Shown: positions 1 through 64,000 of the stretch, piece by piece
How the letters are laid out: every line of letters starts with the position of its first letter
Numbering within the stretch: the stretch's first letter is position 1
NCBI GenBank assembly: GCA_000320545.1
Contig: ADNK01001665.1
Location: forward strand, 1 to 64,000
Source of the DNA: Bigelowiella natans CCMP2755
Lineage: Eukaryota; Protista; Cercozoa
Direction of reading: 5' to 3'
Length of the DNA stretch: 64,000 nt
Translations under genes and position numbers: made by a program
Notes under the pieces: generated by a model
What the model saw: the letters and a program-made list of their open reading frames with translations, nothing else
What the model was told of the DNA's origin: nothing
Database searches by the model: none

Positions 1-225
1 AGTACTACTACTGATGCTGCTACTGGCTGACACAAACACACCGACTGATACGTCGTTTATCTTATTAATACCTCCAGTCTCGAAGGCATACCCAGCAGAA
101 CTCGTGGCCGCAGCTACATGTGAAATGATTGCACTGATGATATTAGAGGGGGGGCAGTTGACAGCAAGCAGAAATGCATCGATCGCCAAGTGGCAGGGGG
201 AAAAGATGGCGAGTTTCAGCATCAG

Positions 226-260
<35 letters not shown>

Positions 261-1888
261 CGAAGCAGACACTGATGGAGAATAAACATTTTCCATCATC
301 ATCATCATCATCGCGCTGCCTCACCCTCCATTCTTTTCCCATGGAATCCTGCACTTGGGACATTGCTTCGTATCTACCTTTATCAACGCCTGTGGGAATA
401 TGCCGTGATGATGACGAAGACGACAATGGTGGCGGTGGTGGTGATGATGATGATGATGATCATAATGATGACAAAATGGTCATATTGTTCTCAGAAGAAG
501 GCGTGGAGCGATGTGAAGAAATAGATAGCGGCGAAAGAAAGCACAAAGGGATTATATCCATGTGCAAAATATTGATGATGACGACGACGATGAGGAGGAG
601 GAGGAGGAGGAGGAATTCATCCATTACTTTAGGCTTTTCCGTCAGATCCGAGAGTTTGAAGTCCTTACGCTTGAGCTTTATAATAGCAGCTTCGTGATAG
701 ATCCTTCGTGTTTGACAGGATACCGGGTAGTGGATGCGCTCGCCACACTCTCCACACCTATATTCGAGCAGCGCGAGAAATGATGAGAACGATGAGAAAT
801 GGTGATGATGAGCGGAGCTGAAGCATAACAGAAAGAATCGGTTTTACGCGCAAAAGGGGGAAGGTGGTGTGGGGGGGTTGGGGGGGGCGGGCTGGGGGAG
901 GATCTTGACTGCCTATCCTAAAATGAATATTTCACCAGGAATGGCCGCACTCGCACCGAATCAAATTCACCCTGATTAATTGGTTGTTGTATAAATTATA
1001 TGCATCAAGAAGAAGCAGCAGAGCATCATCGTCACCGTCGCGTTGTCATCAGCACCACAGTTCCCCTCTACTTCTAGCTACTCGATCGATTCGTGTGATG
1101 ATGTTGCCTAAGGGCTACAAGAAACTTGCGTGGCGATGGCGTCGATAGGTGCCTTATTTCACCTGGTTGGTTTGATGATTCGCTTGCATATATCAGGGGC
1201 AGCGGCCGTGCAGTTAAAGAACCCAAGCCTCGTAAGCTGTGCCTACCAGGAAGAAGAAGAAGATGATGATGATGATGATGATGATGGTGGTGATGATGAC
1301 GATGACGAGAAGCGAGTGGGAGGAGGGAGGGGGAAGGACGAAAGCACACACGCAAAGTCGTAGAGTCACGAGGCTATATATGGATCACTAAATGGATTTA
1401 TGTATATGTATATTAGCATAGATAAATCGTCACTTAATGTAGATCATCGTCGTGGTGTTAGTCTCTCCTTACGCTTACGGCTCAACACTACAACGAGCCT
1501 AGGGGAGGGGGGGAGGGAGAGAGGGCAAATTGGTAGAACCTTACACTGCCATCGTCGATATTTAGCAATCAACCCAGGGCTCCTACCCAAAACGGCTATG
1601 ATCTATTCGGTTAGTTAACCACAGCATAATCATAGATCACAATCATATTCCTGCTAACATTATCATCATCACCATCATCCTCCTCCTCCTCCACCACCTC
1701 CTCCTCATCATCATCATCATCATCATCATCATCGCTGCTGCGGTGCGGGGGAGTAGGCGACTTCAAGATATGACCCCTTATTATCTATCAAAAACGCGGT
1801 CGGTTTTAATCGGTCAGCACGTGCACATTTTTCGCTAGGGCTCGGTTGCATATATATGATGAAAATTGCTGTTTTATACACGAACAAC

Positions 1889-1950
<62 letters not shown>

Positions 1951-2151
1951 AGTGAATTTTGTACCGCGGATTCTGGCACGGGAAGGTTGCATTTATGGCC
2001 AGGACAACGGATGTCGGTCTTGCCATCATTGAGGGTACTCCTAAGGTATCTTCAGAGAGGAGCATAGAAGAAGAAGAAGAAGAAGAAGAAGAAGAAGATG
2101 AGAGGAGGGAGGGGAGGAGGGAGGAGTGGAAAGAAAAAGGAAGAAGAGAAG

Positions 2152-2202
<51 letters not shown>

Positions 2203-3318
2203 CCTCATATTCTCGTTTTGTTGTTGTTGTTGATGATGATAATGATGATGATTATTATTATTATTACCCCTCCCAGCAGTCGAGGCACATAGCATGCTCA
2301 CAATAGTCTCCGACAAGCCCTTCACTCTCCCCATCCCCCAAATCCTCCATACAAGCCAGGCATCGTTGGCCCCGCAGCGTTTCTTTCAGGTTGTATCTGC
2401 AACTTGTATTCGTTGTCTTATTACTCAGCGCCGCCATCCGCTGCTTCCTCGCATTGCTCCCAACACGTGGGCATGGTGGTGATGGTGTTGAAGATGATGA
2501 TGATGAAGAAGAGGATGCAGCGGCTTCGATCTTTGCTTTCTCATAAACCGAGCGTATTGCTTCCTCAGTCGCCTTCGCAACATCCCAATCCCACTGGGCG
2601 GTACAATAGCATACCAAAGACACAAACGAAGGAAAGAGAAGGGGGGGGAAACAAACCCACCACCACACACGCTAGTGTTAGGTCCCCAAGCATTTGTTCT
2701 CTGTCACACAAGTTACTTGCTTGAGCATCAGCCTGGCGCTGGCTTCGGGGATTCCCAGAGACGTGAGGGGCGACAGCGTCCTACGGATCTCCCATTCCGC
2801 GTCGCTGCATATGTCAGGGTTAATCAAAAAAGCGACGGGGGGGGGGGGGGGGGGGGGGAGAGGGGGGTGATGTCATTCCTCCCCTCTTTCTCTGCAGCAT
2901 TTAGGCTCTCTAGATCATCAGCGTTAATTTTATGAGATGGGAATGCTGGTCAGGGCATATGGGTGCTTACTCCTCGGTGAACGTCTCGCAGTCGTTGATA
3001 TCGTAGACAAAGAGCTGCTTCCTCGAGCCCTTCCGGCGTGGTGTCAAGCTCCTCTTCCTCGGCAAACCTGATTTTCTCTGTCTCGCAGCAGCTTTGGACG
3101 ATGATGAACTACCCTTGCGTTTCTGCATCATCTTTCTCTTTTTGGGCCTTTCTTTCAGGTTCTCCGACAGCCAGGTCCTGATGATTCGATGTAGATACAC
3201 AACAACATCTATCATCACCTCGCCCTCCGCAGTCTCAACGAGCGGTGGTAGTAGCGACGATGAAGGATGGTGCACGATTCTTGGGTAGTAGAAGCGCGAC
3301 CCCCCATTAATTATGTAC

Positions 3319-3359
<41 letters not shown>

Positions 3360-3419
3360 GTATATATTCTTTGATGAAGGATGAAATCGTTGCACATCCC
3401 CCGCCCTCTGACGTAGCAA
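1..3419 (-). CDS. Ariadne-like RBR (RING-IBR-RING) E3 ubiquitin ligase, multi-exon, runs off the window start
   Basis: Minus-strand exon fragments: RING1 CLACMEDL...CEHAMCLDCWEG (about 2264-2400), IBR end YRCGECGERIHYPVSC (about 700-770), RING2 TKQCPKCRIPWEKNGG (about 325-390) and CNHFTCSCGHEFCWVCLRDW (about 70-135), separated by GT-AG microsatellite-rich introns. Confidence 0.8.
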
Positions 3420-3534
3420 ACACCTTGCTTCTTCGATCAGGTCATATAGGTATCCAAGCCCGTCCCCCTGGTGATACCGATCATAACAAATAGGAGGCGG
3501 AGGGGTAGTTGTGGGGTAGTAGAAGAAGAAGTTT

Positions 3535-3567
<33 letters not shown>

Positions 3568-3625
3568 CTACAAAGAATCTCGTCATATGTTGCTGTTATG
3601 TCAAGGGGGCAAAAATGTTCAAACA

Positions 3626-3675
<50 letters not shown>

Positions 3676-3769
3676 CACACACACAACACACACACACACG
3701 CGTATGCACACAAACACAAACACCTAAATACATATGTAATATGTATATTATCACCAGTAGCCCTTCTTT

Positions 3770-5130
3770 TTGAATTGTCCGAGCTGCTATCATTCGTCGT
3801 ATCGAAGGGTCCATCAATATCGTCTCTTTCGAGTTGTTCGCTGGCCTTCCTCAGCAATGCCATTTCAATGTTGCCTCCTTCATCAGCCAACATTTTGCGT
3901 ATCATCTCGCAATATCGTTGATGGTTATGCTGCCTCTTCGACCCACCACCATTGTTCTGAACACTACGATCTGGCTGCTTCTCCTGTTGAAGGAGGGGGG
4001 CAAGGCAATGGGCGAGCTTGCAGATTTCTCTGAAAATGAGTAGTACTTCAGACACATCAGAGATGAAATGGGTAAATGTCTTATTTGATACGACGGAAGA
4101 AGCACACACGCACAGGGGTGTGATAGTGTTGCGTGCGGCGCGCGAGAGTCACTCGAAGAGGTTCTCTGTATCCGTGTGTGCATGATTACGGAGTGAAAGG
4201 AGACGGCGTCTTCGTCTCTAGAGCCTTCTTCTTTATTTGTGATTTGCGCAGGTCGATCGATGGGAATGACTGCAGCGATAGAGCACTGTCTATTTGAGAT
4301 TCGTGGGCTGGTGATGGCTGCTTTCGCTTACCGTCCTCTTGCGACTGACCCGATGACTGTTTCTTACCATTCAAAATGTTTGCATCCGCCGCTGCCTCGC
4401 GAGCAGCGATGGTAGAGTTGTTTTGGCCTTGCATCATACCGTCGCCGCCATTGGCAACCATAGCATCGGGCTTGAGCCCTCCGCACCTGCGAAGTACACA
4501 TCCCCATGCGCTCTTCAATTACATGATCATATGGGACGGGGGTGAGTATTTTTAAGCTCATGAACATTCATTCCTGCTGTATACTAGGTTAGATTTGGTG
4601 CAGAATTAGTTCTTCTTCTTACATTGCACATTCCAAACTAAGAGGCGAGTTCTCGAACGTACACTCTAAGCAAGCCCACGGGATGATGCCGCTATTAGCT
4701 TCATCAGCATCGTCGTTGCCATCGCCGTTTGCGCCTATCTCCTTCTTGGTAAAAAATCGTACATATTTCTTCGAATCAGGTCGCCTCGCCTCAAACGCGA
4801 ATCTTTTGATCGGTGAGAAGTATCAGGCTGTGTTCGATTCAATGTGTGAATTACCTTCAGTGTTCTTCTTTGGGCGTCAGTGTTGGTATTTCGCCCCCGT
4901 CCTCTCCTCCCCCTTGATTTTCTCCGTCTACCTCTCCCGCCTCGTTTTCCCTTTCCTCGAGAAGTCCCTTCACCTCCTTGTTTTCTTCTGTGCTGCTCTT
5001 CGTAGTTTGGCGTCCTTGTTCGACGAGCATCAGCATTTGATGGAGCCCTTCGTCCCCTTCCTCTACCCCTCGACTTATGATTCCCTCTACCCCTCCCACC
5101 TCGTCTTGCCCTCCCTCTAGATGCTTCCAT
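3770..5130 (-). CDS. Probable upstream exons (Arg/Gly-rich N-terminus) of the RBR gene, or a separate hypothetical gene
   Basis: Coding-like minus-strand ORF segments 4735-5130 (RG-rich, starts MEASRGRARRGG), 4186-4518 and 3627-4109, co-oriented with the RBR exons. Linkage is inferred. Confidence 0.35.
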
Positions 5131-6344
5131 GCTCTCCTGTTCTACTCTGTCTGTCCTGCTCTAGACAATTTTCGTGGTAGCCAGCGCCTGGTATCGGTAT
5201 GGTGCGCTACTGGGGAGAGAGACGGGAGGAGGGGGAGGGTTGGCCAGGCCTCTGATAATTAGCGAACGCCTCTGCGAATGGAAAAATTGCTCTTCTCTCG
5301 GGGTTCTGATCGTGCAGTTCGGCTCCGTCCCTCAGTGGTGTGTGGCGTCCAGCTTCCTGTGCAGGAACGATCCGGGAGGATTCTCGAGAATTCCTTCAGA
5401 AAATGCACATCACAGAGATCCTTAGAGATCGCTTGGCTCCTTCTAGAGATCTCCAGAGATTCTAGGAGAAAAATGCTTAAAAAAAACGGATGGAACACCG
5501 GTTTTGGCGGGAAGCAGAAGCAGTTCGCTCCCCTGCATCAATGATGATCCTTTCAGAAGTTCGGTGGCCAATGTTCTCAAACATGTGACACTTTTGTGAC
5601 TGAGAGCTCGGCGAACATCACATCAGGTGTGGCTTTCACCTGGACGTGCAGACGTTTGTCGCGCCTGGTGAAGAAACAACAAGTGAATGAATCACTGCAT
5701 TCGTGGCGGGGCATTTTTTCAAAATGTTTTTTCAAAATGAAAAGCAAAGCTTTTGGGAACTGGGAGAGGTTCTCACGAGTGCAAAAGATTGCGCGTTTGC
5801 CTCATGCGCCGGAGTGTCTGTCTTTTTCCTGCGTGTCTGTGGTCGCCACACATTGCAACAAGCACATGCAGTTTGGTGCATCGCGTGCACTCGCCAGACG
5901 TGTGCAACATCAATGCATCACAAGGGTGCTCTTTCCTTGTCATCTACTGTTGTGTGTGTGTGTGTGTGTGTGAGATGCAACCCACACACAACACGGTCCA
6001 CAAAGAAGTGTCAAATACGCAAGAAACACGTGCATGTTTACAAACGTCCTTAGTCTCTAACTTGCATGTCTTGGTCTCTAATGTGCATTGAATGCGAACG
6101 CGACAGAACGCAATGCAGGTCCTGCTAGCCTGTCGTAAGTGGGTGGTGCAACTATGATGGAAACACAGATGATGTACTGCGGCTTTGCAGCACATAATCT
6201 GTGTATGTGGTGCTGGCATTGCCGGTGCTCGACACGCCCGTCTTCACACATGGTGCTACTTTGTTTAGAAAAATTGACTTGCGCAAAACAAATTGCATGT
6301 TTGCGTAGCTGGTCATTACACACGCAACCGAACTTTCGCATATC

Positions 6345-7806
6345 CTAAGTGTTGTCCTGCTGATAAAAGCAACTTGGGACTAAACGAACTATGAAAATAG
6401 GATCTAATTGTCGATTCCATTTTTCCAAAGGTACAATGAAACTCTTATCATTATTTATCAGTCGAACTACATTGCCTTCCATGTTGAAATCGGGATTAAA
6501 ACGGGAAGGATTCAAAAGAAAAGTTACGAATTCATCATTTTCAAACGGAAACTTAACTTCCATTTGCATATATTTTCCCTCTTTGTCAGATATTCCATTT
6601 TCCTCTGCGGTAGCAGGGACCCAGAGGACTACCAAATGGTGAATGCAGTGACGCCTGGAGATTATTAGCTTGAACCATCGCATTAAATCTGGCGGAAAAA
6701 ACGTGAAAGTAGCGTCCAGTAGGATATTTCCTATTTTTGCCATAATCGGTAGCTTAGTCTGGTAATTCATTTTGATAAATTTCAAGATTTATTGCAGCAG
6801 GACTTCCATTAATGTGTTGGCGTTTACCGTGGCTTTTAACGAATAATACTGGTGATTGTCACAGGAGTCGATGTGGTGCAACATGGCAGACGGAGCTCCT
6901 CTCCATTTACATCTTAAATAGAGTAAACTTAGACAAGCTCAGATTAATTGTCACTTAGTTCATAAAATAGACGCTGCTGTTATTGTCGTTGTCGTTGTAC
7001 TTTTCTCCAGCGAAGCATGGAATAGGTCGGTAGAAACATTTAGCCTCATGATTGTTTCGAATCGCGCCACTCTCCTTGTCGAGAGAATCTGTTAGAATAA
7101 TAAATTGACGCCTATCGTCTTTTGTTGAAACGTTACCCGATGAAGGCATCCATGCTTACGATATTGGCATGGAAAAGTTGTATCCAGGATGACTTTCTCC
7201 AGGGCATGGTTTCTTGCGCCATTTAACGGTGTTCTGCAGCTCCAGCATCTTCTTCGCTTTCGATTCTCAAAACAATTACTACATATGGAATGGCCATTTT
7301 GGCATATGAAAACTTTCGGTTGATAAAAATGGACACAGATAGGGCATTTAAGCGCTTCGTAAAACTCGGAATCAAACTGAACATCTAAAGTCGATATTGT
7401 TCTAGCGCTCGAGCTTGGGCTTTCCTGTGTACTGAGAAGCAGAATGAAATTTATTCATCAATTTTTATAACGAGGAAATAAAATACCTGGACTGCCTAAT
7501 CTCTGGCCTGATTCTTTCTCTTTTTGAAATTAAAGAGGAAGAGACTCCTCCGTCCGGATCCCTTTCCTTTCTATTCGATGAAATCAGTGCTGTGGGTAGA
7601 ATTCTGACGTTTCATCTTTTTCTACCTCTTTTTCGAATGAGATGAAACTGATATAATTTGGCAGCATTTCTTCGTTTCCGTGCTTCTCAGCATCGAACGC
7701 GTTCCGAACGCGGGCACGTATGCTCAGGGCTTGGAAGACTATTTTCTAATTGCAAACCGACGGCAAATTCGCCTGCGATTCTTGTCCTAAGATAAGACAT
7801 CATCAT
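6345..7806 (-). CDS. SIAH/SINA-family RING E3 ubiquitin ligase (spliced; start uncertain)
   Basis: Manual translation gives EALKCPICVHFYQPKVFICQNGHSICSNCF...CWSCRTPLNGARNHALEKVILDTTFPCQYRKHGC (about 7140-7360), then HEAKCFYRPIPC and CKWRG...MLHH. This matches the SINA RING plus zinc-finger layout, followed by a C-terminal domain ORF at 6345-6785. Confidence 0.8.
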
Positions 7807-8429
7807 GACGCACACGCAAAATGTAAAATGAGGTTGGTTTGTTAGGAAATGCGAACAGCCCAGTCGAACGACAACGTCTTAACTCCGAGATGAAAAGAAT
7901 GCAGGCCGATTTTCGAACTAACAAGAAATCTCGGCGTGTCGGCCACCTTTTATGAAATCAGGGCAGTTTTGACAGCTTTCATAGATCTAGTGTGAACAGG
8001 CCACTTTTTTTCGCGCGGAGCAAGCACCCCTCTGGTTAGGATGCGATGGGAAAACATCGGCAACATTGTAAATTATGGGCGCTGTTAACGTTGTTTTTGT
8101 TGTCAAATAAGAATTTGGTAAAGACCGTTAAAATATTAAGTACGACATTTCATCAAGGTTGCATCATTGACAATTTCTCCATTCTATTTAGGCTTCTAGT
8201 GGTCCGTTATAAATCTGAAATTGGAGGTCGCTCAATCGGGTTTAGAGGAGGGCGCCCTTTCGCCTCACACAGCGCGCTGCTTACACCTCAGGCTTTCTCC
8301 TGCATAAACTCAACTTCTTTCCCTCTCTGCCGTCTAAACCTTGATCTTCTCTGGCATCCCTGCCATAATTGAATAAAGCAAGCCGTTTCAGTATCTCTCC
8401 TGGCGGATTCCTATCGCCCGTGGTTCTCA

Positions 8430-11857
<3,428 letters not shown>

Positions 11858-12566
11858 TGCATGTGATCAGCTTGAGGAAGAAATACCTGAGGAAGTTGCC
11901 GCCATCTTTTGATTTTACCTGTGTATTTACATCTATTAGATCCGAAGAAAGTTCGTTGGTTTCCTCATCATGCCAGACTATTGCACAAGAGAGATAGAAA
12001 GCCACTGTAGAATAGACTGGATGCGTACAAGATCGGGATCATTATTTCTAAGATACAATAGACAATGAGCCATTCTGCTAGCATTGGTAGAGAGCTTTTT
12101 CTTGTGATGTTGATGTACATGTGCATAAGTTGCTATGAAGATGCAAATGTACTTTGCGTGTGCTCACCGGCAGCATGCACGCAATCATGCTTCAATGGGA
12201 AATCGTCATGTTATCAGTTGCATGATCGGAGTGGCATGCTAGCATGTGCGGTTTGGTAGATGTGCAATGCTGCAACTACGTTACATTCGTTCATGGCGCT
12301 TGACAGATGTGACAATGAGCTGCTGCAATGTAGGTGTAGCATGCTTATGTAACTATTAGGCAAACGTATATTTCATGAAGTGGTATGTGAAATTTTAGCT
12401 GATGAAATGATCGGCGACGTTGGCCTTAGCAACCTGGTGCATCTTGTTATCTTAATCATTCGCCGATTCGCCGATCATTGCTGTAACGACTGTATCTATC
12501 AGCGGTATATCAGCAGCAGGCATGGGAATCTCTGCTTCTGCTCCCCCAGCTTTTCGTCGCATGCAA

Positions 12567-13524
12567 TCAACGCCCACCTAGGACCATGTTCCCACACATG
12601 GTGACCAAAGCCAAAAAAATGGTTAAAGAAAGGCGGCGAGCTAGCGAGCTCAAAAGAAAAACTCTCATTTTTTTTGTATATGCTGCAGGCGTGTCTAGCG
12701 CTCTAGATTCATGTACCCATTGAAGCGTTTGGCCTTCCAGGGGTTTGAGTTCCCCCTCCCATTCATCCGCAGCAAATAGAGGCATGAGTAGATGGAAGGA
12801 TTCGTAGGTGTGGGACGCGAACGTGATGGGTTGCATTCTTTCCACATTTACTTTGACACCTAGCTCCTGTGGAACGATGAAATATGGAAGAATATTAGAA
12901 GTACAATTATCTGCATTTGGGCTTTACGAGCAACCTCTTTGATTTCGCGAGCAAGGGCGAGTTCCGGCGTCTCTCCGGATTCTACCTTTCCTCCTGATCC
13001 AGAACATTGCAATCCAACGACGTTTCTTCTGACTCAGCGAAGACAGGGTTTGCCTCGTATCATTAAGAAATTAGTGTGGTTCTCTGCCGTTATCTGTCAT
13101 TACCTGGAAATTCCCACAATCCAGCCATTGGTTTACCTGCTGGTCTCTGGAGATGTAGACACGTGGACATTATTATTCATCGTTGTTCGCTTCTTGACGC
13201 CATTCATAGACGGTAGCATCACCTGCACAAGGAGACATTTGGGGTTCTGAAGTTCCGAACGGTCGATCAGCGCCACAGCGACAACCAGAACGAGCTTGGT
13301 GAGCTGTGAAGCAGGAGGAGGGCTAGGAACCGTAGTAGGTTTCCCTGCATAGCACAGAGACTAAGTATGTTTCTCAATAGCCTAGTAGCTACACCAGCGC
13401 TCACATCCTAATCCAAATTACGGAGATTACCATCGCTGTTTGATTGCGTCACCCAAGAACGGCGTGTTCGAAGGGCTCGCAGTGAGCGCGCACAACGCCA
13501 CCGGAGAGGCCGGGAGAGAATCAT
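12567..13524 (-). CDS. MutT-like Nudix hydrolase (8-oxo-dGTPase family) with a possible organelle-targeting leader
   Basis: Exons: LVLVVAVALID, QRPAGKPMAGLWEFPG / GKVESGETPELALAREIKE / ELGV (Nudix box), FASHTYESFHLLMPLF...WEGELKPLEGQTLQWV. Arg/Ser-rich leader MILSRPLRWRCARSLRALRTRR. 3' end approximate. Confidence 0.88.
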
Positions 13525-15564
13525 TCCACGCGTGCGGCGGCGGCGGCCATGCGAGCTGAACACAATTTGGACGTTATTTCCACGAAGTATTTCCGGATCA
13601 AATATGTCTCTCGTGTGGCTTTCCTTTTCAATGCGACGAGCAAGAGCGGGAACGTCGCACTTCAGTATTTATTATTTAGTAGTTTTACGGATGGAATTTG
13701 TATTTTACTTTAAAAATCGATTTTTAGGATGTTTTCCGGTTGAGGGAATGACAGGCCTCTTTCGTCATCGAGCATTCACATTCCATCCCCACACCCACTC
13801 GTGTCCGAACCTGCTTCAGTACAGCGCTCATGGCTGCTGATGCTGCAGTTTAGTATGTGCGTCCCTCTCTGAAGCCAAGCGTATCCTTACCTTGAAAGAG
13901 ACGTGATGACGACCAAACAGCACCCTGCAGCACTTCTCCTCTTGCTCTGTCTACCTGCTCTTGGAACGGGAGAAGGAGAAGGAAGAAAAGCTTGCGATGT
14001 TGGAGCCTGCAAGCCTTGCCAGGCCTTTCCAACTCTGAATCGGGATTCCTCGGTAATTTGAGTGATATATGTATTCAAGCACATCTCTGAGTTTTTGTAG
14101 CTTGTTTGCGGACGTAATCAAACTTGACGTCATCACAAGTAACCACTGTCGCCATCGTCGCGCATTATCACTGGATCATTTCTTGTCTGCCTGTCAGAAA
14201 CCGTGTGTAGGATACAGACAAGCGTTGAACTGTACCTTGATGCAAAGCGATGGGACTGCAATCGAGAAGTAAATTAATATTTGAAAATAGCCGTAAGAAC
14301 GGGTTGAAATAATTCGATTTCCGCAAACATAGGATTACAGAGTACGTGCAATGTAACATCAAGTCAGCAGAACAGACAGAACTTGATGAAAGCGATAATT
14401 ATTTCTGGTACTTTGAGGTAATAAGTCACGATGATGCCCCAAGATAGAACCTACTTGAACAAGGAGAGAATTGAGAACAGCTCACTGCATTTACTCTGAC
14501 TGTTCACAATTTCATACAATTAGGTCGCAATGACTCTCCTACTTGCCACGAGCGCGTATGTATTTTTTTATGCTCACGTTTTCGATTGAACTGAAGCCAA
14601 GTTGTCGCAACACCTTACATAGTACTAAACACGCTGCCTTCAGGTATATTGTAAGAAGGCGAAAGAGAGTGAGTCAAAAAATTCGAGAAGCAAGGTTCTC
14701 GAAAATGGTCAACGACTAAAGCGATTCAATCAAAATCTCAACTAAGCGATTTTAGATATCATATCGTTTCATTATGATAACGCAGTACTGGAGTATATTA
14801 ACGTAGCATGTAGGTCACTCCGGTACAAAGCTTACATATGTACGACTCTTTAACTTGTCGTAGAAATGAAATAGTAATTTTGACTTACATGCACATTAAT
14901 TATTGCAAGACAGAATACTCAGCACGCCCATATGCGTACCATCGCATATATACGATTCTAAATATGATTTGTAAGGCGTGTGGTATAGTGCGGCCCGATC
15001 TCGTACATAGCTACTACCTAGTAACTTTAAAGGTTTACGAATTGCGATGTCTAGATGTCTATTTGGTACCAACTATCGAAGGGGATATTCTTAGAAATAC
15101 TTAGCATGAATGATGCCAGCACCGTCTGTGCATATGTGCTAGCTGCTAGCTGCACGTCATACGAATGCATGCCGTTTCATGATTTTTATCACAAGAGTAG
15201 TAGGGGAGATGTAAGCATGCAAATAAATAAGAATGCAATCGATATGTTATTCTATTATATTATCGCACACTATCTTCAGTGCTGTAGCCGCCGCTTTACA
15301 ATTGCTATTGAACTTTGCAGGTGCGTAGCGCGATTGCTTTTGACGCGCGCTCGCAAAAGCACGCGCAAACATGTCAGTTTGATGCAAAGCACTCAGGCTC
15401 TGGGCTGCTCGCGGCGGCCGCAATGCTTGCCTGATTGCCCGGTTCTTATTTAACCAGTGCGGAAACAACCCGCGTTACAAACTGGCGTATAATCCGGATT
15501 ACAGTCGCAAACCGTGTCGAACAGTGCCATGTTAAGCTGTTTTTAAGTGGCCGAAATTGTGCTG

Positions 15565-16743
15565 TTAATTGAGCAAATGGGATCTAAGCAGGCAAAACCG
15601 CGGCTGTTGTGCGCTGTTACCTTTGAGATTCGCCCCTATTTCGAACAGCTTCATCTTCGGGTGCGGTCGAATTACCATGCTCTGGTGTGCGATGACCGTG
15701 TCCTCAAGCTGGTAGTGACCCAAGACCCATGAAGTGAAGCCGGGTTGGCTAGCCTGACCTGATTTTGCAAGAAAAAAGTCCTTGCTGAAACAGCTGTAAG
15801 CAAACGCGGCGAAGAATCTTCGGCACATCTTTGCTGTGATTCCGGGCAGCATCGGGCAAGCTTTTCTAAGGATGTTTCCCCAGTGTGTGCTAAACTTTCC
15901 ATTGATTTCCACGTTTGAAAGGTGCCGGACGCTCCAGCGCTTTCTCACTAGCGTCAAGGCTCGCTCGATTAGCCAGTACGGGGCAAGAAAGGGCCTGTCC
16001 CTGCACTGGTGGTGCTCTGTTTTCATCGTGCCACGTTTCGCGAATCTACTCTGACACCCCCAAAACGAGCCATGCTCTTGCTGGTTGTTGAGCTTGGCCG
16101 AGAATCGTCCCACCTTGACAATTTCGATGGGCCGCAATCCTGTCGTTACCAGAAGAGCTGGACACAGCAGGTTGGGGTCCGAGCTTGTCAAGCACTGCAA
16201 TGCCTGTCGCACCACAGCGTCCGCGTTCGACACCACGATGGTGTTCATGGCACCACGTCGCCTTCTGTCATTCGCATCTGATCTGATGTCGTGGTGCTCC
16301 TTCCTAGTCAGAGCGATGCTCTTCAGGTGCTCGCATGGAAGAGGGTCGTCCAGCTGTGCAAGCCTGGCCTTGAACCTGGATGACATGACGGAAAGGGATT
16401 TCACGTTCGTGTGATGCTGCCTGAAAATGCCGACAATCTTGGCTGGGGTGTGCTCTCTCCAGTTGGCTGCTGTCGCTAGTTTTGTCCCTTTCAAATCGAG
16501 GATGGGCATGACCTTCACATCAGCTTGATTCTCCTTGGTGGTGGAGATCTTCTTGTTTTCTGCTGCATCGCCTGTGTTGACAAGGAGGATGCCGCTCGAG
16601 GGTGGCAACTGAATGGCAGACTTCTGGCGCTCCTTCCGACCGGATGGGACACGAGACTTCAGGCGTGTTTTTTGGGAGGTGCTCCGTGGCACACGAGATT
16701 GGAGTTTTCGAGACATGCTTTGAGCTGTGCCCTGCATTTTCAT
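15565..16743 (-). pseudogene. Protelomerase/telomere-resolvase-like tyrosine recombinase; catalytic Tyr position reads His
   Basis: Motifs ALLVTTGLRPIEI, FAKRG, EING, KMCRRFFAAFAY and SWVLGH...TVIAHQS follow the TelN/ResT-like order. The expected nucleophile codon is CAC (15685-15687), one T>C change from TAC. Confidence 0.75.
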
Positions 16744-16772
16744 TTTGTCGTCTTGCGCACAAAAACAAAGAG

Positions 16773-19187
16773 ATGACCCCTTGCAGCGATGATGTGCGAA
16801 AAGATGTGGCAACTCGGCCATCTGGAGGGCAACCGCCTGAGTCCATTGCAGCGGCACTTGGCATCCCCGTGCGGACAATCCATCGCATTCGACGTGATTG
16901 CATTCGGCAAGGGTAGCGCTTCATCGCCCTCCCCCTCGAGCGAAAGTTCCGAAAAAAATTTCCCACGAACAGCTCTTGCTTCTCAGCGAAATCGTGAAGG
17001 AAAGCCCCAAAATGACATTGGCCGAGCTCAGGGCACAGGCGGTGGCCAGTCGCACATTCGAGTCCACCAACACTGCCCCCCATCAAGCCACGATGTGCCG
17101 ACGTCTTCGGAAAGTCGTCTTCCGATGGCAGAAACCGCGATGCTCAGATCCAAGGGCAAAGCGTGGCCGGGTGCGCTTCGAGAGATGCTGCTTCCGAAAG
17201 GCTCAGCAGAATGGACTGGACCCGGACGGCAAAATCCTGTCAATGGACGAGAGCAACTTTTGCTACGAGCAGGCAACGAGGGCGTGGGGCACCATGCACA
17301 AGCCTGCTGTTCTGGAGAAGCCCAAAGGGAAAGCAATGCGTGGGACCCTTTTCGCCACGATTGGGTTTTCGACCGCAGGTGGAGAGTCGAAGGCGTTCAT
17401 CCACTGGCTCCTTGTGCCCCCCCGCAAATCCTGCGCCCCTCTTCCAGACCGCATCCAGGACCACGAGACAACCGATCCTGCTTCAGAGAGGGCAGCCCCA
17501 AAGCAGAAGTGCACGGCGGCCTTTGTCAATGGGATCACTTCCGAGGGACTGAAACGAGGGCTGAAAGAGCTCAGAATCCGGTCTCCAGCCACATCCACCG
17601 CCTCAATGCGAGAAGTTCTTCTCCGCGTGGGCCGAAATGGCTCGAAGACGAACGAGCTTCGCATGAGAAAGCGCGGGCGACCAAATGCTGGAGGTGTGGT
17701 CGTCCCGCCCACAGGAGACGCCTGTGTGGTCTCTGAGCACCTGCACGAAGGCCTTGGTGCGTGCCTTGATGGGCAAGACCTGCACGCTGGAGACCAGATG
17801 GAGTGCAAATGCTCGGCAGATCTCGGGATCAAGGGCTGTCCTGACGGTGGCAAGCGTGAATTCAGACCAGCTGTTCGGGATGTGACCCTCATGTGGGACA
17901 ACGCTCCGTCTCACCTGCCAACGACGTCAAACACCAGTGTTTCACCTTTTGCAAAGTGGTGCCAAGACAAGCTTGGTCTTCGTGGTCTGATGATGCAAAC
18001 ACCGCCTTGCTCACCCTGGTTCAACCCAGTCAAGCTCTTCTTCGCATGCGTCAAGCAATGCTGCCGGAAATTCGCTCCCCCCGATGCTCCGGCACTTCTC
18101 CAGCGCATCAGGGAAGCCACTGCGAAGGTCTCTGGGGTCATGATCCAAAACTGGTTCAAGAAGTGTGGCTTCAAAGTGGGCGCAGAAAAGGAGCCCGATG
18201 TGGACCCGAACGAGGGCGTTGAAGACAGGTGCAGCCTTCCTAGGCGAGCACGCTTTCAGCGGAGGGAGCACGTCGCTTGCGCCGACTCATCGGGAAAGAT
18301 CCGCCGTGAGAAGAAAAGTGGCCACACGAGGTGGACCCGCTGCGACGACGATGGCAAAATCACTGGGACGCTGCAAAACGCTGTCTGTTGCAAAGAGGTC
18401 TGGCGTGCGCAGACGATCTGGCCGGCGAATCCAGAGCTGCCCGGAGCCAGACAATGGCAAAGCCCCTCGATGGGTTGGCTTGTCACCCGAGCCGAGTGCT
18501 GTCGTGCACGCCGACTGCTCACAACCACACGGTGAAGGTGGCATGTCCCAGGTGGAGCGTGTTGCAGATGAAAGAACGACACGACCTGGTGCAGAGCACC
18601 TTTTGAAGTGGCGGGACTGCGATGACGCGCAATCAGTGCCTGAGGGGCGAATCCATGGTCTGGAGGCATTGCTAGACGGGTTTGACCATGGCCGCGTTGA
18701 TGAGGAGGCCAAAATCCAAAAAAACAAAAAAGCGTCAGCTTCGTCTAGCTCTAGCTCCTCTTGCATCCCGAGCAGAGCAGTCGAGGTTGGTGATGTGGTT
18801 GCGATGAAGTCTCCCTCAAGTGCACCGGAACCCTTCCACGTCGCAAAGGTGTTGAGCGCAAGGGGCGGCTTCATGAGCCTTCATTGGTGGAGCTCAAAAA
18901 AGATCGACGGCACCCACTCGCCCGATTTTCGAATCCCTCAGGGTGGTCCTGGGAAGGGTCACGGAGGGCCCTGCACCCAATCAAACGTCAGTGCGGACAC
19001 TGTCATCGACCGAATCGCAAAGCTTCAGGGCAAATCTCGAGGCAAAATCCCCTCGTCGCAACTGAAAGAAATCCTCAAGCTGGTGCGTGCGCAGAGGACA
19101 CAAAAGAGGCGCAGGCAAGCCACATCCTGGGACAAGGCCTCAAAAGTGAGCGCTCCCCCCATTGGCACACCCTGTGTCCCACCCTGA
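16773..19187 (+). pseudogene. IS630/Tc1/mariner-superfamily DDE transposase with frameshifts, an internal insertion and a C-terminal chromodomain-like extension
   Basis: N-terminal HTH (MTPCSDDVRK...IAAALGIPVRTIHRIRR), frameshift near 16910, second HTH (MTLAELR...ATMCRRL), SMDESNF (D at 17246), MWDNAPSH (D at 17897), PPCSPWFNPVK (canonical PPYSPxxNPIE). A second frameshift near 18370 leads into a chromodomain-like segment at 18540-18680. Confidence 0.82.
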
Positions 19188-19269
19188 CCAGAGCGCTTCT
19201 CAATGAGCTCTCTGCAAGCCTGCAAAACAAAATGAAAAAAAAACGGCTGTCGTTCCTCTGAGTGAGTTT

Positions 19270-19677
19270 CTTGAGTGGCTTGAGTGGCCCACTTTTCTGC
19301 CTGGCTTCCAATGCGCGCTGCTGCGAGATTTCTTGTCTTTTTTTTTTTCAAATGAATTCAAAATGTGCAAAAACTCAACCACTCCGCCACTCAGAAGTGT
19401 GCTTTGGGCTGCTGGAGGCGCAAAAAATGCCGTCACGTGACAAAAAAATGACGTCGCTTCTCTGAGCTTGGTGGCTTGAGTGGCTTGAGTGGCTTGAGTG
19501 GCCCACTTTTCTACCTGGCTTCCAATGCGCGCTGCTGCGAGATTTTTCATCTTTTTTTTTTTCTGACAAATTCAAAATGTGTGAAAACTCAACCACTCCG
19601 CCACTCAGAAATGTGCTTTGGGGCGCTGGAGGCGCAAAAATGCCGTCACGTGATGAAAAATGACGTCGCTTCTCTGA
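19270..19677 (+). repeat. Tandem direct repeat of about 195 bp (19270-19465 and 19484-19677), each copy headed by CTTGAGTGG 9-mers
   Basis: Direct comparison of the two copies shows near identity. It lies between the convergent 3' ends of the transposase and helicase genes. Confidence 0.92.
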
Positions 19678-22155
19678 AGGAGAGCGCCCTTTTCATTGCC
19701 GACCCAGTCCAGAAGCTCACTTTCGCTTCTGCTTGCCGCTTTCTTTTGGTTCCCACCTCGTTCCCTTCGTCTTCCAACTCCATGGCCGGACAGCAATGCG
19801 GGTCTTGCAGCAGCATCCCCTTGATGACCATGACTTTTCTCCGGTTCTTCCTGTCGCAGTGATCCCCACACTTCGCCTTTGTGCAGTGCTTGCTGCACGT
19901 CTTGCAGATGTTTTGAGAGACGTGGGTGTGCCCGGCTTTCTTGATCTCGTCCATGTCCGAATTGCTGACATTCATCCCTTGTCCAACATTGCACTTCTTG
20001 GCCATGAAGCTGGTGAACGCGCTGTTGAAGTCCTCCAATGTCGTGACCGCGCCTTCTTTGTGCACCACCTGGTTGCTTTCTAGAAACTCTTGCATCTTGT
20101 TGACTTTCTTCGAAAAGTTCAGTCTGGACTGGTGGAAGGATTTGGGGACCATGTCCCAGATTTCCCGGCCGTTGCTGGCCTTTGGCTGGGTTTTGTGCGC
20201 CTTGATGCACCGGATCATCACGCGGGCATGCTGGTCGCTGTTCACGATGCGATCCATGATGTTGGTGTCCCTTGACATCGTGTTCGTGTCGAAATGGAAG
20301 ATCACAAGTCTCCTCGCGAGGGCACCTGACGTGTCCTTGTGGTTTGGGAAACAGTTGCCGATGCACATCGACGTCGGTGGCCAGTTTGCGCAGCGCGCCA
20401 GCTTGTTCTTCTGGGCGATGTGCACCTCCTCTCCTGATGCAACACTTTGGAAGTCGGCCTGCGGCATGTGTTTGTGGAACTTCTTGTGGTCTAGATCCAT
20501 CACCATGTTGCACCTCTTTTCCTGGAGTGTCTCGAGGCCAAAGACTTGCTCCTTGCCAAAGGTGCCGACGGTGCCTTTGGGGAACATGGCTTTGATCATC
20601 TCCCCCACCGTGCTTTTTCCCGTGTTCGCCACGCCTTTGATGTGCGGAACGCATTGCCACCTGTCGTGCCGTGCGGTGAAGAACAGCCGGCCAACGAATG
20701 TCTCGAACCATCTGATCACATCGTTGAGCTTCTCCTGGACCCCCTCGTGTCTGGCCCCCCACTGCCAACTTGGGCTTGCGCTGTGGCTGCGTTCGGACGA
20801 GGGCATCCCAGTCGTCCGTGTGGTGGGCACGAGGCGTCTGTGAGCCACCCTCGTCCCAGTGCCCTGCAAACGTCTTCGGGAACTTTCTCTCGTGGTGGTG
20901 GCATGTCATGGGCGGCTTCTTGCACTCCGACCAGGGGATGAAGACTGTCGTCTCCATGTCAAAGCACCGCCCGTCCGTGAACGAGATGGTTCTCGTGCTC
21001 ATTTCCGATTCCAGGACAAAGTCGAAGCGTGGATGGGACGTGTTCTTCATCCAGTCATTCAGAGACTTGACGGGGATGTTTCCGTTTTGAACAAAACCAT
21101 GCTTCAGCGCAATCTTGCAGTGATCCTCGTGCGAGCGGAGAACCGTGTGCACCCCGGGGATGGACTTGTGCGGGGCCATGACGTTGCCGTCCTGTCGCCT
21201 GAGTCCAAGTTTGTGGGCCTCGCTCCACAGAATGCACGTCGCCCGCGTCAGCGGCTCATCGATTTCATGCTTCGCCTGTGGACCCCAGCAGAATTCCCAG
21301 TCGGCAGCAGTCGGAGTCATGGGTTTCTCGATGAGCTTGAGGTCGAGACGCGTCTTGCGCTTGATGAAAACTTCCGCGCCGCGAAGAAATTCGCTCGGCA
21401 GGGGGGTCAAGGGGGTCGTCCCCTCGAGCATGACGCCGTCATGACATGGAGCCCCAACACGCCGCCCTTTCCTCGTCGCACATTCCGTGAGAGCACTCAT
21501 CGCCTGGACCTCATGGCTCTGCCAGACCCTCGAAATGAAGCAGCCTTTTTTGTTGGTTTTCTTGTTGTCGGCCTCCACCGCCTTCCAGATGCTTTTGTGT
21601 CGCTTCATTTTCCGCAAGGTCTTGAAGATCTGCCCCATCTCGGTCTCGAGTCGGGCCAGAATGGGGACTGAAGTCGTGCAACGCTTCCCCTCGTCGCGGT
21701 CACAGAAGTCGAAATCTTTCTCGACGAACTTTCCCTCGCCACGCTTCGATTCCAGGTGGGAGCCTCCATGCATCACGATGAGAAACATCCGCTTGCGCTG
21801 CCCGCGAGATTTTGGGTGACGGTGCGTTCAGCTTTCCCACCTCGTTGAGACAATTTTCCCGGTGGCTTGCGTGAAGTGCCAGTGCTGACACGCTCTCTTT
21901 CCACTCGGGTCTCCTCCGCAAAATCTCCCGCAAGATGGTGGGTGCGCAGTTGACGATGTCCACGTCGTTGCAAAGAGAGCCACAGATGAGCCGCCTGATC
22001 TGCGAGGGGAGGCTCTGCATGCGTCCTCCGTGCACCCTGCCCTCAGGAAAACCTTCCGAGACCTTGTGCTTGGCCACCAGCCTTGTGGCGCATTTCTTCT
22101 TCTTCAATTGTTGCTTCAAGTCGAGAACTGAGGAGTCGTGGGCGGGTTGCATCAT
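19646..22155 (-). pseudogene. TVpol (PolA-related) plus D5-like SF3 helicase fusion, split over three frames
   Basis: GRVHGGRMQSLPSQIRRLI...DVDIVNCAPTIL (21700-22155), FLIVMHGG...FISRVWQSHE...CHDGVML (21400-21790), then GRL..DRWQ..HIKGVANTGKST (Walker A 20612-20635), DL, FQSVASGEEVHIAQKNK, GNCFPNHKDTSGALARRLVIF. This is the TVpol-SF3 helicase architecture known from virophages and Polinton-like viruses. Confidence 0.82.
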
Positions 22156-22159
22156 GACC

Positions 22160-23524
22160 CCAGAAAGGATCCGACGGCAATTTGATGTCGGTGATGTTCA
22201 CGCGGTTGCCCGTGGCTTTGCACATGAACTGAGTCGAAAACTTCACTGTGGTCGTCGTGCCGTTGTCGCAATCCCTTGCGGGAAGGTGCTGGCTGGCGCG
22301 CAACGCCGCCGATTCGACTTGCACGATCACCTGCTGCATGTCGACGTCTGCACAGGCGCTGGAGTTGCCCGCCAGAAGCTCCCGGATGCGTGCTCTCTCC
22401 TCAGTGCAACCAGGCGTCGCAGGGTTGGAAAACGTGGTTTGCGGGACATGTGACATCACGACATCAAGGCCGCCCGTAGCGTTTGGGTCAAACTCAAAGA
22501 CAATTTCGACATCGCACCCGTTCGAGCCCACGATTTTCCGGGCGTGGGGGAGCCCCTCGTTGCGGCTGTCGTTCAGTGCGGCCAGCCGCTCGGCCTCATT
22601 GGCGAACATGAATGAGCGGCATGTCATGTCGGTGAGTGGCGAGCGCGTCAGCATCACCCCGGAGGTGCACCGGGTTCCTACTCTCTCATCGACACAAGAC
22701 GACCCATTGGACCCGAAGACCATTTGATGTGAGGCGTTGTGGAAAATTCGGTTGCATGGCGGGTGCATTGCAACGTTTGGGGTTGAGCCTTCGGTGGTGT
22801 GCTTGCCGTTCACCATGCCAATTTTGAAGCTAACACCCCCCCAGCTGTCCTGCCCACGTAGCCTTTCCTCCGGACATTCGCATCTGTTGAGCGGTTCGTC
22901 GAGAAGCGGGCATTGGCCTTCAGTGGTCTCGCCCGAGGATGCGTTGACGGGTGCACCAAACGAGTTGGAGAAGACCTTGCAAGGCAACTTCGACTCCTGA
23001 AAGACACATCCGATGTCCTGACCCAGCTTCACCACTGGGTCGAGCAGTGTGTCGTTGAACAGAGCACCCTTGGACAGACACAACAGCAGGGTGTCGGAAC
23101 CAGATCCTTGCCTGTGCTCGAAGGCTCGACTCCCTGGTGCGATTCCGACCCACCATTCGCACATGTCAGGACACTTCGACGAGCCCGACGGGCTCGCGGC
23201 GTTCCTGCATTCGAACCGCGAGTGTCCACCAAAAGGATCGGGAATGCAGTCCCCCACGGCGAATGCACGTGTCACGGCACCCCTGCAGTCATCACTGGAT
23301 GTGCACAGCCAAGTGCGGTTGAGGTCGCAGTCGGCCATCGCTGAGCCTGTCGAAGCACAGTCCCAGCATGTGCCGCTGGTCGCACCGCAACTTTCACCCG
23401 TTTTTCGACGACACGTTGAGTCAGAGCATTGAATCACACAAAAGTCTTGCGTCTGTTGCGCCCGAACCGGCTGCTGAGCCAGAGCCAGAGCCAGGAGAAC
23501 AGCAAGCACTTGCTGGGTAGCCAT
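22160..23524 (-). CDS. Intronless secreted Cys-rich protein of unknown function (element cargo)
   Basis: Signal-peptide-like MATQQVLAVLLALALAQQPVRA, a Cys-rich N-terminal module and several N-x-S/T sites. The probable ancestral stop TAG now reads TGG (22160-22162), 4 nt before the TVpol ATG. Confidence 0.65.
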
Positions 23525-23897
23525 CAGTCTGATGGAAGCTTCGCCGAAATTCCGCAAGAAAAAAAAATGTTTCAAAGCGGCTCAGAACGAAGAATGGCAG
23601 CCGGTTTGCCCTCGCAAGTCCTCTTCGATGCTCGTTTGGGTGGAGCTGCAACTGAACTTTGTGTTGTTGCGATTCTCCGGCTAAGACATCGGGATGTTTC
23701 ACTTCCCCGTTTGCGACAGGCCATTTTGTCCCAAAACATTTGCAGATGATGCCATGTCAAAATTTGCATTGAAATGATCATTACGTGCTCCTGAAAAAGC
23801 ACCGAGAAGATGATTGTACGACGAGAAAAACGAAGAATTTGTCGGCTCGAACAAAAGTGGCGGGGACTTTTTGGCCAAATTCAGCATCCGTCTTTTC

Positions 23898-23952
23898 GAA
23901 AATCCAGACAGTGGTGTTGAGAAAATCCAGACAGTGTGAGAAAATCCAGACA
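23898..23952 (+). repeat. Three direct copies of GAAAATCCAGACA
   Basis: Seen at 23898-23910, 23921-23933 and 23940-23952 in the divergent intergenic gap of the element. Confidence 0.85.
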
Positions 23953-24237
23953 AAAATGGCGGGAGCTTCAGAAAAGCGCTCAATGGCTCCCCCACGTCTG
24001 CCCAACCTGGGTGTCCGTTGGCCCAATTTGGACAGAATCATCCCCTCCAACGCCCAAGACAAGCCTTTTCTTCGCTGTGGAAAACGCAAACGGTTCAGAG
24101 CGCTGTGCTTTTTTCGACAATGCAAAACACTGCACTTTTCGCTTTGAAAAAGGCCTGACAAACTCCTTTCCCGCTTTGCAGACACTCCGAACACTTGGAA
24201 ATCTCGAACTAGGCATGGTACAAACCGAAATGAGGAG

Positions 24238-25369
24238 TTGGTTCACCCTGTGCGGTCAGAGAACCGGCCAAAACGAACTGCCAGCCCATGGCACGTGAAA
24301 GCTTTGCACGACTACTGCAGCTCCAACATCACATGTACAGAGGCTGCAGTGAAGCAGGGGAAATCCCCCCAGGCGTTTAATCATTGGTTGAAAAAAAAGG
24401 AAACAACCCCAGAGCGCAGGGACGGTCTCAGGAATGTTGCTAAAAACATCGATCTGGATGACGTGTCGATTGAGATCGATTTGGATGAGGTCTCAACTGA
24501 GACTGGAGATGAGGTTACTGGAACCAGCGACAACTTGCCCATCACCGCCAGTTCTACACGTGGAACAGGAATGGTTGTTGAGGAAGCTGGGGGGGGTAAC
24601 GTGAACTCTACCGATGCTGAAAATCGTAGAGGTACAACGGCAACGACAGGCTCTGCCGACCCCACTGAGATGGAAATCGAGGTAGTTCTCGACGATTCTG
24701 ACACTGAGGAATCAGAAATTGAGGTTGAGGTGAGTCTAGGCCAAGCTAGCAGCTCTGAGAGCGGTGTCAAAGAGCCCGACGTCCAGGAAGTGGACAGTCT
24801 ACAGGAAGGCGATCGGGCAGTGCACAGGAACATCGAGCATGTTGACGTTCTAAAAAAACACCGCAACGGAAAGGGGGGTTTTCACTACATCTGCCGACGA
24901 GCAGATGGCCACCAAGGTGCAAACTTTGGGCAAGCACCTTGCCAAAATCGAAGCGCCGTCTGAGCTGGTATCGTTTGAACACCATGGCGAAAAAACGGAT
25001 GACGTCGAAAAAATCAGAAAATGTGTTGCAGATCATTATCCCGGCCGTTACGCCGCCTTTGTCAGAGAGCAGAGAATGTTTGACCTTGAGCTGCGGCCGA
25101 AGGCCAAAATGAAACCTGGAAAAGTGTACCGCAGGGGCGACGTGACGCCGGCATGCTTCGCGAAGGCGCATGCCTTGGGCTGTGCTCTGGTCAGGGTCTA
25201 CCACCCAAACGACAAAAAGCTTAAGGACAGAGGCGGCTTGCCGAGCGCGACGGGCAAACAGAACCGCAGGCGGCACGGGCAGGAAAAGAGCTGGGCGCAG
25301 GGCGCCGTCGCGGCGAGCGAGAGGAAGGCCGAGAGCGTAGTAGAGAGCGCGCTGCAGCAGGCGCAATAG
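24238..25369 (+). pseudogene. HTH-like N-terminus, acidic linker, possible chromo-like segment and basic C-terminal domain (frameshift near 24910)
   Basis: ALHDYCSSNITCTEAAVKQGKSPQAFNHWLKKK resembles a psq/CENP-B-type HTH. A D/E-rich linker follows, then NIEHVDVLKKHRNGKGGFHYICRRADG, continuing in ORF 24905-25369. Intronless and partially TpA-depleted. Confidence 0.45.
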
Positions 25370-25938
25370 CTGGCTTGCTTTCAGCTTTACATTACTGTAA
25401 TTGGATGAGCTAGTGAGTATCGGGAAAATGCAATCATTTCATTACATCCATCTCACTCACCTGCATCACTCGCACACATTTGATCTAGTTGTTGCCCGAC
25501 ATAGCATGGATGCTTTTACATGCATGTAGTACATAATAGCAGAAATCAACAAATGCAATATAAGCACTGTAGCTGCTTTGCATAGCTACTGGACTATTAA
25601 AAAAAAAAAATAATGTCATTACATCCGTCTCATATTTGTTGCCCGCCGTGTTATTATGTATTGCTAGCATGCAATTCTAAACACATGTTCACCAAGCTAT
25701 GAATAAAGGCTGCAAATGTTCTCGATGCTAGCTATAACAAACATACAAGCATTACCATTATTGCATCAGCAAAATTGCAAATAATTTTGCAAGACTGCTC
25801 ATTCTGTGGTGGTATTTTTTTTTTTGTGTTTACCACCACATATTAACAGCTGCACTAAATGCGCTTATTTGCATTGTGCGACCCTACTGCCACTTGAGAG
25901 AAGTAGAGGTTATTGAGAGGAGGACTGCCGCAAGATGC

Positions 25939-28005
25939 TTAAAGTTTAATCATTTGGAACCGCTCATACGCGGCCAATTTTACCGAAACCTTTTCTTTCT
26001 TCTTCGATGACTTTTCCCCATTTTCCTTGGACTCATCAGCAGCATCTTCATCCTTGTTCGAGCTCAGATTTTTATCCTCTTCCAGCTCATATGCGCCCCA
26101 AGCACACTCCGCAGTATCATACGCAACAGTCCCATTACCTATCAATGTGATCATTGAATCAAATCAAAACAAATCTGAATTATCACGGCATCCCACATGA
26201 AATAGTAGCAAGCATATTGGCACATCCAGGCTGTGAGACGATAAAGACGAATACCCACCTACAAATTCTCTTACAGCAGCGTCAACACCGTCCCCGTGGG
26301 TAACTAGGAGCACTCGATCATTGCACCGTACGCAATGCCGACGAAACAAAGCTCTCATCGCAGACATCATGCGAACCTGCGCCGGAAATCACGAAGTATT
26401 GGCATTTATTGCAAATCGAAATCAGCCAACTGTATGGCTTCATTCTATGAAGATATCAGCAATTCTTTTGCGTTGCAAACTATGTAGATTCAAACTAATC
26501 ACTACTGCGTCTCAACGTGAGGGGGTCAGCATTACCTTCCCGTTTCTGTCGTTTTCTGAGGGCTCAGGGTCAACACCGAGAGCTTTCTCTCCCTCATTTT
26601 TTGGCTTCTCCTCTGAACCAACATGGCAGCGCCAAACGTTTTTTACAGACAAGATTCTCCGGAGTTGTATTGTTTTATATCGGTGCCATGGGGGTGATCG
26701 GCAGTCATCATGGTTGATTTTTATCAGATGCTTAGTTTGCTAACACGCTGTCTTCTTGTCGAGGATTTGTTATAACCTGGCTCGATTTTGGTGATGAAGC
26801 CGTCGGAAAACTCTTTCAAAATCGATTCCATTGAGTCTTTGCTCAAATATTCAACCTAAGATTCGATGAAGGGCAGCATGTCATATCATGATTTTCCATA
26901 ACACGCATCATCTGCACGTCGCTACCGGTTTATGAACATCACCTTGCCGTCCGCTTTGTCCGGTCCCCAAACCGCTTTCTGTATTTTTCGCACGCATCTG
27001 CGCACCTGACCATCCCAAATTGGAGCACGGTGGATAAAACACACACACAATGTTCTCGAGAACAGCGGAAGATCTAGTCTACTGGAATTCGTCATTAACA
27101 CGAACGTTGTGGATGCACCTCTCCAATGGATTTGTTAACTCTCAGCCTCGATACACCTAAATCGTGTTGAATTAAATTTTATGTTTTGTGCTCTGCAGCG
27201 CCATCTTTGTGGAAAATAAGATGTATGTTTTTTTATCCCGCCTCTCTCGTATTCAACTCCTTCAAGTAATGAAGTTGTTATTACCTAGATGTTTCGCAAT
27301 AAGAGCTGCTGTCTGGAGGCATCGCGTGTAAGGGGAACACACTATTAAGTCAAACCCTCCATATCCTTTCTTCTTCATCACGTCAGCCTAAGAGAAGAGC
27401 AGTAAGCTTCACGATACTCACCCTTTCCCATACGTCAGATGAATACCAAATGCCATTTTACACTGTCATTGAAACCTGGTCAATGGGAAGCTTCTTATCA
27501 CAGATTGGGGAGTCATATGGGCGCTCATTCTAAGCATACGGGAATAGATATGTGAAGGATATGTGTCACAAAGTGCGTAAATATAGAAAATGGAAGAGAG
27601 GGGGAGGACAGGGGGGAGATGATAAAGAGAGGGAGACAAGTGGGTTCGGGGGAAGGGAAGCGAAAGGGCGAGATCCTTCTATATGGTTCACTACCCGTCC
27701 GGGCCATGTGGCTTTCTTGTCATTGTCCTGTAAAATGTTACATGGATAGAGTCAGCACAGGGAGAGATGTATACATTGTTTCAAGTGGAGACCACGCTTG
27801 TCCATGAGATTCATCGGTGTTATTATTACCAGTCTCACTGAGTGTCGAATCACCACCATGTATCCTTTCTTTCGGATGTCTACTCAACACATATGAGTGA
27901 TCGGAATTCGAAGCCCAATAATAAAATCGATGGATTTCCCAACAGGCAAGATCGAATCGAGTTAAGTGACGAGACCTGCTTTCCCAGCAGGGGACGCGGT
28001 AGCCA
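25939..28005 (-). CDS. Histidine phosphatase / phosphoglycerate mutase-like protein (spliced)
   Basis: Exons YMVVIRHSVRL (about 27835-27865), FDLIVCSPYTRCLQTAALIA (about 27300-27360) and RVLLVTHGDGV (about 26290-26320). Confidence 0.72.
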
Positions 28006-28263
28006 TCGTGGCTTCCCCGGGATAGTCTCCCGAGATTCCTCCCTGGACTTGAGCTTCTTGTTGAAGTAGAAATGCAATTGAATTATCACCTGCGACAACA
28101 ATTATTTCAAACCGCTTAGCATTCGACAACTCGCTGCAGGTCAGTTCCACGTGGATGGCTCGGAAAGAGAGGAGAGCGCGAGAGAGCGAGGGGTGGGGGA
28201 ATGCGCAGTTCTTCAACCTATTGGGAATCACTTGTGTGCTTGTGTTTTTTTTTGTTCTAAGTG

Positions 28264-30890
<2,627 letters not shown>

Positions 30891-32756
30891 GTGAACGAAA
30901 GAGTTGTGTGCCATTGAAAGATAATGCGCTATTCTTTAACCTTATCGCAAAATTCCCATACGCTCAGTCGTTTCGTCTTGCTTCTTTCATGAAGCTATGA
31001 GTCTGTGCGTTGTGAATTCTAGAATTAGGTTTCACATCATAATGCTGATCGTATTCAGTGACTCCTGCAGCATAAGATTAAGCTGTATTGTATATTCTTG
31101 TATGATATCACGAAGATCATCCTGAATGACATTCACGAATTACCATTTACATAATATTAATGCTGTTTGGATATATCCCCATCCAGTAGTGTGTTCCTCT
31201 GGGTTTCACAGTCATGAAAAAATCAGATTTAGCATACGCATAGCTATTGGTAATTTTGTTCGAACGAATGTACCGGAGAATTAGTTCGTCTGCGTGGACA
31301 TGCTGTAGCATGCATTGCACACATGCAATAATTAGCAGTATCGATAACACCCGCCCGCATATAATCCTCCCCCGATCCGCTTCACACGTGCGAGCCAGCA
31401 GCATGTAACAGAGACTTATCTCTGGATTGTGGATCGAACGTACCACGCTAATATGAAATGTTTGTAAGTCTGGCGAGTGAGACTGTGTGTGTGTGTGTGT
31501 GTGTGCGCGCGCGCGCGCGCGCATTGCAGGGAGCATATCCTCAAAAGCATATTTTAGATCACACGTGAACAATATGCTATGTGCATATGATGAAGATGAT
31601 AGTATGCAACGATAAAGACATTGTCAGGCAAGGCAATTATTAGGCTATCCCACACTTGACGGACCTACGATTACTACAATGCATGCAGCGCACTTACAAT
31701 GTTATAAACACAAATTTGATACTTTCTAAATATTCCTCTATGATGTACGAAATTTATTGATCAAAGCATGGCGAAATGTACGATTTCTCATATTATTTCT
31801 TTACTCTTTCTGCATATCCATATTTCGCGGAAAATTGAACGTCTGCTTGAAGTGGCTACCTTCTTAGTGTCCTGTTTTTCTATAATCTAATTCTAAACTT
31901 CAAGAGCTACTGACCATTTTCAAACTCTGGTCCTTTGATAAGGGAATCGGCTTTTGCAATTGCTTTTGGAAAGAAGACTCGATGAAGCACACGAGCACAT
32001 CCGACTCATCATCTCCAATTTTCTTGCTGCTCTTTTGACATGTAATCTTTTGTTAGAGATTTCAGTACCTGAAATCATGGTTTATGATAACATTACATTT
32101 CGGTGTATATCCTAGACAACACACTGCACAGAAAATGCAGCCAATGTGCGAATATGCTAGATTGCCAACCTCAGGGCCAGCAGCAACATGAATTCGAAGC
32201 TGGTTTCTTTTCTTCCGCTCCAATGATCTCCGGACATCTCTTACAGTTGTGAATTAAAAAAGGGCAAGTTCTATGATGCTAACAATGAATAGAGTACGAT
32301 TCGTAAGCTGGTGGCACGTAGTACCTGTAAAAAGAATCCTCAGAGTCGTGGTCGCTGATCTCAGCTCCGTGGCCTGCTGTAGTGAAGCTGATCAAGTTGA
32401 TGCTACAAATAGCTGGAAAAGTCAAGATGACGACCTTTCAATTGACCACCCAAAAGTAAATCTTCAATGGGTACAGTCTTGGTCGAGTTTCCTCTCGGCT
32501 TTGCACGTCCCTCTTGCCTTGAATCCTTCTGTTTGTTTAAGATCAAGATGATGATGTGATGTGGAGCTTTAACTACTTATCAGAGTGTATCAACCTTAAA
32601 TGGCTTCCGCTTGACTTTTATCCTTCTCTTGACTCCAGCGGCTGAATACTTGGCCTGTCGCCTAATGGTATGATACCAATATTAAACTCGGTACCGTGTA
32701 TGATGTATGACAGTGTTACCTGTTGCTGGTAGGATTCTTCTTTCCTCGCCTGGATT

Positions 32757-33123
32757 TCATTTCAATAGCTTCCTAATCAATTCGATGATTTCATCAGGAA
32801 TCGTTCTGGCTGATGTATTGATCGATTGATCAACTAGTTTCACCACCTCGGAATCGTTAAATCCGAATTGAGAAGTGAGTAGAATTTGAAGGACAATCAA
32901 AGCAGAGACTAGAGTCGCACCGGAGCGATAACGTAGAGATCTACCCCAGCATCTCCACATGAATGGATTGTAACCTGCTTATAGTCCTGGACTGCTCGGA
33001 GACTGTGGCGGTCTTCCGCGCCCACAAGAGTAGTAGGAGGAGAGTCACGCAGGGGGGGAGGAGTGACGAAAGGCGGAATCGTTCGGAACCCGAGGACAAG
33101 CGAACTGGAACGAACTGCGACAA
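32757..33123 (-). CDS. Hypothetical membrane protein fragments
   Basis: Two short ORFs with hydrophobic stretches; no recognisable motif. Confidence 0.25.
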
Positions 33124-33417
33124 GATAGTCGAATAGCGGCTAATAGCGGGTAATGACGGTAATTGACGGGTGATGATGGATAATCACGGGTAGTGACCGG
33201 CGGTACCAGCAGTAAATTCACAGTAAGTTTACAGCTTGAACCTTCACTCCATCCCTTCTTAAAGGAGAGGAGGAGAAGGAGGAGGAAGAAGAGGAAGAGA
33301 AAAAGACGCTGCGGAAGGCGAACGAGCGTTCACGTAATCGAACCAACGCAAATTGCTTCCGGGAGGAGAGGAACGGTTTATACGGCCTTGGACATTTAAC
33401 CGCGACGTGACTGAGTT

Positions 33418-34658
33418 ATGGGACAAGCAATCTGCTCTTCCGTGGTGAGTTATGCGCTTGATAGAAGTGACGAGAAATTTCCCCAAGGAAGTGCATGTTA
33501 TCAGTGTTCTGTCTATCACTATTGAACGAGTTCTGTTCCTTCATTATTAAATTCTTGTGTACAATTAGCTCAATGGAATTGAGCTGTCATCGGATGGACG
33601 TGTTCTATTCGAGGAGCTATTGCAGAAAATTAAAGAGGATGACGAACTCATGCAGTTCGATAAAGCGGTCAAGGCAATAAGCAAGATGACCCCCAAGGAA
33701 GGAAAGGTTACGAATTTTGGGATTATAGTCTCTGAATTCAAGCGAAAATAAATCCTGATTACTTGGGTGAAGCTCATTTCCTTTTTTAGGTTCTTATTGC
33801 AGAAGTGGAGACCACTCTTGAGAATGTTTGGGGTCGAAATTTTCAGAAAAACATCGAGCGCCTAAAGGGAAAGGTAAGAGTACATTTACTGACAAAGATA
33901 GTTATTGATACGACGGTTTCCCTCGACAGAGAACAAAGACGCGTTTGGACGATGATGACGGGGGCTGGGGTGACACGAATGCAGACTGGGGCGAAGATGA
34001 GAAAGATGCTGCTGGTACTGAGGAAAAAGAAGAAGCAGATGGCGATGACGGTTGGGATGACAACGAACCTGAGATGAAGAGAACGGAATCATGGTAGCTC
34101 CCTTTTAATTTGTAGGCCATTTACTTCTTTCTTCCGCACTAACATGCACCTTTTTGCAGGGGATCAACTGGAGAGACCAATGAAGGGTAAAAAAGTTAAG
34201 GAAGCAGGCGATGCGATGTCGCCTCAAATCTGTGTGTTTTTAATACATCTAGGGACTGGGATGAAGGCGAAGGAAATGAAGACTGGGGTGAAGAAGAGCC
34301 CGTAATTCACATGTCATTTTTTGAACGAATTACGCTTAACTGAGGGATCAATTGTGACATCAGACTTTGGAACAAGTTGATTCAATGGAGGATATCATAA
34401 AACCGAAGAAATCAGGAAGTTTTTTCTGCCTCAGTGAAGGCTACTTAATGCAGGAGGTCATTGCTGTATTTTGTTAAAATAAGCACCGTTTCAATCCTTC
34501 CACTATTGAAAATTTTAGGTTTTTAAGAAATCCAAAGCTCTAGCCGACGCAGTAGATATACCAAGGGGGGTAGCAACAAATTTGCTTCGAAGCTTCAAAT
34601 GGAATAAGGTTGTTGCGATAGAGATATTATTGTGGTTGTTTCTCATCTGAATATTATA

Positions 34659-34697
<39 letters not shown>

Positions 34698-35655
34698 TTG
34701 TGGTGAATAGGAACGTGCGATCGAAAGTTTTTTCAGTGATCCCCGAAGACTAAAAAAGAAGGCATACACGACCCACCCTCCAATCGAATCAAAAGTGCGA
34801 AAGAATAGATTTTTGTTGTTTGCAGTGCTATTTTTGACACAATATTGATCTCTACAGGAGACCAAAGTACGTTGCATGTTTCGGGCGCAGTTGTCAGGGA
34901 AGGTATAAATCGGTTTTGAATGGCGTATCGTCTCCCTCCAAATGAATTATTGTATGTTTCTTGTCAGGATGAAAAGGAAGCAACTAGTTCTTCTAAGCAG
35001 AAGAAAACTCCAAAGTTAACCGCCGTCGAGAAAGCCGTGGAGAAATTGATTAAAAAGGCAAAGTCTCAAGCAGAAATATATAAAACTTTGGGTTCTAAAT
35101 TCAAGCTTCGTGACGTTATGATGGCTGTAAACAAGATGAATGCTCGGATGGCAGCAGAAAGCCTAGCATCTGAGAGCCTTACAATATGTGAAAGCAACAA
35201 TGGGATCGTGCCAGTAGAAAATGCAACGCAATTGCGATGTGGACACTGGGCATGCAATGATTGCTGGGAATCTAATCTCCGATACAAAGCAAAATCTGGA
35301 AGAGAATGCATCAATTTTAGATGTCAATACGTCGTTTGTAAGAAGAGAAACTGTCGCCACAAATCCGACTTGGGTTGCTTCTGTCAGGAAGCCATTCCCC
35401 GGGAGATGTTCGTCAAGTTTCTCAAAACCGAGGAAGTCGGAAAGTACGACAAATGGATGGCTACGCAATACTCACTTGACAACAGAAGTACGATTACACA
35501 TTGCCCCCAGGCAGGATGTGGGTGGTGGCTAAAACCGAACCCATCCGAGTTGACCTCGCGTGCAACTTGCTTGTGTGGGAAAGTGTTCTGCTTCTCTTGC
35601 GGAAGAGCTCCTCACAACCCTGTTCCATGCTTCCAGTACGAGGTGTGCGCAGTCG

Positions 35656-35731
<76 letters not shown>

Positions 35732-36779
35732 GTTTGCCGTCTGGTGTCTGTTTTTGAAATAAGGGACTCGGTTTTCCAAAGCTGACTCCGACCCCATCGC
35801 CATTTTCCAGCTATTGACAACGATCTCCCTTTCTCTTTTAAAACATCCGTAGGATTTCCAGGAAAGAGGAAAACCGATGTATCTGGAGAAACTTTGGCTA
35901 GAGAGCAGCACACTTCCATGCCCGAAGTGCAAAGCTCCGATCGAAAAGAATAAAGCGTGTTTACACATGACCTGCATTTGCACCTATGAGTTTTGCTGGG
36001 CGTGCGGGCAGAAATGGCAAGGTGTCGGCCATGGATTCTACAATTGCCCAAAGTATAAAAAGAACGAGGACGCTAAGACAAGGGATGAGGACCAGCAGAG
36101 AGCTATCCGGGAACTGAGTAAGTTCAAGTGGTATCAACGGCAAATGGATGTCACGAGAAAGGAAATGGAGGAAGCTCAGAAGAGAAAAGCTGAATGGGAG
36201 AAGGAAATGGAAGATAAGACCAATAGCTACCGCGACTATGCGTTCGTATTCGATGCTCTCGATACGTTTTTGCTCGCGAAGGAACAGATGCTGAACTTGA
36301 GCATTATTGCTTTCTATTTCCAAGGCAAAAATATCGAATGGAGATGCCCGTCATGCACGTTTGCCAATGGATACGGTGAAGTGTGCCAAATGTGCAACAC
36401 GAAGAAGCCGAAAGAAAAGAAGTCAGATAGCGTAAAGGAGATGTTCGAGTTCCAACAGAGGATGATGGTCAAAGTTACTACATCGCTTAAAAAGTGCTTT
36501 GAAGATAAAACTCTGGACAACGTGCTCAAAGAGAAGAAAAACGTCCAAACGAAAGCTAACGCTTGCAGCAAATTTATACGGGAACTCGTTAGAGACGTCG
36601 AGTCTGGGAAATACACAGCATACATTCTTGAACAACCAGATGATTCCATTTCTGGATGGTTCTGCATTCGATGTGAACAGATGAACAAGTTCGACACGAT
36701 GATATGCAAATCTCCGGGATGTGAAGCCTGTCAAGTCCATGGAGAACCGGCATGCTTACGTTGCAATCCGAGGCAATAG
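33418..36779 (+). CDS. Ariadne-like RBR E3 ligase with a RanBP2-type zinc finger and a C-terminal Cys cluster
   Basis: RING1 (LRCGHWACNDCW), IBR (HCPQAGC...CLCGKVFCFSCGRAPHNPVPC), RING2 (CPKCKAPIEKNKACLHMTCICTYEFCWACG), WRCPSCTFAN...CQMC. Start approximate. Confidence 0.88.
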
Positions 36780-37836
36780 TTAGTTTGGAGATCACATTAT
36801 TTCTGTCACTCACGGACACGACGAACGACAGTTCTGCGTGTGTGTGTGTGTGTGTGTGTGCGTGCGTGTATGTGTTGTCGCAGCTGTATTTGTGCTTCTT
36901 CAGCTGACACAAGTGTGTATTCACGCGTATGATGACGTTCTTTGTGAGTTGAAAATGCTGTGTTCTGGATATATGATGCCCCCATGCGATGAGCGTTTTC
37001 TTTGATTATTTGCATGGTAAACAAACAAAAGAATATAAGGCTGTATCGTCGGGTAAAACCGTTTACTTTGATAGAGAAGGAAATGAGATGCGACTTATTA
37101 ATCATTCGGCACATTGCTGCACCTATAATAATATGTTTTTATGCATATATGCATATGCAGCCCGAGTGCACTCCGCACTGTCAGTGCATGCGTAAAAGCA
37201 TTAGTAAGCGTATATTGCATGCGCAGCCAATGATGCATGAGACGGCGCAATGAAGTCGATTGAATCTTACCAATTGTCATCCTAACAAGTGTCTCTAGAT
37301 CGGTGCAATGCTGCGTTTTTGACATTAGCGATTATGTTGTATCTGTTTCTTTCCAATTGTGATCTACATTCTCTATCATTAGCTTGTTAGCACATGCTGC
37401 TGCATGTGTGTCCGAATTAGCTAATTGCTGAGATGCACGCTTCTATGGACGCTGTTATGCTGTCTAGCTGTCGCACTCACAACAAGCTCTACATACAATA
37501 AACACTACCTGCACTGCTGATCTGCTGATCCTAATGATGAACAACGTGGTTGAACAGATGCAACACTATGAAACATGAGAGACCAAGAGATCCACGTGTC
37601 TGTGGTGTTAGCGCGCTGCACATCGGATGCTTTCAACAAAACATAGCCTCAGTTGTTCTTAAGGGATGACTCATGGGTTGCAGATTGCAGCCTGAGCGTG
37701 CTTTAAAAAAAAGACCTTTCATCATTGTCGCAAGACGGATGTAATAAATCAAATTAAATTTGTTCAATGGTCATCCTAATGTAGCTATGCAATACAGCGG
37801 TTACAGCGCTAATACAGTCGTGTGCCTTATTCTGTT

Positions 37837-38732
37837 CTAGCTTCTTTCCTCTTTACCCTCTTCGGAGAGTTCAACGCTGCTTGTTTCATGCCGGCGCTCC
37901 ATCCCTTCTTGGCTGCCGTTCGCAGATGCTTCGTTGTGCTGCTCAGCATAGCCATGATCACGGCCGTCGTCATGTTTTACATCGCGATGTCGTTCTCGCG
38001 CTTGCTTTCTGTATCTGCTTCCGTCATCATGCCGTTGATCATGCCCTCTAGAATCACGACCGTCAAGACGACGTTGACTATTGTTATCGTAACCTCTTCC
38101 TCCTCTTTCTTCTCTGTGATAATTGTTCTGTTTTTCTGTATAGTCAGCATCACTGTTGCGACCGCTGCTGCGGTAATATGTTCGGCGACCCCGATTGCCA
38201 TTGTCATCACCATTATCGTCTCGAATGTCGTGATCCTCGTTTTCCTCCGCAACGCTATGATGGTGGCTGTCGTAGTTGTTCCGAGGTCCTCTGCCACCAC
38301 CACCACCACCACCACCACCACCATCTTCATCGTTATCATCATCACCCCTTCTCGTGGTCATTCTCGGTGCTGTTTCTTCTTCATCGCCGCGTGCTCTTCT
38401 AATTTCTCGATGGCTATCACCACGTCTCCACCTATCACCACTATCCCTGCCATCCTGATGATCATCATTGTCGTTTCTCCGTCGTCTTCTCCTTCTTCTC
38501 CTACTTTGACTTCGCCCGGCAGCAGGAGCAGTATTTCGAGAGGTTGATCTCCTCCTTTTTGTTCCAGCTGTAGAGCCTCTCCACATTCCTCTTCTGCCAC
38601 CATATTCTCCCCCCCGTCTATGGTCATAATTCCTCCTGTCCCCACCGCCATCCTCATCACGGTAGCGTCTTCTCCTTCTTCCAATTATCCTATCGTACTT
38701 TGGATCCCAATCACGTCTGCTTTCACACAAAC

Positions 38733-38818
<86 letters not shown>

Positions 38819-38825
38819 ATGCACA

Positions 38826-38924
<99 letters not shown>

Positions 38925-39682
38925 TCAGGAATGGTGATCGTTATCGCCATTACAATCGATCGTTGTAGGACCTGAAATCTTCTAAAGTCTCTTGGTCTTT
39001 CGTCGTCATCCAATTTTTGTCTGAATGGACATTAGAAGATGTTGTTTTGTTCTTTTTGAGTTTGCTTATGCACGTTCTTATCCTGTAACTTAGCTGTTGC
39101 TCTCACACCACTCGTACAAGGAATGAAGGGAATCACAAGCATATACTGTAACAAGCAAAAATCCTCTCCCCCATATTCTCCTACTACGCCTCGTGATTTT
39201 CGATGTTTGTCCTCATATTAAGTACCCGTTATCTTTTCCGAGATGATCTCTTGCGCTTGGTAAAATGCAGCGCTAAGAATTGTTAGAGCGGCTGTGAGCC
39301 ATTCATCAAACCAAAAGGATGCGCTACTACGCTACTACGTTCGTTGTGCTTTTGCCATGTCCATACCGTCTGTTCTTGTAGTGACCCATAATGTAAAGCC
39401 TTTTCGTGCGATCCTCTCGTTGGAAGTTATCGAAAAACAAGAACGCCGCGCTGCTCTGTCCCAGTCTGGGTCGTGAAGGAGGAGAAGGAGGAGGAGGGGG
39501 GGGGGGGGGGGCAAGGAAAGCTACTTTAGACTTTGCAAGCGACATGGCATTTGCGATGTTTAGCGCAGCACAACCAAGACTGCACATATACGTTATGATT
39601 ACTTTTGCAATGTTTGAGCTCGAGCCCCCATCAAATATCCCAACGCTCCTATAGGGACGTCAAGCGTTGCCACCTGATTATT

Positions 39683-39761
<79 letters not shown>

Positions 39762-41000
39762 CGTGTGCGTGTGTGTGTTTGATGACCTCTTTGCGTTTCT
39801 CCAAGTTTGAGAAATCTATCCTAACATCCTGTGAGTAATGATGCACAAACATGTTGCTCAAAGCCGTCTGGAGAGGTGAAGTATGTTCTTTGGCTGTGGG
39901 GCGCTGTATTTCAAGTGTGTTGGACAATATGGTGACCTTCGATTTTCTTTGCTGAAGCATGATTCTCACGGCCTCGCTACACAAATGCCTAAACACAACA
40001 CAAACATACGCGCGCTTTATATAATATTTGTTTGTGTGTGTGTGTGGTGTGGTAAGAGAGTAATATCCATTAAGAAAGTGCCGTGCCTACTAATCATTTT
40101 TCGGATTATAACTGCTGCTACTGCTGCTGCTAATAACCTCTGATGATCGCTGCCTCTAATAATAGCCTTGTTATCTTCAACCCTCAAACGTGCGCTAATG
40201 AGAGAGAGGGAAAGAGAGCGCGAAGGGAGAGAGGAAAGAAGGCCGATATAAACGTCTAGCACTGTAAACATGATTACGTATTCACTCGAATACCATTAAA
40301 CAAAATTACATCGTCAATTCTACTCATCTGCTATGTGCTACCCGCTCATCTCCATTAGAGCCCTGCACACGCTACCCCCCCTTCCGAGGATGTAGGGAAT
40401 CTCTACAGCCTCCATGGGAATTGCGGTGGTGGTTGCAAGCGCTCTTTCTCCTAAACACACACGCGAATACATATGGATACTACTAATAGTTGCGTGTAAG
40501 GGAGAGGGGAGAGGGAGAGAGAGAGGGGAGAGAGAGAGAGAGAGAGGAGGAGGAGGAGGAGGAGGAAGGGAAAGAGGAGGGGGGGGGGGATCGAGATGCT
40601 TGCGCATTTTGCCTAAGCCGTCCTCTTCGTAATTTTACCGTTGTTAGCATTGCGTCTATCTGCAGCATGTTGCTCTCCTTCTTCTTCTTCTTTTCGAGGA
40701 GGCAACTGAGAACCAGCCTGGTACCCTTCCTGCTGTCTTCCTTCATCAGATAAAATCGACTTGCTCCGCAGCTGCTGCTGCTGCTGTCCTGGCTGAGTGT
40801 ATGGTGTTTGCGGCGGCCTTGGCGGTGTGATCTCCAAGGACAACAGCTTACTCCTCCCCCCATTTGAAAATAACCCGACAGCTGATGAAGGTGCCACATA
40901 GCAAACCCAAAACGCTCCGAGCAGCACTGCCATCCCCACGCACGATCTGCGCAGTTGCAGCAGCATACTTGGGTAGGGTGGCGGAGGGGGAGCAGGGAAA
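37837..41000 (-). CDS. Hypothetical spliced gene with a hydrophobic leader and an Arg/Asp/Gly-rich low-complexity C-terminus
   Basis: Leader-like MAVLLGAFWVCYVAPSSAVG (about 40880-40940), exon fragments at 39682-39996, RD-rich terminal ORF 37837-38720. Linkage is inferred. Confidence 0.35.
38736..38921. repeat. Compound microsatellite (CA)n(GA)n-(CA)n(TA)n, representative of dozens of intronic tracts
   Basis: Seen directly. Similar tracts occur at about 1890-1950, 35660-35730, 39690-39775, 48540-48650 and 60510-60570. Confidence 0.95.
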
Positions 41001-42162
41001 TGGAGTAATAAAGCAGATACTTCGTAGCGCACTTCCGATGGCGATCTGTCAAAAAATCTTAGGATATTCGTAGGTTATTTCGCACAATATTCATTAGTAT
41101 TCTCCGATAATATCTCAAGACAGCAGTCTCATATTTTCAAAAATCTTATTAATTACAGGATGTTTCCGCATGAAATTCTTATCATGTTCATTAGTTTAAG
41201 ATGTGCAACTGAACAGAACCACAGAATCACCAGATCAGGGCGATGATGACTCGTTAAGGGGGGAATGGACGCAAGCCGGCTGGATAGAATCTCATCCTAT
41301 TCCTGCAATCGAACATAATTTCGTAATTGGTACGCAACAAGTCCTCATTTCAAGGCGAATGGCGTATCTTGTTCTTATATTTGTTCTATTCTCGTGATAG
41401 ACAAGGCACTTCTGCGATGGCCTCCATACTTCCAAATGTCGTTCCCAGATGTCTGCTGCTTGAATGCTTGCGCATGGTGAAATGTATATGATAAAAGCGG
41501 ATGGCTCCTGCTTTTACCTTTGAGGCCTGTTATGATATATTCTTGATTTCGGCACAACATTGATGACGTAGCTGCTTTTAAACGACAACCTGCCTTTCTC
41601 ATCTTCGTCGCTATTACCTCTTCAACACACGCACACTTGTGATGTTGCCCACCAGGAGGTGCAAAAGGCGGTCGTGGATAAGAAGAGGGAAAACACTCGC
41701 AAGGTAGTTGAGTTATCATATAGCAAAGTCTGAAGAGATGAAAGTGCTGCCAGAAGCATTTTAATGAATGCTGCTGATAGTTCATTTTAATGAATACTGC
41801 TGATAGTTAATTTGGCATTGGGATATAATATGTCACAACTATTGGCAAATCGACGTGATGTTGCTTTATCACTTACTCATGAAAGGCGAACTTGGTTAAA
41901 GATCTCATCAGTAGAGAAAATGCACGTGTGCTTCAGAAACAGAAGCACATAGCCCGAATACGAGGCGAATTAGCGAAGGTATAGTAAATGGAATGGAGAT
42001 CACTATCTACAATGCTACTCACAAATTGGAATATTTTCTTTTCGTCAATTTTGTAAAATGAATATAAATGAAGATGTCATTTCTCCCAGTATTGAAGCAT
42101 CGATTTCCATACTTTCACTTCATATCAATTATTGTCATCTTATGATTAACAGTTTTCATCAG

Positions 42163-42196
<34 letters not shown>

Positions 42197-42444
42197 GTTG
42201 CCGTTTGTCGTTATTCTGCAAGGTTGATCGAAGCGTGAGCGACCAAATCAACATTCTACGAAACAAGATAGATCGGTACTGTTTGTTGTTGTTGATAGGA
42301 ATGTTGAACATGCTGATGATGATGATGATGACACTGCTGTATATTCAGTGCTGATAGAGGCTTTTCTGAAGCTCAAAGGATATTCAAATCTGCAGAGGAA
42401 AAGTAAGAAAGAGTAGTAGTCAGCTGTACTAAACATTTCGATAA

Positions 42445-42619
42445 TTGGATAGCTGTCGCACAATGCTGCTACTGGACGGCAGAGAGGGGGGAGGGGAATA
42501 TGAGAGTAGAAAGCCTTCAACCACTAAGACTAATCCCCTCTCTAGGTATTTAAAGGCGAAAGCAAAGTTGGAGAAGGCGACCAAAATGAAGCAGTTGCTG
42601 TCTCAGCATTTGGTCATAA

Positions 42620-42659
<40 letters not shown>

Positions 42660-43189
42660 GACATAGTAGAAATAAATATATTCGCCCTTTAGATGTGCCT
42701 GCATAAAATACACACTTACGGGGGGGGGAGAATGATAGAGAGAGAGAAAGAGAAAGAGAGAGAAGGTTTCATTATTATCTCTCCTCATCATCATCATCTT
42801 GTGTGTATGATGCTACTGTCGCGAATATTACAGGCTCAGATTCTAATACACGTTGAGGAAGAAAAAGCTGCTAGACTAGAGAATCTGCTTCGGGTATGCA
42901 GAACACCGCAATATTACCGATTATGTAAAAGATCCTCTTGTATGGTACACGTGAATCTCTTTTCCCATTATGAAATTTCCTTCCTCTCATATCATCATAA
43001 GGTGAAATCTCACAACATTCTTCGGGTTGTGTTCGTTGTTTTTAGCTTTCTACTCTTATATCGCTCTGCCGTGATAAATATTGTGCATTCCATCCATTCG
43101 TATACATAGGATCTGAACATTAAGAGCAGCGCTGCCAAAGGCGATGATAATGGTGATGGTGAGGAAGATCAGAATAGCAGCCAGCTCAC

Positions 43190-43222
<33 letters not shown>

Positions 43223-43502
43223 GAAGCACAACGACAATGACGATAAGAACCAAGAGCCATCCAGCGTAATGCAGACCGGAAATAGCAATGGCGATGATAG
43301 CAAAAGCAACGACAGAAAGGAAGAGAATAGGGAGGAGTCAATACCACAGATACCGAAGGCGAGGCCACGCCAACAGCAACAAGCTAGGGAAAGAGAAGAA
43401 ATGAAGGACCGGATGAGCAGTAAGAAGATAACCACAACAAAGGTACTTACAAAAGAATTTACAGCTCACAGCGCATACTAAGAAGACACGATGCATTATC
43501 GA

Positions 43503-43544
<42 letters not shown>

Positions 43545-43687
43545 CAGGAGCTGCAAGCTATGGAGAAGGATGCTGCCGAGAAGTTAATGCTAGACACAAA
43601 CAAGAGTAGCTCTTCCAAGCAGCATCAACACACAGACACATCATCATCTGCGGCGACTGGAAGAAGCTTTAATAGGGGAATCAGGAA

Positions 43688-43719
<32 letters not shown>

Positions 43720-43862
43720 ATCAGTCGAATAAAAGTCCCTCGCAGCTGCTCCATCGTAAGCAAAAGAGCCTTCAAAGAGGAAAGGGGAGAACATTATTAT
43801 CTCTCGCAAGGGCTAAACAAGCAGCATGTAATTATTCTAGACATGACGACAACTGTGATTGA
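42445..43862 (+). CDS. Hypothetical low-complexity spliced protein
   Basis: Coding-like exon fragments (LSRYLKAKAKLEKATKMKQLL; ELQAMEKDAAEKLMLD); no domain recognised. Confidence 0.3.
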
Positions 43863-44663
43863 TCCTCCTTCCTCAAAGTGTTTGTTTCATCCGTGCAACG
43901 TAGGATAGAATGGTGAATGAATATTGTAATGTTACTAACCAACCTATTTTTGCTGATGTAGCTGCTTCTTTCGTCTGTTATTCGGCGTGATATTGTTGAT
44001 CTATTCCAGCGGCGAGAAGAAGGGGCGACGGCAATGGTGGCAGCAAAGATGCAAACGATTTCTTCTCAATGATAAATTATGATCATCAAGGCAGAAACAG
44101 GATAACCAGCACGAATGTCAGTTCAGGAAAATATTGCAGCTAATTTCTCACATAAATTTGACACAGAGCTATCATCATCATATAGAATATAATGATAGTT
44201 ATCCATTTACATGATTTCTACTATTATAGGGCAGCTTTGCAGGATTTGATGACAACGGTGAAGACGACATGACAACAGACCAGGATGAGGATCTTACATA
44301 GACAACGACGAAACGCCCTAGATCAAAGTGTAAACGACGAAATGCTTGTCGCTTGGTTGGCAACCAGGCGCATATGTATGCACCTTGCCTCATGCGTGGT
44401 CTGATAAGCGATACACAAACATGTACGATACATGTACCAAAATGATGGCCCGCGAAGTTTGTACGTACAAATCTAGAAGCTGGGGTCTATCCAGCAATGT
44501 GCACGTTTGCGCGTGCTCTGTGAGGGTGCTCTAGCTGAGCTCCTCATTGCAAATACACATGACACGCACACTCTGTAGATCTGCAATGCCTTGGTATATA
44601 CATCATATAAATATCATGATCATATTGCATGTCTATCATAATAGACACAGCAATATGGTACAT

Positions 44664-44699
<36 letters not shown>

Positions 44700-45142
44700 A
44701 TATACACATGTACATACACATATGCTGCACGCCTGTGACCAGACTACGCCTGCTGCTAAGAAACAGCAAATCGAGAAGTAGCTGCACTCTTTTGGTAAAT
44801 CATGTACTAGATGCAGGGCGGGCTGCTTGCTAGCTTGGCTGCTACAACATGCACATTCGAGAGCCCACCTTACAATTTGACGTGTGTAAAGCAATGGCAT
44901 GTATTCACAAAGCTACACTCACATGCAATGACAATAGACATGCTTGCGCGTCAACGCATGTGATCCTCAAGCTTCTTTTTGAGGCATGAAATGTCGTAGA
45001 GCAACAGCTTTTTCCCGTCCGCTGTTTGTTCATCCAAAACCTGCACAATGAAGAATACAATTGTTATTTCTACACACTAGATGTACAAGTTGTATCTCCC
45101 CCCTCCCTCCCGTGTGCCTACATAGAATTGGATCACTCACAA

Positions 45143-47122
45143 CTAAACACGTGCGCGCTGAGTAGCTAAAGGCTTTAGAGAACATGGGTGATGGTATGAC
45201 TTGCCAATCGTGGATATCACCAACATCATCATCGTCATTATAGTAATCATCATCAACGTCATGTCTGCATTGTCACCTCCAACGGATGAGAGAGGTTGAA
45301 GGGCGGGGCTCTCAGATTTATAGCGAAGTAATCTCCAGCCGTTATTTCGCCTGTATATCGGTGTTTTCGGGTACATCAGCTGTCACGAACGGATGGGAAA
45401 GTGAGTGAATCAAAATCACGTCTATCATTCTTACGGTTTCTTCCTTCATCGTAACTTCCAACCAGCCAATATCTGATAAATGGTTTTTCCATGTTATCAC
45501 TCATCATTCGAGCAAGTTCCATCTTCAAAAGCATTTGTAATGGTATCTTACCGTGACGAAGATGCAGCCACATTTCTTATTACCTGCCATATCTAGAGTA
45601 TATCGCCATTATCAGCGACAAAAGACGACGTTTGAATGATTGTAATGTGTTCGGTAGGAGCTCGCAAATATGAATAATACTTGTTTAGTCGGAAGATGCT
45701 GAAGACAGTCTCGCGTGAATATTAGATCATAGCCTGTTATTCATGAAATCACAGCATCATCATGAGAGAGTACATCGTGAGATATTCTATCACCGTAGCG
45801 CTACCATCAAGATCTTTCTGTGGTGAGCACAATGCAAGATTTCCGCAGTCAAACTGCCAGCTTGGGTGAGATTTGCGGTACCTACGGAATAAATGTTTCT
45901 TCATCAAACATTCTAGGGGGGAGGGGGAGATAAGAACGACGATTCTAATCTAATGAACAATTAAGTCTCTTATTCATCTATGCAACTAAGAGCTTTTCTT
46001 GAAGCGTGCAAGGATATTCTGAGAAGTACCCACAATCAATACTACAGACTATAGCTAACAATTATGAGTGGATGGATATGGTTAAACCATTCGTCGTTTG
46101 TGTCGTTAGTCGTAACCGTACTTAATTCTATTGGTCTCGATTACACTAGGAACAATATCCATCCCCTTGTACATGAACTAATCAGCAAGAAGAAGCAATC
46201 GTATCACCAGAGCACTATCGATAGCGCACGGTTGTTAAAGTGATAGTATGTGGTTCGGTGCAACAACGACAACTCTTTTTTTGGCGGAGAACCTCTGGCA
46301 TAAGTTTGCTCTGAATGTTCGCAATTAGAATCTCTGTCCACTTCATCCCTCCTGCAAGAACGAGTTGTTGTACGTGGATTTAGCAGCTGCTGCTGCTGCT
46401 GACTTCGTTGATGAACTGTACTATCATTACAACAATCTACCGCATGGCGCGTCCAGCATGCTTGTGATGTTCCTTTTGCGTATCAGCTCCAAAATGACCG
46501 CTCGGGTGTGCGTTGTGTAGGATGGTTCGGAACCTGTGGCGATGACGTAGAGAAGAGATGTATTATAAGCTATAATACGAGACAACGACGACAATGGACA
46601 GTCACAAACTATGGCAGAAATTAAATTCTCACCCAAACCAGATCCATGCCCTTCAAAGCCCCAGATTCGAGATCTGATTAGAGAGGTTTTGGTATGATCA
46701 AATGCGATGGTGACGATACAGCGGTGATATTTTATTTGCATTTCCTACTTGTAGATAGTCTCAAATGTACTCCTAGTATGTTCGTCCTCAAGTTTCTTCA
46801 CTGTAATATCGTCGTTTTGCGATTTATCACTCTGCATCACGCCATTTGGATTCAAGACCCCTCCCCTCAACAACACATGGGCGAGTCGTTTGCGATAATC
46901 ACCAGGGCTTGCCGGAGAGTAACACTGAGAATCGCTTCTTCTGCTGCAATTACTTTTTATGTTGACACAAGGGCTCCTAAGACTCCGAGAGAATACTGAA
47001 TATTCAAATGGCAAACTACTGCTACTTCTGCTACTGCTGCCACTGTCAAAGTAGTTTAGCAGCAGCAAAAGGAGGATAATGGCGATCAGCGTGCTGCGCC
47101 ACACAATGTGAAGCGTCTTCAT
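45143..47122 (-). CDS. Type II membrane class I SAM-dependent methyltransferase-like protein
   Basis: N-terminal signal anchor (TLIAIILLLLLLNYF), FETIYK, IWG..GHGSG, GSEPSYT...ELIRKRNITSMLDAPCG, RDCLQHL, YWLVGSY, GDYFAINLRAPPFNL. Confidence 0.6.
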
Positions 47123-47701
47123 GATCGCGACAACTAACTATTCCAATTGTTGGTCCTGAGCAATCTTCTTGTTCTTCGCTGATCAGCTATACCGCTATAC
47201 CGCAATGATCGCCATCATGCCATCATGCTGCATCCATCCATCCCCGGAACGTGTCCTGCCGTGCGCACAGCGTGGGAGTTCCCGTGCGTGCAGCTGTGTC
47301 GTACTGTGCTGAGGGGAATTATCATCGACGACAAGAATAGAGTCTCAATTTTGTAACTGCGACAACAAATCGTGCTCCTCCATCGCACTCGTTCTCTTTT
47401 TCTCTGCGGGATCTGCACGAATAATGCGACGGCGACGGGATGCGAAACGGCGAGAAGGATCGTAGTGATATGTTGTCGCAAGAGATAAAATTGCATTCAG
47501 AATCAAGAGAAAGTGCTGTCGCAGGTCATTAACGCCCTTGCTACTCTGCTGCCAAGCCTAGCCACAAGCATCTTCTCCTTCCAGTATCTCCTCCTCCTCC
47601 TCCCTACAACTACTACCACTGGGGTCATCCCTGCCTCCGTCGAAGGACGTTCCCTTCTTCCCAGTTACATCGCGTAGCAGCGAAGAAGTCTGGGTAGGAA
47701 T

Positions 47702-48537
47702 ATGACAGATCAATTAAATCGATCCATTGGGAATGGACTCGGCGCGTCGTCGAGATCCATGCCGATAACGACGTCTAGCGTACAGCGAGAACCAGGCAGT
47801 CGCAGTGCACGTGTTCATATTGATCTTAGTAGCAGTAGTAGTAGCGATAGTAGCAGTAGCAGCAGTAGCAGCAGTAGGATCTGTGGAAGTGATATTTCCC
47901 GGCATAGAAGTAGTAATCACGTAAGTAGTAGTAGTGCTGCCAAAGAAGCAAACGTAGCCATTGCCACGACAAGGAGAAGTATCAGCTTCGTTCCGGCTCA
48001 TATTGTACACGATTCGATCTTTGTCTATCTTGACCCCCAATCTCTCGCCAATACCTGTAACATTGTTTGTAAGGTGTGTATTACGGGAAAGGACAATGGG
48101 AGGGGAGAAAGAGATGGGGGGGGGGGGCGACGATGAGAAAGGCGTGGGTTGAAAGACTATTAAAAAATCAATTGTATTCCAATAAATGAAGAGGGAGTGG
48201 TGTTTGGTTTTCTCATCCCTATTGATCACCTACAACAAATGATATAAGCTGTCTTGTGGTGGTTCCGTAGTTGCTGCTTTGCTCATTCGATAACTGAATA
48301 AGTATTCTCATTTTTCTATTCCCTTTTGATTAGCGATGGCGGATAATGGCGTCAGGATGTCGCTTGTGGCATTGTCTTTGTAAACTTAGATGGAATATAC
48401 GGTATGGTGATGTTAGCATAGTGTAATAAGATGTACGCGGGCTGTTGTGTAGAATATGATGACCTCCATGTGAAACTCTCTCTGCTCCTCTCACAGATTA
48501 AATTGCCAACTCACTTTAAATACACGCGTTCGCGCCA

Positions 48538-48588
<51 letters not shown>

Positions 48589-48609
48589 GTGCGGGTGCGT
48601 GTTTTGTGT

Positions 48610-48652
<43 letters not shown>

Positions 48653-49648
48653 GCTTTCGTTCTCACTTAACTGCATGTTGCACATATAATAACTACCAGC
48701 ACTCCCATGTGCCGTGCGCGTGTCTACGGAAGTAACAAGTGGATTCAGGTAAGCATGAATTGCTGCGATAATACATCACAAGAGGAAGGGGGGAGGGGGA
48801 TCGGGCAGCACATGCATTGGTCCGAACTCCAATCTTATTTACACTGATACAACTGACGTTATAATCATCATCATTATCATCATCTATTCATCTCAGCAAG
48901 TACTATATGTGTATAAATTCAAGGTCTACAAGAGTCTTTCCCGTAGGATGAGGATGCCTCGGGGGAAATATACCGGTAATAATCAACAGTGTTGCTACTC
49001 GTTGCTGTGGAAAGTTGTAACAGCTCTCCTCCTTTTACCTCTCGATCTTGTTCCTGTTCTTTTTCTTCCTCTCTGGAATTTTTTATACGTAGTCGTAGTC
49101 GATGATGTTGATGATGATGATGGAATTGTGGCTGTAATTGTAATTGCCATCAGGGTCTCGATGTAGAGTCTTCGCAACAGGAAGGTATCAAGGAGTATTG
49201 TCATCGCCGTCGTGATTTTACATTATTCTTCTCTAATATCTGGCACCACCCCCCATTGGTTGTTCCGGTGCAATAGGAAGCAGCTCAACCAACGACAGCA
49301 ATTCATATTTCCTCGAGTCACTTATATCGTCATTAATTATTACCCCCACACCCCCCACAATCCTTTTGCCTTCCTCAGCTTCCTGACAGATAGACGTTCT
49401 TTCAATAGGCATGAGGGCGTCGATGTTTGGGTATCTGTTGTCCACAGGCCAGACTGCTCTTTGCGATCAACATCTTCGCAGGTGACAGGATAATCATCAC
49501 CAATGACGAGAGCTTCACGTACAATTCTCTCTCTCATATTACTAATAATACTACAATACTCGATGTCTGTCCTTCTGCTGCTGCTTTGCATAGATTCTCG
49601 CTCCGACTCTACAAGCAGAATGGCCAACGATACGTAATGAAGCATTAA
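47702..49648 (+). CDS. F-box-like protein (spliced)
   Basis: VPAHIVHDSIFVYLDPQSLANTCNIVCK resembles an F-box after a Ser-rich N-terminus; further exon fragments extend to 49648. Confidence 0.45.
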
Positions 49649-50238
49649 GGACTCTCTCTCTCTCTCTCTCTTTCACATACACACACATAAGCGTACATTT
49701 CACTTTTATTAATTGACGCCCATGGGGGAATATTCTGACTTTATATTACCTGATGCTCTACTGTTCAGGAATGAGAATTGCTATTCAAAACATAACAAAG
49801 CACACGGTTACTGAAACCTTAGATAGTAGCGATAGTATGTAGCAATGCACGGCTGCATGTCGCTGCTAAAGTATAAAGATATTGAACTAAACAGAGGGGA
49901 GAAAACGAAGAGAAGATAAGCATGATTATATTCACAGAGATCTGACAACGCACTGACCGTTTGACACGCAAGAGTGGAGATCCCCTTCCTCCCCTCCCCT
50001 CTCTCTCCCTGTCTCTTGGCCTTTAATTTAATCATTTGCCGACTTGATGCTATGCATGCAGGTGTTGCTATCAACACTTCCCCAGGATCTCAAACTATTC
50101 ATTCGAATGAAGAGTGGAATGATTGTGGTATCTACGATACAGATTAATGCAACGACTAAAACCAAATGATCCACAGCCATGATGATGATGATGGTGATGA
50201 TGATGATGATGATCTTGTGATCATGATAGTTTTAGATT

Positions 50239-50305
50239 TTGTTTGCGTGTTCAAAGCATTCATCCAGTGTAGTATCACTTAGAGCATTCTTCTTCATTTA
50301 CACGG

Positions 50306-50344
<39 letters not shown>

Positions 50345-50896
50345 GATATCAGAAACCAGTTTTGCACGAGCATCAGCAGCAGCAGCAGCAGCAGCAGCAT
50401 CTTCCAAATGAGAGGGGAAATTTTTCTCCTCCTCCTCTTCCTGGTAGCAGTGGTGCTGTTATCGTTCATGATGCTAGCGAACAAGGGCAGGAAGAGAAGA
50501 AGGCGAGTAGTAAAAGAAGGAGTAAAAGAGGCATGGATCATGATCTCCAACAGTATGTGAAAGAGGATGACACTATCTCGCCACGTGTGGTCGCTATAGA
50601 TGGCCGAAAAGTACAACGCTATGCAGGAGAGAAGGTAATAATAACCTATCCCATCAGACAACTACGAAGTCAATCTTATCATCATTACCACTGAGCACGT
50701 TCACCATTCTCATCATGTAACAAAGGTGTCGCTCGGTCCCCTCGCATTCGCTGTATTGGAGGCCAGTTTTCCTGCCGCTGTCAGGTATCCGTAGTCGTCG
50801 TAGTAGTAATCGCCGTCGTCTTGGTAGTAGTAAGTTGCTGTTGTTGTCATTGTTGTTTTTCTGGCAAGTGCCCTATATTTACTGGTGGATTTCATG

Positions 50897-50927
<31 letters not shown>

Positions 50928-51523
50928 ATGTATAATGTCCTCTGCTACTTCTGTGTTGTTTTGCAGGGGCGTTAGATTCGAACCGGAGTTTCTCGAGCAA
51001 TGTGACATGTACGCTACACATATGTGCATATACAACAACGACTCCCCATAGTTATTAGCTGTCCTGAGAAGAATCAAGGCAGCATATAATCATATCTCGT
51101 GATGATCCATATCTGATGATAGCTAGCACACCATGTACTACTACTACTACTAATACTAATACTGGTACAACCGACAGATCAGCATCGTTGATGTCTTCCC
51201 ACTCCGCATACTACACCTGATTGAGTGTCAAAATCATGTCTACTGCTATTAGGATGTGCCTCTGTGGTTATAAAGCTGCTGCCGCGGAAGGAGAAAGTGA
51301 TGATACGCAATTCAGTGGAGTCAACAAACATGGGCGTGGCACTGAAGAGGAAGATGTGGTTGTAAGCAGTCGTTGTGAACATGAGGAAGGGGGGAATAAG
51401 CATGCTGTGCAACTTCATTGCTACCAGAAACAGCATGGCAGTGGAAGAAATAGACAGCAGACAAAATGGCAACGTGTGACTCCGCGTATTAATTTCATCG
51501 ACGATGGGGAAATATGGTATTAG
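50239..51523 (+). CDS. Hypothetical type II membrane protein
   Basis: Poly-Leu anchor followed by coding-like exons; family not recognised. Confidence 0.3.
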
Positions 51524-53333
51524 CTAGCAGTTGCAAAAACAGCGGGATTTACTCCCACTAACCCCCCCTCATTACTAATCGCTACAATCAACTTAAAAAT
51601 GATAAACCATCATTGCTGAGTCTGCTTTTGAACAGGAAACATTACTCGAGTTTGCCTGGAGGCTACATGTACCTCAACGATTTAGACACAATTGCTCACA
51701 ATAACAGACAAGACAAAGGCTTTCTGTGAACCAAAAATTGTAAATGACAAAATCGTTGTGGATTTGTGGCCGCACATATCATCATGCGTCAGTTTGTACG
51801 TTGAGGTACGATGTGTTTGTGAACGATGACGTTTGAATGCGATGCCATGCATGCATGCAGTGCGCTTGCTGCTGGGTGACAACCACACCCCACATTTCAT
51901 TCCCCTGCCATCGGGGGTAGCAAAAATTGCGAAAATGTGCAACATGAAAATTTGCCTGTCAGCTCACACGCGGAATGCGAATTGCCTATGCCGCCCTGAA
52001 ATGCGATTCTGTGCCTCAAATGTAGGTGCAACTGGGCGAAACTGATTGCGCTGATCAATGTTGGAACCTGTTCTGCTTTTTTGGTGTCCATCGTGCACAG
52101 TTTTTTTTCGGCTTGTGCGCAGACTTTGTGCCCAAGCTAGCAAGTTGCAGGTCGCAGCAAGCCCATCTGCTGTGAAGCTGCTTCGCGCTCATTGCTAGGT
52201 TGATGGTAGTGCCACGCTAGCACGCATTTACACATCTGCATGAGTGCTCAGTTGTTCATCATCTTCAATGCGCGGCAGGCTTCCACATGCCAGTGTCTTT
52301 GATGGTGGACAAACTCTCGTCATCACGGTCGTCATCAACCAACGGCTTCTTTGTCGCCATGTCTACGATGTTGAGCCAACCAACTTTGGACGAACATGCG
52401 ACGACCGACGACGCAACCGTGTTGTTTTCTAGCTGCGACAAGCTATTTAATTAGACGTAGGTTTAAAACGGATTTCATTTCTATTAAAAAACAAACACAC
52501 GGATAAGATCTGTCCTCCGCCCCCTTCTAGTGCTGTCAGTTTAGCTAATCAGCGTGTCACAGCGTGAAGGGAGTTTGGCATGGGGAACTTCTTATGCAGG
52601 CGAATTGATGATGATGAGCTGATATCGGTGCCTTGACAATTCAATTACATCGAAAAGAATGATTCTGGACAGTGGCGATGTAGCATATTCGCGACGATCT
52701 TCTCATTGTGTCACCATACTCTCTCTCCGGATTTTGTTTTCATACCTCCACCTCTCACGTTTTTTTAATTCTCCTATGTTCGCAACAAACAGAAAGAGGT
52801 GAAGCTGCCGAATGCACAAGACAAACGTGGGAGGACTTCAGACCCGGAAACTCAAGGTGAAGGTGGTGTGCTGGTGTGGTATGTTGCGCAAGTGCTCCTA
52901 CTCTCCGCTTCCCCCTTTCTCTCCCCTGCTGGATTGCCTTTGGTTACCAATTGTAAGTTTCTTCTTCGTTGGCCAAAATACTAGGTGCATTGGCCATACA
53001 GGCTGCTATTAAGGCTGTCTTGTCAAAGAAGGTTACTCGAGATACGTGCGATCATCTTGCTATGTCAAGTTTCTACATCATGCTGCTGCTGCTGCTGTAA
53101 GGTTTCTGTACATATTCCGCAGCTATCATTTCAATAAAATGTGGCACCGCGCAGCTGTTACATCTGTTTGCTTTCGGATGCTGCAAAGATGCAGTTTACC
53201 ACAGCACTCCGTAGCCTTCATACAATACTTAATTGCAGGCGTGTGAAAAGATACACAAGAGGCGTACAAGACGAATGAACGCTGAAACAGAGGTCTCGCA
53301 CTTACCCTGTTTGGGAAATTCCAAAAAAAAGTC

Positions 53334-53380
<47 letters not shown>

Positions 53381-53448
53381 ATATTGTATCAGCTGTCGCA
53401 GAACGAAATAAGTGCTTAGTTTGTTTGAGCGTCGTTCATCTTTGACAG

Positions 53449-54144
53449 ATGTTGGAAAATGAGCGAAAGTATGTCGGGTACTTGAACATTCTGAGAGATG
53501 TTTACCAATATCCCATCGAGGTAGTGACGCAATGGCGAACGTGATGCAGATGCATTCACATCTGATTTGTGTAGATCTCTATCGTGTGTGTTACTTGCAG
53601 TAGCATTGTACGACGAAAACAAGGAGAAGAAGAACAAGAACAAGAACAACACTGCAACTCCCAACATTGCTATCAGCTAACTCACCATTGTTCAACCCTG
53701 CGTCTATTGATGACGACGATGGCGATGATGATGATGATGATAATGAGCGTGCACCCGTTCTAATTACAGGTCTTGGCAAAGAAAAGAAAGTGGAAATCGG
53801 TAGTAATCAAGTGAAATATAGGACGACTAAGGGCTGCTGCTTAATTGAGTATTAGAGAAACAGCAGCCGGAATTGATCGATGAGTGCGATGTTCCCTTAT
53901 GTCTACGATGGATTGATAGGAGAACTATACATTTGCAACTCTGCTGGAAGATGTAAAAGTATGCGTGTGTGTGTGTGCGTGTGTGTGCGTGTAGATGTAT
54001 GGCAACGACTGATAACGATGGCACTTCTATTTCAGAATGACATTTCTGGAATTTTTAGCTACTTGAAGCCTATACTTGACCTTCATCAGGAGACTATCTT
54101 ACCAGTTAGAATATCCTGATGACGACGATGATGATTCATGATTG

Positions 54145-54177
<33 letters not shown>

Positions 54178-54708
54178 CGATGACGATGATGATTATGATG
54201 ATGATGATGAGGATGATGATAACTGCATACTTTCACTTCCCTGATGAAGATGGTGGTTGTGGTGGTGGTGGTAGCTCGATGATTGCGTTGTTATTTCTAC
54301 TTTAACGGTGACATTTTTGCGTGGGAGTTTCTCTACGATTGTTCTTGAGCAGCTAGTAGCGCGACTATGTGCGTGTTCGTTCATCTTTGTGGATATTGTG
54401 ATATCATACTGTTTACCACACCATCACCAACCATATTGTTTGCTTGTGCTTGTGCTGCTGATCGAAGGAATTGGAGAAGTCATATGCAGAAGGCAAAGGA
54501 GTTGCAGCTCCGTTCAACAAGTAGTAACGGAATGAGGATGATGATGAGTTGATGAGTTGATGATAACAGAGGAATGTCTTCTATGAGTTTAGAGTCATAT
54601 GAGCTCCTCATCTTAATACGTCGTTTTATGAATAATTGAAGGTACGCGAAGTTCTTTGGAATATATGCACAGTATCTTCAGAACTACAATCATGCTTGCG
54701 ACATCTTG

Positions 54709-54743
<35 letters not shown>

Positions 54744-54910
54744 ACGTCTACAACATGAAGGAACGGATGGCTAAATCAATACATGCTCATGCCAGGCATC
54801 GATATAGGACCAAGCACAAGAGATTTCGCACACTCTTAGACACACAAAGAAACGATCCGGTATTCCCCCTCCCCCTCCCCCCCCCTCCCCCCCCTCCACA
54901 CACACGCACA

Positions 54911-54945
<35 letters not shown>

Positions 54946-55077
54946 GGAGAGAGAGAGAGAGAGGCATTAGTATAATTATTAAGTAAAATTGTTGATCGTA
55001 CACAGAACACAGGAAGGCGAAAGTTTCAAGATATAGTATCTTACATGATTATGCCTTGTCAGAGAATATCAAGGTAC

Positions 55078-55112
<35 letters not shown>

Positions 55113-55737
55113 TTCAACAGTAGCACCCTGCTGAATAAACAACGACATCTCAAAAAGCTACTGTCAAATAAGTAGAATCAATGTGATTTGACATAGATCT
55201 GAAATCTAAACCAATTAGCATATCATGTTTTTTTACTTACTCCTTCCCCTTCCCCTCCCCCTCCCCATTCTCCTCATCCTCCTCCTGCTACTACTACTGC
55301 TGCGACTACGTACGCAGATATCAGCTGCTGCTAATGGAGATTATGAAAAATAGTTTTGAGGAGGAAAATCCAATGTAAGAGCACATGTCCTTTCACACAA
55401 TCTTAATAGTTCCCCCCCCCCCCCCTTCCCTCTTCCCTATTTCCCTGATAATATCTCTCCCTCCCTAAGAGTCAAAGACCAACAATAACGATACCTTGTT
55501 CTTCTATATACTACAATTCAGACGGTATAAGGAGATTGAGTCAGCTCATAACGTTGTGCAGTCCGTGGCCATGAGCAATGAGCTGTATCAAAAGAATTCA
55601 GAGGATATCACTCGCCTCTTGCAGCTTCAAAACAAGATAAAAGGTGGTAGTAGGAGTAATGATAGTAATCATAGCAGTAGTTGTAGTAGCTGTAGTAATA
55701 AAATGTGTTTAGTATTTTACCCCTCCTCGTTCTTGTA

Positions 55738-55784
<47 letters not shown>

Positions 55785-57033
55785 ACCCACTGACTGGCTC
55801 TCCCTCTCTTAGCGCTGTCAATTACCGTTTTCGCTCCCACGAGACGTCTTGTAAAGGAGGGAGAGGCTGAGGTAGTGCCATCATCATTATCGTCATCATC
55901 ATTATAGTTGACAGCATCTGTCATATTCGCATTGTAAGCGCATATCGCCTCTCTTAATTTTCACACTTATTCATAAAAGAGTAGCAGTAGTAGTGGTGAT
56001 CAAGCACACTTTCTCCTCCTACAACTTCGTTCAATAAAACAATTATATATGATGAGGTATCATTGATAAATTTTTGCAGGTCGGTATAGCAGATCTGCTC
56101 AATCCGACAGAATCGCATCAATATTTCAGCGTAATTCAATGCAACAATTACAACAACAACCACTACTACAACGATGCTATGATGATAACATAAAACACAC
56201 TTTGATGAGCACTTAGAAGTGCTGTTAGGTAACAATAAAGAGTCACACAACCTACTACTACGATATATCAAGAATGTCCAAGAAAATACAAGTCATCACA
56301 CATAATACACAAACATCAACCCATTATTATATTCATGCTAGGAAAAGATGGAAACAACGAAGAAGATAACCCCGAGCAAGCTTTATGTGTTTAGTGATCT
56401 TATTCTATGGACGAATCTCAAGGTGAAGTCCAGTTTTATGAGCTTGGATGTTGCTATCAAGATGCCGTGAAAGCTGTCATCTCATCAACTTTGTTCTCTT
56501 GGCAAATAATGGGAACTACTAAGCTGTTATTAACATGTGTTCTCCCACTCGAGCGAGAAAAAAGTTATTATTACCATTTACTATTCTTCTGCATGTCTAT
56601 TCGTTGTGCGTATTCATTGTAAAACAGGATGAATATAGCGGCAGCGCTAGCTTGCTTGGAAGTCGATTAGAGGCTTGTGGAGAGAAAAAGGCCATAGGTG
56701 TATTATCTTTGAACAATGACTGCGTTTTAAATGTATTTATATATTTCGCAAACTAGCCAACATTGCCAATAACACCACATCATCATCATCATCACCATCA
56801 TCATTATCAAAATAATACTTGTCATCTTCATTTGTTATCACAGGTGAATCCTTCTACATGATCTTAAAGGATGCTGCGCTCGTAGGAAAGAAAAACAAGA
56901 GAAGGTAACATGTCAAACTGCATCTTTCTTTTCTCTCTTTCTCTTCCGACTGACTCCTCTATCTTTCCGTTCTGAAACATGCGTCGTTTGGATTCAGCTA
57001 TATGCACAAGTGCTGCTATGTCTCACCATCATC

Positions 57034-57067
<34 letters not shown>

Positions 57068-57170
57068 TCATTGTGGTTGTTGTTGGTTATGTAGAAAGGA
57101 CACCATGCTGCATGTGTCATTTGGAGGTAAGGTGGGAAGCAGTCAAAAAGGACGAACAACGGGTGAGTAA
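53449..57170 (+). CDS. DH-PH RhoGEF-like protein (spliced; may start near 52590)
   Basis: MLENERKYVGYLNILRDVYQYPI (DH first helix), IFSYLKPILDLHQ, YKEIESAHNVVQSVAMSNELYQKNSEDITRLLQLQNKI (DH end), KLYVFSDLILWT (PH-like). Confidence 0.6.
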
Positions 57171-58739
57171 ACACGAACACAGACACACGGCAGTTTTTAT
57201 CATTGCCCAAGTGTCAGCTCCGTCTCTCTAACTTGGAATGATGTCAATTACAGTGGACAAATGGGTGGGGGCCATTCGCGATGCAATTAGCAGCTGCAAC
57301 AAAGCAGAAGCTAGTCGGAAATTGAGGACAATGAGATAGACGATGAAGTTTGCTTTACAAAGTAGTTTAGCTACTATGTCATATAGTAACGTGGAGTAAC
57401 CTAGTGCGTATGTAATATGCGTTAATATGGGGATGGTGATGACGTGCATGACAGCAAGGATGCTGATGATGAGCCTGATGTTGCTAGCAATTTGAATGTT
57501 CTATTCGTAACACATGCTCTCAGCATTTAGTGCATAGAAAATATTGCCAAATTGAGGAACATGAAAATTTTTTCCAAATGTACTCATCAAACTTCTTCCC
57601 ATTAATATGGTAATCACCGGCGAATGTATGCCCCTACATGCCGAGCAGATCGATGCGATACCTATCGTATATCATTTGCTATATCATTTGCTGCATTTCC
57701 ATACATACGATACACACCATCGCGTGCTAGCATGACAAAAGAGCCAAGGCACTCAATGAATTCACAGCACTGGTTGTTACTGCGGCATTCGACCGATGGT
57801 GCTTCTCTTTATTCTGCTAGCTTTGTCCACCGATGCTTGCGTCATCATTTTTACTGGGACACCATGCATTTATCATGTGAGTATACTACGATACGTGGCC
57901 TTGCTGGAGATCTCCGTGCGGCTATACAATACTGCAAGAGAGTATTATTCATGCATTATTTAGATGCATTGCAGGCACAATGACATTGCATACTTAGAAA
58001 CGCCACAATGAATGACATGGATAGTGATAGTACGTACAGTTTAGGGAACGCATCGACTTTCTAGCTTTCTGAACGACAACTTTTTTGTTTTATTTGAGAT
58101 TACATGAATACGTGCACATAGAATGTGATGTACATCTATACACCATTGAAAAAATTTGATTCTTCATCACATCCGTCTCACATCTATACAACTGTGCTCT
58201 ATACTTATTTTGTTTGTGGACTTTTTAGTTACTGATCAATATCTGCCATATGATGATGTCTCTAGTAATTGTATTAGCTCTTCAGATTTCAACAAATCAA
58301 AAAGTTTAGATTATCGAGAGAATTGCTAAAATTTACATCTAAATTTGCTGAGAAGAAAATTGGAAGCATTATGCATAATCCAACATAAAGACCACGGTAT
58401 TTCCCTATGACCATCATTATAGAACAACTTCAATATCTATCATTACAGTGTTATCATCATCATCATAATCATCATCATCATTGTCGTTGCCATCACACTT
58501 TCGAGAAACTATATAATTTTTTCAAATTTACACTTAATGAACGTATAACACGTCGCAACCACTTGTTCTGAATAGCAGATGATTATGATCTATCTTTGAG
58601 GTTATTTCCCCTCTTCATTTGTTAAAGTCCTCTCTCTTCACCTCTCCAATGATAACATTTAGTCTGGTTATATTTACTCTTGACTCTTTTTCTTACTTAC
58701 TAAATACTAGCCTAGCTCAATTGTAATGAAGAAACATCT

Positions 58740-59810
58740 CTATTTCTTCCAGAAATCTTTTCGAACGGAAGTTGCAGCACTGGAGGTGGAAGAGACCGGA
58801 AGCTTTGCTTTCAGTACATGGGGACGACGCACTATGGGGGGGGGTCTCTTTGCCATGTTCTGTCTTTCGTTGATGTACTGCCCCAAATTCTCGATAGTAG
58901 TTTGACTCAAAAGCTTGGCTAAGGGATTAGCTTGCATCACGATTTTGACGACTTTGCGGAGTATATTTCTTGGTGTTAAAACAGACACTGAGCGAGGAAA
59001 GATGCTACGATAATCAGCCGTTGCTTGTTTAAGTTGTCTACTTAACCATCCTTGGTCCCTCTCTCCTCTTCTCTGTACTTGATTTATCTTCTCTAACTCC
59101 ATCTCTCGGATCTTTGGAACAACTTCTGCAGCGACTCTTGAAGGCTTTGAGACGATGATATTCACCAGAAATTGTCCTATTGTTGTAAATCATCTTTCAC
59201 GTATCTCAGGATTGTTCCTACTACTACAACTACTACTACTACTACTACTACTACTAATCATCATCATCATCTTTCAATATTATCGACTCGCTGATACTAC
59301 CAACTCTGCCAAAAGCATCCTCTCCAGACCGCAACAATTCGGTGTCAACGAGACCAGGATTTAGCGTAACTACTTCCAAATTCTCACAAATAAGAAAAAT
59401 ACGAAAAGAAGAAGAAGAATAATAAACAGACAGTTCTCTTGAATATTGTTGTAATAGAAGAACGAGCAACGACAACGAAGGAGACAAGTGTGATAGTAGT
59501 AGCAGTAAGAATACCGATGTACGCAACTCAGATGTAAGAGAAGATGCTAATTGCCTCACACCTAATCAAAGACAACAAATAGGAGGAGAGAGCTCATATC
59601 TAACATTTATCTTACTGCTACTACTAAGCTTCTCTCTCCACTTCTCGATAATTTTCTCTTCTTTTTTTTTTCTCGTGCGCCTTCCCCACCCCCTCTTCAC
59701 CTGCTTTAGTAACACCATATGCAGCGTACTTAGGTGTAGGGTCGCCACCACCACCAGCACCCTAATGTTTATTTATTAAGCAAATCAACAATGAATCAAT
59801 CATTAAGCAA

Positions 59811-59889
<79 letters not shown>

Positions 59890-60503
59890 GACGAAGGAGG
59901 ATGAATAGAGTAGAAATACTGACCTCTAACAAAATGATCATTCCTGGGTCTCCAGATATCCGCATGGATCTTATAGCCTAAATAATAGTAACAAGAGAGA
60001 GAGAGAGAGAGAGAGAGAGTATCATCTGCAATGGTGTAGTTATAGTGTAGTAACAGTAGTACAAAAAGAAGAAGATAAAAGGAGACTAGCCCTGTAACAG
60101 CATTGCAAACCATCCAACATGGCATTTAATGGTATAGCATTCTCTTTGAACCTCCCTCTCCTCCTCTCCGTCTCCTCACGTGTGATGATTATTATTCTCG
60201 TCAACAATACCTCTCTTGCTGTGAGAAGTGTTCCCATGATATTAGTTGCTGCAACCTCTCGGATAATGGAGGTTGGAGTTTCTTCAAGCTCTTTGAATAA
60301 GTACCCATTCTTGAAAGGAGGAGGAGGGAGGAGAAAGGGGAGAGCAATCAATACTAATGCAACTAAGGAGTCTCTATCATCACCAGGAAACAGCCGTATC
60401 TTAGTTGTATAGGATTAATTCAAGGCGGGGGGTGTCGCATAGAAGAAGAAGAATTATGATGATCCCATCATATGACCTCCTCCTCCTCCTCCTCCTTACT
60501 CAG

Positions 60504-60572
<69 letters not shown>

Positions 60573-61640
60573 GCATAAATAACCTAATCCCTTGATTTAT
60601 TCATTTTTCCTTTTAAGCATATACTACTCACATCCTCTCCCCCTTCTCTCCCTCCCCAATGAATATTAAATGTGCTACTACTTACTACCGTCGCAGCGTT
60701 ACATATCCAGATATCAGCACCCCTGTTTCATATTGATGTATTTACTCACTTGATCATGATAGCAATGATGATGACGACGACGATGATGATGATGATGATT
60801 ATTATTATTACAACGGTGATGATAATGAGGAGACATTTATGGTAATGATGGGATGTTTATGAATCGTTTTGTATTAAGAGAACGTCGTTGTAGTAGATGA
60901 TGTAGTACGTTTATTGGCATCTTTTTATCATCCTTCCATTCTCTCATCATCATTACTTATCAAAATGACGTCATTCACAGTTTAGAACAAAAAAGGGGCA
61001 GGCTGCTAACTACCTACCCCCAAAGATCTTTTGCTTGGTTTGCCAGTCTTAGCAGCTACACATCATATCAGTCCCACATTATCATGACCCGATGAAGATA
61101 GCGAGAATACTTATGATCGTGGTGATGATGACGGTAAGAGTCGATAAACCTATACTTGACTCTCTCCCACTCTTTCCCCTCTCATCATCAACTTGTGATT
61201 GAATTAAGTGTAAACTCTCTCTCTATCTGTCTCGGATATAGTAGTATTACATCTTCCGGCTGTGTGACATCACATTTGGCGCCGGCAATCTAATTCAACA
61301 AACAAGGTGAAAGCGTAAGAGCAACATACGATCAAATAGAAATGTGAAGTCAGAGAATATTGTCGCTTCATCTTTCTAATCCCCTCCCCTCCCCCTTCTA
61401 CTTGCAGTGATTATGTGATGATACCTCAGATTTCTCCCATCCCTCTCTCAGTGATTTGTAATGATACCTCAGATTTCTCCCATCCCTCTCTCCTGATTTG
61501 ACGTTTAATCTGGCTCACAGCTCTTCTAACCATATCACTTTATTGTAAAACACAAGGAGGACATGAATAAAGTACAAGAAGGGCATAAATAAACAAAAAA
61601 ATACCCCCCCCCCCCACACACACACACATGATATGTACAT

Positions 61641-61673
<33 letters not shown>

Positions 61674-61996
61674 GTGTGTGTATGTGTGTGTATGTATGTA
61701 ACCCATTTCTTGATCCAATTAAGACTTTATCGCCAGCATGGAGAAACTCCTCTGCCAGAGCTCTCCCCTGAAGCAAAATAAGACTTTTGATTAGAACAAC
61801 AAAAGATGATTTCAATGAGTACAATAGAGCAGCTGCGATGTTATATTGAAGGATACTAGGATTTTCCATTGGCAATACAAGAAAGAAAGAAAGAGGATTC
61901 GATCATAGATGTGCATTTGGATGGTATATTTTAAAATGTTACCAATCCTTTTGTTCCTCCCGTTATCACTACTCTCAGAGATTGACGTGGTGATTG

Positions 61997-62030
<34 letters not shown>

Positions 62031-62640
62031 ACAGATTCCTAATGTAATTATTTGCAAATTTCGAATATTACTACTGGATCTAGTGAGAATGACCATAGTG
62101 CATTGTAATAGTAACCGTAGTAGTAGTAGTAGTAGTAGTAGTCAGCAACAAAATAGGAATAGTAAGCTATAGCAGTAACAATTTTGTTGACACATGGCAT
62201 TATAAGTTAGGAAGTTTTTCTTTTGTACCATATTGTAAAATTTACTACTACAGTGGATGATGGGGAAAACGTATCAGTACCTTCTTGCTGATCTCTGTCG
62301 GTATTATCGTAAATTGCTGTTTTTTTCTCTGGTATCCTCGACTTGTAGTAGGTAAGTCCACTGACCGCTGCTGCTGCTTCTTCGGATTCATAGTATTAGA
62401 GAAGAAAAGATGCTTCTGACTCCATGTTCTCATTATCCGCTCTTCAATTCCCTGACGAGACGCTGTGGCTGAGGTGAGTTGTGATCGGCGAAGTGTCGGA
62501 GGAGAAGGCGCTGCAGCAGTCGCAAACAGCAGAGGATGATGTTGATGATGATGACGCGGATTAATAATATACAATACTGCCGTCACAGTAATCAGACAGG
62601 AAATAATGCCAGCACTCTTTCGCAGCATGAGCATGATCAT
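58740..62640 (-). CDS. NOL/NYC1-like short-chain dehydrogenase (chlorophyll b reductase family) with a bipartite-type targeting leader
   Basis: GRALAEEFLHAGDKVLIGSR, GAKCDVTQPED, DIWICNAA, EVAATNIMGTLLTAREV, GAGGGGDPTPKYAAYGVTKA (YxxxK), LNPGLVDTELL, IVSKPSRVAAEVVPKIR. The leader is hydrophobic (ISCLITVTAVLYII), then Ser/Thr/Arg-rich. Confidence 0.78.
61407..61497 (+). repeat. Tandem duplication, period about 43 bp, intronic
   Basis: atgatacctcagatttctcccatccctctctc occurs at 61418-61449 and 61461-61492. Confidence 0.85.
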
Positions 62641-64000
62641 CACCACACCGTCAGAGAGGGGGAGTGATGATGAGTGGTTCGGAAGCAGCACCACACCGGA
62701 ACTGTGTACTAAAAATTAAAAAAGGTCTTCCATTTTATGGGTGCGTCACATGAAAATAATCATTTTAAAAATTATTTGCCTCCAAAATCCTTCAAAATCC
62801 AAATTCTGTCCCGACTTCAAAAAAAGAACAACAAGCACATGAGACAACACGGGCACACATCCATGAAACTGCTACTCTATTTTCCATGGATGAATCTAGG
62901 CAAAATATAGCAAAAATCGTACGTCTGACTCTCTTCAGTAGCTAATTAATGCCTGTTTTAGATCTATCAGAAGAACATGCAAGCCTTTCTTTGACGATGC
63001 CCAAGAGAAAGAAAGAACCACGTAGCGATCAATGATTGGGTGTGCTTTCAATCACAGAGACAACATTTACCAAGAGTTATAGTATGAAAAGGATTCACGT
63101 ACATTGAAAAATTTCAAGCTAATTATGTCTATTTCCTGGATTTTGACGGCAAAAATACAACTACGACAATAGTCTTAAAAATCCTAGCGTTAATTCCGTC
63201 CTAGATGCATAGGCCAAAATTTATTGACATTTGTGAAATTCTTCAGAATTTCAACATGAAATGATGCAGAAGCATACCCTGCGACCTATATTAAAGGCCC
63301 CTTTCTCGGGTAAATCGTTGTTATGAGAAGAAATAGGGGGTTAGTCCACAAGCTGAGAAAGAATCAGAATAAATCGTACCAAAATGCCTGTCTGAGTTTC
63401 TTGGGAACTTCAATTTATGCCTTTAAATTCGATGTTGTCGTTGTCAAAAGTATGTAGTCTCATCCATTTTTTAAAAAAGAATGCATCAAAGAAAATACGT
63501 ACTCTTATTTTGGGCAGGCCTCGGCAGCCACCCTTTCTCTTTCTTTTTTTTGCATGAATCATTGTTTTGGGACAATTTTCTAGGTTAATTTCTGGTAGAA
63601 TGAACAACTTAATATGAGAAAGCAAAGAGATGTTTAATGTGTGATTCACGATCAGCAGTTTACAATAAAATGGAATAAAATTATTCCAGTGAACATCTTA
63701 ATTTTATGATCTATTACTACCAGCAATTGGGAGGAGAGGTGCCTCGACCACAGAAACTCTCACAACCATTTATCATCATCAGTTGTGGCGCATCTCTTCT
63801 TCAACATGATGACTGCTGCTCCAGAACTACAACTCGGGCAGCAGCCTCTTCTACCTCGTCGAAGGCAACACTCTAGATCTAGAATGGCTACTGTTGCTAT
63901 GCTGGCATGTGTAGTCTTCTTTGTTGCATTGGGATTAGCATGTATGCGCCAGGGGGGTACCTCCAACTTGGCATCCTCGATACGCACCTCTTCAAGACTG

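What the first reader, a model, noticed from the sequence alone, without database searches (positions are those of the whole stretch)
16300..23700. Every surviving TpA sits in CTA/TAG context, an enzyme-like sequence preference
Seen: core survivors are CTAG x8 (about 16305, 16477, 18241, 18673, 18746, 18752, 20081, 20492), CTAC/GTAG x7 (about 16914, 17264, 19512, 22477, 22679, 22859, 23518) and CTAA x2 (about 22831, 23682). None are in ATAT, TTAA, TTAT, GTAC or similar contexts. Inference: C at -2 or G at +1 relative to the A lowers the rate, and CTAG, disfavoured on both strands, is most resistant. A neighbour-dependent rate fits an enzymatic mutator better than codon or GC selection, and gives a fingerprint for identifying the enzyme.
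Basis: partly seen in the sequence, partly recalled or inferred. Interest (0 to 1): 0.85.

Follow-up and report, generated by a model that had tools for sequence, protein, structure and literature searches.

The report
TpA hypermutation footprint in Bigelowiella
A 10-kb virus-like element integrated in the genome of the alga Bigelowiella natans has had almost every TpA converted to CpA or TpG by a host mutational process first reported in a 2026 preprint, and the few surviving TpAs show that its rate depends on the two neighbouring bases.

Summary
Window 16305-23682 holds 17 TpA against about 356 expected, and all 17 sit in CTA/TAG context (8 CTAG, 7 CTAC/GTAG, 2 CTAA); P is about 3e-8 against the host background.

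Three near-identical, unmutated metagenome copies show what happened:
- 72-73% of all differences from the window are TA>CA or TA>TG transitions at reference TpA sites.
- Distant homologues polarise the change. The window copy is the derived one, and conserved tyrosines have become His or Cys.
- In the core, CTAG was retained at 6 of 8 sites and every other context at 7 of 151.
- Only positions -2 and +1 around the edited A matter (model against null, p = 7e-10).

The host is Bigelowiella natans. TpA-specific A:T>G:C hypermutation of its integrated viral DNA was reported by Mettrop et al. (bioRxiv 2026). A gene of this locus is in their list of TA-poor genes, so the phenomenon and the locus are already known.

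What appears new is the four-base footprint: A or T at -2 is favoured, C at -2 and G at +1 are disfavoured, and CTAG is most resistant. Their text does not analyse it, and their de novo mutation table independently supports the +1 G effect. The enzyme is unidentified.

The parts
15307..25400 (.). Integrated virus-like mobile element (GC-rich island, about 10.1 kb) in the Bigelowiella natans nuclear genome. The right end is approximate.
   Evidence: GC is 0.50-0.62 against about 0.40 in the flanks. Three independent metagenome relatives (L001, L008, L009) all stop aligning at window 15306/15307 and continue with unrelated flanks. The right edge is taken from the fall in GC and the return of host-like TpA at about 25400-25500.
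16050..24200 (.). Hypermutated core: TpA observed/expected 0.00-0.15 per kb, with about 92% of reference TpA sites converted.
   Evidence: In the copy alignments, 146 of 159 reference TpA sites are changed.
15307..16050 (.). Left tapering edge of the element, where only about one third of reference TpA sites are converted.
   Evidence: Retained/mutated per 250 bp: 5/3, 9/4, 7/4, then 2/9 and 2/12. The fitted dose is 0.08 of the core. Here ATA/TAT sites are the ones preferentially hit: 8 of 12, against 4 of 22 for the other contexts.
24200..25400 (.). Right edge of the GC island. TpA frequency is close to that of unmutated relatives, and no homologue was found for it.
   Evidence: TpA observed/expected rises from 0.1 to about 0.55. 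There are no Pfam hits and no match in any fetched locus.
16305..23682 (.). The 17 surviving TpA, all in CTA/TAG context (8 CTAG, 7 CTAC/GTAG, 2 CTAA).
   Evidence: Survivors that lie in aligned segments are TpA in the references too, so they are retained rather than newly created. The one exception is the TpA at 16914/16915.
15565..16878 (-). Tyrosine recombinase gene with a ResT/TelK-like catalytic domain; degraded copy.
   Evidence: Pfam PF16684, E = 1e-10. 93-94% identical to P0001/P0002. 25 nonsynonymous changes, including 11 Tyr>His/Cys at positions where distant homologues keep Tyr. One indel that is not a multiple of three in the DNA alignment, and no new in-frame stop.
16789..19187 (+). 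Tc1/mariner-type DDE transposase gene with HTH and chromodomain; degraded copy read in two frames.
   Evidence: The L001 orthologue (716 aa) has HTH_Tnp_Tc3, DDE_3 and Chromo domains. The window matches it in two frames. One frameshifting indel, 60 nonsynonymous changes and no new in-frame stop.
19233..19677 (.). Tandem duplication, two units of about 213 bp at 86% identity.
   Evidence: The two copies differ at three CA-versus-TG sites and one TA-versus-TG site. That is expected if one ancestral TpA was resolved independently in each copy.
19605..22155 (-). D5/E1-like superfamily 3 helicase (primase-helicase) gene region. It corresponds to B. natans gene model 137348. The reading frame changes within it.
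   Evidence: DUF5906 and PPV_E1_C in Pfam, DNA-primase families in PHROGs. P0042 is 99% identical and is EukProt Bigelowiella_natans_P009342, jgi Bigna1 137348.
22043..23575 (-). ORF homologous to a conserved 565-aa Cys-rich protein of unknown function. It contains no tyrosine, and the homology ends short of the relatives' 3' end.
   Evidence: 91% identical to P0037. 0 Tyr against 20 in P0037, and distant homologues agree with P0037 67:7. The L030 and L032 alignments both stop at window 22179. The AlphaFold model was unusable, pLDDT 34.
23898..23955 (+). Three direct 16-nt repeats near the right end of the hypermutated core; role unknown.
   Evidence: family D3.

Best explanation
The region is an integrated virus-like mobile element in the nuclear genome of the chlorarachniophyte alga Bigelowiella natans. 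It carries a tyrosine recombinase, a Tc1/mariner-type DDE-chromodomain transposase, a D5-like helicase and a conserved 565-aa protein.

After integration its central 8 kb was driven almost to completion through a host process that changes T:A to C:G at TpA dinucleotides only. Each TpA became CpA or TpG, about equally often, which means A>G on one strand or the other.

**Shown**
- The direction of change.
- Its restriction to TpA.
- Its indifference to coding consequences.
- Its tapering at the element's edges.
- A four-base footprint: T at -1 is obligatory; A (then T) at -2 accelerates; C at -2 and G at +1 slow it; positions beyond -2 and +1 do not matter.

CTAG carries the slow neighbours on both strands.

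**Inferred**
- The agent is an enzyme acting on nuclear DNA. The most likely candidate is a polynucleotide adenine deaminase of the TadA/ADAT2 kind (A to inosine, read as G). Its natural tRNA substrate also has an invariant U before the target A.
- It hits both strands in many separate events.
- It is directed to foreign DNA by an unknown signal.
For: **Depletion and context**
-.

**Copy alignments**
- L001, L008, L009 and L030 are 93-96% identical to the window. In the three near-identical copies, L001, L008 and L030, 72-73% of all mismatches are T>C or A>G at reference TpA: L001 115 of 160, L008 112 of 149, L030 41 of 59. In the more divergent L009 the share is 38 of 88 (43%). Non-TpA divergence is about 1%.

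**Polarity**
- At differing columns, distant homologues match the unmutated relative 312:38 for the recombinase and 67:7 for the 565-aa protein.
- 11 + 11 Tyr>His/Cys changes; the window's 510-aa ORF has 0 Tyr against 20.

**No selection**
- Converted fractions by codon phase: TAN codons 56/61, NTA codons 36/45, across codons 51/62. Nonsynonymous changes 129, synonymous 51.

**Context**
- Likelihood-ratio test against a context-free model: chi-square 54.2, 6 df, p = 7e-10.
- Relative rates at -2: A 1, T 0.24, G 0.19, C 0.08. At +1: T 1, C 0.35, A 0.14, G 0.13.
- Only -2 and +1 are significant within -3 to +3.
- GTAC 0/19 retained against CTAG 6/8, so simple G:C clamping does not explain the pattern.

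**Pattern of hits**
- No strand-coordinated runs (z = -1.5).
- Independent CA/TG outcomes in the two tandem copies.
- An independent, partly mutated relative (L007/P0003) has lost ATA/TAT, GTAC and Tyr codons but keeps TTAA, CTAA, CTAC and CTAG. That is the order the model predicts.

**Host and literature**
- P0042 is a B. natans protein.
- Mettrop et al., bioRxiv 10.64898/2026.01.13.699255, observed de novo mutations in mutation-accumulation lines. They were exclusively TpA>CpA/TpG, at about 1000 times the background rate, in integrated NCLDV and virophage DNA. The authors proposed an ADAT2-like deaminase.
- Gene model 137348 of this locus is in their Table S6 of TA-poor genes.
- In their Table S2 the base after the edited A is T 67, A 67, C 52, G 20 (hand tally).
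Against: - No enzyme is identified, and sequence alone cannot tell an A-directed from a T-directed lesion.
- The +1 preferences from the copy alignment (A poor) and from the de novo table (A not poor) disagree. The de novo counts are not normalised for available sites, because I do not hold that region.
- The -2 effect on one strand and the +1 effect on the other involve the same base pair. They are only partly separable, through strand choice, with about 190 sites.
- The targeting signal and the reason for the spared ends are unknown.
- Whether this element is single-copy in the genome could not be checked.
- The literature source is a preprint, not yet peer reviewed.
Confidence: 0.85

Rival explanations
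1. The lesion is on thymine, not adenine. A TET/JBP-like or other enzyme modifies T in TpA, for example to 5-hydroxymethyluracil, and the modified base is then mispaired or misrepaired to C.
For: T>C on one strand is indistinguishable from A>G on the other. The flanking effect falls on a base pair and touches both strands. From general knowledge, thymine-modifying dioxygenases exist in several protist lineages.
Against: No direct evidence exists here. An obligatory T before the A and a short -2/+1 footprint fit the anticodon-loop reading of TadA/ADAT-type deaminases. The preprint found an ADAT2 homologue with the residues linked to DNA activity.
Confidence: 0.12
2. CTAG survives because it is chemically protected, for example by site-specific methylation from a host or viral methyltransferase, rather than because the mutator intrinsically dislikes its neighbours.
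For: CTAG retention (6/8) is far above every other context. From general knowledge, algal giant viruses encode many short-site methyltransferases.
Against: The multiplicative -2 x +1 model, fitted mostly on other contexts, already predicts about 50% CTAG retention against 75% observed. CTAC/GTAG and CTAA/TTAG, which contain only half the site, are also partly protected. G at +1 is under-represented among de novo hits at CTA/TAG in general.
Confidence: 0.1
3. ADAR-like editing of double-stranded RNA from the element, somehow copied back into DNA.
For: A>G on both strands. From general knowledge, ADARs prefer U before the edited A, as noted in the preprint's discussion.
Against: ApA is not depleted (observed/expected 1.41), although ADARs also edit after A. 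G at +1 is disfavoured here but favoured by ADARs. The element has no reverse transcriptase. The published de novo mutations are heritable DNA changes in single-copy integrated DNA.
Confidence: 0.02
4. The polarity is the reverse or there was no mutator. Either the window is ancestral and the relatives gained TpA by RIP-like C>T at CpA, or the virus lineage evolved TpA avoidance under selection.
For: TA versus CA/TG differences are also the signature of fungal RIP read backwards.
Against: Distant homologues side with the TA-rich copies 312:38 and 67:7. Conserved Tyr is replaced in the window. Twenty-nine other relatives have TpA observed/expected of 0.42-0.78. Changes are mostly nonsynonymous and upstream stops are lost.
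Confidence: 0.01

Closest known systems
TpA-specific hypermutation of integrated viral DNA in Bigelowiella natans (Mettrop et al., bioRxiv 10.64898/2026.01.13.699255, 2026)
   Same: Same organism. Same change (TpA>CpA/TpG only). Same kind of target, foreign integrated DNA. A gene of this very locus (model 137348) is in their list of 324 TA-poor genes, and DDE endonuclease domains are enriched in that list.
   Different: Their text stops at the dinucleotide. The -2/+1 dependence, the resistance of CTAG, the edge taper and the direct copy-versus-outgroup polarisation for this element are not in it. This element is near saturation (observed/expected 0.05), whereas their actively mutating NCLDV region is at 0.45.
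Repeat-induced point mutation (RIP) of fungi
   Same: A DNA-level, dinucleotide-specific transition hypermutation that inactivates invading or repeated DNA. It tapers at the borders of the target and ignores coding consequences.
   Different: RIP turns CpA into TpA (C>T) and raises AT content. This process does the chemical opposite and raises GC. RIP needs duplicated sequence and a premeiotic stage. No second copy is present in this window, and the published case is single-copy in vegetative lines.
TadA/ADAT2-ADAT3 tRNA adenosine deaminases (and TadA-derived DNA adenine base editors)
   Same: A>I (read as G), with an invariant U/T immediately 5' of the target and a short local footprint. C at +1 is the favoured neighbour in the copy alignment, as in the bacterial enzyme's natural substrate (general knowledge).
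   Different: The natural enzymes act on a tRNA loop. Activity on chromosomal DNA is shown only for engineered TadA and, in a few reports cited by the preprint, for ADAT2. Nothing here links a specific B. natans protein to the footprint.
APOBEC3 and ADAR antiviral hyperediting in animals
   Same: Host deaminases that inactivate viral or repeat nucleic acids, leaving a neighbour-dependent signature usable as a fingerprint.
   Different: APOBEC3 edits C in single-stranded DNA. ADAR edits A in double-stranded RNA, with looser 5' and opposite 3' preferences. Neither produces heritable TpA-only A:T>G:C change in integrated DNA.

Membership tests
B. natans TpA hypermutation (Mettrop et al. 2026) | Locus lies in the Bigelowiella natans nuclear genome | tested here: met
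   P0042 is 99% identical to the window's helicase ORF. It is EukProt Bigelowiella_natans_P009342, jgi Bigna1 137348. Window GC and intron-rich, ORF-poor flanks fit.
B. natans TpA hypermutation (Mettrop et al. 2026) | Substitutions are almost exclusively A>G / T>C and fall on TpA | tested here: met
   In the near-identical copies, 115/160 (L001), 112/149 (L008) and 41/59 (L030) of all differences are such changes. In the more divergent L009 the share is 38/88. The remainder is an ordinary spectrum of about 1%.
B. natans TpA hypermutation (Mettrop et al. 2026) | Target is foreign (viral or transposon) DNA | tested here: met
   Tyrosine recombinase, DDE-chromo transposase and D5-like helicase. 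Relatives in aquatic metagenomes carry HMG-box, A32-like ATPase and VapE/D5 helicase genes.
B. natans TpA hypermutation (Mettrop et al. 2026) | [quoted passage not shown] | tested here: inconclusive
   Rho TpA is 0.00-0.15, far below the cut-off. My mean of Rho CpA and Rho TpG is 1.17-1.41. Their combined measure may be computed differently, so the second cut-off cannot be judged. Gene models 137348 and 137349 are in their Tables S6/S8.
B. natans TpA hypermutation (Mettrop et al. 2026) | Ongoing, line-dependent de novo mutation at about 1e-7 to 1e-6 per site per generation | not testable with these tools
   This needs mutation-accumulation or population resequencing data for this scaffold.
Fungal RIP | C>T at CpA (G>A at TpG), which raises TpA | tested here: not met
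   The direction is the opposite, as shown by outgroups.
Fungal RIP | Dependence on sequence duplication | tested here: inconclusive
   There is no second copy in the 64-kb window apart from a 213-bp tandem repeat.
ADAR hyperediting | 5' neighbour U or A tolerated, G disfavoured; 3' G favoured; acts on double-stranded RNA | tested here: not met
   ApA is not depleted (1.41). T at -1 is obligatory. G at +1 is disfavoured. The change is fixed in DNA.
TadA/ADAT2-type adenine deaminase footprint | Invariant U/T at -1 and a short local footprint around the target A | tested here: met
   All 142 edited adenines follow T, and only -2 and +1 carry information. This shows a likeness of footprint only, not that such an enzyme is responsible.
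TadA/ADAT2-type adenine deaminase footprint | A specific deaminase protein shown to act on this DNA | not testable with these tools
   The candidate Bn78255 is named in the preprint. I did not hold its sequence and ran no test.
Polinton-like virus / virophage | Double jelly-roll major capsid protein, penton protein and packaging ATPase | tested here: not met
   No capsid or ATPase family was detected in any ORF of the element. Only more distant relatives (L002) carry an A32-like ATPase. The 565-aa protein could not be modelled. The element's class therefore stays open.

The most novel reading that the evidence does not exclude
The four-base rule is the recognition footprint of a so far uncharacterised enzyme that reads the neighbouring base pair and edits chromosomal DNA, as part of a eukaryotic defence aimed at foreign DNA. 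The rule is: T obligatory at -1, A/T at -2 favoured, C at -2 and G at +1 disfavoured, and the same flanking base pair slowing both strands. Under this reading, the footprint could discriminate between the ADAT2-like candidate and other deaminase or thymine-modifying candidates. An alternative version is that CTAG is spared by a methylation mark.
Probability: 0.2. Interest if true: 0.8.

Novelty: already known. Interest (0 to 1): 0.55.

Why it matters
TpA-directed A:T>G:C hypermutation of integrated viral DNA is a remarkable mirror image of fungal RIP. It may be a deaminase-based genome defence outside animals and fungi. It has been known only since a 2026 preprint, and its enzyme and targeting signal are unknown.

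This locus adds three things:
- A near-saturated end state with unmutated reference copies, which turns composition statistics into site-by-site fates.
- A four-base footprint, with CTAG as the refractory site, which is the kind of fingerprint that narrows the enzyme search.
- An edge taper with no spill into host DNA, which constrains how the target is delimited.

It also shows that the process disables mobile-element genes wholesale: tyrosine codons and stop codons are erased.

Tried and rejected
- **IMG/VR scans.** Scans with P0002, the 510-aa ORF and alignment A1 found no relative.
- **Host identification from a host gene.** The homologue search with the host RBR/IBR exon ORF returned nothing.
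- **Exact look-ups.** Look-ups of window ORFs and of P0042 in the contig index failed. The host was finally identified from the cluster record of P0042.
- **Helicases of relatives.** The helicases of the more distant relatives L002 and L004 do not match the window's helicase, so they gave no reference for 19323-22179. That stretch and 23660-25400 have no unmutated comparator.
- **Structure of the 565-aa protein.** AlphaFold on a 6-sequence alignment gave pLDDT 34, so no fold search was run.
- **Terminal repeats.** No terminal inverted or direct repeats of the element were found.
- **Strand-coordinated clustering.** Tested and not found.
- **Survivors as new TpA.** The idea that survivors arose from CAG by C>T was rejected. 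All survivors that lie in aligned segments but one are TpA in the references too.
- **Duplex stability.** Simple duplex stability as the cause of protection was rejected, because GTAC is 0/19 retained and CTAG 6/8.
- **P0004/L033.** Its few Tyr changes do not come with the context pattern, so it is not counted as hypermutated.

- While guessing the host I recalled a short dinoflagellate spliced-leader motif from memory in my reasoning.
- An early script printed the window coordinates of 44 ordinary non-TpA point differences from L001. They are not repeated here.
- One search printed an over-long BLAST table dominated by microsatellite hits.

Full report
**1. The observation**

The window is eukaryote-like: few long ORFs, no tRNA genes and no Rfam hits. 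Its GC content is about 0.42. A GC-rich island lies at 15250-25500.

Inside the island TpA nearly disappears. There are 17 TpA between 16305 and 23682, against about 356 expected from base content (observed/expected 0.05). Host flanks have 0.80-0.83.

In the rest of the window 35.8% of TpA are in CTA/TAG context and 3% in CTAG. P(17/17) is therefore 2.6e-8. CpA and TpG are the dinucleotides that gain (1.27 and 1.37).

**2. What the region is**

ORFs abound in all frames, because TAA and TAG have been erased. Family searches identify four genes:

| Coordinates | Strand | Gene | Evidence |
|---|---|---|---|
| 15565-16878 | - | Tyrosine recombinase, ResT/TelK-like catalytic domain | |
| 16789-19187 | + | Tc1/mariner-type transposase (HTH + DDE_3 + chromodomain) | |
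| 19605-22155 | - | D5/E1-like superfamily 3 helicase | |
| 22043-23575 | - | Homologue of a conserved Cys-rich 565-aa protein of unknown function | |

No capsid or packaging gene was found in the element. More distant relatives in marine and freshwater metagenomes combine the same recombinase with an HMG-box protein, an A32-like ATPase and a VapE/D5 helicase. I therefore call it a virus-like mobile element of unsettled class.

Three independent metagenome relatives stop aligning at window 15306/15307 and continue with unrelated sequence. This fixes the left end. The right end, about 25400, rests on composition only.

**3. The host**

The best hit of the helicase ORF in the representative library, P0042 (99% identity), is EukProt Bigelowiella_natans_P009342, jgi Bigna1 137348 aug1.38_g12056. 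The window is therefore from the nuclear genome of the chlorarachniophyte Bigelowiella natans, probably scaffold 38.

**4. What happened to the TpA**

Near-identical copies that are not TA-poor exist in metagenomes:

| Reference | Source | Window range covered |
|---|---|---|
| L001 | Ocean Sampling Day assembly | 15307-19323 |
| L008 | JGI metagenome | 15306-19158 |
| L009 | JGI metagenome | 15306-16654 |
| L030 | same sample as L001 | 22179-23540 |
| L032 | Logan assembly | 22179-23660 |

- *Spectrum.* Against L001, 115 of 160 mismatches are T>C (63) or A>G (52) at an L001 TpA. The figures are 112 of 149 for L008 and 41 of 59 for L030. In the more divergent L009 the share is 38 of 88. The remaining differences, about 1% in the near-identical copies, have an ordinary spectrum.
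- *Polarity.* Alignment with 21 recombinase homologues of 39-61% identity polarises the change. At columns where the window and P0002 differ, the distant proteins match P0002 312 times and the window 38 times. Eleven tyrosines conserved in the family are His or Cys in the window. The 565-aa protein gives the same answer: 67 against 7, with 0 Tyr in the window ORF against 20 in P0037. The window copy is the derived one: TpA became CpA or TpG.
- *Rate.* About 92% of sites were converted against about 1% background divergence. TpA sites have therefore changed at a rate two orders of magnitude or more above the rest (inference).
- *No selection.* Conversion is as complete in TAN codons (56/61) as in NTA codons (36/45) or across codons (51/62). 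129 of 180 changed codons are nonsynonymous.
- *Damage, as counts.* By DNA alignment, the recombinase gene, the transposase gene and a small 69-aa ORF each carry one frameshifting indel. The transposase gene also has one in-frame indel, the 565-aa homologue has none within the aligned part, and there are no new in-frame stops. The transposase is read in two frames.

**5. The neighbour effect**

The reference TpA sites are the proper background. In the core (L001 from 16050, plus L030; 159 sites) the fates were as follows:

| Context | Retained | Mutated |
|---|---|---|
| ATAA | 0 | 16 |
| ATAC | 0 | 25 |
| ATAG | 0 | 21 |
| ATAT | 0 | 9 |
| CTAA | 1 | 9 |
| CTAC | 5 | 24 |
| CTAG | 6 | 2 |
| GTAA | 1 | 16 |
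| GTAC | 0 | 19 |
| TTAA | 0 | 5 |

- *Tests.* CTAG against the rest gives Fisher p = 2e-6. CTA/TAG without CTAG against other contexts gives p = 0.015.
- *Not duplex stability.* GTAC is also flanked by two G:C pairs, yet it is fully converted. Duplex stability alone is therefore not the cause.
- *Which strand was hit.* Each TpA offers two adenines, so the strand that was hit adds information. AT[A]C beat GT[A]T 17:8. TT[A]C beat GT[A]A 13:3. TT[A]G beat CT[A]A 7:1. CT[A]C and GT[A]G tied 11:12.
- *Model.* A competing-risks model with multiplicative -2 and +1 terms beats a context-free model (chi-square 54.2, 6 df, p = 7e-10). Relative rates at -2 are A 1, T 0.24, G 0.19, C 0.08. At +1 they are T 1, C 0.35, A 0.14, G 0.13. 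It predicts about 50% retention for CTAG without any extra term.
- *Size of the footprint.* Of positions -3 to +3, only -2 (p = 5e-4) and +1 (p = 0.04) differ between edited and unedited adenines.
- *Pattern of hits.* Strand choice shows no long runs (z = -1.5). The two copies of the 213-bp tandem repeat differ at three CA-versus-TG sites, so the same ancestral TpA was resolved independently. Together these point to many separate hits on both strands.

**6. Independent support for the hierarchy**

- *The element's left edge.* In the left 750 bp only about a third of sites are converted. These are mainly ATA/TAT sites: 8 of 12, against 4 of 22 for the rest.
- *A partly mutated relative.* L007/P0003 is 58% identical at protein level and comes from another metagenome. 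It shows the same Tyr>His/Cys signature: 7 of 10 conserved Tyr columns. Its TpA observed/expected is 0.42. Its survivors are TTAA 8, CTAA 10, CTAC 6 and CTAG 3, with only 3 ATAN, whereas ATAN makes up 49% in ordinary relatives. That is the order the model predicts.
- *The published de novo mutations.* See section 7.

**7. Comparison with what is known**

- *Their experiment.* In mutation-accumulation lines of B. natans, 231 of 302 nuclear mutations fell in an integrated NCLDV (scaffold 10) and a virophage (scaffold 146). The rate was about 1000 times the background. Almost all were A>G or T>C, and the authors report them as falling on TpA. Only some lines showed the effect.
- *Their genome survey.* They found 124 TpA-depleted clusters and 324 TA-poor genes, enriched in DDE endonuclease and reverse transcriptase domains.
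- *Their proposal.* They propose a defence by DNA adenine deamination and name an ADAT2-like candidate.
- *This locus in their data.* Gene model 137348 of this locus and its neighbour 137349 are in their Tables S6 and S8. The phenomenon and the locus are therefore already known.
- *What their text lacks.* It contains no analysis of flanking context: no occurrence of 'context', 'flanking', 'CTAG' or 'trinucleotide'.
- *What their data add.* Table S2 lists three-base contexts. My hand tally for scaffold 10 is A>G at TAT 34, TAC 22, TAA 32, TAG 3, and T>C at ATA 33, TTA 35, GTA 30, CTA 17, with 5 others. The base after the edited A is therefore T 67, A 67, C 52, G 20. If sites were distributed as in the host background, about 19% would have G at +1, or about 40 expected. 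This normalisation is rough, because I do not hold that region. It does not support my alignment-based impression that A at +1 is poor.

**8. Mechanism**

*Shown.* A DNA-level, heritable, TpA-only transition process that:
- acts on both strands;
- has a four-base footprint;
- is confined to the interior of the foreign element, with no spill into host flanks (TpA is normal left of 15306 and right of 25500);
- is blind to coding.

*Inferred.* An enzymatic mutator, most likely a polynucleotide adenine deaminase. The obligatory T at -1 and the short footprint resemble the anticodon-loop reading of TadA/ADAT enzymes (general knowledge; candidate).

*Rivals.*
- A thymine-directed modification cannot be excluded from sequence.
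- Protection of CTAG by methylation is possible but not needed by the model.
- ADAR-type RNA editing fits poorly: ApA is untouched, G at +1 is disfavoured, and the changes are in DNA.
- Reverse polarity and selection are refuted.

**9. Verdict**

It is a near-saturated example of a recently reported and still mechanistically open phenomenon.

The apparent increment is the NTAN footprint, with CTAG as the refractory site, together with the edge taper.

Limits:
- about 190 informative sites;
- partial confounding of -2 on one strand with +1 on the other;
- no unmutated comparator for 19323-22179 or beyond 23660;
- element class and copy number unresolved;
- the key literature is a preprint.

Two slips are declared under 'tried and rejected'.

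Noticed in passing
window 5260-5945: A second, small TA-poor patch. Rho TpA is 0.31-0.40 per kb with raised CpA/TpG (up to 1.59). One stretch of 467 bp has no TpA. The few TpA on its left side are in TTAG, CTAG, CTAG and TTAA contexts. It may be a short hypermutated fragment. No protein family was found in its ORFs.
   Followed up: partly
L007 (ENA ERZ4903326, 1216 nt; protein P0003): A recombinase relative only 58% identical to the window's protein carries the same Tyr>His/Cys signature and an intermediate TpA depletion (0.42). Its survivors are skewed to TTAA, CTAA, CTAC and CTAG. The process has therefore hit at least one other member of this element family, in B. natans or in another host.
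   Followed up: partly
window 19233-19677: Tandem duplication of about 213 bp between the transposase and helicase genes. Both L001 and L008 contigs end here, which is typical of an assembly break at a repeat. The two copies differ at CA-versus-TG sites.
   Followed up: yes
L030 1-748 and 2111-2501; L032 1485-2982; window 22179: Both unmutated relatives of the 565-aa gene stop aligning at window 22179, and L030 differs upstream as well, where it carries an XPA_C-domain gene. The element family is mosaic, or the window copy is rearranged or truncated there.
   Followed up: partly
L031 (TARA contig of 55.9 kb, gene at 10001-11689): A 38%-identical homologue of the 565-aa protein sits alone among ordinary eukaryotic genes (CDC48, mitochondrial carrier, ABC1 kinase) in an uncultured marine eukaryote. 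It could be a domesticated or solitary copy.
   Followed up: no
window 23898-23955: Three direct 16-nt repeats spaced 19-23 nt apart, in the non-coding stretch at the right end of the hypermutated core. They could be a binding-site array or a promoter element.
   Followed up: no
window 34920-36779 (+): Two adjacent ORFs with IBR domains, probably exons of a host RBR-type E3 ubiquitin ligase gene. A homologue search with the first exon ORF found nothing.
   Followed up: partly
window 3630-3672, 9759-9808, 35658-35695, 38768-38817, 55738-55780 and others: Many dinucleotide microsatellites are scattered through the host part of the window. They cross-match the microsatellite ends of unrelated metagenome contigs.
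   Followed up: no
Preprint Table S2: Four of the T>C mutations listed for scaffold 10 have the three-base contexts ATG (3) or ATT (1), not NTA, although the text says all fall on TpA. Among TpA hits, CTA (17) and TAG (3) are unequal although they are strand complements. Neither point is explained there.
   Followed up: no
window 16914-16915: This is the only surviving TpA that is not TpA in the references. L001 has CpG where the window has TpA, a double difference of unclear direction.
   Followed up: no
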